From NCBI GenBank assembly GCA_031555735.1, contig JAVBUE010000004.1, positions 1,790-65,789 of the forward strand: a stretch of DNA of 64,000 bases, in the 5' to 3' direction. Made by a program: the position numbers and the translations under genes. Source of the DNA: Tannerellaceae bacterium. GTDB taxonomy: Bacteria; Bacteroidota; Bacteroidia; Bacteroidales; Tannerellaceae. How positions within the stretch are numbered: the stretch's first letter is position 1; each line of letters starts with the position of its first letter. The notes beneath the pieces were generated by a model, which was not told the origin of the DNA, searched no databases, and saw only the letters and a program-made list of their open reading frames with translations. Positions 1 through 64,000 of the stretch are shown here, in pieces.

Positions 1-1641
1 ATAATCCATTGTATATGCCTTTGTCTTATAGTCTTCGAAACGAGCATAACCAACAGTCTTATCCTTTGCATCAACCGCCATTGCTGTAATTTCAAGTGTA
101 TCACCATATACTGTAGCAAATGAATCGGCAGCAATATAATACAGACCCGAATATTTAACATCAGCATTTTCACGGTTTTTCAACGTGGTTTCACCATCAA
201 ATACAAACTGAGTAGCTGGGACATGAGCATATGATTTATTAGACATAGCCGCTTTATTCGCTAAATTTACAATAGCGATGTTAGCTTCGTCCACATCGGC
301 ATAAAGAGTAGGAAGAGTAGTTTGACTCAGAACTTTCACTTGATATACCTTATTAATAGCCAATTTGCCTTCAGGAATTGTACCGCCCTTCAGAACAATT
401 CTTGTCTGTTTGTTCGGTTCTGCTGCTGCAGCACCTGTAGTAAGGATATATCCGTCTTCCTTATCCATAGCATTTAACTGATTCACCTGCATTGGGAAAG
501 TCCCAGCAACAGCAGCAAAAGGAGCAGTAGTTTGATAGCTATTATAAACCTTTACAATTACAGAATCATACGGATTGGAAAAACTCGGATCAATCGTGAA
601 AGTATAATACGATTTAGTAAGCTTAGGAGTAGTAACAGCAATTGTATCAACATCGAATGTCATACCGCTACCATCAGTAAGAGCAACTGAAGGGTTGTAC
701 GGAATGGTATCCACAACAGCATAAAAATGTTGTAATACGTTATTGCCGTTCTTAACCGGATTCCGAAGATCTTTCACGTAGATCTGAGTGTCAGCATCAC
801 CTGTAGCAGGAGTTTTAGGTTCAGCAAGGAAAGTTTTACCCATCAAAGGAATATTGTGGTCTGTCAACACACCATTAAAGAATGCAGACATAATGAAACC
901 ATTACCACCCTGAAGGCTGTTCAATTCTTTAACTGTCATGTTGCGCATAGCCGGTTTAAGGAAAGTGAAATTTATCACACCGTCTGTAGCTGTACCAACA
1001 GGAGTATTTAAATGACTCTGTGCTAACATTGAAGGATCACCTGTTGTATTGAGATTTTTAGTTTTCACGAAACCTACAGGACGTACTCCTTGAGAATCTG
1101 CAGTCTGATTCACAACTCTCAACTGCAAAGTAGAGTCTTGAGCGCTATTGAAATAATAGAAAGGTAATGCACCCACATAGGTTGCTGATTTAGGATTCAC
1201 ATTACCAACAAGATCGTTAGAACCGCCCAAAGTAGCTTTGACGCTATATCTGCTGTTGCCAGACTGTGTTACACCTGCCGTATTAAATGAAAGCTGCTGA
1301 CCACTAACTTTATTCTTAATTGTGTACACATACTTCCCAGTTGCAGCATTTTGCACATAGGCAACAGACCACAGAGCAGAGTCACCTGCAGCTTTAAGGT
1401 AAGTGTAAACACCATCTACACCTTCTTCAACCTCATAAATAACCAAACTGTCGGTCTTTTGCTTAATCGACAAATACCCAGAGTAATTCGCATCCAACTC
1501 TGACGTTTTCAGATAATAATAATTTCCACTCACAATAGGGAATGTATTCGTACTGTCAAACAGCGACTGTGACTGCGCACTAGCCCCAAACGACACGAAC
1601 AACCCCAGAAGAGCCACTAAAGTAAAAAACTTTTTGTTCAT
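1..1641 (-). CDS. secreted protein of unknown function (N-terminal signal peptide); C-terminus lies beyond the window start
   Basis: Absent from the ORF track because it runs off the edge. Reverse complement of 1561-1641 reads ATG AAC AAA AAG TTT TTT ACT TTA GTG ... = MNKKFFTLVALLGLFVSFGASAQSQSL (Sec signal, ASA|Q). I checked every + strand triplet starting at 1,4,7...1639 and found no TTA/CTA/TCA, so the minus frame is open for all 547 codons. Ser/Thr/Asn/Gly-rich; no family recognised. Confidence 0.75.
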   Translation of the reverse strand, partial: MNKKFFTLVALLGLFVSFGASAQSQSLFDSTNTFPIVSGNYYYLKTSELDANYSGYLSIKQKTDSLVIYEVEEGVDGVYTYLKAAGDSALWSVAYVQNAATGKYVYTIKNKVSGQQLSFNTAGVTQSGNSRYSVKATLGGSNDLVGNVNPKSATYVGALPFYYFNSAQDSTLQLRVVNQTADSQGVRPVGFVKTKNLNTTGDPSMLAQSHLNTPVGTATDGVINFTFLKPAMRNMTVKELNSLQGGNGFIMSAFFNGVLTDHNIPLMGKTFLAEPKTPATGDADTQIYVKDLRNPVKNGNNVLQHFYAVVDTIPYNPSVALTDGSGMTFDVDTIAVTTPKLTKSYYTFTIDPSFSNPYDSVIVKVYNSYQTTAPFAAVAGTFPMQVNQLNAMDKEDGYILTTGAAAAEPNKQTRIVLKGGTIPEGKLAINKVYQVKVLSQTTLPTLYADVDEANIAIVNLANKAAMSNKSYAHVPATQFVFDGETTLKNRENADVKYSGLYYIAADSFATVYGDTLEITAMAVDAKDKTVGYARFEDYKTKAYTMDY

Positions 1642-1749
1642 AATTTAATAAATTAATATTAGTACTAAGTATATAAAATTTCTCTTGTTTTACGCTACCA
1701 TCGGCGCTTTTACCCACACGGATACAGCAAGCCCACGATATCTATGTGG

Positions 1750-1757
1750 CAAAAGTA
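1750..1757 (-). promoter_or_regulatory. candidate Bacteroidota -7 box (TActTTTG on minus strand) for the secreted-protein gene
   Basis: + strand CAAAAGTA = minus TACTTTTG, about 110 nt upstream of the ATG at 1641. The 6-fixed-base motif is expected about 30 times by chance in 64 kb x 2 strands, so position is the only support. Confidence 0.3.
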
Positions 1758-1840
1758 AGGAATACTTTGATACACACAATGCTTTTTACGTATTTTTTCA
1801 CCCATTTTCATGTTTTCTTATCCATTTTAGGGGTATTTAA

Positions 1841-1875
1841 GGACAAAAGGGGCGGTTTTCGCAACAAAACGCCCA
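1841..1875 (-). terminator. intrinsic terminator on the minus strand with no ORF upstream of it
   Basis: Minus strand reads GGGCGTTTTgttgcgAAAACCGCCCC followed by TTTTGTCC. The stem is 9 bp (1850-1859 with 1866-1874, one bulged G), the loop 6 nt, then a 4-U tract. The + strand version has no T-run. Confidence 0.45.
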
Positions 1876-1981
1876 TTCTCCCTTATCAACCCAACGAAAC
1901 GAAGAAGGTATTACGCTGTAATTGAACACTTTCAACCATTCATCAGAAGAAACAGTTTATACTCCCTTCCGGTTTCCGCCA

Positions 1982-2013
1982 CAAAGATAGCACCCACCCG
2001 GTAAACAGCCAAA
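1982..2013 (-). promoter_or_regulatory. full Bacteroidota-type promoter TTTG-N20-TAtcTTTG (minus strand) with no ORF downstream before the 1841-1875 terminator
   Basis: + strand CAAAGATA at 1982-1989 and again at 2010-2017. On the minus strand the TTTG of the upstream copy (2013-2010) lies exactly 20 nt before the TA of the downstream TATCTTTG, matching the -33 TTTG / -7 TAnnTTTG consensus spacing (19-21). Confidence 0.45.
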
Positions 2014-2028
2014 GATATAGATAAAAAA

Positions 2029-2048
2029 TAATGTACGCGCGTACATTA
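2029..2048. repeat. 20-bp perfect palindrome TAATGTACGCGCGTACATTA
   Basis: Read directly from the sequence and self-complementary over all 20 nt. It lies 15 nt upstream (minus-strand sense) of the -33 TTTG of the 1982-2013 promoter. Confidence 0.9.
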
Positions 2049-2067
2049 ATACATATAAACGAAAAGA

Positions 2068-2226
2068 GTCACATCTGCCACGCGCTTCCATCCGGTGGAA
2101 CAAAAGTTTCATCCTGATGGGACAAAAAGTTTCATTGGGTAGAACAAACAGTTCCAATAGGTGGGAAAAACAGTTCCATTAGGTAGATCTTTTTGTTTCA
2201 ATAGGTGGAAACCCGGAGAATCGCTG
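2068..2226 (+). repeat. composite intergenic repeat, copy 1: GTCACATCTGCCACGCG module plus six ~22-bp phased GTTYCA-N4-5-GGTRG(G)AA units
   Basis: Units at 2085-2212: cttccatccggtggaac / aaaagtttcatcctgatgggac / aaaaagtttcattgggtagaac / aaacagttccaataggtgggaa / aaacagttccattaggtagatc / tttttgtttcaataggtggaaac. 2103-2178 is identical to 62294-62369 (76/76 by eye). Confidence 0.9.
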
Positions 2227-2374
2227 CGTCGCCGGATTTGCAGTTCCGCTCAGTCGTGCATATACGGCTCAATCGGGTTTTGACATGGATCCTGAACTTG
2301 GCAATACACGGAGAAACACACGTAATGCCGTTATGACAAAAGGCACAAATAAACAACGAAAAAAATCCACTTAT

Positions 2375-2406
2375 TTTGTGGAATACATAGATTTATAGTA
2401 CATTTG
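2375..2406 (+). promoter_or_regulatory. higBA promoter: TTTG (2375-2378) -N20- TAcaTTTG (2399-2406), overlapped by the inverted repeat TCCAC-N7-GTGGA (2366-2382)
   Basis: Consensus -33/-7 elements lie 21 nt upstream of the higB ATG (2427). The small inverted repeat around the -33 element is a plausible HigA operator; that part is inference only. Confidence 0.5.
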
Positions 2407-2426
2407 CAACAGGAAACAGAACCAAC

Positions 2427-2744
2427 ATGGAAATATCATTTGAAAAGGAATACTTGCGAGAGCTATATGAGACTGGGAAAACAACGGACAAGAAACACCG
2501 TTTTCAGCCCAAAGTGACATCAAAGTACCGGAAAACTATTGACATACTCGAATCGGTAGCCCGAATCGAAGATCTGTACAGGTTTAACTCATTACATTTT
2601 GAAGCACTACAAGGCGACAAAAAAGGCATTTTATCGGTACGAGTAAATGACAAATATCGGATTGAGTTTACAGCAAAGCAAGTCATTTCAGAGATTGTTA
2701 TTACCATTTGCAACATTATAGATCTGTCAAATCACTATAAATAA
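2427..2744 (+). CDS. higB: HigB-like RelE/ParE-superfamily toxin (plasmid maintenance system killer type)
   Basis: 105 aa. MEISFEKEYLRELYETGKT...KYRKTIDILESV...LHFEALQGDKKGILSVRVNDKYRIEF resembles HigB/killer-protein family members. The toxin-first order and 7-nt gap to an XRE antitoxin are typical of HigBA. Confidence 0.8.
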   Translation: MEISFEKEYLRELYETGKTTDKKHRFQPKVTSKYRKTIDILESVARIEDLYRFNSLHFEALQGDKKGILSVRVNDKYRIEFTAKQVISEIVITICNIIDLSNHYK

Positions 2745-2751
2745 AGGCATT

Positions 2752-3063
2752 ATGGGAGCAATAAAATACGGGTTCACCCCCACACACCCCGGTGAAGTAC
2801 TCAAGGATGAGTTGGAATACCGCAAGTTGTCGCAAAGCCAGTTGGCTAAGCAAATGGGAATGTCGTATAAGGTGCTGAATGACATCCTGAATGAGCGCCG
2901 ACCGTTGACCACTACTACCGCCATGCTTTTTGAAGCCGCCACCGGGATTCCGGCAGAGGCTTTGATGCGGTTGCAGTTGAAATACAATATGCAGGTGGCA
3001 AGCCAGGATAAAACGTTAGCCGCTCGTCTCGCCGAAATCCGCAGGATGACGGCTATGCTTTGA
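2752..3063 (+). CDS. higA: HigA-type antitoxin (XRE helix-turn-helix)
   Basis: 103 aa. HPGEVLKDELEYRKLSQSQLAKQMGMSYKVLNDILNERRPLTTTTAMLFEAATGIPAEALMRLQ is the HigA/VapI HTH signature. Confidence 0.85.
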   Translation: MGAIKYGFTPTHPGEVLKDELEYRKLSQSQLAKQMGMSYKVLNDILNERRPLTTTTAMLFEAATGIPAEALMRLQLKYNMQVASQDKTLAARLAEIRRMTAML

Positions 3064-3291
3064 TGCGGGTTAATGAATTGCGATTTAGTGTATTTCGCAG
3101 GGGTATCCATATCCTCTATATCGAATAAAATGCGGAAAAAGTCTTTTTTGGTCAGCCCCAAATTACGTAAGGCATTCAGTATGATAAATTCCGGAACCGG
3201 ATTTTCATGTGTTTGTACGATACCGGCATCAGAAAGATATTTTGCTATTTAATTAGTGCGGCATTTGTGAACATATCTGTTGACAATTCAG

Positions 3292-3299
3292 TACTTTTG
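3292..3299 (+). promoter_or_regulatory. -7 box TActTTTG ending 4 nt before the ATG at 3304 (implies a leaderless or near-leaderless mRNA)
   Basis: Exact TAnnTTTG match. No well-spaced -33 TTTG; the nearest is at 3264-3267, spacing 24. Confidence 0.35.
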
Positions 3300-3303
3300 C
3301 AGG

Positions 3304-3858
3304 ATGAATAGTGTTGGGCAATATATCGATTCACTCATCAAAGATGGCGGGCGCAAGCAATCTGACGTTGCGAGAGGTATTGGCGTACAGCGCCAGTTGC
3401 TCAGTTATGTCATTGCCGGACGACGCGAATTGTCCATGTCGTTGGCTCTGAAATTGGAATCGTTTTTCAACTTACCCGAAGGAATACTTCTCAAAATGCA
3501 GGCTGAAAACAGCATTCGTTCCTATAAACAACAACTTAAAAATGAATTGGCAAAGCAGTTGCTCAAAGCCAACGCATTCTGGTCTTACGCGAATGTATCA
3601 GCAGCGGAAATTCCCGCAGAGGAGATGATTGAAAAAACGTTTATATATCTTGATCTTAAGGATATCGCTAAACTATTTGAGCTTTATCCAAGGGACTATA
3701 TCCGAAAAATCTGGCGGAAGAAAATGGCTATTCAAGGTGATTATCTTTTCAACCTCAATGTGATGATCGCCCTTTACTATTTCGATATCAAGCAACCCGA
3801 AAGATACCTCAAACGTGTTGAACGTGAACATCTCAAACACCTATTGGAAAATGCGTAA
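3304..3858 (+). CDS. XRE-family HTH protein with an uncharacterised ~115-aa C-terminal domain; putative antitoxin partner of the downstream AbiEii-like gene
   Basis: The track start at 3280 is TTG; the first ATG is 3304 (MNSVGQYIDS...). The HTH is QSDVARGIGVQRQLLSYVIAGRRELSMSLALKLESFF. Its stop overlaps the next ATG (ATGCGTAA, 3851-3858). Confidence 0.7.
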   Translation: MNSVGQYIDSLIKDGGRKQSDVARGIGVQRQLLSYVIAGRRELSMSLALKLESFFNLPEGILLKMQAENSIRSYKQQLKNELAKQLLKANAFWSYANVSAAEIPAEEMIEKTFIYLDLKDIAKLFELYPRDYIRKIWRKKMAIQGDYLFNLNVMIALYYFDIKQPERYLKRVEREHLKHLLENA

Positions 3859-4507
3859 AGGTTTAACAGAAAGAATAGACATCATCATTGAGAAAGTGGC
3901 AACCATGGAAAGCATAAAGCCCTATATCTTAAGAGGCGGAATTGCGCTTGCCATGCAGATCGGACATCGCAAAAGTGAGGATTTGGATTTTATGATGTGG
4001 CGCAAGTCAAAAACAGAAAAGCCAGAGGTTGAATGGACTGTCATCGAGAAAGAGCTTAAAGAGAAAATCGGTGTGGTGGAGCATTTCAATATGCTTGGCT
4101 TCGACCAGGTGGAGTTTGTCGTGAAGGGGGTTAAATTCTCCTTCTACGTAAGCAATAATTATTGTCCTGTATCAGAGCCTGTTGCGTATATCGGGAATAT
4201 CCGTCTGGCGGATATTTACTCTATTCTGGCTATGAAGATGGAGGTGATGCTTCGTAGAATGAAAATGAGAGACTACTACGATATTTATGCGATTCTGAAA
4301 GAAGGATATGATATTTCAAAAGGAATTGATTCTGCGTTAAAGTACTCCCGTCACAAATTAAGCACCAAAAACGTCGTGATGATGCTATTGTCAGACAGAT
4401 TTATGTCGGATGAAAATTTTAAACAACTCGATCCAAAATACGAGGTATCGATAGAGGAGATGCGTACATACATTCTTCAAGAACTGAAAAACGCATCATT
4501 GGCATGA
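3851..4507 (+). CDS. AbiEii/AbiGii-family (DUF1814) nucleotidyltransferase toxin-like protein
   Basis: LRGGIALAMQIGHRKSEDLDF (the GG-x-AL...HR-x-S-x-DLDF NTase motif) and RDYYDIYAIL are hallmarks of the family. I chose the ATG at 3851 because it overlaps the upstream stop; the track start is 3815. Confidence 0.75.
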   Translation: MRKGLTERIDIIIEKVATMESIKPYILRGGIALAMQIGHRKSEDLDFMMWRKSKTEKPEVEWTVIEKELKEKIGVVEHFNMLGFDQVEFVVKGVKFSFYVSNNYCPVSEPVAYIGNIRLADIYSILAMKMEVMLRRMKMRDYYDIYAILKEGYDISKGIDSALKYSRHKLSTKNVVMMLLSDRFMSDENFKQLDPKYEVSIEEMRTYILQELKNASLA

Positions 4508-4537
4508 TTTTACAAATTAATCTTTCCACGCCCACCA

Positions 4538-5374
4538 TCACCCCTCTGCCCTGTGCAGTGTAAGCTGCGGGAAGGGGAAGGAGATGCCTTCGGCGTTGAA
4601 GGTGTTGTAGATGAGGTTGTTGGTTTCGAAATAGACGTCCCAGTAATCGGCGGCGTTCACCCAGACGCGGATCACGACGTTTACGCTACTGGCCGCCAGG
4701 GCATGCAGTTGGAAATAAGGGGCGGGATCGGGCAGGATACGGGCATCTTTAGACAGGATACCCTCCACGATCCGGCGGACATGGGCGATATCGGTACCAT
4801 AATCCACTCCGACAATCCACTCGATGCGGCGTGTTTTCACATTATAATTGGTTACGGCGTTACTGCTCATCGAGCCGTTCGGTGCAAAAACAAGCTTGCC
4901 GTCAACGGTGGTGAGCACCGTATGGAAAATCTGAATCTCTTTCACCGTTCCAGAGGCCGTGGTTGATTCGATATAATCGCCTACCCGGTACGGTTTGAAC
5001 AGGAGGACGATCAGTCCCCCGGCAAAGTTCGACAGGTTGCCGCTCAGCGCCATACCGACAGCCAGACCCGCCGAAGCCAGCAAGGCGGCAAACGAAGTGG
5101 TTTCCACACCCAACGCCCCCACGATGGCAATGATCAGCAATACCGTCAGCGTAATATTCACCAGGCTGGCGGTGAAGGTACGGACAGAAGGCTCTACCTG
5201 CCGCTTATACATGATCTTCTTCACCAGCTTGTTCAACATGCTGATCAGGAATCGTCCGACGACAAAGATCAGTAATGCTTTGAGGACACTGAATCCTAAC
5301 GAGGTTCCCATCTCGACCAGCTTTTCCAGCATGGCCTGTACCTTGGTGAGTTGTTCTGCCTGAAGTTCTACCAT
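4538..5374 (-). CDS. small-conductance mechanosensitive channel (MscS family)
   Basis: 278 aa. N-terminal TM helices, pore-helix-like ALLASAGLAVGMALSGNLSNFAGGLIVLLFKPYRVGDYIE, then the beta domain GTVKEIQIFHTVLTTVDGKLVFAPN. Confidence 0.9.
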   Translation of the reverse strand: MVELQAEQLTKVQAMLEKLVEMGTSLGFSVLKALLIFVVGRFLISMLNKLVKKIMYKRQVEPSVRTFTASLVNITLTVLLIIAIVGALGVETTSFAALLASAGLAVGMALSGNLSNFAGGLIVLLFKPYRVGDYIESTTASGTVKEIQIFHTVLTTVDGKLVFAPNGSMSSNAVTNYNVKTRRIEWIVGVDYGTDIAHVRRIVEGILSKDARILPDPAPYFQLHALAASSVNVVIRVWVNAADYWDVYFETNNLIYNTFNAEGISFPFPQLTLHRAEG

Positions 5375-5402
5375 AGTTATACTATTCTGTTATAATCCGT
5401 AG

Positions 5403-5410
5403 CAAAAGTA
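5403..5410 (-). promoter_or_regulatory. -7 box TActTTTG (minus) for the MscS gene
   Basis: + strand CAAAAGTA, 29 nt upstream of the ATG at 5374. Confidence 0.45.
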
Positions 5411-5450
5411 TAAAATTATTGTAATACGGAAGCTGAAATTGTTTTTTACG

Positions 5451-5458
5451 TAGCTTTG
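5451..5458 (+). promoter_or_regulatory. -7 box TAgcTTTG for the TPR gene
   Basis: 22 nt upstream of the ATG at 5480, divergent from the MscS promoter. Confidence 0.45.
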
Positions 5459-5479
5459 CCGGATAAAGAAAAAACTCGG

Positions 5480-6325
5480 ATGCGTATTAAACATAATAGA
5501 CTCAAAATACAGGCGATATTTGCGCTGCTGCTGGCTTGTAGCCTGAATATGGCGGCACAGACGTACGCCGAATGGGTGGAAAAGAGCTATGACTTCCTGG
5601 AAAAGAACGACTTGGCTATGGCTGAGTCCTGTCTTACAACTGCTATGAGACAGGAGCCGGGCAACCCTGCCAACTATGCGTTGCTGTGTAACCTCGGTAC
5701 GATCCAGCGCCGGCAGGGAAAATTCCGGGAGGCGATAGACGCATACACGATCGCACTCAGCCGGCAGCCTTCCGACGAAACATTGCTCGAAAACCGCGCC
5801 TCCCTCTATGCCCAACTTGGTGAAGTAGAGAAAGCGCTGGCCGATTATACCATCCTCCTTATCAACCAACCCGAAAACCAGGACGCGCTCTATTGCCGGG
5901 GACTGCTTCACCTGCAACAGCGCGACTACATCAACGCCGAAACCGATTTTGAGAAGATACTCGAGATCAACAATAATTCCTTCCAGGGACAACTGGGTCA
6001 TGCCATCCTGGAGAAGATGCGAGGCAATTACGCCGACAGCGAACAACTGTACAACTACCTCATCGGCCGCATGCCCAAAGAGTGGTCGCTATACGAAGGA
6101 CGTGCCGAACTGTACTTCCTGATGGGGAAGAACGCACGCGCCATGGCCGACATCAACAAACTGTTTGTCGAATCCACCCCGACGGCCGGCCTTTATGTGC
6201 TCCGCGGCAAAGTAAAACTGGCCCAGTACGAGAAGAAACCGGCGATTGAAGATTTCCAGATCGCGTTAGATATGGGGTACGACCCCGCCATCATCGGTGA
6301 ACTGATGAAATTGGCTAACAATTAA
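5480..6325 (+). CDS. secreted tetratricopeptide-repeat protein
   Basis: The track start at 5456 is TTG. The ATG at 5480 gives MRIKHNRLKIQAIFALLLACSLNMAAQ (signal peptide), followed by repeated A-x-x-Y/L-x-x-A-L/I TPR units. Confidence 0.8.
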   Translation: MRIKHNRLKIQAIFALLLACSLNMAAQTYAEWVEKSYDFLEKNDLAMAESCLTTAMRQEPGNPANYALLCNLGTIQRRQGKFREAIDAYTIALSRQPSDETLLENRASLYAQLGEVEKALADYTILLINQPENQDALYCRGLLHLQQRDYINAETDFEKILEINNNSFQGQLGHAILEKMRGNYADSEQLYNYLIGRMPKEWSLYEGRAELYFLMGKNARAMADINKLFVESTPTAGLYVLRGKVKLAQYEKKPAIEDFQIALDMGYDPAIIGELMKLANN

Positions 6326-6348
6326 CACTTTAATTACTTTTTTTTCCC

Positions 6349-6356
6349 TATGTTTG
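6349..6356 (+). promoter_or_regulatory. -7 box TAtgTTTG upstream of the histidine kinase gene
   Basis: Exact motif 62 nt upstream of the ATG at 6418. Confidence 0.35.
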
Positions 6357-6417
6357 CATCCGCATTTAACCGTGCTTGAAGCCATATTTTTAAATTTCAC
6401 AAAAAACAATTCGTGCA

Positions 6418-8439
6418 ATGAACGTACAAAGTGAACAAACCAAGACCCATCAAATATCCGAAATATTGGAAATGGGATGGTGGGAGATGAACCTGGAAGA
6501 GGACTCTTTCACTTGCGGAGAGCGTGTATCCCGGCTATTGGGGATACCGGGGGGACAGACCGGCAACCCGGTTTTTGCCACCATGATCCGCGAAGATTAC
6601 CGCGCCCGCGTGATCCATACCATCCGGTCGGCCTCCACCGGCAAAAACACACTGCTTACATTTCCCGTCTATGTGGGTAACGAGATCACCTGGGTGACTA
6701 CCCGTTTCCGGAAATCGGACGACGGGCATACGATCGCCGGTATGATGACTCCTTCGGAAAGACCTGAAAGGGAAACTTCGGGAGATGAGTCGGCCAACGA
6801 AATCCTACAGAACTTTATTTACCAGCTGAACGGGATCTCCCGCTCGTTGTATGCTTTTTTGCAGAGTGAGAATCTGGACGATACGGTCAACCATATCCTG
6901 GCTTCACTCGTTACGCATTTCAGCGCCGAGCGTTCGTACATTTTTTCATACGACTGGGAAGCGCAGGAACAAAGCTGTATATACGAAGCCATCAGCCGGG
7001 AAGGATTGGAAGAGATACAGAACCTGCAAAACCTCCCCTTCACCCTCAACCCCTGGTGGACGGAACAAATGAAGGGGCTGCATCCCATCATCCTCTCCAC
7101 CCTCGACGACCTGCCGGAAGGCTGTGTCGGAGAAAAAGAGACGCTGGCGGCGCAACATATCCAGTCGCTGATGGTGGTTCCCTTCGTTAGCCAGGACAAT
7201 CAGGTATGGGGATATGCCGGGATCGACCTCGTGGACCACCAGCGCAACTGGACACAGGAAGACTACGAATGGTTTTCCTCCCTGATGCACATTATTAATA
7301 TATGTATCGAGCTGGGCAAATCGAAAGCACGGATCCAAAGCGATATCATCGAATTGGAAGAACGGGAAAAACTGCTTACCACGATTTACGAGAACCTTCC
7401 GGTAGGAATGGAATTGTATGATAAAAACGGGGAGATCTTGTATGCGAACGACAAAGACATCGAGATACTGGAATTAGACAGCCGCAACGATTGGGCAGGG
7501 TGTAACGTATTCAACCATCCCTGCCTCCCGGCCGAAGTGAAACGGAAGATTCAGCAAGGCGAAAAGACAAATTTCGCCCTCAACTACGAATACCAACAGG
7601 TAGGGGCGTATTTCAACAGGACTTTCCCCGCCCGGGAACCGAAGTATCTGAATATCAAGATCGCACCCATACTCGACAAATACGGGGAGATACAGAACTA
7701 CCTGTTTATCGTGATCGACAATACCGAGCTGCAGGAAATGATCCTGGCGAAAAACAAAGCCGAGGCGCTCGACCGATTGAAATCCGCCTTCCTTGCCAAC
7801 ATGAGCCATGAGATACGCACGCCGCTCAATTCGATCATCGGCTTTTCCGACCTGCTGGCGGAGACCAGCGACGAAGAAGAACGCAGGGAATTTATCACCA
7901 TCATCCAGCGTAACAACGAATTACTGCTGAAACTGGTAACCGATATCCTCGACCTGTCCAAGATCGAATCGGGCACGTTTGATTTTCTGAAAACCGAAAT
8001 ACCGGTGAAACCGCTGTGCGAGGAAGTGATCCGGTCGTTCCAGACGAACCAACTGCCGAAAGAGGTATCGCTTTCGTTCGACCATACCCTGCCGGAAGAG
8101 GTTGCCTTTGCCGACCGCTCACGGGTGAAGCAAGTGTTATTCAATTTTATCACCAATTCGCTGAAGTTTACAACCGGAGGATTTATCCGGCTCGGATACC
8201 GGTCGCTGCCCGGCGACATGCTCCAGTTTTATGTGGAAGACAGCGGGAAAGGCATCTCACCCGAAGACCTCACCCGGGTTTTCGACCGCTTCTTCAAAAC
8301 CGACAGTTTTACACAAGGCACCGGCCTCGGATTGTCTATCTGCAAAATCCTGACCGAAGAGATGGGAGGAAGCATCGGCGTGGACTCGGCACTGGGCAAA
8401 GGATCACGTTTCTGGTTCACCCTGCCGAAACAGGCTTAG
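6418..8439 (+). CDS. cytoplasmic PAS/GAF sensor histidine kinase (no receiver domain and no adjacent response regulator)
   Basis: H-box MSHEIRTPLNSIIGFSDLL, ATPase boxes FNFITNSLKFT and DSGKGI...GTGLGLSICK. The N-terminal ~440 aa have PAS/GAF-like segments and no TM helix. Confidence 0.9.
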   Translation: MNVQSEQTKTHQISEILEMGWWEMNLEEDSFTCGERVSRLLGIPGGQTGNPVFATMIREDYRARVIHTIRSASTGKNTLLTFPVYVGNEITWVTTRFRKSDDGHTIAGMMTPSERPERETSGDESANEILQNFIYQLNGISRSLYAFLQSENLDDTVNHILASLVTHFSAERSYIFSYDWEAQEQSCIYEAISREGLEEIQNLQNLPFTLNPWWTEQMKGLHPIILSTLDDLPEGCVGEKETLAAQHIQSLMVVPFVSQDNQVWGYAGIDLVDHQRNWTQEDYEWFSSLMHIINICIELGKSKARIQSDIIELEEREKLLTTIYENLPVGMELYDKNGEILYANDKDIEILELDSRNDWAGCNVFNHPCLPAEVKRKIQQGEKTNFALNYEYQQVGAYFNRTFPAREPKYLNIKIAPILDKYGEIQNYLFIVIDNTELQEMILAKNKAEALDRLKSAFLANMSHEIRTPLNSIIGFSDLLAETSDEEERREFITIIQRNNELLLKLVTDILDLSKIESGTFDFLKTEIPVKPLCEEVIRSFQTNQLPKEVSLSFDHTLPEEVAFADRSRVKQVLFNFITNSLKFTTGGFIRLGYRSLPGDMLQFYVEDSGKGISPEDLTRVFDRFFKTDSFTQGTGLGLSICKILTEEMGGSIGVDSALGKGSRFWFTLPKQA

Positions 8440-8571
8440 CCTTCTGTTTCCTGAACAATTTTTACCGGCGGAAGAGTTGTCGATCCGGTATTAACCGGAT
8501 GCAAAATGCAACTTCTCCCCGGCCCTTTCATTGAAAAGTGAAAGAAAAAAGCAGAAAAAACTGTAAATTCA

Positions 8572-8602
8572 TTTGCAGGTATCAATTATTGTCCTACATT
8601 TG
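8572..8602 (+). promoter_or_regulatory. ilv operon promoter TTTG-N19-TAcaTTTG
   Basis: TTTG at 8572-8575 and TACATTTG at 8595-8602, 31 nt upstream of the leader-peptide ATG. Confidence 0.6.
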
Positions 8603-8632
8603 CAGCGTCTAAAAGGTAATAAGACACGCAAA

Positions 8633-8692
8633 ATGATAAGCAATATCCTACATATTATTCTCGTCGTGGTGGTCCTGGTCATTAGCAGGTAA
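8633..8692 (+). CDS. ilv leader peptide MISNILHIILVVVVLVISR (13 of 19 residues Ile/Leu/Val)
   Basis: ATG ATA AGC AAT ATC CTA CAT ATT ATT CTC GTC GTG GTG GTC CTG GTC ATT AGC AGG TAA. Below the track size cutoff. It lies between a consensus promoter and a terminator, directly upstream of ilvD. Confidence 0.7.
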   Translation: MISNILHIILVVVVLVISR

Positions 8693-8737
8693 GGAGAGAG
8701 GTATGTAAGAAATGTATAATCAGGTAAGATATTCTTA

Positions 8738-8769
8738 AGCCTTTCTCCCTCTAAGAGAAAGGCTTTTTT
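8738..8769 (+). terminator. attenuator terminator of the ilv leader
   Basis: AGCCTTTCTC (8738-8747) pairs with GAGAAAGGCT (8755-8764) over 10 bp, with a 7-nt loop, then TTTTT. GGAGAGAGG (8693-8701), immediately after the leader stop codon, can pair with CCTTTCTCC (8740-8748) as an antiterminator (9 bp, one G-U). Confidence 0.75.
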
Positions 8770-8793
8770 AATTGAAAAAGAAACAAGACAGGT

Positions 8794-10629
8794 ATGATGA
8801 AGAATCCGTTGCGAAGTTATGACAGCACCCGGGGACGCCGGATGGCGGGAGCACGCGCCCTGTGGCGTGCCAATGGAATGAAAGACGAACAGATGGGACG
8901 GCCGATCATTGCGATCGTCAACTCGTTCACCCAGTTTGTACCCGGTCATGTACATCTGCATGAAATCGGACAACAGGTGAAAGCCGAGATCGAACGGTTG
9001 GGATGCTTTGCCGCCGAATTCAACACCATTGCCATCGACGACGGTATCGCGATGGGACATAACGGCATGCTGTATTCCCTGCCTTCGCGCGACCTGATCG
9101 CCGACAGCGTGGAATACATGGTCAACGCCCACAAAGCCGACGCCATGATCTGTATCAGCAACTGCGACAAGATCACGCCGGGCATGCTGATGGCCGCCAT
9201 GCGATTGAATATCCCTGCCGTTTTCGTATCCGGCGGTCCGATGGAAGCGGGCGAACTCAATGGCCGCTACCTCGACCTGATCGACGCCATGATCGAAGCC
9301 GCCGACGACAGCATCAGCGACGAGGCCGTCGAAGCCGTAGAACGTTCGGCCTGTCCCACCTGCGGAAGCTGTTCGGGCATGTTCACCGCCAACTCGATGA
9401 ACTGCCTCAATGAGGCGATCGGACTGGCGTTACCCGGCAACGGCACCGTGGTAGCCACTCATGCCAACCGCGTCAACCTGTTTAAGAAAGCGGCTGAACG
9501 GATCGTTGAAAACGCATACAAATACTATCATGACGGCGACGACTCCGTCCTGCCTCGCAGCATAGCCACCCGCCAGGCGTTCCTCAACGCCATGTCGCTG
9601 GATATAGCCATGGGCGGTTCAACCAATACGGTGCTGCACCTGCTGGCGATTGCCCACGAAGCCGAAGTCGATTTTACAATGGCGGATATCGACTGCCTTT
9701 CACGCCGTACACCGGTTTTGTGCAAGGTAGCCCCCAGTTGTTCGTATCATGTACAGGATGTGAACCGTGCCGGAGGCATCATCGGTATCCTGGCGGAATT
9801 ACTGAAGGGAGGATTGGTGGATGGTTCGGTCAGACGCGTGGATGGACTTACCCTCACCGAAGCGGTGGAACGGTATGGCATCACCTCACCGGGGCTGACG
9901 GCAGAAGCGTCCAACATCTATAAAAGCGCACCGGCACGCAGGTTCAACCTCGTGATGGGATCGCAGGAAACCTATTATAAAGAACTCGACACCGACCGTA
10001 CGGCAGGCTGTATCCGGGATATGGAGCATGCCTATGTAAAAGACGGCGGGCTGGCTGTCCTCTACGGCAATATTGCAGAATTAGGCTGCGTGGTGAAAAC
10101 CGCCGGTGTGGACGAAAGCATCTTCCGCTTTACAGGTCCCGCCAGGGTGTTCCAGTCGCAGGAAGCTGCCTGTGAAGGTATCCTGAACAACCAGGTGGCG
10201 ACAGGGGATGTGGTAGTCATCACCTACGAAGGACCCAAAGGCGGGCCGGGTATGCAGGAGATGCTCTATCCTACCTCTTATATCAAGAGCAAGCACCTCG
10301 GCAAAGCATGCGCCCTCATCACCGACGGACGCTTCAGCGGAGGCACTTCCGGCCTTTCCATCGGCCATGTCTCCCCCGAAGCGGCGGCAGGCGGCGCCAT
10401 CGGTCTGATAAAAGACGGCGACCGTATCGAGATCCATATTCCCGAACGTACCATCCGTGTGCTGCTAACCGATGCCGAACTGGCTGAACGCCGCCGGGAA
10501 GAAGAGGCGCGTGGCCGGCAGGCTTTTACACCCCAGGGACGCGACCGGGTGATCTCCAAGGCGCTGAAAGCCTATGCGAACATGGTGACTTCTGCCGATA
10601 AGGGAGGCGTCCGTATGATCGAAGAGTGA
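8794..10629 (+). CDS. ilvD: dihydroxy-acid dehydratase
   Basis: 611 aa. [15 protein letters not shown]...[19 protein letters not shown] and [12 protein letters not shown] are near-identical in pattern to enterobacterial IlvD. Confidence 0.97.
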
Positions 10630-10664
10630 AACAGAAACAGCAAAAATGATAAAAACATAAAGAC

Positions 10665-12362
10665 ATGGAGAATCAACTCATAACCGGTTCGGAAGCCCTG
10701 CTGAAAGCGTTGATCGCAGAGGGCGTAGATACCATCTTCGGGTATCCCGGCGGACAGGCTATCCCCATCTACGATTGTTTATACGACTATGCCGACCAGC
10801 TCAAGCATGTGCTTGTGCGCCATGAACAGGGCGCCACACATGCTGCGCAAGGCTATGCCCGTGTATCCGGCAAGGTAGGGGTGACACTCGTCACGTCCGG
10901 TCCCGGCGCCACGAATACCATCACCGGTATTGCCGACGCGATGATGGACAGTACGCCGCTGGTGGTCATTGCCGGACAGGTGCCCTCGTCGTTACTCGGG
11001 ACGGATGCGTTCCAGGAAATCGACGTGATCGGGATCACGCAGCCTATCACCAAATGGGCATACCAGGTCCGCAAACCGGAAGAGATCGCCTGGGCGGTTT
11101 CCCGCGCATTCTATATTGCCTCTACCGGACGTCCGGGACCCGTAGTGATCGACTTTGCCAAAGATGCGCAGATAGGCATGGTAGCTTACCAGCATAAAAA
11201 AGTGACCAGTATCCGCAGCTACCAGCCTGTACCGGTGGTCCAACCGGAACAGATCGCCGAAGCTGCCGCCCTGATCAACCAGGCGAAGAAACCGTTCGCA
11301 CTCGTCGGACAAGGTGTGATCCTCGGTAATGCGGAGAAAGAGCTGATGGCCTTCCTCGAAAAGGCGGATATCCCTGCCGGGACAACCGCCCTTGGCTTGT
11401 CGGCTATGGCCAGCGACTATCCCCTGAACAAAGGGATGCTTGGGATGCACGGGAATGTGGGTCCCAACCGTAAAACAAATGAATGTGATGTGCTGATCGC
11501 CATCGGGATGCGTTTCGACGACCGGGTGACCGGTAATCTCCATACCTATGCCAAACAGGCAAAGATCATCCACTTTGATATCGACGACAGCGAAATAGGT
11601 AAGAATGTAAAAGCCGATGTCCCTGTGCTGGGCGATGCCCGCGAAACATTGGCGGCTGTTACCGCGCAACTCCTTCCGGCTACACATACCGAATGGATCG
11701 CCTCGTTTGAGCCGGACGAAAAAGAAGAAGACATGCGCGTGATCCAAAAAGAAATCCATCCCTCCGAAGGGATGCTGCGCATGGGTGAAGTGATCCGCAA
11801 AGTGTCTGAAGCGACCAACCATGAAGCGGTGCTGGTGACCGACGTGGGGCAGAACCAGATGATGGCCGTTCGCTATTTCCAATTCAAGCATCCCCGCAGC
11901 CTGGTGACTTCGGGCGGACTGGGAACCATGGGCTTCGGCTTGCCTGCTGCTATCGGCGCCAAATTCGGTGCACCGGAACGGACGGTTTGTTACTTTGCGG
12001 GCGACGGCGGTTTCCAGATGACGCTCCAGGAACTTGGAACGATCATGCAGGAGAATCTGGCGGTGAAAATGATCGTGCTCAACAATAACTTCCTCGGCAT
12101 GGTACGCCAGTGGCAGGAACTGTTCTTCAAGGAACGCTATTCGGCCACCACGATGGTCAATCCCGACTTTGAGACGATCGCCAAAGCATACGGCATCGCC
12201 GGACGGACGGTTGACAAACGAGAAGACCTCGACAACGCCATCGCCGAAATGCTCAACCACGACGGAGCCTACCTGCTCGTCGCCAACGTACAAACAAACG
12301 GTATGGTCTATCCGATGGTGCCTGCCGGAGCCAGTATCACCAACATCATCATGGGAGAATAA
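10665..12362 (+). CDS. ilvB: acetolactate synthase, large (catalytic) subunit
   Basis: 565 aa. TPP-enzyme N-terminus GVDTIFGYPGG and ThDP motif GDGGFQMTLQELGT...VLNNNFLGMV. Confidence 0.95.
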   Translation: MENQLITGSEALLKALIAEGVDTIFGYPGGQAIPIYDCLYDYADQLKHVLVRHEQGATHAAQGYARVSGKVGVTLVTSGPGATNTITGIADAMMDSTPLVVIAGQVPSSLLGTDAFQEIDVIGITQPITKWAYQVRKPEEIAWAVSRAFYIASTGRPGPVVIDFAKDAQIGMVAYQHKKVTSIRSYQPVPVVQPEQIAEAAALINQAKKPFALVGQGVILGNAEKELMAFLEKADIPAGTTALGLSAMASDYPLNKGMLGMHGNVGPNRKTNECDVLIAIGMRFDDRVTGNLHTYAKQAKIIHFDIDDSEIGKNVKADVPVLGDARETLAAVTAQLLPATHTEWIASFEPDEKEEDMRVIQKEIHPSEGMLRMGEVIRKVSEATNHEAVLVTDVGQNQMMAVRYFQFKHPRSLVTSGGLGTMGFGLPAAIGAKFGAPERTVCYFAGDGGFQMTLQELGTIMQENLAVKMIVLNNNFLGMVRQWQELFFKERYSATTMVNPDFETIAKAYGIAGRTVDKREDLDNAIAEMLNHDGAYLLVANVQTNGMVYPMVPAGASITNIIMGE

Positions 12363-12374
12363 GGAGGAACAGCT

Positions 12375-12944
12375 ATGTCAGAAAAAAAACTATATACCGT
12401 AATCATCTTCTCGGAGAATACTGTAGGGTTGCTCAACCAGATCACGATCATCTTTACGCGCCGGCAGCTCAACATCGAGACATTGTCTGTTTCTCCTTCC
12501 GCGATTGAAGGCGTCCATAAGTTTACGATCACCACCTTCGCCACGGAAGACATGATCGACAAGGTGGTGAAACAGATCGACAAACGGGTTGATATCCTGA
12601 AAGCGTATTACAACACAGACGAAGACCTGGTACACCAAGAGATCGCCCTCTATAAACTCAGTACCGAGCTGTTCATCCGTATGGATGGAGTGGAAGACCT
12701 GATCCGCAAATACAACGCCCGCATTATCGACATCAACGAGACGTGCATGGTGCTTGAGAAAAGCGGGCATCATGCCGAGACACAGGAACTGTTCACCGAA
12801 CTGAGCCAGCGCATCGGCGTCCTCCAGTTCATCCGCTCCGGCCGCATCGCCATTACCAAAAGCAAAGTGGAACGCCTCAGCGACATGCTCTCCGCCATGG
12901 AGAAAAAGATCGAGGGTAAAGCTCATAATGGGAATGATATATGA
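12375..12944 (+). CDS. ilvN: acetolactate synthase, small (regulatory, ACT-domain) subunit
   Basis: 189 aa. YTVIIFSENTVGLLNQITIIFTRRQLNIETLSVS is the AHAS small-subunit ACT signature. It follows ilvB by 12 nt. Confidence 0.9.
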   Translation: MSEKKLYTVIIFSENTVGLLNQITIIFTRRQLNIETLSVSPSAIEGVHKFTITTFATEDMIDKVVKQIDKRVDILKAYYNTDEDLVHQEIALYKLSTELFIRMDGVEDLIRKYNARIIDINETCMVLEKSGHHAETQELFTELSQRIGVLQFIRSGRIAITKSKVERLSDMLSAMEKKIEGKAHNGNDI

Positions 12945-13674
12945 TCAAATGGAGAAAATAGGTAAATACCAGTTTGTAACGGAGGAGTATCTTCTCGACT
13001 TCCGGGGACGGGTGACGATCCCGATGATCGGGAATTACCTGTTGCATGCGGCATCCGCCCATGCTGCCTCCCGTGGATTCGGATTCAATGATATGAACGA
13101 ACGGCATACCGCCTGGGTGCTTTCCCGCCTGGCGATTGAGATCAACAAGTATCCGGAGATGACCGAACCGGTCACCCTCTATACCTGGATCGACGAAGCA
13201 GGCCGCCTCTTTACCAGCCGTTGTTTCGAGTTGGTGAATGAAAAAGGAGAAAGCATGGTCTATGCCCGTTCCATCTGGGCAGCCATCGATATGGACACAC
13301 GCCGCCCTACTCCATTGGATGTGGAAGGGCTAAGTGTTTACATCGCCGACCGTCCCTGTCCGATCGAAAAGCCGGGGAAGATAGCTCCTGTGGAAACCGT
13401 CACCGAAGGCATACCCTATGCCGTCAAGTATAGCGACCTGGATGTGAACGGTCATTTCAACAGTATCAAGTATATGGAACATCTGTTGGATATGTTCGAC
13501 CTGTCTTTGTTTCAAGAGCAGGAAGTATGCCGTTTTGAAATCGCTTACCAGTCGGAAGGGCGTTACGGCATGCCCCTCACCCTCCACAAAGGACAAGCCG
13601 ACGGCGACAAATACAACATGGCGATCTGCCACGAAGGCAAAGCGCTCTGCCGTGCCGCCGTCACCTGGAAATGA
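12928..13674 (+). CDS. acyl-ACP thioesterase (FatA/B-like double hot-dog) embedded in the ilv operon
   Basis: 248 aa. YLLDFRGRVTIPMIGNYLLHAA...RHTAWVLSR and SDLDVNGHFNSIKYMEHLL match the acyl-ACP thioesterase family. It overlaps the ilvN stop by 17 nt; the start could be a downstream Met. Confidence 0.8.
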   Translation: MGMIYDQMEKIGKYQFVTEEYLLDFRGRVTIPMIGNYLLHAASAHAASRGFGFNDMNERHTAWVLSRLAIEINKYPEMTEPVTLYTWIDEAGRLFTSRCFELVNEKGESMVYARSIWAAIDMDTRRPTPLDVEGLSVYIADRPCPIEKPGKIAPVETVTEGIPYAVKYSDLDVNGHFNSIKYMEHLLDMFDLSLFQEQEVCRFEIAYQSEGRYGMPLTLHKGQADGDKYNMAICHEGKALCRAAVTWK

Positions 13675-13704
13675 ATTTTTTATTAATTAATTAGAAATAG
13701 AAAA

Positions 13705-14751
13705 ATGGCAAACATGAATTTTGGCGGGGTCAACGAGAACGTGGTTACCCGCGACGAGTTTCCCTTGGAAAAAGCAAGAGAAGTAATGAAGAACGAGATA
13801 ATCGCCGTCATCGGTTACGGCGTACAGGGTCCGGGACAGAGCCTCAACCTGCGCGACAACGGCTTTAACGTGATCGTTGGCCAGCGTAAGGGCGGAAAGA
13901 CCTGGGAAAAAGCGATCGCCGACGGTTGGGTACCCGGCGAAACCCTTTTCGATATCGAGGAAGCCTGCCAACGCGCTACCGTGATCCAGTATCTCCTTTC
14001 GGATGCGGCACAGATTGAAGTATGGCCGCGCATCCAACCTTACCTGACGGCAGGCAAGGCGCTCTACTTCTCACACGGCTTCGCCATCACGTATAAAGAA
14101 CGTACCCACATCATCCCGCCGGCAGATGTGGATGTGATCCTGGTAGCCCCGAAAGGTTCGGGAACCAGCCTCCGCCGCATGTTCCTCCAGGGACGCGGAC
14201 TGAACTCCAGCTATGCTATCTTCCAGGATGCTACCGGCCGTGCCTGGGAACGCGTAGTGGCGTTGGGTATCGGCGTAGGTTCCGGCTATCTGTTCGAAAC
14301 AACATTCAAGAAAGAAGTATATTCCGACCTGACCGGCGAACGGGGGACCCTGATGGGCGCTATCCAGGGCTTGTTGCTGGCACAGTATGAGGTATTGCGT
14401 GAAAACGGCCATTCTCCCTCGGAAGCCTTCAATGAAACGGTAGAAGAACTCACCCAGTCGCTGATGCCGCTCTTCGCCGAGAACGGGATGGACTGGATGT
14501 ATGCCAACTGTTCCACCACAGCCCAGCGCGGTGCATTGGACTGGATGGTTCCCTTCCACGATGCCACCAAGCCTGTATTCGCCAAGCTGTATAGTGAAGT
14601 AGCCTGCGGCAACGAAGCCCAACGCTCTATCGACACCAACAGCAAGCCCGACTACCGCGAAAAGCTGGAAGAAGAGCTGAAAGCCCTCCGCGAAAGCGAA
14701 ATGTGGCGCGCCGGTGCCGTTGTGCGCAAACTGCGTCCGGAGAACAACTAA
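13705..14751 (+). CDS. ilvC: ketol-acid reductoisomerase
   Basis: 348 aa. VIGYGVQGPGQSLNLRDNGFNV (Rossmann), LLSDAAQ, SHGFAI. Confidence 0.97.
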   Translation: MANMNFGGVNENVVTRDEFPLEKAREVMKNEIIAVIGYGVQGPGQSLNLRDNGFNVIVGQRKGGKTWEKAIADGWVPGETLFDIEEACQRATVIQYLLSDAAQIEVWPRIQPYLTAGKALYFSHGFAITYKERTHIIPPADVDVILVAPKGSGTSLRRMFLQGRGLNSSYAIFQDATGRAWERVVALGIGVGSGYLFETTFKKEVYSDLTGERGTLMGAIQGLLLAQYEVLRENGHSPSEAFNETVEELTQSLMPLFAENGMDWMYANCSTTAQRGALDWMVPFHDATKPVFAKLYSEVACGNEAQRSIDTNSKPDYREKLEEELKALRESEMWRAGAVVRKLRPENN

Positions 14752-14790
14752 CACCAACAATTATTTGCATATTCACAGCAACATCTTACG

Positions 14791-14824
14791 AATCGAAAGA
14801 AAAAAATGCAAAATACTTTCGATT
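14791..14824 (+). terminator. 9-bp hairpin after ilvC (weak candidate operon terminator, poor U-tract)
   Basis: AATCGAAAG (14791-14799) pairs with CTTTCGATT (14816-14824) around a 16-nt A-rich loop, followed by ATCTATTG. Confidence 0.3.
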
Positions 14825-14829
14825 ATCTA

Positions 14830-14859
14830 TTGTGAATATCAAATTTACCTATATCTTTG
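14830..14859 (+). promoter_or_regulatory. leu operon promoter TTG-N19-TAtcTTTG
   Basis: TTG at 14830-14832 and TATCTTTG at 14852-14859, 22 nt upstream of the leu leader ATG. Confidence 0.55.
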
Positions 14860-14881
14860 CCCCATCAAATAAGATAACGAC

Positions 14882-14953
14882 ATGACATTTACAGCAAACA
14901 GTCTCCTCCTTATTTCCAATATTATTCTACTCTGGCTGCAGGATAGGAAGTGA
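14882..14953 (+). CDS. leu leader peptide MTFTANSLLLISNIILLWLQDRK (6 Leu + 3 Ile)
   Basis: ATG ACA TTT ACA GCA AAC AGT CTC CTC CTT ATT TCC AAT ATT ATT CTA CTC TGG CTG CAG GAT AGG AAG TGA. It lies between a promoter and a terminator upstream of leuA. Confidence 0.7.
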   Translation: MTFTANSLLLISNIILLWLQDRK

Positions 14954-14994
14954 GATTGTGTGCTTGGGTGCATAAAGATTATAGAGCAAATAAG

Positions 14995-15026
14995 CCTCTC
15001 TCACTTCCGGGTGAGAGGGGTTTTTT
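14995..15026 (+). terminator. attenuator terminator of the leu leader
   Basis: CCTCTCTCAC (14995-15004) pairs with GTGAGAGGGG (15011-15020), then TTTTTT. GGAAGTGAGA (14946-14955, overlapping the leader stop codon) is perfectly complementary to TCTCACTTCC (14999-15008), giving an antiterminator. Confidence 0.8.
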
Positions 15027-15073
15027 GTTATCATTCAGGTATGTAACATTTTATTAGCAAAAGAATAACAACT

Positions 15074-16573
15074 ATGTCAAACAGATTATTTATTTTCGAC
15101 ACCACATTGCGTGATGGTGAGCAAGTGCCCGGGTGCCAATTGAACACAGTAGAGAAGATACAGGTGGCCAAGGCGCTCGAAGGTTTGGGAGTGGATGTGA
15201 TTGAAGCCGGCTTCCCTGTATCAAGCCCTGGTGATTTCAACAGTGTGGTGGAAATATCAAAAGCCGTTACCTGGCCTACTATCTGCGCATTGACCCGCGC
15301 GGTGGAGAAAGACATTGAAGTGGCCGCCGACGCGCTGAAATATGCGAAACAAAAGCGGATCCATACCGGTATCGGCACATCGGAGTATCATATCCGCCAT
15401 AAGTTCAACTCCAATCAGGAGGATATCCTGGAACGTGCGATCGCAGCCACGAAGTATGCGAAGAAGTTCGTGGAAGATGTGGAGTTCTATTGCGAAGATG
15501 CCGGACGTACGGACAACGTCTATCTGGCACGCGTCGTGGAAGCCGTGATCAAAGCCGGAGCAACGGTAGTAAACATCCCCGATACCACCGGATACTGCCT
15601 GCCCGATGAATATGGAGCGAAAATAAAATACCTGATGGAACATGTGAAAGGCATCGAAAAAGCAATCATATCCACCCACTGCCATAACGACCTCGGTATG
15701 GCAACGGCCAATACTGTGCAGGGCGTGGTGAACGGAGCCCGCCAGGTGGAAGTAACGATGAACGGGATCGGCGAACGTGCGGGGAATACCTCGCTGGAAG
15801 AAATCGCCATGATCTTTAAGAGCCATAAGGAGAAGGAGATCGTGACCAATATCAATACCACTAAGATATACGGCCTCAGCCGCATGGTATCCAGCCTGAT
15901 GAACATGCCGGTGCAGCCCAACAAAGCCATTGTCGGACGTAACGCCTTCGCCCACTCTTCAGGCATCCACCAGGACGGTGTATTGAAGAACCGCGAAAGC
16001 TACGAGATCATCGACCCGAAAGAGGTCGGTATCGACGACAACGCCATCGTGCTGACCGCCCGCAGTGGCCGCGCCGCACTGAAACACCGCCTGAGCATCC
16101 TCGGCGTGGAGCTCGATCAGGAAAAACTGGACAAAGCCTATGTGGAATTCCTCAAACTCGCCGACCGCAAAAAAGATATCAACGACGACGATGTATTGAT
16201 GCTTGTCGGTAAAGACCGTACCGAAATGCAACGCATCAAACTGGAATACTTGCAGGTCACCAGCGGCGTAGGCGTACAATCTGTCGCCAGCGTCTGCCTC
16301 AACCTCTCCGGCGTGAAGCGCTTTGAAGCGGCGGCGGGTAACGGCCCGGTCGATGCCGGCATCAAAGCCGTCAAGAAAGCCATCAGCAACAGCGACATGA
16401 CGATCCAGGAATTTCTCATCCAAGCCATCAGCAAAGGCAGCGACGATACCGGAAAGGTACACATGCAGGTAGAATACCAGGGCAATGTGTATTATGGCTT
16501 CTCCGCCAACACCGACATTATCGCCGCTTCAGTGGAAGCCTTCGTAGATGCCATCAATAAATTCATCCACTAA
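15074..16573 (+). CDS. leuA: 2-isopropylmalate synthase
   Basis: 499 aa. [32 protein letters not shown], and a C-terminal LeuA allosteric domain. Confidence 0.93.
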
Positions 16574-16582
16574 AAAACAATT

Positions 16583-16636
16583 GCCTTCAAAGTCCTTAAA
16601 GCCCTTGTAGCCCTTAAAGCCCTTGAAGCCCTTCAA
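16583..16636 (+). repeat. six tandem 9-bp units GCCCTTNAA in the leuA-leuC spacer
   Basis: gccttcaaa gtccttaaa gcccttgta gcccttaaa gcccttgaa gcccttcaa, read directly from the sequence. Stops occur in the + frames, so it is non-coding. Confidence 0.9.
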
Positions 16637-16648
16637 AAAACAGCAACA

Positions 16649-18046
16649 ATGAGCAAAACACTCTTCGACAAAATCTGGGATAAGCACCTCGTCGATACGC
16701 TTGCCGATGGTACGATCCAATTGTACATAGACCGCCTGTACTGTCACGAAGTGACCAGTCCCCAGGCTTTCGCCGGTCTGCGCGAGAGAGGCCTGCAGCC
16801 TTTCCGTCCGGCGCAGATCACCTGTATCCCTGACCATAACATCCCCACCCTCCATCAGGACAAACCGATTGAAGACCCTGTATCCAAAAACCAGGTGGAT
16901 ACACTGGAACGGAATGCCACCGACTTCGGCCTGCCATACTACGGCCTGTTGCATCCGAAGAATGGCATTATCCACGTGGTAGGTCCGGAAACCGGTCTTA
17001 CGCAGCCGGGCATGACCATTGTCTGTGGCGATTCGCACACCTCTACCCACGGTGCGATGGGAGCGATCGCCTTCGGTATCGGCACCAGCGAAGTAGAAAT
17101 GACGCTTGCCACCCAGTGCATCATGCAGCGCAAGCCCCAGACCATGCGGATCACGGTGGACGGACATCTCAAAGCGGGGGTTACTGCCAAAGATATCGCT
17201 CTCTACATCATCAGCAGGATGACTACCGGCGGGGCTACCGGCTACTTCGTGGAATATGCCGGTGAAGCCATCCGTAACGCATCCATGGAAGAACGGCTTA
17301 CCATCTGTAACCTATCCATCGAGATGGGAGCCCGGGGTGGAATGATCGCTCCCGACCAAGTCACATTCGACTACCTGAAAGACCGTGAATTCGCTCCCCG
17401 TGGCGCCGAATGGGAACAGAAAGTGTCCGAATGGCGGGAACTGTATAGCGACCCCGACGCCACATTCGACAAAGAGATCCGTTTCCAGGCGGAAGACATC
17501 GAACCGATGATCACCTACGGAACCAACCCCGGGATGGGCATGGGTATCCGTGCATCCATCCCTTCCCTGGAAAGCGTGGATGAAGCAGGCCGTATCTCTT
17601 ATAAAAAGTCGTTGGATTATATGGGCTTCACTGCGGGTGAACCTGTACAGGGAAAGACGATCGACTATGTATTCCTTGGCAGCTGCACCAACGGCCGCAT
17701 TGAAGACTTCCGCGCCTTCGCTTCCATGGTGAAAGGAAGGCAGAAAGCAGCGGGCGTGACCGCCTGGCTCGTTCCCGGCAGTTGGATGGTGGAAAAACAG
17801 ATACGTGTAGAAGGAATAGACAAGGTATTGGCTGAAGCAGGCTTCGAACTCCGCCAGCCCGGCTGTTCCGCCTGCCTCGCGATGAACGATGACAAGGTGC
17901 CCGCCGGCAAATACGCCGTATCCACCTCCAACCGCAACTTCGAAGGCCGCCAAGGTCCCGGTGCCCGCACCCTCCTGGCCGGTCCGCTTGTTGCCGCCGC
18001 CGCCGCCGTCACCGGCCGTATCACCGATCCCCGCGAATTAATCTAA
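16649..18046 (+). CDS. leuC: 3-isopropylmalate dehydratase, large subunit
   Basis: 465 aa. Aconitase-family motifs [26 protein letters not shown]. Confidence 0.97.
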
Positions 18047-18071
18047 TAGTAATCACTGTATTTATGAGCAC

Positions 18072-18098
18072 ACAGATCAGACAGATCAGACAGATGAA
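18072..18098 (+). repeat. three tandem 9-bp units ACAGATCAG/ACAGATCAG/ACAGATGAA in the leuC-leuD spacer, the last containing the probable leuD ATG
   Basis: Read directly: acagatcag acagatcag acagatgaa. Confidence 0.9.
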
Positions 18099-18684
18099 AC
18101 AGAAAATCAATAACATCACATCCACCTGCGTTCCCCTACCCCTGGAGAATGTGGACACAGACCAGATTATTCCGGCGCGATTCCTGAAAGCGACGACACG
18201 CGAAGGTTTCGGCGATAACCTCTTCCGCGACTGGAAGTACGACAAGGAAGGGAAACTGAACCCGGACTTTGTGCTCAACCAGGGCGTTTATAAAGGGGAG
18301 ATACTTGTAGCCGGTAAAAACTTCGGCAGTGGCAGCAGCCGCGAACATGCCGCATGGGCAATTGCCGGTTATGGGTTCAAAGTAGTTGTCAGCAGCTTCT
18401 TTGCCGATATATTCAAGAACAATTCGATGAACAACGGCCTGCTGCCTGTGGTCGTCTCACCGGAGTTCCTGGCGGAAATCTTCGATTCCATCGAGGCTGA
18501 TCCCGCCCATACGTTGACCGTCAACCTCGCCGCCCAAACCGTTACCAACAACGCCACGGGCCACAGCGAGCACTTCGACATCAACGCCTATAAGAAGGAC
18601 TGCCTCCTCAACGGCCTCGACGACATCGACTACCTCCTCGCCAACAAATCCAAAATCGAAAGCTATGAAGCAAATAGATCATAA
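18094..18684 (+). CDS. leuD: 3-isopropylmalate dehydratase, small subunit
   Basis: [32 protein letters not shown] aligns with the E. coli LeuD N-terminus, so I prefer the ATG at 18094 over the track start at 18064. Also [16 protein letters not shown]. Confidence 0.93.
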
Positions 18685-20197
18685 TATGATAGAAATAATG
18701 GATACCACCCTGCGGGATGGGGAACAGACTACCGGTGTTTCGTTTGCTTCGCATGAGAAACTGGTAATTGCGCAAATGCTATTGGGAGAGGCGGGAGTGA
18801 ACCGGGTAGAGATTGCTTCGGCACGTGTGTCGGACGGTGAGTTTGAGGCCGTGAAGCGGGTCGCGACCTGGGCGGCAAAGACAGGCAACCTGGATCGCCT
18901 TGAGGTGCTCGGCTTCGTGGACGGAGATGCGTCGCTCAATTGGATCGAGGCCACCGGTTGCCGGGTGGTCAACCTCTTGTGCAAAGGATCCTACAAGCAC
19001 GTCACCGAACAACTTCGCCGCACACCCGAACAGCACTTCGCCGATATCCGCCATGTAGTAGGCCTGGCCATCAGTAAGCAGATGGATGTCAATATCTATC
19101 TGGAAGACTGGTCGAACGGCATCCGCCAATCACCCGACTATGTCTTTCAGATGGTAGATGCGTTGCACGATCTGCCCATCCGCCGTTTTATGATCCCGGA
19201 TACACTGGGTATCCTCAACCCGGCGAATACATACGAGTATTGCACGCAGATGGTAGAGCGTTACCCGGATCTGTGGTTCGACTTCCATCCGCACAACGAC
19301 TACGACCTGGCTGTCGCCAATGCCTTTTCGGCCGTCAAAGCCGGTGTCAGAGGTGTACATACCACCGTCAACGGCCTGGGGGAACGTGCCGGAAACGCGC
19401 CGCTCAGCAGCGTGATCGCCGTTCTCAAAGACCAGCTGGGCGTATGTACCTCCATCCATGAAGACAAGATCAACAAGGTGAGTAAGCTGGTTGAAACCTA
19501 TTCGGGGATACACATCGCCCCCAATAAACCGATCGTAGGCGAGTATGTATTCACCCAATGCGCCGGCGTCCACGCCGATGGCGACAGCAAGAACAACCTG
19601 TATTACAACGATCTCCTGCCCGAACGTTTCGGCCGTATCCGCGAATATGCCCTGGGTAAGACATCGGGGAAAGCCAACATCCGCAAAAACCTCGAATCGC
19701 TCGGTATCGATATGGACGATGACTCCATGCGCAAAGTAACCGAACGCATCATTGAGCTCGGGGATAAAAAGGAGATCGTAACACAGGAAGACCTTCCCTA
19801 TATCATCAGCGATGTGCTCAACCAGGAAACGAAAGGGGAGGAACGCATCCGTATCCTCAACTATTCCCTGTCGCTGACACAGGGATTGCGACCGGTGGCG
19901 ACGCTCAAGATAGAGATCAACGGCGAGGCGTACGAGCAATCGGCTTCCGGCGACGGCCAGTACGACGCTTTTGTACGCGCCCTCCGCAAGATCTATGCCG
20001 ACCTGGGACGTCCGTTCCCGATGCTGACGAATTATTCGGTCACCATCCCTCCCGGAGGTCGCACGGATGCGTTCGTGCAAACCATCATCAGTTGGAACTA
20101 CGCCGGCATCGACTTCAAAACGCGTGGTCTCGACGCCGACCAGACCGAAGCCGCCATCAAAGCCACCCTCAAAATGTTAAATAAAATAGAAGCATAA
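18665..20197 (+). CDS. cimA: second LeuA-family enzyme, citramalate-synthase-like
   Basis: 510 aa. [30 protein letters not shown], and a C-terminal LeuA-dimer-like domain. It resembles CimA-type enzymes more than the leuA paralog at 15074. The start could be 18686 or 18698. The symbol is tentative. Confidence 0.7.
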
Positions 20198-21270
20198 TGA
20201 AACTAAACATTGCAGTATTGGCCGGTGATGGTATCGGCCCCGAGATTGTAGAACAAGGAATGAAAGCCGTAAAAGCCGTGTGCCGGAAATTCGGTCATGA
20301 GCTTCAGTATGAAGAAGCGCTGGTGGGAGCTGCCGCCATCGACGCGGTAGGGAATCCGTATCCCGACACCACGCACGACTTGTGCATGCGGAGCGACGCC
20401 GTGCTATTCGGCGCCATCGGTTCACCGAAGTACGACAACGACCCCGCGGCCAAAGTACGCCCGGAGCAAGGGCTGCTGGCCATGCGTAAGAAACTGGGGC
20501 TTTATGCCAACCTGCGTCCGGTGACGACGTTCCCTTCGCTGATCGACAAATCCCCTTTACGCGCCGACCTGGTGGAAGGAGCCGACTTCATGTGTATCCG
20601 CGAACTCACGGGCGGAATGTATTTCGGTCGCCCGCAAGGCAGGAGCGAAGATGGTCATACGGCTTACGACACCTGCGTCTATACCCGTGAGGAGATCGAC
20701 CGCATCGTACGCCTCGCCTACCGCTATGCACAGCAGCGCCGGAAGAAACTGACCGTTGTGGATAAGGCCAACGTATTGGCCACCTCCCGCCTCTGGAGGC
20801 AGGTGGCACAGGAAATAGAGAAAGAGTATCCGGATGTGGCCACCGAGTATATGTTTGTCGATAACGCCGCCATGCGCCTCATCCAATGGCCGAAAAGCTT
20901 TGACGTGATGGTGACGGAGAACATGTTTGGCGACATCCTCACCGACGAAGCCTCTGTCATCACCGGCTCGCTGGGCATGTTGCCCTCCGCCTCCATCGGT
21001 ATCCACACCTCCGTGTTCGAACCCATCCACGGTTCATACCCGCAGGCGGCGGGAAAGAACATCGCCAACCCGTTGGCTACGATCCTGAGCGCCGCCCTGA
21101 TGTTCGAATACGCTTTCCAGGCAATGCCCGAAGGGGCGCTGATCCGGCAGGCCGTGACCGCCTCCATGGACGCGGGAATAGTAACCGAAGACATCGCCCG
21201 CAGCGGCAAAGCCTATTCCACCAGCGAAGTGGGTGATTGGATAGCCGAAGCCATTTCCAAACCGTTGTAA
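20197..21270 (+). CDS. leuB: 3-isopropylmalate dehydrogenase
   Basis: 357 aa. [42 protein letters not shown]. Confidence 0.97.
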
Positions 21271-21389
21271 GCCGTAGGAAGACGGATCGTCCGCATACGG
21301 ATCGTCTTTTTCAGCCCCTTCTTTTGTCAACAACCGTATCTTCTATGGTCCTCAATAAGAGGAAGTAATGTCACGATGCGGAGGGTTTA

Positions 21390-21477
21390 TTCTTCCCACC
21401 GTGGTGGAAACATCTTCCCACCCTTGTGGGAACCTCTTTCCACCACGGTGGGAAGAGGTTTCCACAAGGGTGGGAAG
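21390..21477. repeat. four exactly 22-bp phased quasi-palindromic units TTCCCACC-N2-4-GGTGG(G)AA arranged U1 U2 rc(U1) rc(U2)
   Basis: ttcttcccaccgtggtggaaac | atcttcccacccttgtgggaac | ctctttccaccacggtgggaag | aggtttccacaagggtgggaag. It lies between the convergent leuB and galM genes. Confidence 0.9.
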
Positions 21478-21577
21478 AATAGTTCTTCCGGATGCCTGAC
21501 TTAGATCTACCTGATGCTGACGATAATTCATCCGGTTGTTGACAATAGAGCCGTAGAGTCCCTTCTCGATCGTTCGC

Positions 21578-22708
21578 TTATTCTACCGTGAACTTATAGA
21601 TACATTCGCTGAAATATTTTTCGCCCGGACGGAGAACGGTGGTCGGGAAGTTCGGCTGGTTGGGACTGTCGGGATAGTGTTGTGTTTCCAGACAGAAGGC
21701 GCCCCGGTGCGGATACAGGGTATCATGCTTACCCTTGTCGGTTCCCGCCATGAAGTTGCCTGCATAGAACTGTACACCCGGTTCGTTGGTATATACTTCG
21801 AGGGCGATCCCTGTTGCGGGGCTGTAAGCCTTAGCTGCCAGCACGTTGATATCTCCTTTTGCATTGAGCACCCAGTTATGGTCGTATCCGCGTCCTTTCA
21901 CCAACTGGTCGAAAGCGTCGTCGATATGCGCTCCAATGGCAACGGGTTGCCGCAGGTCCATCGGCGTACCATCCACAGCAGGCAGTTCGCCTGTCGGGAT
22001 CAGCGTGGAATCCACCGGCGTATAGGTATCGGCGTTGATCATAATCGTCTGATCCAGGTTCTGTGATCCCGACAACGCGCCATTCAGGTTGAAATAGCTG
22101 TGGTTAGTCAGGTTGCATACGGTTGCTTTATCCGTCGTAGCCTCATACTTGATATCGATGGCATTATCGTCGGTCAGCGTATAGGTCACCTTGATATTCA
22201 GGTTGCCCGGGAAACCGGCTTCGCCATCAGCAGACAGGTACGTAAGTTCCAGTGTCTGGCCGTTCACCTGGTTGGCATCCCATACTTTGGCATGGTATCC
22301 GTTCGGTCCGCCGTGCAGGCAGTGTCCGTTGTTGTTCTGCGGCAGCGTATATTCCACACTGTCCAGGGTGAATTTGCCGTTGGCGATACGGTTACCGTAC
22401 CGTCCGATCAATGCGCCGTAGTTGCCGTCGATCGCCACATAATCCACAATGTTGTCGTAACCCAAAACCACATCCGTCAGTTTTTCCTGTTTGTCGGGTA
22501 CCATGAGTGAGACGAGGCGTCCGCCATAATTGGTGATACAAGCCTCCGCGCCGTTTTTGTTTGTCAGCACATACAATCCGACGTTTTTGGTTTCCACGAT
22601 CGACTCAAAATCAGCCTTTTTCAGGCCGGAGAGGGTGGTTTCTTCTTTCTTTTCGGCGCATGAGAAACATACACATGCAGCCAGCAATGCCAATACTGTT
22701 CTTTTCAT
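21578..22708 (-). CDS. galM: aldose 1-epimerase (galactose mutarotase), lipoprotein-type signal
   Basis: 376 aa. LLAACVCFSC lipobox-like signal, then GRYGNRIANGKFTLD..EYTLPQNNNGHCLHGG, CLETQHYPDSPN. Confidence 0.9.
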   Translation of the reverse strand: MKRTVLALLAACVCFSCAEKKEETTLSGLKKADFESIVETKNVGLYVLTNKNGAEACITNYGGRLVSLMVPDKQEKLTDVVLGYDNIVDYVAIDGNYGALIGRYGNRIANGKFTLDSVEYTLPQNNNGHCLHGGPNGYHAKVWDANQVNGQTLELTYLSADGEAGFPGNLNIKVTYTLTDDNAIDIKYEATTDKATVCNLTNHSYFNLNGALSGSQNLDQTIMINADTYTPVDSTLIPTGELPAVDGTPMDLRQPVAIGAHIDDAFDQLVKGRGYDHNWVLNAKGDINVLAAKAYSPATGIALEVYTNEPGVQFYAGNFMAGTDKGKHDTLYPHRGAFCLETQHYPDSPNQPNFPTTVLRPGEKYFSECIYKFTVE

Positions 22709-22880
22709 TCCGATGAGTGTTAATTAATATGTTGTATGGAGCGGCAAATATACGCTTTTCTGTGTTATTACATTGTAAAACAATGCAAAAAACAATCCGT
22801 ACGCGATCCGATACCTGAGAAAAAAAACTAAAAATGCAGGCTTCTTTCCGCCCATTTATTGTTTTCTCGGTTCCCTTTCG

Positions 22881-22888
22881 TACATTTG
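22881..22888 (+). promoter_or_regulatory. -7 box TAcaTTTG for thyA
   Basis: Exact motif 23 nt upstream of the ATG at 22911. Confidence 0.45.
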
Positions 22889-22910
22889 TAACCCACTATA
22901 ATCGGTAAGC

Positions 22911-23705
22911 ATGAAACAATATCTGGCATTACTCGAGCGGGTACTGAGCGAAGGTGTGAAAAAAGAAGACCGCACAAACACCGGTACATACAGCATATTC
23001 GGTCATCAGATGCGATTCGACCTGTCGGAAGGGTTCCCGATGCTTACCACCAAAAAGCTGCATCTCAAATCCATCATTTACGAACTGCTCTGGTTCTTAC
23101 GGGGAGACACGAACGTGAAATACCTGCAGGAGAATGGCGTACGTATCTGGAACGAATGGGCGGACGCCGACGGCGAACTCGGCCCTGTCTATGGCTACCA
23201 ATGGCGTTCGTGGCCTGATTATAGCGGAGGACATATCGACCAGATCAGCGAAGTGGTGGATACGATCCGCCGCAATCCCGACTCACGCCGCATGATCGTG
23301 AGTGCTTGGAACGTAGGAGATCTGAACAACATGAAGTTGCCCCCCTGCCATGCCTTCTTCCAGTTTTACGTGGCCGACGGGCGGTTGAGCCTCCAGCTCT
23401 ACCAGCGCAGCGCGGATATATTCCTGGGCGTACCGTTCAACATCGCATCCTACGCGTTGCTGTTGCAGATGATGGCGCAGGTTACCGGTCTCCGTCCCGG
23501 CGATTTCGTCCATACCCTGGGAGATGCCCATATTTACACCAACCATATCGAACAGGTACGCCTCCAGCTCGCACGCGAACCGCGCGCCCTGCCGGTGATG
23601 CGTATCAACCCGGACGTAACAGATATTTTTCATTTCACATACGAAGATTTTACACTCCTCAATTACGATCCCCATCCGCATATCAAGGGTGATGTGGCGG
23701 TTTAA
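22911..23705 (+). CDS. thyA: thymidylate synthase
   Basis: 264 aa. [47 protein letters not shown] (catalytic Cys), DAHIYTNH. Confidence 0.98.
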
Positions 23706-23833
23706 CTATGACTGGTGAAAAAGCATGAAACGACATGAACGACATTCCTTACGGGATGTTTGGTGAACTAAATGAGTAGTTTGAAAAAGCGAAGTACGAA
23801 AAAGAAAGTAAGGATCATTAAATCGAAAAGATT

Positions 23834-24337
23834 ATGAGTAAGATTTCTATTATTGCAGCGTTGGCCGATAACAATGCGATCGGTAAGAACCAGCAGTTGA
23901 TGTGGCATTTGCCGGCAGACATGAACCGCTTCAAAGCGCTGACGACAGGGCATGCCGTGATTATGGGGCGTAAAACCTTCGAATCGCTGCCCAAAGGTGC
24001 GCTTCCCAACCGGAAAAACGTGGTGCTTACCTCCTTACCGGAAGCAGGGTTTGTCAACTGTTTCGCCTGTGAGTCGATGCGCGACGCATTGGAGATGTGC
24101 GAGAAGGAAGACGAGATTTTTGTGATCGGCGGCGCTATGGTCTATAGACAAGCCTTAGGGCGTGCGGACAAGATGTACCTGACACGCGTCCATCATGTGT
24201 TTGAAGATGCGACGACATTCTTCCCCGTTGTCAATTACGACGAATGGGAAGAGGTGGAACGGCAGGAGTTTCCCGCCGACGACACGCATCTGTATCCGTT
24301 TACCTTCCTGACCTACATCCGGAAGAAAAAGGCGTAA
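23834..24337 (+). CDS. folA: dihydrofolate reductase
   Basis: 167 aa. ISIIAALADNNAIGKNQQLMWHLPADMNRFKALTTGHAVIMGRKTFESL, VIGGAMVY. Confidence 0.95.
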   Translation: MSKISIIAALADNNAIGKNQQLMWHLPADMNRFKALTTGHAVIMGRKTFESLPKGALPNRKNVVLTSLPEAGFVNCFACESMRDALEMCEKEDEIFVIGGAMVYRQALGRADKMYLTRVHHVFEDATTFFPVVNYDEWEEVERQEFPADDTHLYPFTFLTYIRKKKA

Positions 24338-24359
24338 CAAAGGCAGTCGGCAACCTATC

Positions 24360-24409
24360 AGGCAAACTTCATGACCGTCATCCGGTAATGAGGTTTGCCT
24401 TCTTTATTT
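24360..24409 (+). terminator. intrinsic terminator after folA
   Basis: AGGCAAACTTCAT pairs with ATGAGGTTTGCCT (13 bp, 1 mismatch) around a 15-nt loop, followed by TCTTTATTT. Confidence 0.6.
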
Positions 24410-24502
24410 CTAATTAACATAAAATTTACATTTTTTTATCCTTACTTTGTGTCTATACAAGGGAAAGGACTTGTTCCATTAACAGCTTAACACGATATCG
24501 AT

Positions 24503-27500
24503 ATGAAGCTACGTACCCTCTGCATCATGCTACTGACGACAGGTAGCCTGTCGTGGATCGCTTTCAGCAGTGATATGCAACCCGTACCGCAACCGGCCGA
24601 AGCCATCGCCCGGGCAATGCAACAACAGCAAACGCCCCAGCTGATCAAAGCGCTCATCACCCACCTGAAAGGAGAGTTGGAGAAGGATTACGACAGCTTC
24701 CCCGCGCTGATCGGCAAAGTAGAGGAATACACCCGTACGTGTACCGATCCGGTGGGAACCGCACTCCTGCACTCCATGGCTGCCGAGATGTACAACCGGT
24801 ATTATCAGCAAAACCGTTGGATAATCCGCCAACGGACCAACCTGAGCGCATACACCCCCGACGATATCCGGGAATGGACGGAAAACCTGTTTACCCAAAA
24901 GATAAAAGAAGAGCTGGCCGCTTCCCTCGAACCGGCCGCTCTGTTACAGCAGACTCCTTCCTCCCGATACAAAGAGATCATGGATAGTGGGAAAGACTCA
25001 CCTGCCCTCCGTCCCACCCTGTATGATTTCCTGATCGCCCGCGCTATCGACATCCAACCGACAGACGCGTACTACCAGGAATGGCTGGCCTACCGCCGGA
25101 TGCAGGACAACCCGAAAGCGACCCTGCTGGTGGAACTCGATTACCTGAAATATACCTGCTATCAGCACTATTCGGAAGCGTCCAGACAAGCATACGAATC
25201 CTCGTTAGACAGCCTGTATCGGCAGTATGCCGCGGCAGACTATTCGATCGAGGTACTGATCGAAAAGGTGGAGCTGCTATCCGGCCGCCGCTTGCTATCC
25301 AGCCACCGCGACCAGTCTGCGAAAGAAGATTCCCTTATCGCTACTCAGGTAGCGCTGTGTAAAGAAGGCATCGCCCGCTACCCGCGTTATCCGCGCACGG
25401 CGTCGCTCCGGAACATGCTGGCGTCCTGGGAAACGCCTGTTTTGCAGACGGAGGTATCCAACACGGCCTATCCGAACGACAGTTTATCCATCCGGGTTAT
25501 CTATACGAACGTACGGGACGTAACCATCCGGCTGTACGAAAGCAAACGTGCCCTGTCAGAGATTGCGAACGGCTATACTGCCGATCTCAAAGCGCCCAAA
25601 GGGCGTCTGGTGAAAGATATCCGTATATCCCTTCCCAATTCGCCTTTCATACAGCGCGACACCACCGTGAAGATCCCCACGGCAAACACCGGTTTATTTG
25701 CATGTGTAGTGTCCGTCCCGGGACAGTCGTTGCAAAACGAGCATGTGGTCAGCATCAGCCGGTTGGCAGCCGTCCACCGGCTCATCGGCGCACAGAATGA
25801 AGTATTGGTGACCGATTTCAAGAGCGGTAAACCCATCCCCCAGGCTGTAGTCACGCTGTATCGATCGCGGCAAGGCGGGTATGCGGCGCAGGGCACCTTG
25901 GCGACCGACCGGAACGGATTGGCCCTGCTTCCCCAAGGAGACAAAATACGCGCTTTCCGGGTTTCGCTGCCCAATGATACCGCCTCCCGCTTCGTAGAGG
26001 TGTATTCACCCGAACAACCGGAACTTATCGACCAGGCACAAACAACCGTATCCTTCTTCACCGACCGGAGTATATACCGGCCGGGACAGACCGTAAGTTT
26101 CAAAGGTATCGCCACCCTGATCGGATCCGACCGGTCGCAAGTCGTTCCCCACCGTACGATCCAGGTGTCCTTACATGATGCCAACTACAAAGAGATCGCC
26201 ACGAAGCAGCTTATCACGAATGAATTCGGTTCGTTCCATGGCGAATTCACGTTATCCCGGGAGGCGCTGAACGGCCAATTCTCAATACAAACCGGTATCT
26301 CCTCCATCTATTTCAGGGTGGAAGACTATAAACGGCCCACCTTTGCCGTGGAGCTCGACACGATCCGGGGCGAAGTAGCCTTCGGCGACGAAGTGACGAT
26401 ACAGGGGAAAGCACAGGCTTTCTCCGGGATGGCGCTGACGGAAGGGAATGTAACCTGGCGTATCGTCAGCCGGCCTTTCTGGCTGGGACGGGGGATCCAG
26501 GCTGCTGTCCAGCAGGTCGCAGAGGGGAACAGCCCGCTGGCGGCCGACGGCTCATTCTCCTTCTCGTTCCGTCCGGAGAAGAACGCCAACGATCCTTCTC
26601 CCTGCTACCGCAGCTACGAAGCGACAGTTGTGGTGACCGACAGCAAAGGGGAAAGCCAGGAGACACAGGCATTCTTCAGTGTGGGAGACGTCAGCCTCGT
26701 TTTATCGACCGACCTCCCTGCGATGATCGAAAAGGATTCGTTACGGATGACGGTCACGGCGCAGACATTGAACGGTCAACAGGCAGCCACGACTGGAACC
26801 TGGCGGATCGCCGCCTGGGCAAATACGGGGGAAGAACACCGCTGGCCGTGGGGAGTCCCCTACCAGGAAGGGAAAACCATGGCGTCCGGCGCCTTCCATA
26901 CCGGCCAGCCGTTGGATACCACCCCGCTGCGCGCCCTGCCTTCGGGACGATACCACCTCTACCTCAACGCCCGCGACAGCAAAGGACGGGAGGTCACCCA
27001 TGAACAGGATATGGTTCTGTATGCGCGGGAGGACCAGCATCCGCCTATATTTACCCCATTCTGGATCGTCAACGACCATACCACTTGCCTGCCGGGTGAA
27101 GAAGCGTCGTTCTACCTGGGCACCTCATACCAGGAAGCGCATATCCTGTATGAAGTATTTAATGGGAATGTATGCGTATCCCGTAAACGGATCGTCCTCT
27201 CCAATGAGATCCAACGTTTTACACTTCCTTTCCGTGCCGAATGGAAAGAAGGGGCAGTTGTGGTCTTTACCTTCATCAAAAACGGAGAAATGCATAGCAC
27301 CAACCTCACGCTGGAACGGAAAAAGCCGGATAGGACGCTCGCGATCAAACCCATCACCTTCCGCGACCGGCTGGTTCCCGGCACGAAGGAAAGTTGGACA
27401 TTCCGGATTACGGATGCCGACTCACGGACTGCCGATGCCGAAGTATTGGCAGGAATGTACGACGCGTCGTTAGACAAGCTGATGCCCGGCAGTTGGGTAT

Positions 27501-30151
27501 TCAACCCCGTCCCCTATATCTACCGGCCGATTCCTGCATTCAATATGGGAGAGATGTTCCGTGAAAGCAGCGGATGGACACGTGCCGAGCCCCGGATGGC
27601 GGAAGTGCCTGACTATGCGTTCGACCACCTGAATTGGCAGGATGCCTTGTTTGCACCCCGGGGATCGCGCGAAGGGATAATCGCCACGTACGGGGGACCG
27701 GCATCTACCGTGATGATGAAAGCGTCGGCCAGTCAGGCAGACGCGACCATGGCGTTGCGGGCGGGCACTAATGTGGTGATGGAAGAGAGTATGGCGGCGG
27801 ATCAAACGGAAGCGACAACACCTCCTATGGTTTCCGCTCCCCTCCAACTCCGGCAGAACTTCAACGAAACGGCCTTCTTCTACCCTGCCCTGCGTACGAA
27901 TGAAGTGGGTGATGTGCTGATCCAATTCACACTGCCGGAAAGCAATACTACCTGGAAATTCCAGGCGGTGGCACATACGAAAGACCTGAGATATGGACAT
28001 CTGACCCGTGAAGTGATCTCCAATAAACCGTTTATGGTAACTCCCAACCTGCCCCGCTTCCTGCGGGAAGGCGACCGGGTGACGATCACGGCCCAATTGC
28101 TGAACCAACTCGACAAGGAGCTATCAGGCAAAGCAAGGATCGAATTATTCGATCCGGCGACCGACCGGTTACTGGATGGCTGGAATCAACCCGAACAACC
28201 GTTTACCCTCGCATCCGGGAAGACCGGGACAGTAGCGTGGACGGTTGACACACCGACGGGGATCAGCCTGGCAGGTTGCCGGATCATCGCCGAAAGCGCG
28301 GACGGGAGCGATGGCGAACAGCACCTGCTTCCTGTTCTCTCCAACCGCATCCTGGTGACGGAAAGCACACCTGTTTATCTGCTCCAGCCGGGAGAAAAAA
28401 CAATCCGCATCCCGGAAGGGAAAGGGAGCCGGGAACCTTTCCGGCTGACGATGGAGCTGACAGCCAATCCCGTATGGTATGCCGTACAGGCGTTACCCTC
28501 CCTGACACAGCCGGACAATGATAATATCCTGTCGTGGTTTGCTTCCTACTACAGCAACACCCTTGCCTCCCACATCGCATCCGCGCATCCGCGCATGCAA
28601 CGTATCATCAGCTTGTGGACGGCAGCGGGCGGCGATGCATCGACCTTACGCTCCAACCTGGAAAAGAATGAAGAACTGAAAAATATCCTGCTCGAAGAAA
28701 CGCCGTGGGTGCTGGCTGCCGATACGGAAACGGAACAGAAACAACGCCTCGCCCTCCTGTTCGACATGAACCGGGCGGCCAACCTGAAAGATGCGGCGTT
28801 GCAAAGACTCGCCGAGCAACAAACGACGGATGGCGGATGGAGCTGGTTCAAGGGGTTCCAAACCGACCGGATCATCACCCTCTCCATCGTACGGGGCATG
28901 CAGCAACTGGAACAGCTCCATGCCGCACAATGGAACGAGGCGGAACAGGCAATGCTGCAAAAAGCAATTGCCTGCCTGGACACCTATATCCGGAATGATT
29001 TTACCGCGCTGAAGAAAAACGATAAACAATGGCAGAAGGCTACTCCGTCGTCTTGGCAACTGACGTACCTGCTTGTCCGAAGCGGCCTCCGGAAAGCGCC
29101 CGTATCTGCCGAGACGCAGGAAGCGATCCGGTTCTATACGCAGCATGCCGCCAAAGACTGGAACAAATTATCGTATGCCGGAAAAGGGGAGACAGCGCTG
29201 CTGGCTCACCGCAACGGCGATAAAACGACGGCGAACGCTATCCTGGCGTGGTTGCGCAAGACAGCAACCAACTCGGAAGAGCAGGGGATGTACTGGGCGA
29301 ACAACCGGCAGGGCGACGACTTCTTCACCTCTCCCGTCGATACCCATTGCCTGTTGATGGCAGCCTTCAATGAACTGAGTCCGGACAGTAAGGAGACCGA
29401 CCGGATGAAACAGTGGTTGCTGAACCGGAAGCGTACGCAAAACTGGGGAACGGCTCCTTCGAGTATCCACGCGATCTATACACTGTTGCTGACCGGCAGC
29501 GACTGGCTGTCTGACGACAACACCCTCACCGCACAATGGGGCGGACAGACATTCACCAGCGGATCAGGCGAAACAGCGACAGGCTATCTCAAAGCGGCGG
29601 TGGAAGGAAAGGCGATCACAGCGAACACCCAGACCCTCGTCCTCCGCAAAGAAGGTAATGCGCCAGCCTGGGGCGCTATCTATAACCAGTACTTCGAATC
29701 CATCGACAAGGTAAACGCGCATAAAGGGGTTCTGAATGTGGAAAAGAAACTGTTTGTGGAGATCAACAGCGGAACCGAACGCCAGCTTCGCCCCGTAACG
29801 GCCGACACCCCGCTCCGGGTTGGCGATAAGGGGATCGTCCGGCTGACCATCCGTACCGACCGCCCCATGGATTATGTAGCCCTGAAAGATCTCCGGGCGG
29901 GTTGCTTTGAACCGGTACAGATGCTTTCCGGTTATCATTACAAGGACGGCATCGGTTACTACCAATCACCGGAAGATGTATCGGAAAACTTCTTCTTCAC
30001 CCGCTTACCCAAGGGAACCTATGTGCTGGAATATCCGGTATATGTATCCCGCCCGGGTGATTATGCAGGAGGTATCAGTACCATCCAATGTGTGTATGCG
30101 CCTGAATTCACCTCCCATACAGCCGGAGAATGGATTCTGGTACATAATTAG
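24503..30151 (+). CDS. alpha-2-macroglobulin family protein, thioester-less type
   Basis: 1882 aa. Signal peptide, a long beta-rich MG-domain region, a TED-like region with TTDGGWSWFKG, and a C-terminal receptor-binding-like domain. No C-x-E-Q motif where the TED begins (PSLTQPDNDNILSWFASYY). Confidence 0.85.
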   Translation: MKLRTLCIMLLTTGSLSWIAFSSDMQPVPQPAEAIARAMQQQQTPQLIKALITHLKGELEKDYDSFPALIGKVEEYTRTCTDPVGTALLHSMAAEMYNRYYQQNRWIIRQRTNLSAYTPDDIREWTENLFTQKIKEELAASLEPAALLQQTPSSRYKEIMDSGKDSPALRPTLYDFLIARAIDIQPTDAYYQEWLAYRRMQDNPKATLLVELDYLKYTCYQHYSEASRQAYESSLDSLYRQYAAADYSIEVLIEKVELLSGRRLLSSHRDQSAKEDSLIATQVALCKEGIARYPRYPRTASLRNMLASWETPVLQTEVSNTAYPNDSLSIRVIYTNVRDVTIRLYESKRALSEIANGYTADLKAPKGRLVKDIRISLPNSPFIQRDTTVKIPTANTGLFACVVSVPGQSLQNEHVVSISRLAAVHRLIGAQNEVLVTDFKSGKPIPQAVVTLYRSRQGGYAAQGTLATDRNGLALLPQGDKIRAFRVSLPNDTASRFVEVYSPEQPELIDQAQTTVSFFTDRSIYRPGQTVSFKGIATLIGSDRSQVVPHRTIQVSLHDANYKEIATKQLITNEFGSFHGEFTLSREALNGQFSIQTGISSIYFRVEDYKRPTFAVELDTIRGEVAFGDEVTIQGKAQAFSGMALTEGNVTWRIVSRPFWLGRGIQAAVQQVAEGNSPLAADGSFSFSFRPEKNANDPSPCYRSYEATVVVTDSKGESQETQAFFSVGDVSLVLSTDLPAMIEKDSLRMTVTAQTLNGQQAATTGTWRIAAWANTGEEHRWPWGVPYQEGKTMASGAFHTGQPLDTTPLRALPSGRYHLYLNARDSKGREVTHEQDMVLYAREDQHPPIFTPFWIVNDHTTCLPGEEASFYLGTSYQEAHILYEVFNGNVCVSRKRIVLSNEIQRFTLPFRAEWKEGAVVVFTFIKNGEMHSTNLTLERKKPDRTLAIKPITFRDRLVPGTKESWTFRITDADSRTADAEVLAGMYDASLDKLMPGSWVFNPVPYIYRPIPAFNMGEMFRESSGWTRAEPRMAEVPDYAFDHLNWQDALFAPRGSREGIIATYGGPASTVMMKASASQADATMALRAGTNVVMEESMAADQTEATTPPMVSAPLQLRQNFNETAFFYPALRTNEVGDVLIQFTLPESNTTWKFQAVAHTKDLRYGHLTREVISNKPFMVTPNLPRFLREGDRVTITAQLLNQLDKELSGKARIELFDPATDRLLDGWNQPEQPFTLASGKTGTVAWTVDTPTGISLAGCRIIAESADGSDGEQHLLPVLSNRILVTESTPVYLLQPGEKTIRIPEGKGSREPFRLTMELTANPVWYAVQALPSLTQPDNDNILSWFASYYSNTLASHIASAHPRMQRIISLWTAAGGDASTLRSNLEKNEELKNILLEETPWVLAADTETEQKQRLALLFDMNRAANLKDAALQRLAEQQTTDGGWSWFKGFQTDRIITLSIVRGMQQLEQLHAAQWNEAEQAMLQKAIACLDTYIRNDFTALKKNDKQWQKATPSSWQLTYLLVRSGLRKAPVSAETQEAIRFYTQHAAKDWNKLSYAGKGETALLAHRNGDKTTANAILAWLRKTATNSEEQGMYWANNRQGDDFFTSPVDTHCLLMAAFNELSPDSKETDRMKQWLLNRKRTQNWGTAPSSIHAIYTLLLTGSDWLSDDNTLTAQWGGQTFTSGSGETATGYLKAAVEGKAITANTQTLVLRKEGNAPAWGAIYNQYFESIDKVNAHKGVLNVEKKLFVEINSGTERQLRPVTADTPLRVGDKGIVRLTIRTDRPMDYVALKDLRAGCFEPVQMLSGYHYKDGIGYYQSPEDVSENFFFTRLPKGTYVLEYPVYVSRPGDYAGGISTIQCVYAPEFTSHTAGEWILVHN

Positions 30152-30185
30152 TACTGTTTGTACATCACGTATCATATTTTTTATG

Positions 30186-30193
30186 TACGTTTG
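30186..30193 (+). promoter_or_regulatory. -7 box TAcgTTTG for the DUF1573 genes
   Basis: 34 nt upstream of the ATG at 30227. Confidence 0.4.
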
Positions 30194-30226
30194 TGAGTTG
30201 ATTTATTATCTGATTTTTAGAAGTAT

Positions 30227-30607
30227 ATGAAACGGATTATTTTTATTTTAACAGCCATCCTGCTTGCAACGGGAATATCCTCAGCCCAGCAACAGGCCGC
30301 CGTCATCGCGACCGAACACGCTACGTTCGACTTTGGTCAGATTAAGGAAGCGGACGGAAAAGTAACACATACATTTGAAATATCCAACCAGGGCGAAAGC
30401 CCGTTGGTCATTACCCGTGTGATCGCATCCTGCGGATGTACCACTCCCGAATGGACGAAAGAGCCGATACCGGCCGGAAAAACAGGACAAATATCCATCA
30501 CATTTGACCCTGCCAGCCGCCCCGGCCCGTTCACCAAAACGATTTCGGTATATAGCAACGGGAAAACGGGTAGTTTTATCCTGACCATACGCGGGGAGGT
30601 ATTATAA
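30227..30607 (+). CDS. DUF1573 single-domain secreted protein
   Basis: 126 aa. Signal peptide, then SPLVITRVIASCGCTTPEW...PGPF.KTI.V.SNG (the ASCGCT core of DUF1573). Confidence 0.85.
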   Translation: MKRIIFILTAILLATGISSAQQQAAVIATEHATFDFGQIKEADGKVTHTFEISNQGESPLVITRVIASCGCTTPEWTKEPIPAGKTGQISITFDPASRPGPFTKTISVYSNGKTGSFILTIRGEVL

Positions 30608-30648
30608 GGTATGACTGAATGATAATTATTAAAAGGGAAAACGAATAG

Positions 30649-31758
30649 ATGCAGCGATTGAAAAGGGTGATGATAACCCTTATCGGAGCATTGTGTATGA
30701 TCGCGGCAAGCGCCCAGAACAATGCGCGGATTAGTGCGGATGTGCTTACCTATAACTTTGGGAATATTTCCGAGGGAGACGGGTTAGCCAGCCATGTGTT
30801 TACAATCAAAAATACAGGGGCAAGTCCTTTGGTGATCACCCGGATCACGGCATCGTGCGGTTGTACCCAGCCCGAATGGTCGAAAGAACCGATCCCGGCA
30901 GGCGGAACAGGTGCAGTAAAAATCACCTACAACCCGGCAGGCCGTCCCGGTCCTTTCCATAAAACGATCTCCATCTTCAGCAACGGGAATAAAGGCGCTT
31001 ATATGTTGGCCGTCCGGGGCAATGTCACGCCTAAAATCACCCAGCCGGCATTGATATATCCCTATTCTGTAGGCGATTTAAAGCTGACCACCAAGACGGT
31101 GCTGTTCAGCTCCGTCCGTCCCAACGAGACCCTGGGTGAACGGATCTATATCACCAATGATGGGCTGACCACAATCACCCTCGACGTAGGCAAACTGCCG
31201 GGATATATGTCGGCACAAGCGATCCCCGCCACGATCCAGCCTCGTGGCACCGGAGAGATCTCCATCCTGATCGACGGCAATGCAGCGAAACGGAGAGGAC
31301 GTATCGCCATGGAATTGCCCGTCACGGTGAAAAGTGCCGAAAAGGAAGAAGTATCCGGCATAATCCAGATTGCCGCCAATATGATCGATAACTTCAGCAA
31401 ACTCTCCGCCTCGGAAAAAGCGCAGGCGCCGGTAGCCGAACTGTCGAATACCCTGGTGGAATTCGGGCAGGTAGCGGAAAAAGGCAGTTTTATCCCGCTG
31501 ATCGGCGGCAAGGCATCGGTCACCTTTGACATCACGAACACAGGTAAATCCCCTTTACATATCTACAGCATCACCAGCGACGACGAACGGCTGGATATCT
31601 CAGGCGGCAGGAAAGAGCTCAAACCGGGCGCAAAAACCACGTTCAAGATATCCATTCGTCCCAAAGACGTGAAAGCGAAAATGGAAGCCTTGATCAACGT
31701 TGTCTGCAACGACCCGAACGGACCTGTTCGCCTGATCAAAGTAACAGCCTATAAATAA
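30649..31758 (+). CDS. multi-domain DUF1573 / Ig-like-fold secreted protein
   Basis: 369 aa. The N-terminal domain is 58/94 identical (hand alignment) to the preceding gene (SPLVITRITASCGCTQPEW). Two or three further Ig-like segments follow, the last DUF1573-like but lacking the Cys pair (SPLHIYSITSDDE). Confidence 0.8.
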   Translation: MQRLKRVMITLIGALCMIAASAQNNARISADVLTYNFGNISEGDGLASHVFTIKNTGASPLVITRITASCGCTQPEWSKEPIPAGGTGAVKITYNPAGRPGPFHKTISIFSNGNKGAYMLAVRGNVTPKITQPALIYPYSVGDLKLTTKTVLFSSVRPNETLGERIYITNDGLTTITLDVGKLPGYMSAQAIPATIQPRGTGEISILIDGNAAKRRGRIAMELPVTVKSAEKEEVSGIIQIAANMIDNFSKLSASEKAQAPVAELSNTLVEFGQVAEKGSFIPLIGGKASVTFDITNTGKSPLHIYSITSDDERLDISGGRKELKPGAKTTFKISIRPKDVKAKMEALINVVCNDPNGPVRLIKVTAYK

Positions 31759-31770
31759 CCCCGCACAATC

Positions 31771-32877
31771 ATGGAGCATCCGGAGAACGATGAAATGTAC
31801 AAAGGATTGAAGGTCAATAAAGGGATATCCGATGTCCCGACCGTGAATCCCTACCTGAATAAACGTATCCAGCGCAAACAATATACCCCCGCCGAATTCG
31901 TGGAGGGGATCCTGAAAGGGGATATCACCATCCTCAGCCAGGCAGTCACGCTGGTGGAAAGCGCCCGGCATGAACACCAGGCGATAGCCCAGGAAATCAT
32001 CGAGAAATGCCTTCCCCATGCCGGCAAATCCGTACGTATCGGTATTACCGGCGTACCGGGAGCGGGTAAAAGCACTTCCATAGACGCATTCGGGATGCAC
32101 TTGGTAAGACAGGGGAAGAAACTGGCGGTGTTGGCCATCGACCCCAGCAGTGAGAAGACGAAAGGCAGTATCCTGGGTGATAAAACACGGATGGAAGAGC
32201 TGTCGCGTGAAAAGAATGCCTTTATCCGCCCTTCACCTTCCGCCGGATCGTTGGGGGGTGTTGCCCGTAAGACCCGGGAGACGGTTATCCTCTGCGAAGC
32301 CGCCGGTTTTGATACCGTCTTTATCGAAACGGTCGGCGTGGGACAAAGCGAAACGGCCGTCCATTCCATGTCCGACTTCTTCCTGCTGATCCAGTTGGCA
32401 GGCACGGGCGATGAGCTTCAGGGTATCAAGCGCGGTATTATGGAGATGGCCGACGGTATCATCATCAACAAAGCGGATGGCGACAATATCGACAAAGCCA
32501 ACCTTGCCGCCGCCCAATTCCGCAATGCCCTGCACCTCTTCCCGCAGACCGAATCCGGCTGGGTACCCGAAGTGCTCACCTACTCGGGCTACTTCAGCAT
32601 CGGCATCCCGGAGATCTGGGAAATGGTGGACAGGTATGTAGCCCATACCCAGGCCAACGGTTTCTTTCGCCATAAACGGAACGAACAGGCAAAATACTGG
32701 ATGTACGAAAGCATCAACGAATTCCTGCGCGACAACTTCTACCACAATACCGCCATCGAGCAACTGCTGCCCGTCACCGAGCTACAGGTACTGAACAATG
32801 AGATCAGCTCCTTTGTCGGCGCCCGCCGCATGCTGGATCTCTACCTCGATTCTTTATCGGCGAAGAAGGCAGATTGA
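31771..32877 (+). CDS. meaB: methylmalonyl-CoA-mutase-associated G3E GTPase (MeaB/ArgK)
   Basis: 368 aa. GVPGAGKSTSIDAFG, AIDPSS, ETVGVGQSE, INKADG. Confidence 0.9.
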   Translation: MEHPENDEMYKGLKVNKGISDVPTVNPYLNKRIQRKQYTPAEFVEGILKGDITILSQAVTLVESARHEHQAIAQEIIEKCLPHAGKSVRIGITGVPGAGKSTSIDAFGMHLVRQGKKLAVLAIDPSSEKTKGSILGDKTRMEELSREKNAFIRPSPSAGSLGGVARKTRETVILCEAAGFDTVFIETVGVGQSETAVHSMSDFFLLIQLAGTGDELQGIKRGIMEMADGIIINKADGDNIDKANLAAAQFRNALHLFPQTESGWVPEVLTYSGYFSIGIPEIWEMVDRYVAHTQANGFFRHKRNEQAKYWMYESINEFLRDNFYHNTAIEQLLPVTELQVLNNEISSFVGARRMLDLYLDSLSAKKAD

Positions 32878-33072
32878 TCGCTGATCCGCTTCGTCGATCA
32901 AAACACCCGGTACAAACGGCCATCGTCCCGTTGGTCGATTCAACCCATCCCCTCGTATGGAGACCTCCACCCTTCGGTCGATAGCCGGCCAGGCAGGGTT
33001 AAACTTCCGTTTGTTTTTCCGTCAAAAGGATAAAGCAAACAATTGAAGTTTAACACATAAAAAACAAGCATC

Positions 33073-33480
33073 ATGAAACGTTTAGTAATCGCAGTAGCCG
33101 CAATGGCAATGAGTGTATCCCTGAGTTTTGCACAACGTCCGCAAATGGCAAAAGAACCGTTCGCAATCAACCTCGACAAGCTGAGCCAGTGCTTGCAACT
33201 GGAAGCGTACCAACAGGGGAAAGTAGCCGCGATCAACGCCGCATTTGCCCAGTCACAACAGGAAAACCGGTTCGCTCGCATCCCCCGGCATGCAAAAGAC
33301 AAACAGGTACGTCAACTGTATGCCACTCATCTCCAATCCATGAGAGAGGTACTGACAAACGACCAGCTCCGCACGTACACCACCATCCTGAACGCGACGT
33401 ACAACAACCAGCAGCTTCAGAACCAAGAGCTCCGTACCAACCGGTATCTGGCGGAAAGAAGAACGATCGACAGGGAATAG
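33073..33480 (+). CDS. small periplasmic helical protein, possibly Spy/CpxP-like (one LTxxQ motif)
   Basis: 135 aa. Signal MKRLVIAVAAMAMSVSLSFAQ, Gln/Ala-rich helices, VLTNDQLRTY. The family call is weak. Confidence 0.45.
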   Translation: MKRLVIAVAAMAMSVSLSFAQRPQMAKEPFAINLDKLSQCLQLEAYQQGKVAAINAAFAQSQQENRFARIPRHAKDKQVRQLYATHLQSMREVLTNDQLRTYTTILNATYNNQQLQNQELRTNRYLAERRTIDRE

Positions 33481-33561
33481 ATCATTACAGATCATCAAAG
33501 AAAACGGCAAGGTGCATGTGTGTATCAAAAGTAATCCGGCACACAGATGACACAGATTAAA

Positions 33562-33625
33562 ACAGATGACCACAGATTCTTTTAGGTTGATTATTAAATC
33601 GTCTAAAGGATCTGTGGTCATCTGT
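33562..33625. repeat. long hairpin (16 bp perfect + 5 more incl. one G-U) preceded by CACAGAT direct repeats
   Basis: ACAGATGACCACAGAT (33562-33577) is perfectly complementary to ATCTGTGGTCATCTGT (33610-33625). CACAGAT/ACAGAT occurs 4 times in 33540-33577. It lies 80 nt downstream of the 33073-33480 gene; the U-tract is poor (TTGTATCCC). Confidence 0.85.
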
Positions 33626-33704
33626 TTGTATCCCAAAAAAAGCGCTTTGTGAGTAGATAAACGTCTTTCCGTGAAGAAAATACCGGATATGAACACTTTT
33701 ATCC

Positions 33705-33712
33705 TACCTTTG
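33705..33712 (+). promoter_or_regulatory. -7 box TAccTTTG for eutH
   Basis: 14 nt upstream of the ATG at 33727. Confidence 0.4.
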
Positions 33713-33726
33713 GACATAAATATCGA

Positions 33727-34953
33727 ATGCGTATGTCAGACATCAATACTTGTATCCTGTGGATTATGATGACCTTCATGGCGATAGGCGCCATCGACCG
33801 TATATTGAACCAGTTCGGAGGATCAGCGGCTATCCTAAGCAAAATAAGACTACAACCGATCGGGAAAGCGATCGAAGGGGCAGGCATACAATTGGAGGAA
33901 GGCTTTATGGCCATGGGCGCCCTTGCCCTGGCAATGGTTGGCGTGATGGCGCTGGCGCCGGTACTGGCGCAACTGTTGGGAGGGATCGTTACCCCAATAT
34001 ACACCGCATTAGGCGCCAGTCCCGCCATGTTTGCCACCACCCTGCTCGCCATTGATATGGGAGGATACACCCTCGCGGGCGAACTGGCCGGAGGCGATAT
34101 CGCGGCATGGATGTACGCCGGCGTACTCTTAGGCTCGATGATGGGAGCCACGCTGGTATTCACCATCCCCGTCGGGCTGGGCATTATCCGGAAGGAAGAC
34201 AGACGTTTCCTCGCGATGGGTATCCTGGCAGGTATCGTCACCATCCCCGTGGGATGTATCGCAGGCGGACTGGCAGGCATGGCTTCCGATATCGTGATCA
34301 ACGGCCAGCCGGTCACATTCACCCTTTCCATGCTGGTGGTCAACATGATTCCCGTCATGCTCGTCGCCCTCCTGGTCGGCCTCGGATTGAAATACATCCC
34401 GGAACAAATGATTGCCGGTTTTCACGTATTCGCCAGGATACTGGTGGTTGTGATCACCATCGGTCTGGCCTGCGCCGTCTTACAGGATCAGACAGGCTTC
34501 GTTGTCATCCCGGGCATGGCGCCGATCTTTTCAGACACCCACGCGATCAATGGCGACTACCGCGCGATCGAAGTGATCGGCAAGATCGCATGTATCCTCC
34601 TGGGCGCATACCCGATGATGTTCCTGATTACCCGTTGGCTGCGCAAACCCCTGTTAAAGATTGGTGGAATGCTGCGGATGAACGATGCCGCGGCAGCAGG
34701 CATGGTCGCCTCCCTGGCGAACAACATCCCCATGTTCGGCCTGCTACACCGGATGGACGACCGGGGAAAAGTACTCAACGTCGCCTTCGCCGTGTCGGCT
34801 GCCTTTACGTTTGGCGACCACCTGGGCTTTGTGGCCGCGGTAGCCTCCCCCATGATCTTTCCCCTAATTGTGGGCAAACTGACGGGCGGCATAACGGCTA
34901 TCTTCGTCGCCATGCTGATCGCCCCGAAACCATCGGAAGAAAAGAAATCCTAA
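33727..34953 (+). CDS. eutH: ethanolamine transporter EutH
   Basis: 408 aa. ILWIMMTFMAIGAIDRILNQFGG...EEGFMAMGALALAMVGVMALAPVLA parallels E. coli EutH almost block for block. Confidence 0.92.
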   Translation: MRMSDINTCILWIMMTFMAIGAIDRILNQFGGSAAILSKIRLQPIGKAIEGAGIQLEEGFMAMGALALAMVGVMALAPVLAQLLGGIVTPIYTALGASPAMFATTLLAIDMGGYTLAGELAGGDIAAWMYAGVLLGSMMGATLVFTIPVGLGIIRKEDRRFLAMGILAGIVTIPVGCIAGGLAGMASDIVINGQPVTFTLSMLVVNMIPVMLVALLVGLGLKYIPEQMIAGFHVFARILVVVITIGLACAVLQDQTGFVVIPGMAPIFSDTHAINGDYRAIEVIGKIACILLGAYPMMFLITRWLRKPLLKIGGMLRMNDAAAAGMVASLANNIPMFGLLHRMDDRGKVLNVAFAVSAAFTFGDHLGFVAAVASPMIFPLIVGKLTGGITAIFVAMLIAPKPSEEKKS

Positions 34954-34969
34954 CCCATCCATACACCAG

Positions 34970-36358
34970 ATGAACTACCACACCACCATCGGGCATACCG
35001 CCTATACCTTTGGTTCTCTCCGGGAACTGATGGCGAAAGCCACTCCCGAACGTTCCGGCGACCAGTTGGCAGGCATCGCCGCACGGAGCATGGAAGAACG
35101 GGTAGCGGCACAAAGAACATTGGCCGACCTACCCCTTCCCCTCTTTCTGGAAGAGCTGCTGATCCCGTATGAGACAGACGAAGTCACCCGCCTGATCATC
35201 GACACCCACGACGACGGCGCTTTTGCCCCCGTCTCCCACCTCACCGTAGGCGGTTTCCGCAACTGGCTGCTGAGTGAACAGGCCACTCCCGAAAAACTGC
35301 GCGCCCTTGCACCGGGCATCACACCGGAAATGGCCGCCGCCGTATCCAAGCTCATGAACAACCAGGATCTGATCCTGGCAGCCAAAAAATGCCAGATAAC
35401 CACCCGCTTCCGCAACACCATCGGACTACCCGGTTGCCTATCCACACGGTTGCAACCCAATCACCCCACCGACGACCTGAAAGGCATAGCCGCCTCACTG
35501 ATCGACGGGCTTCTGTATGGAAACGGCGACGCGGTGATCGGCATCAACCCCGCAGGCGACAGTATGCCGGCTTTGGAACAGATGAGCTACCTGCTCGACG
35601 AAGTGATCAGCCGCTATCAGATACCCACCCAGTCGTGCGTGCTTACCCACGTCACCAACACCATCCAACTGATCGAAAAAAAAGTGCCGGTGGACCTCGT
35701 ATTCCAATCGATCGCCGGCACCGAAGCCGCCAACCGGGGCTTTGGCGTCAGCCTGTCCGTGCTGGACGAAGCCTGGCAAGCCGCCTTGAGCATGCGCCGT
35801 GGAACGATCGGCGACAATGTCATGTATTTTGAGACAGGACAGGGAAGCTGCCTCTCCGCCGAGGCACATCACGGAGTGGATCAGCAGACCTGCGAAGCCC
35901 GCGCCTATGCCGTAGCCCGCCGGTATCGCCCGTTGTTACTCAATACGGTGGTCGGTTTTATCGGGCCGGAATACCTGTACAATGGAAAACAGATCATCCG
36001 TGCCGGGCTCGAAGATCATTTCTGCGGGAAACTGATGGGCGTACCCATCGGCTGCGACGTATGCTATACCAACCATGCCGAAGCCGACCAGGACGATATG
36101 GACACGTTGCTCACCCTGTTGGCGGTGGCCGGTGTCACCTACATCATCGGTGTACCCGGCGCCGATGATATCATGCTCAACTACCAGAGCACCTCTTTCC
36201 ACGACGCCTTGTATATCCGGGAAGTACTGGGACTGAAACCCGCTCCCGAATTTGCCGCCTGGCTCCAACAAAGGCAACTTACAGATGCGAACGGACGGTT
36301 ACTACCCGCCTCCACATCCCAGTTAACAGAACTACCTTCATTCTTACAACACTTATGA
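34970..36358 (+). CDS. eutB: ethanolamine ammonia-lyase, large subunit
   Basis: 462 aa. YTFGSLRELMAKATPERSGDQLAGIAARSMEERVAAQ aligns with the E. coli EutB N-terminus. Confidence 0.95.
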   Translation: MNYHTTIGHTAYTFGSLRELMAKATPERSGDQLAGIAARSMEERVAAQRTLADLPLPLFLEELLIPYETDEVTRLIIDTHDDGAFAPVSHLTVGGFRNWLLSEQATPEKLRALAPGITPEMAAAVSKLMNNQDLILAAKKCQITTRFRNTIGLPGCLSTRLQPNHPTDDLKGIAASLIDGLLYGNGDAVIGINPAGDSMPALEQMSYLLDEVISRYQIPTQSCVLTHVTNTIQLIEKKVPVDLVFQSIAGTEAANRGFGVSLSVLDEAWQAALSMRRGTIGDNVMYFETGQGSCLSAEAHHGVDQQTCEARAYAVARRYRPLLLNTVVGFIGPEYLYNGKQIIRAGLEDHFCGKLMGVPIGCDVCYTNHAEADQDDMDTLLTLLAVAGVTYIIGVPGADDIMLNYQSTSFHDALYIREVLGLKPAPEFAAWLQQRQLTDANGRLLPASTSQLTELPSFLQHL

Positions 36359-37137
36359 ATCAGGATGGATTAATCCCCAATCCCTGGGGAACACTCAGGC
36401 AATATACCGCAGCCCGTATCGCGTTGGGGCGCGCCGGTTCCGCCATACCCACAGACGCCTGCCTGGCTTTCCGGTTAGCCCACGCCCAGGCGAAGGATGC
36501 CGTCGTCCAATCGCTGGACAGGGAAAAACTCACGGAAACGTTCCAATCCTCCGGCATACACACCTTATGGGTGGAGAGCAGGGCGCGGGATAAACAGGAA
36601 TACCTCACCCGCCCCGATCTGGGACGGATGCTCAGCGCCTCATCAGCAGAACAGCTCCGCGCCTCCGCCCTGCTACCCGCCGATATCCTGATTACCGTAG
36701 GCGACGGCCTTTCATCCGTTGCCATCCAAAGGCATGCCGCCCCGTTCATCCAACAGCTCCTGCCCTACCTGCATACACTGGGAAAGACCACCACACCGGT
36801 GGTGATTGCCCGGCATGCCCGCGTAGCCCTGGGCGACGACATCAACCGATGGGTCGGGGCACAAATCATCCTTATGTTGATCGGGGAACGACCAGGCCTT
36901 TCTTCTCCCGACAGCATGGGAGCATACCTCACCTGGCATACAGGAAAAGATAGTAGCCTGGACGCGGAAAGAAATTGCATCTCGAACATCCGCCCCGAAG
37001 GATTGCCCTACGATAAGGCCGCCTTTAAACTGGCCTGGCTGATCGAACAGGCCTGCATGCGGCAGGGCACCGGTATCGAGTTGAAAGACCGGAGCGACGA
37101 CCCCGCCTGTCACCACCTCCTGCGTCCGGCAACCTGA
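36355..37137 (+). CDS. eutC: ethanolamine ammonia-lyase, small subunit
   Basis: 260 aa. 4-nt overlap with eutB; TAARIALGRAGSAIPT, LIGERPGLSSPDSMGAYLT. Confidence 0.93.
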   Translation: MNQDGLIPNPWGTLRQYTAARIALGRAGSAIPTDACLAFRLAHAQAKDAVVQSLDREKLTETFQSSGIHTLWVESRARDKQEYLTRPDLGRMLSASSAEQLRASALLPADILITVGDGLSSVAIQRHAAPFIQQLLPYLHTLGKTTTPVVIARHARVALGDDINRWVGAQIILMLIGERPGLSSPDSMGAYLTWHTGKDSSLDAERNCISNIRPEGLPYDKAAFKLAWLIEQACMRQGTGIELKDRSDDPACHHLLRPAT

Positions 37138-37159
37138 TGCCGGACACCGGAAGCCCGTA

Positions 37160-38935
37160 TCAGAAGTTCACATTCACCCCGACCATGGCGCTGAAGCCCT
37201 GCATCGGATAGCCGTAATACCATTCGTAGTCCTGAAACAGCAGGTTGTTCAGCTTGACGTATGCGCCGAACGTATCATTCAGGGTATAAGCAGCCGTCGC
37301 ATTCAGTTCGTTGATGTTTTTGAATTTAGCCTCCATCGCGTTATACAGTTGGGTGTAACGGCCGGTAGCCAGGTAATAGTCGGCCGACACGGACAACCGC
37401 GGCATCGGTTTCACGGTAAAGCCGGCGGTGATCTCCGTCTTTGGCCTTCCGTATGCAGTGAGTTCTTCATCGCCCTTGACACCCCACTGATCGCCATAGT
37501 TCGCCTTCCAGTCATTAAACACTCCCTTCAGGTGGAAATCCATGAATTGCTGGTACATATACTTCACCTCCATACCGAAAAACAACAGTTTGGTATCGAT
37601 ATGGTCCAGGTGATTGCCATAATTCCCAAAGTCGTTTTCACCATGCAACTGGTTGGGGACGAAGAAGAAATCATCGTTTACGATCTTATACCCGCCAAAC
37701 ACGTCAAACCAGAAACCCGGAGCCACGCCGCTCTTCACGCCTGCCACCACATCCAGCCAGTTACGCGAAGGCTGCACGCCCATCGTCGGGTTGTTATAGC
37801 GGTTGATCTGCGACAAATCAACCATACTGTTCGAGCGGATATCCCCTTTTGCGGCAAGATACAGCACTGTCTTGTCCGCCACCGCCATATCCGCCGAGAT
37901 ATTCGGTGCGGCCATAAACTGGTCGTCATCGCCGGTGATATACCCCACCGTCGCTCCCAGCTTCACCCGCCAGTTGCCACCCTCCATCAGGTAATAGGGC
38001 GAAAGCAGGATTTCGGAATGGCTATCGAACGATGCGCTGTAACTACCCAGGCTGTCGGGACGGATCGTTTCCGGCGGCAGGTCGTAGTTCAGGACTTTGA
38101 ACCCCGCATCCAGCCCGATCCGGTGTCCCCAACTCGTGGCCGCAGACAGACCGCCTTTCAGCGCTACCGTATGCTCCGTCGTCCCTTCCGTTTGCTTGCT
38201 TAACCCGTATTTATAGGAGAAGTTGGTATAATCCACATCCAGCAGATAGCCGATCATCGCATCTTCTTTCGATCGTAATCCCGTAAAGACGTGGATGGTT
38301 TGCGCTCCCTGGTTCGTTTCCGTATCGGCGGGAATCAGGGAGGAAAACTGCGGCGGGGTCATCGGCAAGCCGTAATAATTGAATGCCGAATACCCGTACT
38401 TCCCTCCCAGGCGGAAGATCGCTTTATCAAATACATGGCTGAAGTTCAGTCCGCCCACGTTATCGTTGATCTTCGCCTTCACCTCCTCATCCGTCTGGAT
38501 ATAGTCCACATCGCCGTTTGTGGAGCGGTGCGAGAAATAGATTCCCAGTTGGTCTTTCTCCGTCCGCAGGATATGGTATCCCAGGTCGCCGTTGATATTC
38601 ATATAGGTGCCGATGCCGAAATGGAGGTAACCCCGGCGTTTGTTATACTCCATATCCGTCAGGATATTTCCCGAGGGGAGCAGGACAAACTCCTTGGCCG
38701 GATCCGCCGGGATGGTGAGGGTGGAATAATCGATCGGGATCTTCCGGATCTCGGGTTCCTTGACGGCGGGCAGGGTATTCACCTTGTTAGCATCCTGCAC
38801 GGTAGGGTCGTATTCCCGTTCCAGCGTCATCTCCCTGTTCAGGTTTGTCTTTTCCTCTTGGGCGTACAAGGTCGAAGAGACGCTTGCCACAACCACCACA
38901 CACAAAGCCTTTATCGTATATATAGTCGTTCTCAT
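37160..38935 (-). CDS. outer-membrane beta-barrel protein of unknown function
   Basis: 591 aa. Signal peptide (...STLYAQEE), alternating aromatic/Gly-rich strands throughout, C-terminal ...MVGVNVNF (terminal Phe typical of OMPs). 6 nt downstream of the TPR gene, so probably co-transcribed. Confidence 0.7.
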   Translation of the reverse strand: MRTTIYTIKALCVVVVASVSSTLYAQEEKTNLNREMTLEREYDPTVQDANKVNTLPAVKEPEIRKIPIDYSTLTIPADPAKEFVLLPSGNILTDMEYNKRRGYLHFGIGTYMNINGDLGYHILRTEKDQLGIYFSHRSTNGDVDYIQTDEEVKAKINDNVGGLNFSHVFDKAIFRLGGKYGYSAFNYYGLPMTPPQFSSLIPADTETNQGAQTIHVFTGLRSKEDAMIGYLLDVDYTNFSYKYGLSKQTEGTTEHTVALKGGLSAATSWGHRIGLDAGFKVLNYDLPPETIRPDSLGSYSASFDSHSEILLSPYYLMEGGNWRVKLGATVGYITGDDDQFMAAPNISADMAVADKTVLYLAAKGDIRSNSMVDLSQINRYNNPTMGVQPSRNWLDVVAGVKSGVAPGFWFDVFGGYKIVNDDFFFVPNQLHGENDFGNYGNHLDHIDTKLLFFGMEVKYMYQQFMDFHLKGVFNDWKANYGDQWGVKGDEELTAYGRPKTEITAGFTVKPMPRLSVSADYYLATGRYTQLYNAMEAKFKNINELNATAAYTLNDTFGAYVKLNNLLFQDYEWYYGYPMQGFSAMVGVNVNF

Positions 38936-38941
38936 CGGATG

Positions 38942-41900
38942 TTACTTCTTAAGTTTAGCTAATCTGTTTTCAATCATGGCTGCGATATCATCGTCTCCTT
39001 TATAGTTGTTCTGCAAACTGTTCAGATACACACGCGCCTGGACGTCGTCACCTTTCCGGATGTAGATATCCGCCCAGAGGATAAAACCACGCGCCAGCCA
39101 ATACTGGTGAGGCGTACCGTTCTTCGCATACTCATCGAGCACCTTCAGCGCGTTCGCGTCGTCGTTGTTATCGTAGTACAACTGCGCCAGCAGGTATTTG
39201 GCTTCAGCCCCATGTACCGTACGGGTATCTTTCGACAGCTCTTTCAGGTCGTCCATCGCCTGGTTTTTCTCTCCCAGGGCGATATACGATTTAGCCCGTA
39301 CATACCGTGCTTCAGCAATCAGTTCGGGCGACAACTTGGGTTCTTTCAGCAGTTCGCTGGCTGCCAGCAACGCTTCTTTCGGTTGGTTGACGAAACCGGC
39401 GCAACGCATGACGCCCACCCTGGCCGCTTCCTTATTCTCCGGATTCTCCGCCACCACCTGCAGGCGTTTGAACGATTGCATGGCCGCCGCATATTCTTTT
39501 TGCAGGTATTCGATCTCGGCGGTACGGGCAACGGCGTCTTCGAGGAACTTCGTGTCGCCGCTATCCGTCACCTTCCGGTAGTAGCCCAACGCTTCCCCAT
39601 ATTCTTTTTTATTGAAGGCGATGCTTCCCAGGTAGTAGTTGGCGTTCGCGCTGAAAGCCCCTGCGGGGAACGACTGGAGGTAGTTCACCATACTGCGGCG
39701 CGCCCCCTCGTTATCTCCCCGTAAGAACAGTTTCTCCGCCGCGATGTAGGTCAGCGAATCCTGTTCGCTCACTTCCATCCGCATGGATCCGCCCAGTGAA
39801 TTGGCATACGCCGCATAGGCATTGACATCGTTCAGTTCGATATACACCGACTTCAGATCCTGCAATGCCACCCGCGCTTCTTCGCTGCCCGGGTAATCGC
39901 TGATCACCTTCTTGTAGGCTGTGGCCGCTTTCGCCGGCTGGTTATCGTTAAAATACACCAGCCCCAGTTGTACGCCGGCCTTCCGCGCCAACGCTGTTTG
40001 CGGGAAACGTTTCACCAGCGTCTCGAAGGCGTCGGCAGCCGCTTTGTTGTCCGACAACATCACATAAGCGCGTCCTTTTTCAAACAAGGCGTCGTCCACA
40101 TACTGCGACTCGGGGAAGTCCCGTACCAGGCGGTCCATCGCCTGAATCTTACCCGGGTAATCTTTCTGCAGGCCCAGCACGAAGCCTCGTTGGTAAAGCG
40201 AATAATCGCCGGCCGACGGCAGCACCTGCGCGGCGCGGGCATAACTTTCTTCCGCCTGTGCAAACTGGCGGCCGTGGAAAAGGCAGTCGCCGATGCGGTT
40301 GTAGGCATCCGCCAGTGCAGGAGCCGTGCGGTTCTTTTCCTGGTCGGTGTACTGGCGGAACCGGTTCAACGCCTCGTCGTAATGCTGTTGCTTGAAATAG
40401 CTGTATCCCAGGTTGTAATGCGCCAGGGCATACATATCGGAAGTACGTTGGCGGGTATTATTGAGGTAGGCGCGGAAATCGGCGATCGCCGGGTCGTATT
40501 TCCCCTGGCGGTAATACGATTCGCCCCGCCAGTAATACGCCTCATTGCGCGCCTCGGCATTGTAGGAGCCCATATTGATGGAACGGGTGAAGAGGTCCAC
40601 CGCCTCATCCAGTTTCATATTCGTAAAAGCCTGTGTGCCGAGTTGGAACAGGATATCCTGTTTGGCTTCCAGTATTTTGTTGCCCGGCTGTTTGATCTTG
40701 TCGATCGACGTGAGCGCATCCCGGTAATTTTTAGTGGTAAGATACACTTCCACCAGGTAATCGTTCACCTTATCGGCATAGCGGGAGTTGGGGAAATCGT
40801 TCAGGAAATCCTGGAAGATGTTGACCGACTGTCCGAAGCCGGTAAACGCCGTTTCATGGAGCAGCAGGGCGTAGTTATACAACGCCGTTTCCCGCACCTG
40901 CGGGTCGAATGAAGCAGTGGCGGCCACTTCGAAAGCCATGCGGGCATTGTTCTTATCCTTCAGCCGGAGGTAACATTGGCCGAGGTAGAGATAGGCGTTC
41001 TGAGCCAGGGCGTCGTTGGCCGACACCACCCGCCCGAAGGCATTGACGGCGCTGCTGTAGTTCCCTTTATTGTAATAACAGATCCCCAGCAGGTAGAGGT
41101 CGCCGCGCATCGGATCGTTGGTCAGGGAAGCATATTTGCTCAGGCGGTCGAGCGCCTTCTCCTGGTTGCCCTGATTGAAATACGAGTTTCCGAGCAGGCG
41201 ATACACTTCCGTATTATGCTCGCTGTCCGGGAAAAGGGTGAGCAGTTCTTCCCCCTCCTTCACCACCTGTGCATATTGATTCTGAATGAAATAGATCTGG
41301 GTGATATAGTAGAGCGATTGTTCCCGGTAAGCGGTAAAGTTCTTCAGACGGGCGAACTCGGTCAGCGCGCTGTCGTACTTTCCGGTCGCGTAATCGATAT
41401 ACGCCACATAGTAGGCGGCAGCTTCCCGGTACTGCGATCCGATCTGGCGGATACGCATGAAGTATCCCCGCGCCTTGTCGAGCGTACCTTGTTGGAGCAG
41501 GGCATACGCCTGGCGGAACGAATAGGTTTCCTGCTGTTCAGGGCTCAGCAGGTCGATATCCGACTGCCCGAACCAGAACAGCGCCTTTTCATACTCTTCG
41601 TTGCCGAAGTGCACGCTGCCGATAAAAAATTGGATCTCGTTGGCATGGCGGGAATCGGGATAAGTATCCAGATACTCCTTCAGCACGAGGTCGGCTCCCG
41701 GACGTCCCTGTTCGAAAGCGGCGCAGGCAAGCATATAATCGGCCTCCTGGATCAGGTCGGCATTCGCCGCCTGCTTTTTATACGCTTCCAGCTTGTCGAT
41801 CGCTCCCGCATAATTCTTTAATTCGAACAACTCCCTGCCTTCCGTAAACAACCGGTCGGGCGCTATGAACTGATACGACCGTTGCCCGCTTGCCACGTGG

Positions 41901-41944
41901 CTTACCAGCGCAACACACAGTGGAATAAGAATCTTCTTCATCAT
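38942..41944 (-). CDS. 1000-aa secreted tetratricopeptide-repeat protein
   Basis: Signal MMKKILIPLCVALVSHVASGQ, then about 20 TPR-like units (recurrent A..Y..A......Y..A...F..L...P.S). Confidence 0.8.
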   Translation of the reverse strand: MMKKILIPLCVALVSHVASGQRSYQFIAPDRLFTEGRELFELKNYAGAIDKLEAYKKQAANADLIQEADYMLACAAFEQGRPGADLVLKEYLDTYPDSRHANEIQFFIGSVHFGNEEYEKALFWFGQSDIDLLSPEQQETYSFRQAYALLQQGTLDKARGYFMRIRQIGSQYREAAAYYVAYIDYATGKYDSALTEFARLKNFTAYREQSLYYITQIYFIQNQYAQVVKEGEELLTLFPDSEHNTEVYRLLGNSYFNQGNQEKALDRLSKYASLTNDPMRGDLYLLGICYYNKGNYSSAVNAFGRVVSANDALAQNAYLYLGQCYLRLKDKNNARMAFEVAATASFDPQVRETALYNYALLLHETAFTGFGQSVNIFQDFLNDFPNSRYADKVNDYLVEVYLTTKNYRDALTSIDKIKQPGNKILEAKQDILFQLGTQAFTNMKLDEAVDLFTRSINMGSYNAEARNEAYYWRGESYYRQGKYDPAIADFRAYLNNTRQRTSDMYALAHYNLGYSYFKQQHYDEALNRFRQYTDQEKNRTAPALADAYNRIGDCLFHGRQFAQAEESYARAAQVLPSAGDYSLYQRGFVLGLQKDYPGKIQAMDRLVRDFPESQYVDDALFEKGRAYVMLSDNKAAADAFETLVKRFPQTALARKAGVQLGLVYFNDNQPAKAATAYKKVISDYPGSEEARVALQDLKSVYIELNDVNAYAAYANSLGGSMRMEVSEQDSLTYIAAEKLFLRGDNEGARRSMVNYLQSFPAGAFSANANYYLGSIAFNKKEYGEALGYYRKVTDSGDTKFLEDAVARTAEIEYLQKEYAAAMQSFKRLQVVAENPENKEAARVGVMRCAGFVNQPKEALLAASELLKEPKLSPELIAEARYVRAKSYIALGEKNQAMDDLKELSKDTRTVHGAEAKYLLAQLYYDNNDDANALKVLDEYAKNGTPHQYWLARGFILWADIYIRKGDDVQARVYLNSLQNNYKGDDDIAAMIENRLAKLKK

Positions 41945-41992
41945 TCATCAAATTTAACCAAGCACGAAAGCGTACTTGTTGGTTCTAAGCAG

Positions 41993-42000
41993 CAAATATA
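41993..42000 (-). promoter_or_regulatory. -7 box TAtaTTTG (minus) for the TPR/OMP operon
   Basis: + strand CAAATATA, 49 nt upstream of the ATG at 41944. Confidence 0.4.
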
Positions 42001-42159
42001 GAGATTATGCGCAAGGAAGGCCGCAGTAATTTAACAAAAAAGACTTAAATACCGGCAGAAGGTACGGGATGGATCAACGAGCGGGTGCATCCGCATTCTT
42101 CTCGTCGGCGGATATACAGCGTGACAGATGCCGTATTACACGGCATTTGGGGGAAACTG

Positions 42160-42268
42160 CTTCCACCTTCCACTAAGGGGTGTTATCGCGCAGAGAAACA
42201 ACAAGATAGACAGTGGAAGGAGACGTGTTTTCCCTTCCACTTTTCGTCCACTCTGCTTCCACTGTGTG
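42160..42268 (+). repeat. left arm; contains TTCCAC/GTGGAA hexamers, three of them at 11-bp spacing
   Basis: CTTCCACCTTCCAC at the tip; TTCCAC 42235-42240, GTCCAC 42246-42251, TTCCAC 42257-42262. Confidence 0.9.
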
Positions 42269-42295
42269 GTAAATGCTCCGACAATTACGTATGCT

Positions 42296-42315
42296 GTCCC
42301 ATTTCGAAATGGGAC
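42296..42315. repeat. 20-bp perfect palindrome GTCCCATTTCGAAATGGGAC in the core of the element
   Basis: Read directly. It is followed by a second inverted repeat, CATTTCAATCT (42321-42331) / AGATTGAAATG (42360-42370). Confidence 0.9.
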
Positions 42316-42374
42316 ACAGGCATTTCAATCTGCGTGTAGATGTTGTGCTATCTGCATGTAGATTGAAATGTTGA

Positions 42375-42462
42375 GACAATCATAGGTAAATGGTCTGACA
42401 ACCATAGGTAGATGTTTGAACTGCCATAGGTAGATGTTTGAACAATCATAGGTGGATGTTTT
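42375..42462 (+). repeat. four exactly 22-bp tandem units AAC(A)ANCATAGGTAGATGTTTG in the core
   Basis: gacaatcataggtaaatggtct | gacaaccataggtagatgtttg | aactgccataggtagatgtttg | aacaatcataggtggatgtttt. It shares CCAT(T)AGGTAGAT with the unit at 2172-2193. Confidence 0.9.
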
Positions 42463-42477
42463 GAGCTTTACAAGACA

Positions 42478-42589
42478 CACACGCAGTGGAAGCAGAGTGG
42501 ATGGAAAGTGGAAGGAAAAAACACGTCTCCTTCCACTGTCTATCTTGTTGTTTCTCTGCGCGATAACACCCCTTAGTGGAAGGTGGAAG
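42478..42589 (-). repeat. right arm (reverse complement of the left arm)
   Basis: See the whole-element entry; read directly. Confidence 0.9.
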
Positions 42590-42642
42590 GGAAAAAGGGA
42601 AATCCCCTGAGAGGAGGGCTGTTTCTCGTTATTTCAGGTGTT

Positions 42643-43539
42643 TCAGATCCGCCGGGTGATATAGTCGATGATATGCAGGCAGAGACGGGTGGTACGTTCG
42701 TCGGTATCCAGTTCGGGATTGAGTTCGACAAGATCCATCGATTTCACCAGGTTGGTGGCGATGATCTGATCGACAAAGGTATTGAATTCATCCGGGGTCA
42801 GTCCGTCCGGTACCGTTGTGCCGGTGCCGGGTGCATACGACGGGTCGATGCTGTCCACGTCGATACTGAAATGGATATTCCGTATCCTGCGTTCTTTCAG
42901 TTGCCGTTTGATATCTTCGGCCACAAAACCGATGCCCCGGCTGCGGATCAGTTCCATGGGATAGATGCTGAGCCGTTCGTTGCGGATCAGTTCCTGCTCG
43001 CCATCATCCAGGCTCCGCGTACCGACGAGAAACACATTCTCCGGGTGCACCTTATTGCCGGGGGCGTAGATATTGACCAGTTCTTCGCTCCCTTTTCCCA
43101 TCAGGGCGCTGAGGGGCATGCCGTGGATATTGCCGCTGGGAGAAGTCTCGTTGGTGTTCACATCACCATGCGCATCCAGCCAGATGATCCCGAAATCGTC
43201 GAAACATTTCCCCACCCCCGAAGCACTGCCCAATCCCAGCGAATGGTCGCCGCCGATCACCAGCGGAAAGGCGCCACCCCGCAGGGTGTCATAGACCAGC
43301 TCGGCCAGGTTGTTATTCACCTCCACGATGGCGTCGAGGTATTTCATACTCTTTCCCCGGGCGAACTTATCCTGCTCAACCACGGAAGGGACATAGAGGT
43401 TGCCGAGGTCGAACGCCCGATGGCCGTTCTGCCGGATCAGTTTCATCAGGCCGCGTTCACGCAGGTGGTTAGGCGCCTGCTCCACCCCTTCACGGTCGCA
43501 TCCCAGGTTGAGGGGGACGCCAATAACATTTACTTTCAT
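42643..43539 (-). CDS. rocF: arginase
   Basis: 298 aa. Ureohydrolase Mn-site motifs GGDHSL, WLDAHGDVNT, SPSGNIHGMPL, SIDVDSIDP. Confidence 0.9.
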   Translation of the reverse strand: MKVNVIGVPLNLGCDREGVEQAPNHLRERGLMKLIRQNGHRAFDLGNLYVPSVVEQDKFARGKSMKYLDAIVEVNNNLAELVYDTLRGGAFPLVIGGDHSLGLGSASGVGKCFDDFGIIWLDAHGDVNTNETSPSGNIHGMPLSALMGKGSEELVNIYAPGNKVHPENVFLVGTRSLDDGEQELIRNERLSIYPMELIRSRGIGFVAEDIKRQLKERRIRNIHFSIDVDSIDPSYAPGTGTTVPDGLTPDEFNTFVDQIIATNLVKSMDLVELNPELDTDERTTRLCLHIIDYITRRI

Positions 43540-43555
43540 ACGTACGGATTTAGGA

Positions 43556-44764
43556 TTAGAACTGCCTGAATGTCTTATCGATGATATGCACCGCTTCCAG
43601 CAACTGCGAGCGGGTGACTACCAACGGCGGGGTGAAGCGGATGATGTGCTCGTGGGTAGGTTTGGCGATCAGTCCGTTCTCCTTCAGCGCCATACAGATA
43701 TCCCAGGCTGTCTTGCCGTCCCGGGGTTCGGTCACCACGGCGTTCAGGAGCCCTTTGCCCCGTACCTGCCTGATCATCGGATGATGGAGCTGGCGCATCT
43801 GCTCGCGGAAGAGCATTCCCATCTCATAGGCATGTGCGGCCAGTTGTTCGTCGCGCACCACTCCCAGCGCGGCGATGGCGACCCTTGCGGCCAACGGGTT
43901 ACCGCCGAACGTGGATCCGTGTTCGCCCGGAGCGATGGTGAGCATGACCTCATCGTCGGCCAGTACGGCAGATACCGGGGTGATACCTCCCGACAGCGCC
44001 TTTCCCAGGATCAGGATATCGGGACGGACGCCCTCATAGTCGCAGGCAAGCATCTTGCCGGTTCGTCCGATACCTGTCTGGATCTCGTCGGCCATGAAGA
44101 GCACGTTATGCTCCCGGCAGAGGCGGTAACAGGCGGAGAGGTAGCCGTCGCCGGGCACCACCACACCGGCCTCCCCCTGGATCGGCTCCAGCAACAGCCC
44201 GGCTACCGTGGGATCCTGCAGCGCTTCCGCTACGGCTTCGACATTGTTATAGGGCACCTTGATGAACCCCGGCGTATAAGGTCCGAAGCCCTGGTAAGAA
44301 GAGGGATCGGTACTCATGGACACGATGGTGATCGTCCGTCCGTGGAAATTCTCTCCGCAGACAACGATCTTCGCCTGGTCGGCGGGAATACCTTTCCGGT
44401 CATATCCCCAGCGGCGGCAAAGTTTGAGGGCTGTCTCCACCGCTTCGGCGCCGGTATTCATCGGCAACAGTTTGTCGTATCCGAAGAAACGGCAGGCAAA
44501 TTCCATGTATTCGCCCAGCACATCGGTATAGAACGCGCGCGAGGCGAGCGTCAGGCGGCCGGCCTGGTCGAGCAGCGCCTGCACGATCTTCGGGTGGCAA
44601 TGTCCCTGGCTCAATGCCGAATAGCCGGACAGGAAATCGAAATACCGTTTCCCTTCCGTGTCCCATACATGGACGCCTTCTCCGCGTTCAAGCACGACGG
44701 GCAGCGGGTGGTAGTTGTGCGCCCCGTACGTTTCTTCCCTGTGGATGTATTCTTCTGTTTTCAT
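43556..44764 (-). CDS. rocD: ornithine aminotransferase
   Basis: Class-III aminotransferase: YGAHNYHPLPVVLERGEGVHVWD, FMADEIQTGIGRTGK, ILGKALSGG. I prefer the ATG at 44764 (MKTEEYI...) over the track start at 44806. Confidence 0.9.
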   Translation of the reverse strand: MKTEEYIHREETYGAHNYHPLPVVLERGEGVHVWDTEGKRYFDFLSGYSALSQGHCHPKIVQALLDQAGRLTLASRAFYTDVLGEYMEFACRFFGYDKLLPMNTGAEAVETALKLCRRWGYDRKGIPADQAKIVVCGENFHGRTITIVSMSTDPSSYQGFGPYTPGFIKVPYNNVEAVAEALQDPTVAGLLLEPIQGEAGVVVPGDGYLSACYRLCREHNVLFMADEIQTGIGRTGKMLACDYEGVRPDILILGKALSGGITPVSAVLADDEVMLTIAPGEHGSTFGGNPLAARVAIAALGVVRDEQLAAHAYEMGMLFREQMRQLHHPMIRQVRGKGLLNAVVTEPRDGKTAWDICMALKENGLIAKPTHEHIIRFTPPLVVTRSQLLEAVHIIDKTFRQF

Positions 44765-44817
44765 ATCATTTGTGTTTAATCGAATACAAAATGTAAGTAT
44801 ATGCAAAGGTTTGTACG

Positions 44818-44825
44818 CAAAGATA
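44818..44825 (-). promoter_or_regulatory. -7 box TAtcTTTG (minus) for rocD-rocF
   Basis: + strand CAAAGATA, 54 nt upstream of the ATG at 44764. Confidence 0.4.
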
Positions 44826-44874
44826 ACAAATGAGACTTACATATTGTCAACAAAAACTATATGTTAAGAAGCAG

Positions 44875-44906
44875 AAAAAAGGGCATCCCGCTGACGGAAT
44901 GCCCTT
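44875..44906 (-). terminator. intrinsic terminator after the acyltransferase gene (end of the PASTA-rluD-ddl-acyltransferase operon)
   Basis: Minus strand AAGGGCATTCCGtcagCGGGATGCCCTT followed by TTTTTT. Confidence 0.7.
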
Positions 44907-44928
44907 ATTATGTGTTAGTTTAACCCAT

Positions 44929-46095
44929 TTACTCCTGCGTCCCCAAGAAGTTCCGCAGGGGATTGGCATACATCTCCAGTATTTTCCGGCGAAGGAAAGT
45001 CTCGTCTTTTTCCGGAAGAACGATCTTGTCGAGTTGTCCCTGCAGGTAGGCGGTAAAATGTTTCTTTTCTTTCAGCCCGTACATGTTGCTGAAGCGTTTG
45101 GTGCCCGACAGCATGTCGTACGCGATGTAGTTGGATGGGTAAAAGCGGTAGTGTTTGTAAATCCCCGTATCGATCAGCGAGGCGATCGCGGCATATAATT
45201 CGGCTTTCTCCATCTCCGGATCAAGCTTTTCAAGCGTTTGGTTGATGGGGGAACCGATGGTAAAGTGCACGCGACCCTTATTGTTGAGGATGCCGGTCTC
45301 CATGCTCAGCAGGTCGTCGCGCTTGCTTTTCACAAAATCGGGATGATCCCTTTTCTGCTGGAACTCCTGCGCCTTGAGGAAGTCGCAGGGATCAAACTCG
45401 TACGTGATAGCGACGGGTACGATGTTGAGGCTCATCAGGTTGGTAAGGATATGCTTGCTGTCGCCACCCATATTGAGCATTTTGAGGATGCTGGACTGCG
45501 TCTTGTCGTCGGAGTCTTTCGCACGTCCTTCCCGCTGGGCGATCCAGATGGATTCTTTCGTTTGCTTGATGGTCTGGTGGATATATGCCGACAGTTCCAT
45601 GCTGGCTTCAAGCTGTTGGCGTCCGCTCACACTCCGCTTCACGATGAAGCTGTTGTTGAGACGTACCAATGTTTTGATCCACGGTTTCATCAACAGGTTG
45701 TCGCCAATGGCCACCTGTGTCATCCCGTACCCCACATCGTAAAGCATTACGTTCAGGAAGGCGGCGTCGAGCACGATATCTCTGTGGTTGGAGATAAAGG
45801 TGCAGGGTTCGTGGTTGGCCGGCAGCCTGCTGCGTCCCGATACCGTCAGCGAGAAGGTGGTACCCCGCGCGATCATCATTACCGCATCGTAAGCCAGTTT
45901 GGCTTTGAACTCTTCTTTTGTCCGGAAACTCCGCATCAAGGTGCAGAATTCGGTCCAGTCCAGGTTCGGATTGATATACCGGAAAGCGTCTTCCAGGTCT
46001 TTACTGGCCACCAGTTCTTCGATGGCATCCTTCACCTCGTCTGCGTTCAATGGTCGAATATCGTCAAAATTATACGTATCCATTCCTGTCTCCAT
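44929..46095 (-). CDS. PlsC-family acyltransferase (1-acyl-sn-glycerol-3-phosphate acyltransferase-like)
   Basis: 388 aa. HX4D motif FISNHRDIVLDAAF plus downstream ...IWIAQREGRAKD. The acceptor substrate cannot be read from the sequence. Confidence 0.75.
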   Translation of the reverse strand: METGMDTYNFDDIRPLNADEVKDAIEELVASKDLEDAFRYINPNLDWTEFCTLMRSFRTKEEFKAKLAYDAVMMIARGTTFSLTVSGRSRLPANHEPCTFISNHRDIVLDAAFLNVMLYDVGYGMTQVAIGDNLLMKPWIKTLVRLNNSFIVKRSVSGRQQLEASMELSAYIHQTIKQTKESIWIAQREGRAKDSDDKTQSSILKMLNMGGDSKHILTNLMSLNIVPVAITYEFDPCDFLKAQEFQQKRDHPDFVKSKRDDLLSMETGILNNKGRVHFTIGSPINQTLEKLDPEMEKAELYAAIASLIDTGIYKHYRFYPSNYIAYDMLSGTKRFSNMYGLKEKKHFTAYLQGQLDKIVLPEKDETFLRRKILEMYANPLRNFLGTQE

Positions 46096-46101
46096 TATAA
46101 A

Positions 46102-47076
46102 TCAATTAAACTCGTTTTCAATAATATCAGTCATCACATCCCGGATATCCAGTCCGGCGGCCCGCACCTGTTGCGGGATAAAACTGGTAGTGGTCATACC
46201 AGGGGTAGTGTTTACTTCCAACAGGCGGGGTTCTCCGTCCTCCGGGATGATATAATCCACACGGATAATCCCTTTAGCGCCCAGTAAATCGTATATCCGG
46301 GAGGTACGGCGTTGGATCTTCTCCGTCAGTGCGGAGGAAATACGCGCCGGTGTGATCTCGTCCACCTGCCCGTTATACTTGGCATCGTAATCAAAAAATT
46401 CGTTCGATGTAACTACTTCGGTAATGGGGAAAACCACTTCTTTTCCTTTCACCTTGTAGCAGCCGCAGGTCACTTCCGTACCCCGGATATAGCTCTCCAG
46501 GATCACTTCGCTACCTTCGGCAAACGCCTTGGCGATCGCCGGCTGAATATCCGAAGCGTCTTTCACCTTCGTCACGCCGAAGCTGCTCCCGCCATCATTG
46601 GGTTTGACGAATACGGGCAGGCCGAGGCGGTCGGTCACTTCCCGGTCGGTCACCGTCTGCCCGCTGAACAGCCGGATCGAACTGGCCACCGGGATATCGA
46701 AGATCCGGAGGTAATTATTGCATACATATTTATTAAAGGTGAGGGCGCTCACCAACACGCCGCAGGAGGAATACGGAATACCCAGCAGCTCCAGATAACC
46801 TTGCAACAGCCCGTTTTCACCGGGTGTGCCATGTATGGTGATATAGGCAAAGTCGCACCGGCGATGATGCCCTTCTTCCCGGAAACTAAAGTCGTTCTTA
46901 TCGATCGGGACCATTCCTTCCGGCAAACGGACCATCCACTCGCCTTTCTTCAACAAAGCGATATACAGGTTGTACCGCTCTTTGTCGATGAACGAATAGA
47001 TCCCTTCCGCACTCCTGAGCGAAACAACGACCTCGGAGGAATCGCCTCCGGCTATGATCCACACATTCTTTTTCAT
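46102..47076 (-). CDS. ddl: D-alanine--D-alanine ligase
   Basis: 324 aa. IHGTPGENGLLQGYLELLGIPYS, VFVKPNDGGSSFGV, LLEVNTTPGMT. Confidence 0.95.
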   Translation of the reverse strand: MKKNVWIIAGGDSSEVVVSLRSAEGIYSFIDKERYNLYIALLKKGEWMVRLPEGMVPIDKNDFSFREEGHHRRCDFAYITIHGTPGENGLLQGYLELLGIPYSSCGVLVSALTFNKYVCNNYLRIFDIPVASSIRLFSGQTVTDREVTDRLGLPVFVKPNDGGSSFGVTKVKDASDIQPAIAKAFAEGSEVILESYIRGTEVTCGCYKVKGKEVVFPITEVVTSNEFFDYDAKYNGQVDEITPARISSALTEKIQRRTSRIYDLLGAKGIIRVDYIIPEDGEPRLLEVNTTPGMTTTSFIPQQVRAAGLDIRDVMTDIIENEFN

Positions 47077-48200
47077 ATCAACAGTTCTTTCGAATTGGCA
47101 TAGTTACGCCATTTATCTATCAATTGTTCCATATCGGAAGGAATCTCAGAGGTAAAAAACATTTCTTCGCCCGTCACCGGATGCACGAATCCCAGTGTCT
47201 GGGCATGCAATGCCTGACGGGGACAAACGGAAAAGCAGTTTTGCACGAATTGTTTGTATTTGGCGAAGGTGGTTCCTTTCAGTATCTCATTGCCTCCGTA
47301 GCGGGAGTCGTTGAAGAGGATATGGCCGATATAACGCATATGGACACGTATCTGGTGGGTACGTCCTGTCTCCAGCCTGCATTGCACGAGGGATACATAG
47401 CCCAGCCGTTCCAATACCTTGTAATGGGTCACCGCAGGTTTCCCCTGGTCGCCTTCGGAAAATACTTTCATCTGCATGCGGTCGCGGGGATCCCGGCCGA
47501 TATTGCCTTCTATCCGTCCTTCATTCTCCTGAACGATGCCCCATACCAGGGCTACATACTGGCGACGGGTGGTTTTATGGAAGAACTGGAGGCTGAGGTG
47601 AGACTTCGCCTGCGGACGCTTGGCGATGACGAGCAACCCGGAAGTGTCTTTATCGATCCGGTGAACCAGACCCACGTTGATATCCATCGGATCAAATAAG
47701 GGATCGTCTTTCAGGTAGTAAGCGAGGGCGTTGACCAGCGTACCGGAGTAATTCCCGTGTCCGGGATGTACTACCAGGCCTGCCGGTTTGTTGATCACCA
47801 TCAGGTATTCGTCTTCATATACTACATTGAGGGGGATATTTTCGGGCAGGATCTCTACTTCGCGGCGGGGACGATCCATCACTACCGAGATCACATCCTG
47901 GGGTTTGACCCGGTAGTTGCTTTTGACTGACTTATCGTTGACAAGGATGCAGCCGGCTTCAGCGGCTAGCTGGATCCGGTTACGGGTGATCCCCATGATC
48001 CGGTCGGTCAGGAACTTATCCACACGGATAAGCGTCTGCCCCTTGTCGGCGACGAAGCGGTAGTGCTCATACATCGGGGAGGATCCGGCTTCTTCTGCCG
48101 GCTGCAACAGTTCGTCGCCTAACTGCTCTCCGTCCAACTGATCGTCGTCCAACTGATCGTCGTCTATTTCTTCATCAAACGTTTTCATGGCTAAAACCAT
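47073..48200 (-). CDS. rluD: RluA-family 23S rRNA pseudouridine synthase (RluD-like) with an acidic repeat N-terminus
   Basis: S4 domain (RVDKFLTDRIMGITRNRIQ), catalytic HRIDKDTSGLLVIAK, GRTHQIRVH. An alternative ATG at 48188 avoids overlap with the PASTA gene. Confidence 0.9.
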   Translation of the reverse strand: MVLAMKTFDEEIDDDQLDDDQLDGEQLGDELLQPAEEAGSSPMYEHYRFVADKGQTLIRVDKFLTDRIMGITRNRIQLAAEAGCILVNDKSVKSNYRVKPQDVISVVMDRPRREVEILPENIPLNVVYEDEYLMVINKPAGLVVHPGHGNYSGTLVNALAYYLKDDPLFDPMDINVGLVHRIDKDTSGLLVIAKRPQAKSHLSLQFFHKTTRRQYVALVWGIVQENEGRIEGNIGRDPRDRMQMKVFSEGDQGKPAVTHYKVLERLGYVSLVQCRLETGRTHQIRVHMRYIGHILFNDSRYGGNEILKGTTFAKYKQFVQNCFSVCPRQALHAQTLGFVHPVTGEEMFFTSEIPSDMEQLIDKWRNYANSKELLI

Positions 48201-48820
48201 TTTTCATCCTCACTGTCCAATTGCTCAACAGGAGGATTGTCTATATTCAGGGAGTCGGGTTCGGCTTCACCGCTGCTGATGATTAATGTCAGACGGGAGG
48301 AGAGTGGTATCTGCTGTCCGGGATGAAGCGTATTGCCGTTCATTTTCACGGCTACCACCAGGTCTTTATAATCACCCGCCACATATTCGGTATCTACCGT
48401 AACGAAGCCGATGGATTTCAGCAAGGCATAAGCCTGGCGGAATGAATGGTCTTCCACATCGGGCACGACACCCATCTGGGCGGTAGTGGCATTGATGGTC
48501 ACAAACAGGATTCGTCCTTCCTTCACCTTTGTGCTGATTGCCGGAACCACTTCCACGACAGTTCCCGGCTTCACGTTCTTGGAGAAGACCGAGTCGATTA
48601 CATTATACCTCAGATTATTGTTTTCAAACAGGACAGCCGCTTCCTCCACGGGAAGACCTTTCACATCAGGAACGACGATCGCCCGGTTGTGTTGCGTGTA
48701 TGAATCCAGCCAGTGCAAAACACCATACAACAAGACGATACATACCGCTGCTGCCAGTATCAGATTCATTACGATTGGGTTCTTAAACAGTCTCATAGTT
48801 TCTTCTTTATTTTCCACCAT
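48191..48820 (-). CDS. stand-alone PASTA-domain membrane protein
   Basis: 209 aa. One TM helix (IVMNLILAAAVCIVLLYGV), then two to three PASTA-like units (VVPDVKGLPVEEA..., VPDVEDHSFRQAYALLKSIGF). No kinase or PBP domain. Confidence 0.75.
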   Translation of the reverse strand: MVENKEETMRLFKNPIVMNLILAAAVCIVLLYGVLHWLDSYTQHNRAIVVPDVKGLPVEEAAVLFENNNLRYNVIDSVFSKNVKPGTVVEVVPAISTKVKEGRILFVTINATTAQMGVVPDVEDHSFRQAYALLKSIGFVTVDTEYVAGDYKDLVVAVKMNGNTLHPGQQIPLSSRLTLIISSGEAEPDSLNIDNPPVEQLDSEDEKWF

Positions 48821-48836
48821 TAACGCGTATCCGACT

Positions 48837-48844
48837 CAAAAATA
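48837..48844 (-). promoter_or_regulatory. -7 box TAttTTTG (minus) for the PASTA-rluD-ddl operon
   Basis: + strand CAAAAATA, 17 nt upstream of the ATG at 48820. Confidence 0.4.
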
Positions 48845-48847
48845 GGG

Positions 48848-48883
48848 AAAAAGCCTTAAAAACAAAGAAAGTAAAGGCTTTTT
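48848..48883 (-). terminator. hairpin after rpmH (symmetrical A/T-flanked, potentially bidirectional)
   Basis: AAAAAGCCTT (48848-48857) is perfectly complementary to AAGGCTTTTT (48874-48883). The GC core is only 6 bp, with a 16-nt loop. Confidence 0.45.
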
Positions 48884-48931
48884 AGCAAAACCTCTACTTC
48901 CTTTATTAATTCTTAATCAAATCCGGACCGA

Positions 48932-49084
48932 TTATCCGTTGTATTCGTCGGATACGGTTAACTTGGCTCTGCCTTTCGCACGACGTGATGCCAATACTCT
49001 GCGACCATTAGCGGTAGCCATTCTGGAACGAAAGCCATGTTTGTTTTTCCTTTTCCGGTTGGAAGGTTGAAATGTTCTTTTCAT
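48932..49084 (-). CDS. rpmH: 50S ribosomal protein L34
   Basis: Not in the ORF track (50 aa). Reverse complement reads [50 protein letters not shown], the canonical L34 sequence. Confidence 0.97.
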
Positions 49085-49127
49085 TTTATCTATTTTTTAT
49101 TATTCTTTTCAGACTGTAATCGGGCTG

Positions 49128-49135
49128 CAAAGATA
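49128..49135 (-). promoter_or_regulatory. -7 box TAtcTTTG (minus) for rpmH
   Basis: + strand CAAAGATA, 44 nt upstream of the ATG at 49084. Confidence 0.45.
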
Positions 49136-49166
49136 TAGCCTTTTTTTTATATACAAAAGAAATCAA

Positions 49167-50132
49167 TCAGAAAATTCCACCTTTATACAGATCGTTGAAG
49201 TTGGAGTGCTGCCCGTTTACCCGTTGAGCCTCTTCTCCTTCCGGATTCAGCTCGATGGATTTCTTCAGATCTTCGAAGGCGCCCTCTTTGTCGCCCGCCC
49301 CGTTTTTAGCCCGTCCGCGTTCGGCATAGGCTTTGGCAAACTGGGGATCCGTCTCGATCACTTCGTTGAAGTGCTCAATGGCTTCTTCGTATTTACCTTG
49401 GGCGATCAGGAGTTTCCCGGCCAGTAGCCAGGCCTCTTCATTGAAGGGGTTGAGGTGGATGACCGTCTGGTAATCTCCGGTAGCGGCCTCCCTATCGCCA
49501 AGCTGTTCATGAATACGCCCCCGGAGCAGGAAAGCGGCTTCTTCTTCCGGCAACAGTTCGAGCACCTTAGCCACATCAGCCAACGCTTCTTTCCCCTGCT
49601 TCATATCAAGCAGCAGCTCGGCGCGCAGCAGCCAGGCATCCGCAAAATCATCTTTCAGGGAGGCGGCTTTGGTCAGATCCGCGATGGCTCCGAGCTGGTC
49701 GCCCTTCGCCCGTTTGGCTTTGGCCATCAGGAGGTAGGCGATCGGATTTTCAGGCTCCAACGTCAACACATGCAGGCAGTCGGCTATGGCTTCACTGTCG
49801 CGGTCGAGATGGAACAGGATGTTGATACGGGCGAAGCGGGTTGGGATATGTTCGGGCTCCAATTCCACCATACGATCCAGAATGTCCAACGCGCTGTCCA
49901 TCTCCTGCGAAACGGAATAGGCCGTCATCAGGTAGTTCATCGTTTCGAAATCTTCCTGTATGTTCAGTGCCTCTGTAAAACAGGTGATGGCATACGGTGT
50001 ACGCCCGAGTTTCTGGGCCCGGATACCGTCGTATTTCAGGATATCGAAGTTCTTCAGTTCGCTCTTTTGCCTGTCTTCCTCGGTCTCTACTTTCTTGCCG
50101 GAGCCGAACAGGGATGTCAGAAAATTCTTCAT
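49167..50132 (-). CDS. cytoplasmic tetratricopeptide-repeat protein
   Basis: 321 aa. No signal peptide; about 7 TPR units (e.g. AWLLRAELLLDMKQGKEALADVAKVLELLPEE). Confidence 0.8.
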   Translation of the reverse strand: MKNFLTSLFGSGKKVETEEDRQKSELKNFDILKYDGIRAQKLGRTPYAITCFTEALNIQEDFETMNYLMTAYSVSQEMDSALDILDRMVELEPEHIPTRFARINILFHLDRDSEAIADCLHVLTLEPENPIAYLLMAKAKRAKGDQLGAIADLTKAASLKDDFADAWLLRAELLLDMKQGKEALADVAKVLELLPEEEAAFLLRGRIHEQLGDREAATGDYQTVIHLNPFNEEAWLLAGKLLIAQGKYEEAIEHFNEVIETDPQFAKAYAERGRAKNGAGDKEGAFEDLKKSIELNPEGEEAQRVNGQHSNFNDLYKGGIF

Positions 50133-50268
50133 GTTCTTTTATTTACCGCGCAAAAATAGAAAAAATCATCATATTCTTGCACGCAAATAGCTATAATGCA
50201 AAAATATTTAGTTTAATTTGTGAGGTTATTGATCATGGAATAGTTCCTTGGTTTAAAAGTCGATTGAT

Positions 50269-52227
50269 ATGAAAGACACTCCAGAAGCCAACTTACCGGA
50301 AGTTGAAGGTCAGTTGGAAGAAACTAAAGCCCCTGTTGAGCAGGTGGAAATTGGTACGGTGAACGCCGAAGCAGAAAAAATGCCGGAGGAAACCCCGGTG
50401 GTGTTGGAAACAAGCGAAGCCCTTTCGGAAGAAAAGGCAGCTGCCAATCCGGATGACCCGGAGGGCGAAACAGTTGCCGGCACGGACACTCCGGCGGACG
50501 ATGATCTTGTTAATACATCCAAACTGTCTAAAAAAGAAATCGTTGACCGGCTTACCCATCTGGTGGAAACATCGGCAGAAGGAGTAAAAGGCGAAGTGGA
50601 ATCACTCAAGCAGGCCTATTATAAGATTCGTCACCATGAATTAGACGAACTGAAAGACAACTTCATCGCTACAGGTGGAGAGGAAGAGGCTTTTGTGGCG
50701 CCGGAAGATGAAACCGAAAACATCCTCAAAGAACTGCTTGCCGTTCATAAGGAAAAGAAAGCGGCGGCCTATGCGGAGCTCGAACGGGTGAAACAGGCCA
50801 ATTACGCCCTTAAACTGCAACTGATCGACCAACTCAAAACATTGACGGAGAGCCAGGACGATTTCAATAAACTGTACAACGAGTTTAAAGATATACAGAT
50901 CCGCTGGAAAGAAGTCAAACCCGTTCCCCAGGAATTTGCGAACGAGCTCTGGAAGAACTATCAGACCTATACCGAGAAGTTCTACGATATCATTAAGATA
51001 AACAACCAGTTCCGCGATTACGATTTCAAGAAGAACCTGGAACTGAAGAACATCCTTTGCGAAACAGTGGAAAAACTGCAGGAAGAAACGGATATCATCT
51101 CCGCTTTCCACCAGTTGCAGAAACTGCATCAGCAATGGCGCGAGATAGGTCCGGTGGCCAAGGATGTGCGTGAAGAAGTATGGGGACGGTTCAAAGCGGC
51201 TTCTACCGTGATCAACCGGAAACATCAGGATCATTTCGAGAAACTGAAATCCAGGGAACAGGATAACCTGGATGCGAAAACGGCTATTTGCGAAGAGATT
51301 GAAGCGATCGATTACGAAGCCTTGAAGTCCGTTAGGGATTGGGATGTCAAGAACCGCGAAGTGATAGCGCTCCAGGACAAATGGAAAACCATCGGCTTCG
51401 CGCCCAAGAAGTTCAATGTAAAGATATTCGAACGTTTCCGCGCCGCCTGTGACATCTTCTTCCAGAAAAAGAGCGAGTTCTATAAAAATGCCAAAGTGGG
51501 CATGGAGGCCAACCTCGACCTGAAGAAAGCCCTGTGTGAAAAAGCGGAGGCATTGAAAGACAGCACCGAATGGAAGGAAACGACAGATAAGATGATCGCC
51601 CTCCAGAAAGAATGGAAAAAGATCGGGCCGGTTGCCCGCAAACATTCTGACGCCATCTGGAAACGCTTCATTGCCGCCTGCGACTTCTTCTTCGAGCAGA
51701 AAAACAAAAATACGTCGTCGCAAAAGAGTGTCGAGCAGACGAATCTGACTGCCAAGCGTGTATTGATCGATAAGATCAAGGCATTGGAAACGGTTGCGGA
51801 TGCCGAAGAAGCGATGTCCTCATTGAAAGAGTTTATGGCTGAATGGGGATCCATCGGTTTTGTACCCTTCAAGGAGAAAGATAAAATATACAAGGAATAC
51901 CATGAAGTGGTGGACAAGTTGTATGATCGCCTCAAAGTGGACAAGAACGACCGGAAGATGCAATCTTTCCGCAGCAACCTGTCGGACATTACGCATGGCG
52001 AACATGGCAAAGGCCGCCTGTATAGTGAACGGGAAAAACTGATGCGTGCCTACGAACGGATGAAAGGCGAGTTGCAGACCTATGAAAACAATATCGGCTT
52101 CCTCAGCGTATCGTCCAAAGGCGGTGGCGGTCTGGTGAAAGAAATGGAACGCAAGATCGAAAAGCTGAAAGAAGACATGGCCTTGATCATCCAGAAAATC
52201 GACGCCATCGACGAGAATATCGAATAA
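50269..52227 (+). CDS. DUF349 repeat protein
   Basis: 652 aa. Acidic N-terminus, then repeated ~75-aa units with W(K/R)xIGPV...W.RF..A.D.FF (WREIGPVAKDVREEVWGRF, WKTIGFAPKKFNVKIFERFRAACDIFF, WKKIGPVARKHSDAIWKRFIAACDFFF). Confidence 0.85.
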   Translation: MKDTPEANLPEVEGQLEETKAPVEQVEIGTVNAEAEKMPEETPVVLETSEALSEEKAAANPDDPEGETVAGTDTPADDDLVNTSKLSKKEIVDRLTHLVETSAEGVKGEVESLKQAYYKIRHHELDELKDNFIATGGEEEAFVAPEDETENILKELLAVHKEKKAAAYAELERVKQANYALKLQLIDQLKTLTESQDDFNKLYNEFKDIQIRWKEVKPVPQEFANELWKNYQTYTEKFYDIIKINNQFRDYDFKKNLELKNILCETVEKLQEETDIISAFHQLQKLHQQWREIGPVAKDVREEVWGRFKAASTVINRKHQDHFEKLKSREQDNLDAKTAICEEIEAIDYEALKSVRDWDVKNREVIALQDKWKTIGFAPKKFNVKIFERFRAACDIFFQKKSEFYKNAKVGMEANLDLKKALCEKAEALKDSTEWKETTDKMIALQKEWKKIGPVARKHSDAIWKRFIAACDFFFEQKNKNTSSQKSVEQTNLTAKRVLIDKIKALETVADAEEAMSSLKEFMAEWGSIGFVPFKEKDKIYKEYHEVVDKLYDRLKVDKNDRKMQSFRSNLSDITHGEHGKGRLYSEREKLMRAYERMKGELQTYENNIGFLSVSSKGGGGLVKEMERKIEKLKEDMALIIQKIDAIDENIE

Positions 52228-52248
52228 ATCAACCCATCTCCAGACAAA

Positions 52249-52281
52249 GCCGTCTTTCCCGAAAGGCGGCTTTGTTTATTT
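52249..52281 (+). terminator. intrinsic terminator after the DUF349 gene
   Basis: GCCGTCTT (52249-52256) pairs with AAGGCGGC (52263-52270) over 8 bp incl. one G-U, with a 6-nt loop, then TTTGTTTATTT. Confidence 0.6.
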
Positions 52282-52286
52282 ATAGC

Positions 52287-53483
52287 ATGCAGATCCCACG
52301 TATCCATCTCTTCAATCCCGGGCATGAATCGGCCATATTGTCGGGCAGCGAATCCTATACCCCACCCCGGAATGTACGGAAAATGCAGGAAGACCTGGCG
52401 TTGCTCCCGTTGTGGTATGCCGGGGCGGGAGATTATACCTGGACAGGACGGGCGGATTGTTCGGCTTTCCGTGCTTCCCTGCCGGAAGAGATACGGCCGG
52501 ACGTGATCCCGATCACGACCGGAAACATACCTGTCCGGCCATTGCAGGCATCTCCTTGGGGATTATCCCCGCAAAGCATCCGCTTGTTCAGGGAGTTAAA
52601 CAGAAAGCATGGGACGATGCTCCTTCTTCCGGAATGGAAAGAGGAGTATGTATCGCTGACCGGACGACAGACGGCGGCTGTCTGCCTACAGCACATGCGG
52701 GAACGACTCCCCGGGTGGACAGTACCGGAAGTCCCCGTTTTCTGTCGCACTCCCGAGGAAGTAGAAGCGTGTTTGTTTGCCTATACAGGCGCCACCTTGC
52801 TGAAAACCCCCTTTTCTTCTTCCGGCCGTGGCTTATTATGGATCAGAGAGAACAGGCTTACGGCGAAAGACCGGGAATGGATCCGCGGAGCCATCCAAAA
52901 ACAAGGCGTAGTCAGCATCGAGCAGGGATTGGAGAAAATACAGGATTTCGCAATGGAATTCCACCTGGATGCTGACGGGCAGGTCGCCTACAAAGGCCTG
53001 TCGGTTTTCGGCACAGCGGAAAAAGGAGCCTATACCGGTAACCGGATCGAACATCCGGACCGGATGTTGGAACGGTTGGTCGGAGTGTCCGGCATCCCTG
53101 CCTATGAACAGATACGTACGGTAGCAGAGGAGGTGATCCGTGAGATATTCGGCAGAATCTACACCGGATACCTGGGGATCGATATGATGACATACCTTAC
53201 CTCTGCCGGAGAAGTAGCGATCCATCCCTGTATCGAGATCAACCTGAGATATACCATGGGGCTGGTTGCCCTTCGTTTATACCGGCAGTATATGCATCCG
53301 GAAGCCCTCGGTTCTTTTTCTATTTCCTATGACACAGACGCCCTTCATATCCACAGGCAGATGCAGGAACAATACCCGCCCGTGTTCCGGGACGGCCGGA
53401 TGCTCAGCGGGTATCAAACACTATGCCCTGTAACGGCCGAAACACATTACAGGGCATTTGTCTATCTGGAAGAAAAAAAGTAA
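52287..53483 (+). CDS. conserved hypothetical protein with ATP-grasp-like C-terminal half
   Basis: The track start at 52272 is TTG; the ATG at 52287 gives MQIPRIHLFNPGHE. LLKTPFSSSGRGLLWI, IEQGLEKIQDFAMEF and YLGIDMM...HPCIEINLRYTMG resemble ATP-grasp motifs. This is a weak, motif-level call. Confidence 0.5.
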   Translation: MQIPRIHLFNPGHESAILSGSESYTPPRNVRKMQEDLALLPLWYAGAGDYTWTGRADCSAFRASLPEEIRPDVIPITTGNIPVRPLQASPWGLSPQSIRLFRELNRKHGTMLLLPEWKEEYVSLTGRQTAAVCLQHMRERLPGWTVPEVPVFCRTPEEVEACLFAYTGATLLKTPFSSSGRGLLWIRENRLTAKDREWIRGAIQKQGVVSIEQGLEKIQDFAMEFHLDADGQVAYKGLSVFGTAEKGAYTGNRIEHPDRMLERLVGVSGIPAYEQIRTVAEEVIREIFGRIYTGYLGIDMMTYLTSAGEVAIHPCIEINLRYTMGLVALRLYRQYMHPEALGSFSISYDTDALHIHRQMQEQYPPVFRDGRMLSGYQTLCPVTAETHYRAFVYLEEKK

Positions 53484-53493
53484 AACGGTTCAC

Positions 53494-54663
53494 TTATTCC
53501 ATCGACCGGGCAATCCCCATCTCCAGTCCACGCAGTTCGGCCAGTCCCCGCAGGCGGCCGATACAGGAATACCCCGGATTGGTTTTTTTCTTCAGGTCGT
53601 CGATCATCTGATGACCGTGATCCGGACGCATCACGATGCTCCGCTGGTATTTCTGCTCCACGTCGAGCAACGCCTTCATGACCCCATACATATCCACATC
53701 GCCTTCCAGGTGGTTGGCTTCATAGAAATTGCCATCGGCATCACTCTGCGTACTGCGGAAATGGACGAAGAAGATCCGTTCGCCCCAACGGGTGATCATA
53801 CCCGCCAGGTCGTTATCCGCCCGGACACCGTATGAACCGGTACACAGGCACAGCCCATTGCTTTTATTGGGTACGGCTTCCACCAGTTTACGGAAATCAT
53901 CTTCAGTGCTCAGGATACGGGGCAATCCAAGGATAGGATAAGGCGGATCATCCGGATGGATAACCAGGATTACGCCTGCCTCATCGGCCACAGGAGCCAC
54001 TTCCTGCAGGAAATAGATCAGGTTGGCCCGCAACTTATCGGCGTCGATCGCTTTGTAACGCTCCAGGGCTTCGCGGAACTGCTCCACGGTGAAACTTTCT
54101 TCCGATCCGGGAAGGCCGGCGATCATGTTACGGGTCAGCAACCGGCGTTCGTCATCCGTCATCTGTTCGTAGCGGGCTTTGGCTTTGGCCTTTTCCGCTT
54201 CGGTATATTCGGTTATGGCTGCAGGACGTTGCAAGATGAAGAGGTCGAAAGCCATAAACGCGGCTCGCTCAAAACGAAGGGCTTTCGATCCGTCGGGCAT
54301 CTCGTATGCAAGATCCGTTCGCGTCCAGTCCAATACAGGCATAAAGTTGTAGGTCACCACCTCAATACCGCACTTGCCCAGGTTACGCAGGCTTTCCTTG
54401 TAGTTGTTGATATACAGTTGGAAGTTGCCCGTCTGCGTTTTGATATGCTCATGTACCGGCACACTTTCCACGGCCGACCAGCGCAGCCCGTAGGCTTCCA
54501 CTTCCGCTTTGCGTTTCATGATCTCTTCTACCGTCCATATTTCCCCGTTGGGGATGTGGTGTAAAGCGGTTACGATCCCTTTGGCTCCTGCCTGACAGAT
54601 ATCGGCGAGGGCGACAGGATCATTCGGCCCGTACCAACGCCAGGATTGTTCACATAAATACAT
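53494..54663 (-). CDS. uxuA: mannonate dehydratase
   Basis: 389 aa. [42 protein letters not shown] is the UxuA N-terminal signature. Confidence 0.93.
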
Positions 54664-54686
54664 ATTCGTTTTGTTTATTGTTCCTA

Positions 54687-55499
54687 TTAAATAGAGAAGG
54701 CATCAAATCCTCCGTCCACCACGGCGACCGTGCCGGTAACGAAGGCCGACGCTTCGCTGATCAGGTATTGGATCGTACCATATAATTCTTCCGGTTCACC
54801 GAAACGGCCGAACGGCGTATGCGCCAGGATCGTTTTCGAGCGATCGGTATAAGAACCGTCCGGATGTAGCAACAGGTCGCGGTTCTGTTGCGTGACAAAG
54901 AATCCCGGAGCGATCGCGTTGACCCGCAGGCCTGCTCCGAATTTCTGCGCCAGTTCGGCAGCCATATATTTGGTGAAGTTCACTACCGCCGACTTGGCAC
55001 ATCCATACCCCACTACCCGTGTAAGGGGACGAAGAGCCGATTCCGAAGCGAAATTGACGATGCAACCACTACCCTGTTTCGCGAGTTCGGGTACAAAAAC
55101 CATGGTAGGCAAGATGGTGCCGAACAGGTTCAGATCCACTACTTTCCGGAAAGCATCCAGTTCCAGGTCGAGGAACGTTTTCTCCGGTGGAATGGTAGCC
55201 CCCGGCATATTCCCCCCGGCAGCGTTCAATAAAACATCCACCTTTCCAAAGCGGGCAAGGATCGCTTCTTTGTTTTGTTCCAGCACCTCCCGGCTCATCA
55301 CGTCCGACAGGAAGAAGGCGGCATCGCCTCCTTTGGCATTCATCGTTTCCGTCTGGGTTTTTCCCAATGCTTCATTCCGGTCGAGGATGGCGATCTTCGC
55401 ACCCTGTTCCGACAAGTAATCGGCTATCCCTTTCCCAAGGATACCGGATCCTCCGGTGATAACCACTACTTTCCCTTTCACGTCAAATAAGTTTTTCAT
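54687..55499 (-). CDS. uxuB: SDR-family oxidoreductase, probable D-mannonate oxidoreductase
   Basis: 270 aa. [22 protein letters not shown] (YxxxK). Assigned to uxuB from its adjacency to uxuA, the Bacteroides arrangement. Confidence 0.7.
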
Positions 55500-55537
55500 G
55501 CGTTGCGCTTATTTACAGTTGTTTTTAACATCTCCGA

Positions 55538-55545
55538 CAAATGTA
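55538..55545 (-). promoter_or_regulatory. -7 box TAcaTTTG (minus) for uxuB-uxuA
   Basis: + strand CAAATGTA, 39 nt upstream of the ATG at 55499. Confidence 0.45.
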
Positions 55546-55620
55546 AAGCTATTTTCTTTCTTTCCTTGTGCCCGCACACAAAAAAGTGCATGATTAACTC
55601 TTTTTATACCCGGCCAACAC

Positions 55621-57126
55621 TTAGAAGTCCGTTTCCGTGCGGCGGATGAAGGCGACAGTACGGTGTATTTCCGTGTACATCACGATGTCGTCTTCGATAA
55701 ATGGCACTTCTTTCCGATACGCTTTCAGGAACTTTTCCAGGAGGGGTGATGATTTGGCCGGGCGGCGAAAATCGATACCCTGCGCGGCATTCATCAGCTC
55801 GATCGCCAGGATATGGTCGAGGTTATCCATGATCTTAAACAGTTTGATCGCCGCGTTGGCGCCCATGCTGACATGGTCTTCCTGTCCGTTGCTCGATACG
55901 ATCGAGTCGCTACTGGCGGCATAACAATACATCTTGTTCTGGCTCACCATGCTGGCGGCGGCATATTGCGGGATCATAAATCCGGAGTTCAGCCCCGGAT
56001 TGGCAACCAGGAATTCGGGCAGGCCACGCAGTCCCATGATCAACTGCGCCACCCGCCGTTCGGAAATATTCCCCAGTTCAGCCAGGGCGATCGCCAGGAA
56101 ATCGAACGATATGGCCAGGGGCTGCCCGTGGAAGTTACCGCCGGATATGATCCTGTCCTGATCCGGGAAAAGCGTCGGGTTGTCCGTCACGGAATTGATT
56201 TCCGTCAGCAATACCCCCGACACGTATCGGATCGCATCTTTTGTCGCGCCATGCACCTGCGGGATGCAGCGGAACGAATAGGGATCCTGCACATGCGCCT
56301 TTGGACGGTTGATCAGTTCGCTCCCCGCCAATATCTTCCGGAAAGCCTCACCGGTTTCGATCTGTCCCTGGTGGGGGCGGATCTGTTGGATGCAATCTTC
56401 AAACGGATCCACCAGCCCGTCGAACGCTTCGAGGGAAAGGGCGGCGATCAGGTCGGCCTTCTTCGACAATTGGAAAGCGCGCATGAGGGCATAGACCCCA
56501 TTCGCGCCCATGAACTGCGTGCCGTTCAGCAAGGCCAGCCCTTCCTTACTTTTCAGTTGAACCGGTTTCCAGGCAAACTCACCCAGCACGGCGATGGCTT
56601 CGCGCTTCTTCCCTTTGTAATACACATCGCCCACGCCGATCAACGGCAGAAACAGGTTCGCCAGCGGAGCCAGATCACCCGACGCACCCAGGGAACCCCG
56701 GTCATATACGATCGGCAACACATCATTGTTGAAGAAATCCAGGATCCGTTGTACCGTTATCACCTGCACGCCGCTATGCCCCAGCGACAACGCATGCGCT
56801 TTGAGCAACATCATCAGGCGGACGATCACCGGACTCACTTCATCCCCCACACTACAGGCATGGCTCTTCACAAGGTTCTCCTGCAAGGTGCTTAGTTCGT
56901 CGGGCGAGATGATCTTATTACACAACGAGCCGAAGCCCGTTGTTATCCCGTACAGGGCGCCGCTATGCTCCTCGATTTTGTGGTCGAGGAAATCGCGGCA
57001 ATGCTGGATACGATCCTTCACTTCGGCCGTCAGCTCCAGCTTCATATTTCCACTCAGGATCTGTTCGATACGCTCGAAAGTCAGCGGTTCCGATCCTACA
57101 TAATAAATGTTGTGTCCCATAAGCAA
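55621..57126 (-). CDS. hutH: histidine ammonia-lyase
   Basis: 501 aa. GSLGASGDLAPLA (MIO-forming Ala-Ser-Gly), NGTQFM, QEDHVSMG. Confidence 0.97.
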   Translation of the reverse strand: MLMGHNIYYVGSEPLTFERIEQILSGNMKLELTAEVKDRIQHCRDFLDHKIEEHSGALYGITTGFGSLCNKIISPDELSTLQENLVKSHACSVGDEVSPVIVRLMMLLKAHALSLGHSGVQVITVQRILDFFNNDVLPIVYDRGSLGASGDLAPLANLFLPLIGVGDVYYKGKKREAIAVLGEFAWKPVQLKSKEGLALLNGTQFMGANGVYALMRAFQLSKKADLIAALSLEAFDGLVDPFEDCIQQIRPHQGQIETGEAFRKILAGSELINRPKAHVQDPYSFRCIPQVHGATKDAIRYVSGVLLTEINSVTDNPTLFPDQDRIISGGNFHGQPLAISFDFLAIALAELGNISERRVAQLIMGLRGLPEFLVANPGLNSGFMIPQYAAASMVSQNKMYCYAASSDSIVSSNGQEDHVSMGANAAIKLFKIMDNLDHILAIELMNAAQGIDFRRPAKSSPLLEKFLKAYRKEVPFIEDDIVMYTEIHRTVAFIRRTETDF

Positions 57127-57132
57127 GGCGTT

Positions 57133-57756
57133 TTATAATTTTGTTTTGACCCAGTCCAGCAGTTTGGTTTCGATGCGGATCGCTTCCGCCTCAATCCGGT
57201 CGGCCTTCGCTTTCATCCGTTCCACAAAAACAGGGTCATCGATAGACGACAGGTTGATACGGACATTCAGCAACGCGCCGAGCACACAGGTACGGGCGGC
57301 CATCATGGCGACGCAGGCATCCGTCACGGCATTCTGATTGCCTTTATGGGCAATGTAGATAATGGATTCCATAACTTCTTCCGCTTCTTCCGCCACCCGC
57401 ATCGGCACCCGTGCCGCCAGCTTCATGGCCTCTTGTATTTCTTTGTTGCGGACGGCCACCTGTTCTTCCGTTTCCTTCGGGAGTTTGTAGGCGGCGAAGA
57501 CCTGTTCGTAAGCCTGGCTGTCGTCGTCGATAAACGCGGTGAACCGCTTCCGGATGGCAGCCGCTTCTACGGCGATGGCTTTCATCTGCCCTTCGTATTC
57601 GGCATACTTTTTTTTGCCAATGGTGAGGTTGGCCACCATTTCGGCCAATGCGGCGGCCAATGCGCCGTTAAGAGCAGATATACTGCCGCCTCCCGGTACG
57701 GGAGTATTAGCCGCGGTCTCGGCTAAGAAATGTCTGATTGTCTGATCTGCGTACAT
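57133..57756 (-). CDS. fchA: cyclodeaminase/cyclohydrolase family protein (formimino-/methenyl-THF processing)
   Basis: 207 aa. All-helical; TPVPGGGSISALNGALAAALAEMVANLTIGKKKY is the FTCD C-terminal/FchA signature. The symbol is tentative. Confidence 0.8.
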   Translation of the reverse strand: MYADQTIRHFLAETAANTPVPGGGSISALNGALAAALAEMVANLTIGKKKYAEYEGQMKAIAVEAAAIRKRFTAFIDDDSQAYEQVFAAYKLPKETEEQVAVRNKEIQEAMKLAARVPMRVAEEAEEVMESIIYIAHKGNQNAVTDACVAMMAARTCVLGALLNVRINLSSIDDPVFVERMKAKADRIEAEAIRIETKLLDWVKTKL

Positions 57757-57801
57757 AGCTTTTTCAATTTATTTTGTGATGGATGGTGTTTATACGGTTA
57801 T

Positions 57802-59049
57802 TTATGGGGCATATACAACCCCTTTCTTGATTACTTTTTCTACGACATTCATGCCGATATGATAGGGAAGGAAATGGTAAGAAGGATACTGTAATACCAC
57901 CATATCCGCCTGCTTCCCGACATCAATACTGCCGATTTCACCGGCGCATCCGAGGGCGGCGGCGCCATTGATCGTCAGCGCCGTCACCGCTTCTTCGGGC
58001 GTCAGCCGCATCTGGATGCATGCCAGTGCGAACAGCAAGGGGATGGAACCGGAGAAGCAACTGCCCGGATTCAGGTCGGACGCCAGGGCAACGGCACAAC
58101 CGGCGTCGATCATTTCCCGTCCACGGGCATACGGTTCTTTCAGGGAGAAGGCAGTCAGCGGCAAAAGGGTAGCCACCACACCCGCTGCCGCCATCCGGCG
58201 GATGCCTTCATCCGAGGCATGCAACAGATGGTCGGCGCTCACCGCCTGCAGGCGCGCTGCCAGTTCGGCGCCCCCTAACGGCACGATCTCGTCGGCATGC
58301 AACTTCAACTCCAACCCATGTGTGCGGGCCGCCAGCAACAACCGTTCGCTTTGTTCGAGGGAAAAGACCCCTTTCTCGCAAAATACGTCGCAGAAACGCA
58401 CCCCATATTCCGTCCGGATAGACGGCAATCCTTCGGCAATCAGGAAATCGATATACGCATCCGTGCGTCCTTTGTATTCCGGTGGCACCGCATGGGCGGC
58501 CAGATAGGTGGACACGATATCCAGGGGATGCTCCCGGCGCAGGTCCGCCATCACCTGCAACTGGCGGGCTTCGGTCGCAAGATCCAACCCATACCCGCTT
58601 TTCCCCTCCACCGTGGTAACGCCCATCCGGAAGAGTTCGTCCAAGCGGTGCCTGCCGCCGTCGGCCAGCTCCTGTGTGGAACTATCCCGGGTAGCCCGCA
58701 TCGTATGTACAATTCCGCCACCCCGTTCCATGATCGACATATAGCTGTCGCCCCGCAACCGCCAGGAAAATTCCTCTTCCCGGTATCCGCCGAACACAAA
58801 ATGAGTATGGCTGTCCACAAAACCAGGCAGCACCGCTTTCCCTTCCGCATCCAGTTCTTCATACGAACCGGACAGTTGCGGCAGGACATCCGCCTCCTTC
58901 CCCACGTGGGTGATGATACCGTCGGCCATCGCCACAGCCGCATCGGTGAGAATGCCCAGGTCGGACATTTCTTTCCCCCTCTTGGCGGCGAAGCCCGAGC
59001 AGGTCACCAACTGTGCAATGCCGCGTATCAGTAGTCGCTGTTTCTCCAT
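57802..59049 (-). CDS. hutI: imidazolonepropionase
   Basis: 415 aa. PGFVDSHTHFVFGG, KLHADE, ASDLNPGS. Confidence 0.95.
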   Translation of the reverse strand: MEKQRLLIRGIAQLVTCSGFAAKRGKEMSDLGILTDAAVAMADGIITHVGKEADVLPQLSGSYEELDAEGKAVLPGFVDSHTHFVFGGYREEEFSWRLRGDSYMSIMERGGGIVHTMRATRDSSTQELADGGRHRLDELFRMGVTTVEGKSGYGLDLATEARQLQVMADLRREHPLDIVSTYLAAHAVPPEYKGRTDAYIDFLIAEGLPSIRTEYGVRFCDVFCEKGVFSLEQSERLLLAARTHGLELKLHADEIVPLGGAELAARLQAVSADHLLHASDEGIRRMAAAGVVATLLPLTAFSLKEPYARGREMIDAGCAVALASDLNPGSCFSGSIPLLFALACIQMRLTPEEAVTALTINGAAALGCAGEIGSIDVGKQADMVVLQYPSYHFLPYHIGMNVVEKVIKKGVVYAP

Positions 59050-59058
59050 GCGTTCCTG

Positions 59059-59964
59059 CTATTCCATTAACTTGGCTTCAAGCACCTGGTTGAGGGAGAA
59101 ATCCTCCAGCCCGAGGTAGTACGACGCACAGTCGATCAGCGCCTCCATCGGCACCAGTCCGATCACTTCGCTGCCGACTACCGGTACGCCATAGCGGCGG
59201 GCTTCGATACGTACCAGTTCAAAAGCCCGGTATAAAGCCGTCTTCGTATAATCTGTCATATTGATCGACACCTGTACGATGCCGCGTTCTTTCAGTTCGA
59301 CACCCATCGCCTTGCAATACCGCAGGCCACCGCCCAGGAAGCGGATCTTTTTCGCAATGGAATCGGCAATTTCCAGTTTGTCGGTACCCAGATTGACATT
59401 ATAAGCCACCAGGATCATCCGGGCTCCAATCGCCACACCACCCGCAGAAGGATGCGGGGCGGCAGGACCGAAATCCGGTTGCCATTCGGGGCAATTCATC
59501 TTTTCAGACAGCCCCTCGAACTCCCCTTTCCGCACATTCGCCAGATTCTCCCGGTGCGGCGCCGTAGCCGAACGTTCATAGAGGAAAACGGGGAGGTTAT
59601 ACCGCTCGCCCACTTCCCGGCCTACTGCTTTCGACAACGCAACGGCTTCATCCATCGTACACCCTTTGATCGGGATAAACGGCACCACATCGACGGCTCC
59701 CAACCGGGGATGCTGTCCGCTGTGCTGACGCAGGTCGATCAGCTCCACCGCGCGGCCGATGGCATCGATCACCGCCGCCTTCAACGCTTCGGGCTCACCC
59801 ACGACGGTCACCACCGAGCGGTTATGATCCGCATCGCTGCTGTAGTCCAACAGTTTCACACCCGCTTTTGCCCGGAAGGCATCCACGATCTTTTCTATCT
59901 TCTCCAGGTCGCGTCCCTCACTGAAATTGGGGACACATTCCATCAGTTTGCTCCAGTTACTCAT
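59059..59964 (-). CDS. ftcD: glutamate formimidoyltransferase
   Basis: 301 aa. LMECVPNFSEGRD, DADHNRSV.T..G; FTCD N-terminal domain only. Confidence 0.93.
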   Translation of the reverse strand: MSNWSKLMECVPNFSEGRDLEKIEKIVDAFRAKAGVKLLDYSSDADHNRSVVTVVGEPEALKAAVIDAIGRAVELIDLRQHSGQHPRLGAVDVVPFIPIKGCTMDEAVALSKAVGREVGERYNLPVFLYERSATAPHRENLANVRKGEFEGLSEKMNCPEWQPDFGPAAPHPSAGGVAIGARMILVAYNVNLGTDKLEIADSIAKKIRFLGGGLRYCKAMGVELKERGIVQVSINMTDYTKTALYRAFELVRIEARRYGVPVVGSEVIGLVPMEALIDCASYYLGLEDFSLNQVLEAKLME

Positions 59965-61945
59965 GTGTTATGTATTTATCAATCCATTCATCTTCCGTCA
60001 GATAAGGCAGGGTGATGTGATAGCCGGATGCGTAGTTTTCGTTGAACAGCCCGCTCGTCTCCATCGCGTGCGGATTCCGTGCCCACGAACGGCGGGCCAC
60101 ACCGCCCATGACGTCCCACAACATGGCCGACTGCAGGATCTCGTCGGTCTGCCTGCCGCCATCGAGCAACATCCCAAAACCACCGTTCACCGCCTTACCG
60201 ATACCCACACCGCCTCCGTTATGCAAGGCCACTAAGCTCATGCCACGCGCGGCGTTCCCGGCGAAACACTGCACCGCCATATCCGCCATCACATTGCTTC
60301 CATCATAGATATTGGCCGTTTCGCGGAAGGGCGAATCCGTACCGCTCACGTCGTGGTGATCCCGCCCCAGCATCACCGGTCCTATCTCACCCTCGCGCAC
60401 CATTTGGTTGAAACGAAGGGCGATCCTCAACCGTCCTTCGGCATCCTGATAGAGGATACGCGCCTGGGTGCCGACAACCAGTTTATTCTTTTCGGCATCC
60501 CGTATCCAGTTATAGTTGTCGCGGTCTTGCCCCCTTCGGTCGGGGTCGATACAGTCCATCGCCGCCCGGTCGGTTTTGGCCAGGTCTTCCGGTTGTCCGC
60601 TCAGGCATATCCAGCGGAAAGGGCCGTATCCATAGTCGAACAACTCCGGCCCCATGATATCTTCCACATACGACGGCCAGATAAAACCGTCTTTCTCATC
60701 CGTCCCGTTCCGGGAGACAGCTTTCACTCCCGCATCATAAACGGCTTTCAGGAATGAATTGCCGTAGTCGAAGAAATAGACACCCTGTCCGGTCAGTTTC
60801 CGTATCACCTCATAGTGCCGTTTCAGGGAGTGATCCACTGCCCGGCAGAAAGCCGGGCGATCTTCCGCCAACAGCCGGGTGCGTTCGTCGAACGAATAGC
60901 CCACCGGGCAATAGCCCCCTTCATAGGCGGCATGGCAGGAGGTCTGGTCGCTCAGCAGATCGATGTGTATATAGAAGGCTTCCGCATATTCCAGCAGATC
61001 CACAATGTTGCCGTGATAGGCAATGGAAAGGGGTTCTTTCCGCTGAACGGCTTCGCGGGCGAGGCTGAAAGCTTCCTCGATCCGGTCGGTCACCTGCTCC
61101 ACCCAGCCCTGTTTGCGGCGTGTCTCGATGCGCGAAGCATCTACTTCGGCAATGATACAGGCGGCGCCGGCGATCACGGCTGCTTTGGGTTGTGCGCCGC
61201 TCATCCCTCCCAGCCCGGATGAGACAAAGAGATAGCCCCGCAGGTCTTTATCCGCCGGTATGCCGAGTTTCTTCCGCCCGGCATTCAGTAAGGTATTGAA
61301 CGTACCGTGAACGATTCCCTGGGGGCCGATATACATCCATCCCCCGGCGGTCATCTGCCCGTAATTGGCCACACCCATCTGGGCGGCAATGTGCCAGTCG
61401 TGCTGGTTGTCGAACATCCCCACCATCATCGAATTGGTGATGATCACCCGGGGCGCATCGGGCTTCGACTTGAATAGTCCCAGCGGATGCCCGGACTCGA
61501 CCACCAGCGTCTGTTCGTCGGTCACCTCTTCCAGGTATTGCATAAGGAGGCGGTATTGCATCCAGTTCTGGCATACCTGCCCGGTTTCGCCGTAAGTAAC
61601 GAGTTCGTAAGGATAGAGGGCGATGTCGAAACAAAGGTTGTTGTCGATCATCACCTGGAAGGCTTTGCCGGCGAGGCATCGCCCTTTGTACGCATCGATC
61701 GGGCGGGCTTTCAGGTCGCCGGAAGGGCGGTAACGGTATCCGTAAATACGTCCGCGCGTACGGAGCTCTTCCAGGAATTCGGGGATCAACCGCTCATGCA
61801 GCACAGACGGGATGTAGCGGAGCGCATTCTTCAAAGCCGTTCGTGTCTGGGCAAGAGTCAGGGTATAACCCCTGTCTGGTGCCCGTCGGATATCCGGAAC
61901 AAATCCGGGATAATCGGGTAATTGGTTGCTTAGGCCGGTAATCAT
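59957..61945 (-). CDS. hutU: urocanate hydratase
   Basis: 662 aa. LVTYGETGQVCQNW, SSGLGGMSGAQPKA, HHDVSGTDSPFRETAN. Confidence 0.97.
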   Translation of the reverse strand: MITGLSNQLPDYPGFVPDIRRAPDRGYTLTLAQTRTALKNALRYIPSVLHERLIPEFLEELRTRGRIYGYRYRPSGDLKARPIDAYKGRCLAGKAFQVMIDNNLCFDIALYPYELVTYGETGQVCQNWMQYRLLMQYLEEVTDEQTLVVESGHPLGLFKSKPDAPRVIITNSMMVGMFDNQHDWHIAAQMGVANYGQMTAGGWMYIGPQGIVHGTFNTLLNAGRKKLGIPADKDLRGYLFVSSGLGGMSGAQPKAAVIAGAACIIAEVDASRIETRRKQGWVEQVTDRIEEAFSLAREAVQRKEPLSIAYHGNIVDLLEYAEAFYIHIDLLSDQTSCHAAYEGGYCPVGYSFDERTRLLAEDRPAFCRAVDHSLKRHYEVIRKLTGQGVYFFDYGNSFLKAVYDAGVKAVSRNGTDEKDGFIWPSYVEDIMGPELFDYGYGPFRWICLSGQPEDLAKTDRAAMDCIDPDRRGQDRDNYNWIRDAEKNKLVVGTQARILYQDAEGRLRIALRFNQMVREGEIGPVMLGRDHHDVSGTDSPFRETANIYDGSNVMADMAVQCFAGNAARGMSLVALHNGGGVGIGKAVNGGFGMLLDGGRQTDEILQSAMLWDVMGGVARRSWARNPHAMETSGLFNENYASGYHITLPYLTEDEWIDKYITHE

Positions 61946-62146
61946 AATATCTCTTTCTTTCAGTTGCTTACACTATGTAAGGATGTATTCCTGTAAACGG
62001 GTCACAATATAGGTGTTTTAGTCGTCCCCGCAAAGTAAATCCAGCATGTTTAGAAGCATATTGTTAGAAGCTGTTTTGAATTTAGATCAACCGTCTGAAT
62101 CCATGAGCCATCCTTATCCCCTACACAAAGTTTATTTTTGCAAAAC

Positions 62147-62264
62147 ATCTGTCACGCTGCCACGCAACAGGCTCTATTTTATTGTTCATGAATAAGTTAG
62201 ATATGTGACAGATACCCGTGGCAGATCCGTTTTTTCGCCTTTTTGCTGTCACATCTGCCACGCG
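62147..62264. repeat. three copies of a TGTCAC-N-CTGCCACG module in alternating orientation, forming nested hairpins
   Basis: atctgtcacgctgccacgc (62147-62165), inverted tgtgacagatacccgtggcagat (62204-62226), tgtcacatctgccacgcg (62247-62264). CGTGGCAGAT (62217-62226) is perfectly complementary to ATCTGCCACG (62253-62262). Confidence 0.85.
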
Positions 62265-62412
62265 ATGACTAAAAGTTTTGTCCTGATGGAACTAAAGTTT
62301 CATCCTGATGGGACAAAAAGTTTCATTGGGTAGAACAAACAGTTCCAATAGGTGGGAAAAACAGTTCCAATAGGTGAACCTTTTTGTTCCATTAGGTGGA
62401 AACTCGGAGAGT
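62248..62412 (+). repeat. composite intergenic repeat, copy 2 (same orientation as 2068-2226): GTCACATCTGCCACGCG plus six ~22-bp units
   Basis: aaaagttttgtcctgatggaact / aaagtttcatcctgatgggac / aaaaagtttcattgggtagaac / aaacagttccaataggtgggaa / aaacagttccaataggtgaacc / tttttgttccattaggtggaaac. 62294-62369 is identical to 2103-2178. Confidence 0.9.
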
Positions 62413-62426
62413 TGTCATCGGGTATT

Positions 62427-63260
62427 TTATTTCCCGGGCAGGTGCAAACAACTTACTTCCTTAAAGGCATACCGCCGGATTTCGCCGGAACGCAGGCGAA
62501 GCAGGAGATGGCCGGTGGGCTCGATATCGTGGATGAAAGCCTCGAAGATACCCTGGGCATCCTGGTAGGGATAGTAATCGTCGCCACGGTATAAAGAGGC
62601 GCGGTAAGCCGAACGGATCTGTTCGGCTTGTTCCTGCAGCAACAGGAGGTAATAGGCATAGAATGCCGAGAGGAATGTGTCGAGCACTTCTTCGCGGTGG
62701 TATTTCCTGCCGGCGGCCTGCAGGAGCGAGACCGGATTGGGTGCGTTACTGAGAAACACTTCCTGGTTGATATTGATCCCGATCCCGATAATGGAGCAGT
62801 AGATAAACGAGCCGGAGAGGTCGTTTTCAATCAACATGCCGCAGATCTTTTTATCCCGCCAGTAAATATCGTTCGGCCATTTGATGCGGATATCGCCGAC
62901 ATACTTATCCAACGTTTTCTTCACGCTGAGGGCGGTGATCTGGGAGATCAGGAATTGTTCGCGCGCAAGAATGACGTTGGGATAAAGCACGATGCTGAAT
63001 GTGAGGTTCTTCCGCGGTTCCGACTCCCAGTAGTTGCCTGCCTGTCCCCGTCCCCCCGTTTGGTAATCCGCCCATACCACACTCCCTTCCGGCAACCCTT
63101 CACCCTGTATGTATTCGCGGATGACGAGGTTAGTGGACACCACTTCCGCCAGATGGATCACCTGCGGGATATCTTCCTGGGTTACTTCAAACATTCCGGG
63201 TTTCTGATCATTCATGGGATATTGGATTCTTTTAACGGCAAGGGGCGAAGAAGGCATCAT
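62427..63260 (-). CDS. birA: biotin--[acetyl-CoA-carboxylase] ligase (group I, no HTH)
   Basis: VIHLAEVVSTN, GRGQAGNYWES (biotin-binding loop), KWPNDIY. The true start may be the ATG at 63215 or 63194, which would remove the 29-nt overlap with the upstream gene. Confidence 0.9.
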   Translation of the reverse strand: MMPSSPLAVKRIQYPMNDQKPGMFEVTQEDIPQVIHLAEVVSTNLVIREYIQGEGLPEGSVVWADYQTGGRGQAGNYWESEPRKNLTFSIVLYPNVILAREQFLISQITALSVKKTLDKYVGDIRIKWPNDIYWRDKKICGMLIENDLSGSFIYCSIIGIGININQEVFLSNAPNPVSLLQAAGRKYHREEVLDTFLSAFYAYYLLLLQEQAEQIRSAYRASLYRGDDYYPYQDAQGIFEAFIHDIEPTGHLLLRLRSGEIRRYAFKEVSCLHLPGK

Positions 63261-63597
63261 CGATGTGGTCGATCTGAAATCCTTCCGGACATTTGATCAC
63301 GGTAAGGATATCGAAACGGACGGGACGGTCTATCTGGTGATAACGCACATACGCGTCGGCGGCGGTTACGATCCGGCGTATCTTTTTCATGTCCACCGCA
63401 TCTTCGGGAGAGAGCAGGAAGTCGATGGCGCGGGTCTTCACTTCGGCCACCACCAGCATGTCGCCATCGGTTGCCACGATGTCTAACTCATAGTGATGCC
63501 AGTGCCAGTTGGTATCTAATACGGTATAACCTTTCCGGACCAGGTATTCTTTCGCCGCCGCTTCTCCTTCCCGACCGGTGTCGTTTCGCTCTGCCAT
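63232..63597 (-). CDS. YraN-family (UPF0102) endonuclease-fold protein
   Basis: I prefer the ATG at 63597: MAERNDTGREGEAAAKEYLVRKGYTVLDTNWHWHHYELDIVA...VVAEVKTR, the typical YraN pattern. The track start at 63735 adds an implausible Cys-rich extension. Confidence 0.85.
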   Translation of the reverse strand: MAERNDTGREGEAAAKEYLVRKGYTVLDTNWHWHHYELDIVATDGDMLVVAEVKTRAIDFLLSPEDAVDMKKIRRIVTAADAYVRYHQIDRPVRFDILTVIKCPEGFQIDHIDDAFFAPCR

Positions 63598-63612
63598 TTG
63601 GTTTAGTTTGTA

Positions 63613-63620
63613 CAAATGTA
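63613..63620 (-). promoter_or_regulatory. -7 box TAcaTTTG (minus) for yraN-birA
   Basis: + strand CAAATGTA, 16 nt upstream of the ATG at 63597. Confidence 0.45.
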
Positions 63621-63653
63621 GGTGTTTTCTTTGTTTTATTGCGCTTTCACTTG

Positions 63654-63661
63654 TACATTTG
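63654..63661 (+). promoter_or_regulatory. -7 box TAcaTTTG for the small ORF/tadA unit (near-leaderless)
   Basis: It ends 6 nt before the ATG at 63668, divergent from the yraN promoter. Confidence 0.4.
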
Positions 63662-63667
63662 CAGCCA

Positions 63668-63895
63668 ATGAAACAGGAAAAGAAATATTCGACCGCACAG
63701 CCCCAACATCCGCGCGTCCATAAAATCACCTTCATGCTGAACGATGAGGAGCAGAAGGCGGTGGATCGCTATCTGGCACGTTACCGGATCGACAATAAAT
63801 CGCGGTGGTACCGTGAAACCATCCTGTCTCATGTCCTCAAAATCATGGACGAAGATTATCCCACGCTTTTTCCCGAAAATGAGATGCGGCGATGA
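63668..63895 (+). CDS. 75-aa hypothetical protein, possibly ribbon-helix-helix-like
   Basis: The ATG at 63668 gives MKQEKKYSTAQPQHPRVHKITFMLNDEEQKAVDRYLARYRIDNKSRWYRETILSHVLK... (a strand followed by two helices). Its stop overlaps the tadA start (ATGA). Confidence 0.5.
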   Translation: MKQEKKYSTAQPQHPRVHKITFMLNDEEQKAVDRYLARYRIDNKSRWYRETILSHVLKIMDEDYPTLFPENEMRR

Positions 63896-64000
63896 CCCCT
63901 TTCACGGATGAATATTTCATGAACCAGGCACTGGTGGAAGCACGTGCCGCAGCAGCCGAAGGGGAAGTGCCCGTTGGCGCCGTGATTGTGTGCAACGACC
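63892..64000 (+). CDS. tadA: tRNA-specific adenosine deaminase, N-terminal fragment (continues beyond the window)
   Basis: Not in the track (runs off the edge). MTPFTDEYFMNQALVEARAAAAEGEVPVGAVIVCND matches the TadA N-terminus (FM..AL..A..A...GEVPVGAV.V). Confidence 0.8.
   Translation, partial: MTPFTDEYFMNQALVEARAAAAEGEVPVGAVIVCND

Follow-up and report, generated by a model that had tools for sequence, protein, structure and literature searches.

Two near-identical arrays of 22-bp palindromic units in a Tannerellaceae genome, probable copies of a dispersed non-coding repeat

Results

Genomic setting of the two arrays

Two loci in the window (the whole stretch of DNA analyzed here, 64 kb from a Tannerellaceae bacterium) carry closely related arrays of 22-bp units, hereafter copy 1 and copy 2. 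Copy 1 lies within a 780-bp divergent intergenic region, flanked on one side by a minus-strand gene starting at 1644, which encodes a signal-peptide protein (secreted, family unknown), and on the other side by higB, which starts at 2427. The genes rightward of copy 1 encode HigB (PF05015), an HTH antitoxin-like protein, a second HTH protein, and AbiEii, and the GC content from position 1 to about 4500 was 37–42%, compared with 52% for the whole window. Copy 2 is located in the gap that separates the birA stop codon (BirA, PF03099) from the start of the urocanase gene of the hut operon, both genes being on the minus strand. Judged by the similarity of its BirA, the source is a Tannerellaceae/Parabacteroides-like organism. 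The first-pass annotation, which was made from the sequence alone, had described the same context, with copy 1 in AT-rich DNA beside two addiction modules and copy 2 between birA and hutU, and this description was borne out. The genes near the two copies also include one for MscS. Pfam searches of the neighbors revealed no replication, partition, transposase, or recombinase gene adjacent to copy 1 or copy 2. The only open reading frame crossing copy 1 is a 66-aa ORF with a TTG start (1957–2157, minus strand), in agreement with its earlier description as a shadow ORF.

Two Logan contigs, both short-read assemblies from one sample, were found to break at the arrays. The contig carrying birA of this genome (6.9 kb) ends inside the array of copy 2, at window position 62363, and the contig carrying its higB (1.3 kb) starts inside the array of copy 1, at window position 2205. 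No empty site for either copy was found among the closest relatives (L069 and L070, with BirA 79–83% identical); the gene order after birA differs in both and the 22-bp arrays are absent, so that no empty site could be defined.

Anatomy and identity of copies 1 and 2

Each copy is about 150–160 nt long and consists of a 17-nt leader, six near-palindromic 22-bp modules, and a short tail. The features of the two loci are as follows.

2068–2084, plus strand: leader of copy 1, GTCACATCTGCCACGCG (exact 17-mer; homology between the loci begins here)
2085–2212, plus strand: array of copy 1, six 22-bp units (TRF period 22; anchors in exact register)
2103–2178, plus strand: 76-nt core of copy 1, equal to 62294–62369 (longest common substring)
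2213–2223, plus strand: tail of copy 1, CCGGAGAATCG (aligns with 62404–62414; similarity stops here)
62149–62228: leader-like motifs upstream of copy 2, TGTCACGCTGCCACGC at 62150 (plus) and GATCTGCCACGGGTATCTGTCACAT at 62204–62228 (minus) (read from the sequence)
62248–62264, plus strand: leader of copy 2 (same 17-mer as in copy 1)
62265–62403, plus strand: array of copy 2, an 11-nt insert ATGACTAAAAG followed by six 22-bp units (TRF, alignment)
62404–62414, plus strand: tail of copy 2, TCGGAGAGTTG (alignment)

It had been proposed that the composite of leader and array recurs at 62248 in the same orientation and that the two loci share a perfectly identical 76-bp core, and both points were confirmed. 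Two exact occurrences of the leader GTCACATCTGCCACGCG, at 2068 and 62248 and on the same strand, were the only ones in the window. An alignment by MAFFT placed the onset of homology exactly at the leader and its end about 11 nt past the last unit, giving homologous extents of 2068–2223 and 62248–62414, with nothing similar beyond. In the computed comparison, positions 2103–2178 and 62294–62369 were identical at 76 of 76 bases, the longest exact match between the two regions. When 2096–2223 and 62287–62414 were compared in register, 118 of the 128 bases were identical, and all 10 mismatches lay outside the 76-nt core.

A period of 22 was detected by TRF at both loci, with 75–83% matches between units. 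The GGTRG/GATGG anchors are located at 2094, 2116, 2138, 2160, 2182, and 2204 in copy 1 and at 62285, 62307, 62329, 62351, 62373, and 62395 in copy 2, so that both copies contain six units in exact 22-bp phasing with zero indels. No array with a period of 21–23 and a TRF score of at least 65 appeared in any of 100 second-order Markov shuffles of the window. The unit of copies 1 and 2 (type A) comprises TTYCA...TRGRA arms, a CAWTRGGTRG core, and an A-tract spacer, and every type-A unit contains GGTRG or GATGG as part of the 3' arm of the TTYCA..TRGRA palindrome. The final one or two units of each copy are reverse complements of the first units and have a T-rich rather than an A-rich spacer; in copy 1, which exhibits internal inverted symmetry between 2106–2129 and 2189–2212, the T-rich spacer of the last unit indicates that this unit is inverted. 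Of the original description of copy 1 as six head-to-tail units, the number of units and the 22-bp period were supported by TRF and the anchors, but the array is not purely head-to-tail.

The difference between the flanks of the core had been attributed to substitutions and one swapped unit, and the swap of a whole unit did not hold: copy 2 has six units, with 11 nt inserted behind the leader and a unit 1 that is divergent. The identity of the two copies is a mosaic, in which the leader is identical, unit 1 is divergent, units 2–4 are identical, and units 5–6 have diverged. As read from the alignment, this mosaic fits conversion among family members, and the earlier suggestion that the 76-nt identity reflects recent copying or gene conversion appears reasonable.

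At the outer ends, copy 2 carries a 7-bp terminal inverted repeat, CGATGAC (62263) and GTCATCG (62418), which is paired in the predicted fold; this repeat is absent from copy 1. No direct repeat suggestive of a target-site duplication was found at the homology boundaries of either copy (2068/2223 and 62248/62414). The leader-like motifs at 62149–62228 may be parts of the element, and the TGTCACGCTGCCACGC motif forms a terminator-like hairpin on the minus strand (62170–62149). No Bacteroidetes −7 box (TAnnTTTG) was seen by eye in the type-A units.

Two further arrays in the window

The window contains two more arrays of 22-bp period, at 21391–21476 and 42371–42461, which the first-pass annotation had left unlinked to copies 1 and 2.

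21376–21493, no strand assigned: array B, four units of TTCCCAC-N4-GTGGGAA, two forward and two inverted (TRF 21391–21476)
42160–42589, no strand assigned: element C, four 22-bp units CCATAGGTAGATGTTTGAACAA (42371–42461) within inverted repeats (TRF)

Array B forms a foldback with 57-nt arms that are 81% complementary, is flanked by the 13-bp inverted repeats TTGTCAACAACCG and CGGTTGTTGACAA, and lies between convergent leuB-like (isopropylmalate-dehydrogenase-like) and galM-like (aldose epimerase) genes, as assigned by Pfam. Element C is bounded by perfect inverted repeats of 72 nt (42160–42231 and 42518–42589), which likewise form a foldback, and is located between an arginase-family gene and a gene for a 1000-aa TPR protein. 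The inverted repeats flanking arrays B and C differ in sequence from that of copy 2. The CAWTAGGTRG core of the units of array C is also found in the type-A units. In total, four 22-bp arrays occur in 64 kb; all four are intergenic, three of them in the midst of housekeeping genes. The alternative of a dispersed repeat family, which had been considered from the location of copy 2, was thus supported by two near-identical copies in unrelated contexts, two related arrays in the window, and further arrays in Bacteroidales.

Related arrays in Bacteroidales

We scanned 185,579 species genomes, one genome per species, with a two-unit pattern of TTCC...GGAA arms and a 22-nt period. The pattern detected 66 loci, about 55 of which belonged to Bacteroidales, and four of the 66 were proteobacterial plasmid-type iterons. 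Eight rumen Prevotella genomes had 4–9 loci each, and several other Bacteroidales genomes had one or two. The source genome was not one of the genomes hit; the pattern detected the exact family of copies 1 and 2 in no GTDB representative, and only two copies were retrieved in all. A scan of metagenomes with a family-specific pattern returned one loosely similar contig (L072), and a six-frame "shadow peptide" concatenated from the array, used as a query, returned nothing. The link between the window and Prevotella therefore consists of a shared unit pattern and period, a likeness that is partly imposed by the search pattern. With this reservation, the window arrays appear from their sequence to belong to a wider Bacteroidales class that has a 22-nt period and TTCC...GGAA arms and is intergenic and occasionally in frame within genes.

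The Prevotella arrays are built of GTTCCATGGGGTGGAACAnTTT-like units, lie near gene ends in either orientation, and are often contained in larger composites with other 22-nt unit types that also bear short palindromes. The orientations of these arrays relative to the flanking genes were ++ in 9, −− in 9, +− in 7, and −+ in 2, showing no strand bias. No conserved neighboring ORF that could serve as a transposase candidate was found around the Prevotella arrays. In-frame arrays were found in Prevotella in a gene for a THUMP-like methyltransferase (71% identity on either side of the array) and in two other genes, and these in-gene arrays consist of units only, without leader or tail. Homologues of the methyltransferase of 386–388 aa lack the array, and others have 16–30 additional residues at the same point. 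Depending on the species, the units at this site are TTCCA/TGGAA, TTCCCAC/GTGGGAA, TTCCC/GGGAA, or TTCCCA/TGGGAA, all with the 22-nt period, and TTCCCAC/GTGGGAA is the unit type of array B in the window. Across species, the outer TTCC/GGAA is constant at this site and the inner arm bases covary. This turnover of the units with retention of the 22-nt period suggested that the arrays are long-lived and evolve in concert. Their behavior appears to be that of selfish or neutral quasi-palindromic minisatellites rather than that of a conserved operator.

By eye, a conserved module beside the Prevotella arrays looks similar to the GTCAC..TGCCAC motifs that lie upstream of copy 2. This motif was approximately 5-fold enriched near arrays, a value derived from few independent loci. 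When the window was searched by nhmmer with a profile of the Prevotella flanking module, there was no hit (best E value 1.8, elsewhere), and homology of the flanking module to the window is therefore not claimed.

Predicted folding and a possible RNA role

Copies 1 and 2 are each predicted to form a single long imperfect hairpin, with the left units pairing with the right. The predicted energies on the plus strand were −50.4 kcal/mol (z −3.0) for copy 1 and −57.0 kcal/mol (z −3.9) for copy 2, and those on the minus strand were −39.0 kcal/mol (z −1.0) and −48.3 kcal/mol (z −3.05), respectively; the greater stability of the plus strand is due to G-U pairs. Because of the inverted modules at the end, a long imperfect foldback hairpin can form on either strand, and the element could in principle extrude a cruciform from the duplex.

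These predictions raised the question of a structured RNA, either a cis-acting stem-loop in an untranslated region (terminator, stabilizer, or attenuator) or a small RNA of repeated hairpins that would sequester an RNA-binding protein. The predicted hairpin is significantly more stable than shuffled sequence, with the plus strand the stronger, and copy 2 is located between the birA stop codon and the terminator-like hairpin, on the strand of birA transcription. However, the more stable plus strand is antisense to both genes flanking copy 2, array B lies between convergent genes and copy 1 between divergent genes, and the Prevotella arrays exhibit no orientation preference relative to flanking genes. 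No promoter-like site was predicted at either copy. An Rfam scan, which the first-pass annotation had proposed, gave no match in the window at the gathering score, and even at E ≤ 1 nothing relevant was found in the two intergenic regions, the sole match being a plant miRNA model with an E value of 0.24. We accordingly consider an RNA function of this kind to be quite improbable.

Comparison with plasmid iterons and other candidates

The arrays had first been read as iterons, a centromere-like partition site, or a multi-operator region remaining from a plasmid or ICE, in which case copy 1 would be what is left of a maintenance region, with copy 2 as a stray. Direct repetition of 22-bp units is classic iteron architecture, copy 1 lies in AT-rich accessory DNA by toxin–antitoxin modules, and our search pattern also picks up genuine TrfA-type iterons. 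One of these, the control locus L037, consists of several 22-bp direct repeats, GTTCCAGCGGGTAGGCGATACC, just downstream of trfA on a contig that carries the genes for TrfA and MobA; its motif, GTTCCA-N3-GGTAG, matches the type-A unit motif by chance. In contrast to the arrays of the window, whose units are degenerate, near-palindromic, and partly inverted, the L037 repeats are almost identical and in a single orientation, and true iterons lie beside an initiator gene and are not dispersed among chromosomal housekeeping genes, where three of the four window arrays are found. None of the four arrays adjoins an initiator, partition, or recombinase gene, no neighbor is common to all four, and no rep or par gene was found around copy 1 in the window. 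A blastn search against 72,556 plasmids and 50,697 phages and a pattern scan of viral contigs gave no match. These data largely refuted the iteron and maintenance-site interpretation, which we now regard as very improbable, and a plasmid replication or partition site at these loci is unsupported.

Three more specific candidates were rejected. A partition centromere of the parS or parC type was dismissed, as neither parA/parB nor parM/parR flanks the four arrays. The arrays are not CRISPR arrays, since the units abut and the 5–6 nt between the arms are an A/T tract rather than unique spacers. Finally, a type III toxin–antitoxin RNA (ToxI-like) was rejected because the gene downstream of copy 1 encodes HigB (PF05015) with a protein antitoxin and the other arrays have no toxin neighbor.

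Comparison with known dispersed repeats

The main described case of a small dispersed repeat in Bacteroidota, in which such repeats are poorly cataloged, is BrickBuilt of Porphyromonas gingivalis, a MITE-like, intergenic, dispersed element with 19 copies in strain ATCC 33277 (Klein et al. 2015, PMC4596501). BrickBuilt is composed of a leader, tandem short repeats without spacers, and a tail, has no Rfam match, and has a narrow host range; its 23-nt unit, AGACCATAGTATCCTCTCATATG, forms arrays of up to 22.8 units, and its leaders and tails reach about 300 nt, with IS5-like terminal repeats, GAGACCTTTGCA, at the ends (PMC4596501). The element described here is similar in its occurrence in Bacteroidales, its intergenic and dispersed location, its order of leader, spacer-less repeats, and tail, its long predicted stem-loop, its lack of an Rfam match, and its narrow host range. 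It differs in its period (22 instead of 23) and in having TTYCA..GGTRGRA units, six in number, a leader of 17 nt, and a tail of about 11 nt. The sequence CCATAG is contained in the BrickBuilt unit and in the units of copies 1 and 2 and array C, a weak resemblance only. The BrickBuilt unit gave no match in the window with up to three mismatches, and GAGACCTTTGCA gave three matches with two mismatches, none near an array, where 4.5 would be expected by chance.

We then considered a classical MITE, that is, a deletion derivative of an IS moved in trans by a DDE transposase via terminal inverted repeats, as proposed for BrickBuilt. The small, non-coding, multi-copy, and intergenic nature of the element, its BrickBuilt-like layout, the 7-bp terminal inverted repeat of copy 2, and the inverted repeats of 13 bp around array B and 72 nt around array C would agree with this origin. 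On the other hand, the terminal repeat of copy 2 has no counterpart in copy 1, target-site duplications are absent from both copies, and the IS5-type terminal repeat of BrickBuilt is near none of the arrays. Further, neither the neighbors of the arrays nor the other window genes compared with Pfam included a transposase gene, and the in-gene arrays of Prevotella are bare units. A classical MITE is therefore improbable in our judgment, if somewhat less so than a structured RNA.

Another point of comparison is provided by REP/BIME sequences and REPINs, which are short imperfect intergenic palindromes in tandem or mixed orientation with a mosaic structure (Di Nocera et al. 2013, PMC3733652; Quentin et al. 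2018, PMC6006769). In-frame insertions of REPs into genes have been reported, and termination, mRNA stability, and supercoiling have been proposed as by-product roles (PMC3733652; PMC6006769). Our arrays are likewise mosaics of short palindromes in which every unit has a GT[AG]G motif, and in-frame insertions occur in both. They are unlike REPs in that GGTRG lies within the 3' arm and not in an unpaired foot 5' of the stem, and in that the stems are weak and AT-rich. The REPs of RAYT subclass 2.6, which is dominated by Bacteroidetes, are GC-rich hairpins without TTCC/GGAA arms, and the organism codes were read as non-Bacteroidales; no RAYT gene was seen in the window. Modular and in-frame repeats are also known from other bacteria: BOX of Streptococcus pneumoniae has the structure boxA-(boxB)n-boxC, with a tandem middle module (boxB, 45 nt) and a stable fold, and Rickettsia palindromic elements are inserted in frame in protein-coding genes. 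The modular tandem middle of BOX is similar to the present arrays, as is the in-frame insertion of the Rickettsia elements to that of the Prevotella arrays, but both occur in unrelated taxa, with unrelated sequences, other unit lengths, and no 22-nt phasing. The element is thus comparable to BrickBuilt and REP/BIME sequences but is a demonstrable member of neither. We found no publication printing these unit sequences in a relevant context and no account in the literature of such repeats in Prevotella.

Discussion

Our data suggested that both loci are probably copies of a non-coding, non-autonomous dispersed repeat of a Tannerellaceae-like genome, selfish or neutral in nature. In the best reading of the data, the repeat represents a new family of such selfish or neutral elements, mosaics of palindromes with an architecture closest to that of BrickBuilt and REP/BIME. 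The element would thus behave as selfish or neutral DNA and not as a site serving an adjacent gene. Its copies may be made or homogenized by ectopic recombination, by gene conversion, or by a hairpin-recognizing enzyme, and the number of units may shift through replication slippage or unequal exchange. The palindromy might be maintained by template switching in quasi-palindromes or by a factor that recognizes the TTCC/GGAA arms. As no transposase or RAYT was identified, the copying mechanism is a conjecture. Effects on the host would be by-products, for example, a stem-loop in the 3' region of birA upstream of hutU or bending by phased A-tracts in the promoter region of higB.

A different explanation for the regular spacing is that a dimeric protein conserved in Bacteroidales binds TTCC-N-GGAA once per two helical turns, always on the same face, the candidates being a nucleoid protein, a regulatory protein, or a recombinase of the element itself. 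The exact 22-bp phasing with zero indels and one A-tract per unit would be expected of such a binding array, and the lack of orientation bias relative to transcription is as expected of a feature acting at the DNA level. The asymmetry of the conserved core CAWTRGGTRG of copies 1 and 2 and array C points to recognition of the sequence rather than to a simple hairpin. In addition, the outer TTCC/GGAA is constant in Tannerellaceae, Prevotella, and Bacteroides, with covarying inner arms and drifting loops, although this constancy is in part imposed by the search pattern. Against this explanation, no gene for a candidate binder lies beside any array, the four arrays of the window have no common neighbor, the units of one array are just 75–83% alike, and arrays are tolerated in coding sequences and missing from close homologues. 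We therefore regard a phased protein-binding array as unlikely, but as a more serious alternative to the selfish or neutral repeat than either a MITE or a structured RNA. The retention of TTCC/GGAA as a sequence across genera, beyond what complementarity requires, hints at a specific trans-acting factor, and a host function is possible.

A broader proposal is that the arrays are undescribed, Bacteroidales-wide minisatellites that are mobile or self-propagating, with a fixed 22-nt period and short palindromes, commonly TTCC...GGAA, which persist for long, evolve in concert, are tolerated in frame, and are copied by an order-specific trans-acting enzyme or binding protein, making up a REP/RAYT-like system of a new type. 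We put this forward only tentatively, as an idea with slightly better prospects than the phased binding array.

Taken together, these results remove a false lead, in that no plasmid or ICE maintenance site is present at copy 1 or copy 2. They also have practical relevance for metagenome-assembled genomes of Bacteroidales, in which 22-bp arrays break short-read assemblies and can yield spurious ORFs or in-frame peptide inserts. Our data suggest that similar 22-nt hairpin minisatellites are frequent in rumen Prevotella and are also present in a few genomes of Bacteroides and Tannerellaceae/Porphyromonadaceae, and that they are long-lived at orthologous sites, where the period and palindromy are kept as the sequence of the units changes. 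Should a dedicated enzyme or binding protein be behind the arrays, they would represent a new repeat–host system in a major gut phylum; if there is no dedicated factor, they would provide a clean natural case of the concerted evolution of quasi-palindromes.

Repeats of the Window outside the Two Near-Identical Arrays

The copy 1 array lies in a block of low GC content (37–42%, positions 1–4500), which was probably acquired horizontally. Its gene content comprises a signal-peptide protein, for which no Pfam match was found, and two gene pairs, HigB/HTH and HTH/AbiEii. Elsewhere in the window, we found the following repeats:

21320–21549: foldback of array B, a further 22-bp array, with TTCCCAC..GTGGGAA units and 57-nt arms
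42160–42231 and 42518–42589: perfect 72-nt inverted repeats of element C
16584–16633, 18072–18103 and 48112–48164: short tandem repeats inside long ORFs, the periods being 9, 9, and 15 nt, respectively
33555–33632: 28-nt inverted repeat (89% complementary, 22-nt loop), close to the end of the ORF at 33253–33717

The inverted repeats of element C (42160–42589), which reach about 110 nt at 90%, bound a 286-nt segment containing array C, another 22-bp array. AGTGGAAG is abundant in the arms, with a spacing of 11 bp, and a gene encoding a 1000-aa TPR protein is located downstream. Two possibilities for element C are a foldback element and an invertible segment. The array B foldback is flanked on both sides by a 13-bp inverted repeat and separates a leuB-like gene from an aldose-epimerase gene convergent with it; the foldback may serve as a bidirectional terminator. 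The periods of the short tandem repeats are all multiples of three, and these repeats probably encode peptide repeats.

Iterons in Proteobacterial Contigs

Genuine 22-bp iterons (GTTCCAGCGGGTAGGCGATACC) were present in the small proteobacterial contigs L037, L011, L044, and L055, directly downstream of a replication-initiator gene, which was identified as TrfA by Pfam in L037 alone among the four. Because the same array occurs at either end of L037 and a MobA gene is present, this contig is probably a circular plasmid of 5.6 kb.

Arrays in Prevotella and Other Loci

A conserved module of approximately 130 nt (GGGCAAAATCGCC..CTTGTCACC..TAGTTTTGCAAGGCGGCAACGGTGACAAGGG..TACGTGTAGGGA) was observed 90–265 nt downstream of the arrays in L003, L005, L006, L064, L065, L066, and other Prevotella loci. 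Within the module is a Bacteroidetes -7-like box, and after it comes a hairpin, whose sequence covaries from locus to locus. No match to the module was found in Rfam, and it may represent an unannotated small-RNA gene family. Separately, the Prevotella locus L009 carries an Rfam match to the FopS small RNA (4056–4123, 73 bits), which has no relation to the arrays.

In L008, L014, and L016 (and L041), an array occupies a position common to several genomes, flanked by a 146-aa gene and by a gene of 615–638 aa that looks primase-like by eye; this array may be a copy carried on a shared mobile element.

In-frame 22-nt arrays were found in conserved Prevotella genes: that of a THUMP-like SAM methyltransferase, one for a large glycosidase-like protein, and a third gene. 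The loci covered were L007, L022, L074, L075, and L076, in which the site is filled, and L073, which lacks the array, as well as L013/L052 and L010/L050. The same site holds different unit sequences in different species. Further tandem arrays of the Prevotella loci keep the 22-nt period with unrelated units, most of which contain a short palindrome:

L054, 3936–4021
L050, 129–187
L035, 1251–1369
L015, 252–323
L027, 7526–7586

The invariant of the arrays in the Prevotella loci appears to be the period rather than the sequence.

Follow-up and report, generated by a model that had tools for sequence, protein, structure and literature searches.

A non-coding element of 430 bp (42160-42589) lies 3' of the arginase gene in the 64-kb stretch of Tannerellaceae DNA analyzed here (the window), and its sequence can be folded as a giant hairpin. 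The element is tentatively identified as an orphan, lineage-specific compound palindromic repeat of the MITE or REP-BIME kind, built from motifs of this genome and located where relatives carry the rocF terminator; its effects are likely to be passive. It is unusually large and perfect, yet it resembles known kinds of intergenic repeats and gives no pointer to a new mechanism. A function as a programmed promoter switch is not supported.

The arms of the element are about 110 nt long (42160-42268 and 42480-42589; 95.5% over 110 nt by self-BLAST). The left outer arm (42160-42231) and the right outer arm (42518-42589) form a perfect 72-nt inverted repeat, 100% complementary according to the repeat finder, as reported in the first-pass annotation of this DNA. 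The left and right inner arms (42232-42268 and 42480-42517), which had been described as about 37 diverged nucleotides, are indeed imperfect partners, with 90% complementarity over 41 nt (42228-42268 and 42480-42520). A 36-mer of the arm occurs at two places only in the window, corresponding to both arms, where shuffled sequences lead one to expect 0. The arms carry repeated 8-mers, among them five copies of CTTCCACT per arm, three of which are at 11-bp spacing; the left outer arm opens with CTTCCAC-CTTCCACT and contains one inverted AGTGGAAG at 42212. The earlier report of three TTCCAC/GTGGAA hexamers at 11-bp spacing holds for the spacing in both arms (42235, 42246 and 42257 on the left; 42486, 42497 and 42508 on the right), but the middle copy is a one-mismatch variant: TTCCAC/GTCCAC/TTCCAC on the left and GTGGAA/GTGGAT/GTGGAA on the right.

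The core (42269-42479, 211 bp) has a G+C content of 40% compared with 52% for the window, and encodes no ORF with homologues. It contains a perfect palindrome (42295-42316; TGTCCCATTTC followed by GAAATGGGACA, 11 + 11) that the repeat finder extends to 22 bp, instead of the 20 bp first assigned to it. The adjacent structure, initially seen as an 11-bp inverted repeat, is a longer hairpin (42321-42370) with 21-nt arms (42321-42341 and 42350-42370; 86%) and an 8-nt loop. All three of its mismatches are G.T wobbles on the plus strand, and it holds two ATCTGCRTGTAGAT units 22 bp apart. The core also holds a minisatellite (42368-42477) of four 22-bp units with the consensus TTGAACAACCATAGGTAGATGT, detected by TRF at 42371-42461 (period 22, 4.1 copies, 80% matches, score 108). 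Its units start at 42368, 42390, 42412 and 42434, so the exact 22-bp spacing claimed for them is correct (repeat finder); however, they are similar rather than exact copies, with 61-75% identity to the reference copy when 44 nt are compared.

The gene content of the window is of the housekeeping type, including ilv/leu, hut and eut genes, thyA/folA, an alpha-2-macroglobulin gene and two toxin-antitoxin pairs. One neighbour of the element is rocF (arginase, Pfam PF00491; 42643-43539, minus strand), whose stop codon ends at 42643 as previously noted and behind which lies a gene of the ornithine-aminotransferase type. The other neighbour encodes a 1000-aa TPR/YfiO-like protein (38942-41944, minus strand). 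The rocF stop codon is separated from the element by a spacer of 53 nt (42590-42642, minus strand) in which pattern scans detect weak 5-bp hairpins. The left flank (42049-42159) is lineage-specific, without homology in the two closest genomes, and contains GTGACAGAT (42121-42129) and a small GCCGT..ACGGC hairpin.

By its arginase the window belongs to Tannerellaceae, close to Parabacteroides, and the best-matching species-representative genomes are two MAGs (95% and 90% amino acid identity). Nucleotide homology to both runs through the arginase cluster and ends at the rocF stop codon. The contig of the closest MAG terminates 180 bp after rocF, within a 22-bp TTCCA..TGGAA array; a contig end in such a repeat array is typical of multi-copy repeats. 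TPR orthologues from the same two MAGs (88% and 82% amino acid identity) were obtained by protein search, the TPR-based genome scan having returned only 35% relatives. In neither genome does rocF adjoin the TPR gene, which has other upstream neighbours there. Upstream of the TPR gene the three genomes have only the promoter block in common, from approximately 42048 to the start codon. Since homology stops at the rocF stop codon and resumes at approximately 42048, the 594 bp from 42049 to 42642 are lineage-specific sequence at a gene-order break, of which the element occupies 430 bp.

An assembly artefact, either a chimeric join or an inverted duplication made by the assembler, would place a gene-order break exactly at the element, as is found, and similar repeats break assemblies in relatives. 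Such an origin is nevertheless extremely unlikely: the element is deep inside a contig of approximately 109 kb, with unique sequence on both sides, and the imperfect inner third of its arms and its unique structured core are unlike assembler-made hairpins.

Three other repeat structures were identified in the window. These are two direct arrays of about 125 bp composed of 22-bp TTCCA-N5-TGGAA units (2096-2219 and 62287-62410; 93.5% identical), a 230-bp imperfect palindrome (21320-21549) between the convergent leuB and aldose-epimerase genes, with four 22-bp TTCCCACC..GGTGGGAA units at its centre, and a 68-nt hairpin (33560-33627) that extends upstream into more CACAGAT repeats from 33541. Clusters of TTCCAC/GTGGAA occur only in the arms of the element and in the 21320-21549 palindrome, and none are present in 650 kb of relatives; two loci of the window thus have TTCCAC-type clusters and two more have TTCCA..TGGAA units. 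The motif AGGTAGATCT is present also in the palindrome at 21.4 kb. Further occurrences of GTGACAGAT, which lies 30 nt to the left of the element, are found next to each of the two TTCCA arrays (at 2.07 kb and 62.2 kb) and within the 33.5-kb hairpin. The minisatellite of the core and the arrays at 2096-2219 and 62287-62410 have the motif CCAT(T)AGGTAGAT in common. The relationship previously proposed between the tandem units and the array at 2.1 kb is therefore confirmed for a short motif, CCAT(T)AGGTAGAT..TTT, and for the equal 22-bp period, but not by any long alignment. The element is thus composed of short motifs that serve as repeat material in this genome, with no long alignable stretch. 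Against its membership in a repeat family, the shared motifs measure 6-14 nt and no copies can be aligned.

Searches for further copies of the element, in the window, related loci, and genome, metagenome, plasmid, phage and viral collections, returned none. The 64-kb window contains no second copy of the element or its arms (36-mer count, self-BLAST), and blastn of the element detected nothing in 231 related loci (2.1 Mb) or among plasmids and phages. An exact arm 40-mer has no match in species-representative genomes, an arm 23-mer has none in metagenome contigs, and three strings representing the minisatellite unit, the core palindrome and the arm terminus have none in viral contigs. Six-frame peptides of the element have no match at E <= 1 among 5.8 billion proteins. 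No closer strain or empty site was found among metagenome loci retrieved with rocF, the best of which has 86% amino acid identity, and queries with the arginase and TPR proteins of the window returned no further assembly of this species. The pattern TTCCAC-N5-RTCCAC-N4-CTTCCAC has 13 matches in genomes for about 2 expected, but they occur only in unrelated phyla (Planctomycetes, Acidobacteria and others) and were judged irrelevant.

The window likewise shows no mobility genes, and the ends of the element show no insertion marks. The flanks read ...GGGGGAAACTG before the element and GGAAAAAGGG... after it, and no direct repeat abuts 42160 or 42589, in agreement with the earlier failure to see a target-site duplication. 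Among the ORFs of 150 aa or more in the 64-kb window, none encodes a transposase or recombinase domain, which bears out the first reading on the lack of a recombinase gene, and the window has no Y1 transposase/RAYT gene. Several other types of element were considered and rejected: parS, because TGTTNCACGTGNAACA is absent from the window, and a plasmid iteron origin, a retron, a type III antitoxin array, a bridge RNA and an omega-RNA, because the adjacent protein gene that each requires is absent.

Five differences separate the two arms, namely four transitions and one T-run indel, and all of them fall inside the inner 38 of 110 positions (P = 0.004); at the mean rate, the probability that the outer 72 nt contain no difference is 0.035. 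A true MITE would be a single non-autonomous transposon with 110-nt terminal inverted repeats and subterminal transposase-binding sites (CTTCCACT), mobilised in trans by a parent IS with CTTCCACC... termini elsewhere in the genome, and its insertion would be recent, hence the perfect outer arms. The long inverted terminal arms, repeated 8-mers, small size and non-coding nature of the element agree with such an origin, as do its intergenic position at a gene-order break, the inserted palindromic elements of relatives, and the break of the closest genome's contig in a repeat array of a type typical of multi-copy repeats. Bacterial MITEs also have terminal inverted repeats, but arms of 110 nt are far longer than most. 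A true MITE is unlikely: the element has no target-site duplication, no transposase was found in the window, and neither the window nor any public collection searched yielded a second copy. Furthermore, arms that match throughout would be expected after a single recent insertion, and evenly spread differences after long neutral decay, yet the differences are confined to the inner part; this pattern suggests gene conversion or growth by template switching instead. Among the options first proposed for the element, a MITE-like nature is still the best fit by analogy, considering the MITE-like inserts and 21-23-bp minisatellites of relatives and the shared motifs, but neither a duplication nor, in the DNA searched, a second copy or a parent transposase was found to substantiate it, and the broken gene order of relatives leaves no definable empty site.

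The whole element has a predicted folding energy of -261.5 kcal/mol on the minus strand (z = -24.7), which is the rocF strand, and -298 kcal/mol on the plus strand. The 65 nt after the rocF stop codon fold no better than shuffled sequences (z = +1.1) and thus offer no convincing terminator ahead of the element, whereas the relatives L002 and L027 have a canonical rocF terminator hairpin at the corresponding position. Transcription of rocF thus probably enters the element, and a read-through RNA would form a 110-bp stem. In the rocF-strand RNA this stem is followed by CAGUUUCCCCCAAAUG, and a terminator scan detected nothing for the big stem; as there is no U-tract after it, the hairpin is not a canonical terminator. 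The read-through stem suggested by the first-pass annotation is therefore physically sound, but the wobble pairs favour the plus strand, and selection for a rocF-strand RNA is unsupported.

The hairpin could alternatively be an RNA under selection, either as the 3' end of the rocF transcript or as an independent plus-strand RNA, acting as a terminator or insulator, as a stabiliser against 3' exonucleases or as an RNase III processing site. The position of the element in place of the rocF terminator of relatives, the lack of a terminator ahead of it and the very stable folds on both strands are compatible with this function. In addition, the fold of the core is more significant on the plus strand (z = -7.0) than on the minus strand (z = -3.0), and G.U pairing on the plus strand could accommodate six of the seven mismatches in the arms and the 42321-42370 hairpin. 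The latter bias is weak (one-sided P about 0.06) and, the sample being small, is treated as unexplained and not as evidence for an RNA gene. The strand favoured by the wobbles lies antisense to the genes on either side, and no TAnnTTTG promoter precedes it; the stem has no U-tract, there are no orthologues from which covariation could be derived, and no Rfam family matches the element at the gathering threshold. A selected RNA is therefore considered unlikely. Weak Rfam matches to miRNA precursors were dismissed as a mere reflection of the long hairpin.

Inverted repeats around a few hundred base pairs, upstream of an operon of the surface or outer-membrane type, are also seen in Bacteroidales invertons. 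The repeats of these invertons are roughly 10-40 bp long, enclose a TAnnTTTG promoter and need tyrosine or serine recombinases. If the element were of this kind, its core would flip by recombination between the arms, through a distant site-specific recombinase or through RecA acting on 72 bp, and would alter transcription toward rocF or the TPR operon. A perfect inverted homology of 72 bp is more than enough for homologous recombination, and the 22-bp array of the core is oriented, relative to rocF, opposite to the related array that follows rocF in the closest genome. The core orientation seen in the window is uninformative on this point because an assembler with k <72 cannot fix it across a perfect repeat of 72 bp.

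The promoter evidence argues against an invertible segment. The element (42160-42589) contains no TAnnTTTG box on either strand, which extends to its arms what had been claimed for the core. Between 41900 and 42700 such boxes occur on the minus strand only, at 41993-42000 and 41949-41956; the former, TATATTTG, is the -7 box of the TPR operon promoter, at the location initially proposed. It belongs to the block conserved in relatives that lack the element, and the TPR promoter is thus independent of it. Moreover, the 64 kb contain no recombinase, the arms are several times longer than inverton repeats, and no alleles of opposite orientation were seen among the analogous inverted-repeat structures of relatives, for which comparators are few. 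Inversion of the core, which the first-pass annotation had listed as one possibility, is hence very unlikely. With short-read assembly, neither the core orientation nor even the rocF-TPR adjacency can be trusted. The adjacency itself is possibly a join across a repeat.

Related genomes contain structures comparable with the element. A total of 63 palindromic or inverted-repeat structures measuring 60 nt or more were counted across 2.13 Mb of related loci, and only three of them span at least 400 nt. Nineteen of the 63 are located no more than 400 nt past the stop codon of rocF or leuB, a region that accounts for 3.8% of the sequence (approximately 8-fold enrichment). Among 56 tandem arrays in the first 53 loci, 16 have a period of 21-23 bp (or 44/46 bp). 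Different arrays directly follow rocF in L015, L019 and L027, and two loci of one species share a family of 44-bp arrays. Hairpins with arms made of short tandem motifs recur, with another motif in each genome (for example, TTAGTGN in L005, GTTGACA in L007 and ACGCAGA in L008), and TGAATTA forms the hairpin arms at three sites of the genome of L146; the arms of the 33.5-kb hairpin in the window are likewise made of short tandem motifs. Parabacteroides-like genomes thus appear to contain many genome-specific palindromes and 22-bp minisatellites, concentrated after stop codons and turning over between sister species.

The closest structural parallel is found upstream of rocD in P. hominis (L021), where inverted arms of 264 nt, 82% identical, surround a 22-bp TTCC..GGAA array. 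As in the element, the arms are long and inverted, the minisatellite between them has a 22-bp unit, and the site is intergenic DNA belonging to the same cluster of genes. The L021 arms are two inverted, self-palindromic MITE-like copies of about 260 bp, and each arm of the element can likewise fold back in part on its own sequence (z = -4.9 for the right arm). Of the sister genomes, L006 has the array alone and L037 has neither array nor arms, indicating that the L021 arms are insertions. However, L021 has no sequence similarity to the element, and its arms are separate insertions that are more diverged.

[quoted passage not shown] 2015, PMC4596501). Tandem repeats of 22, 23 and 41 nt have been noted in P. 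gingivalis (PMC4596501). Both elements are strictly intergenic and non-coding, a few hundred base pairs long, and combine stem-loops with an internal 22/23-nt minisatellite. BrickBuilt differs in having distinct 'leader' and 'tail' flanks, 12-nt IS5-type ends (GAGACCTTTGCA), duplications of 2-5 bp, about 19 copies and the unit AGAYCATARTATCCTCTCRTRTG, whereas the element has homologous 110-nt arms, no such ends or unit, no duplication and one known copy. The 23-nt unit AGAYCATARTATCCTCTCRTRTG gave 0 matches at <=3 mismatches, the unit of the element being the 22-nt TTGAACAACCATAGGTAGATGT, and the three two-mismatch matches to GAGACCTTTGCA in the window (4.5 expected) are neither in nor near the element. 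The element is therefore not a copy of BrickBuilt.

The element may also share features with the REP, BIME and REPIN sequences of proteobacteria, which are associated with RAYT: genome-specific short palindromic motifs in varied clusters after the 3' ends of genes (PMC3733652). Inverted doublets of REP/BIME form long hairpins with proposed roles in termination and mRNA stabilisation (PMC3733652). REP units are hairpins of 20-40 nt headed by GTAG or CGTC; they number tens to hundreds and have a cognate Y1 transposase. In the element, by contrast, the shared units are motifs of 6-14 nt and 22-bp tandem units, and the window has no RAYT gene. GTAG does occur in every minisatellite unit (GGTAGAT), but it adjoins no stem.

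The element may consist of two inverted copies, of about 110 nt each, of a TTCCAC-rich module around a decayed 22-bp minisatellite and two small hairpins, and may be part of a genome-specific pool of short-motif repeats that accumulates just downstream of genes in Tannerellaceae. It would have arisen by insertion or duplication of repeat modules. More recently, gene conversion could have homogenised the outer 72 nt, or template switching could have added them by extending an older palindrome outward; either event would leave perfect outer arms beside diverged inner arms. A rocF read-through transcript would fold into the 110-bp stem and may block, or be cleaved by an RNase III-type enzyme, thereby insulating the TPR operon; the long inverted repeat may also create a recombination-prone site. 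Some observations stand against the orphan-repeat interpretation. There is one copy only, with nothing similar in any collection searched, and neither a target-site duplication nor, in the 64-kb window, a parent transposase. The missing U-tract is at odds with a canonical terminator, and neither the wobbles (six of seven on the plus strand) nor the folding energies (-298 kcal/mol on the plus strand against -261.5 on the minus strand) favour selection of the hairpin on the rocF strand.

The element alone matters little: it is non-coding repeat DNA, its neighbours are housekeeping genes, and nothing about it indicates a regulatory switch. Inverton finders based on inverted repeats would flag it, probably as a false positive in view of the missing promoter and recombinase. 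Of greater interest is the observation that, across the clade, palindromes and 22-bp minisatellites specific to each genome are found behind genes. The element may belong to a hitherto undescribed REP/BIME-like system of Tannerellaceae or Bacteroidales, in which an unknown enzyme would actively generate or mobilise genome-specific tandem motifs of 6-9 nt, which form hairpin arms, and 21-23-bp minisatellites behind genes; the perfect 72-nt arms would then mark a currently active copy, which may also invert. Such a system is decidedly unlikely. A single mechanism behind these repeats, if there is one, would correspond in Bacteroidales to REP/BIME biology, with consequences for transcript 3' ends, recombination hot spots and the contiguity of MAGs.

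Genes for ethanolamine utilisation (eutH, eutB and eutC; 33727-37137) separate the MeaB gene from the pair formed by the 591-aa and TPR genes, two loci that lie within about 260-770 bp of each other in the two closest MAGs (L057 and L058, the best species-representative relatives by arginase). The position of eutHBC is a second lineage-specific rearrangement near the 430-bp palindromic element (42160-42589). At 37137-37160 gene orientation switches, with mostly plus-strand genes to the left converging on minus-strand genes to the right; overall, the plus strand of the window contains more C than G.

A hairpin at 33541-33627, lying downstream from a small ORF with a signal peptide (33074-33480), has a left arm made of four tandem CACAGAT(G) motifs. 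Its motif (GTGRCAGAT) also occurs 30 nt to the left of the 430-bp element and adjoins the 22-bp arrays at 2.1 kb and 62.3 kb. Between the convergent leuB (IPMDH) and aldose-1-epimerase genes lies an imperfect palindrome of 230 bp (21320-21549) that is 72% self-complementary and is centred on four 22-bp TTCCCACC..GGTGGGAA units. The same position after leuB is occupied in other genera by unrelated long palindromes or arrays (loci L074, L075, L132, L137 and L146).

Related genomes contain palindromes of their own. In Parabacteroides hominis NSJ-79 (L021), a 901-bp composite (3756-4656 of that locus) consists of two inverted, self-palindromic copies of about 260 bp, with ends CTCTCTTTTGCCGTCTGCTTCAGCAGACGG, flanking a 22-bp minisatellite. 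The composite is missing from the sister genomes L006 and L037, and the ~260-bp element appears to represent a MITE-like family not yet described. In Parabacteroides sp. OttesenSCG-928-G21 (L146), a 10-kb stretch has three hairpins or inverted repeats (278-370, 4531-4995 and 6096-6188), all of them built from tandem TGAATTA heptamers. They exemplify a dispersed, genome-specific hairpin family whose arms are made of motif repeats.

The arrays at 2.1 kb and 62.3 kb (2063-2219 and 62243-62410) are twin copies in direct orientation, 93.5% identical over 124 nt. Each includes six to seven 22-bp TTCCA-N5-TGGAA units and is preceded by TCACATCTGCCACGCG, and the copies are located 300-420 bp upstream of minus-strand genes, one for a protein with a signal peptide and one for urocanase. 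The 2.1-kb array is directly followed downstream, at 2427-4507, by two toxin-antitoxin-like pairs, one comprising a HigB-like toxin and an HTH antitoxin, the other an HTH protein and an AbiEii nucleotidyltransferase toxin. Similar 22-bp TTCC..GGAA arrays are found 3' of rocF in two of the compared loci (L001 and L015) and 5' of rocD in two others (L006 and L021). Therefore, this type of array is genus-wide.
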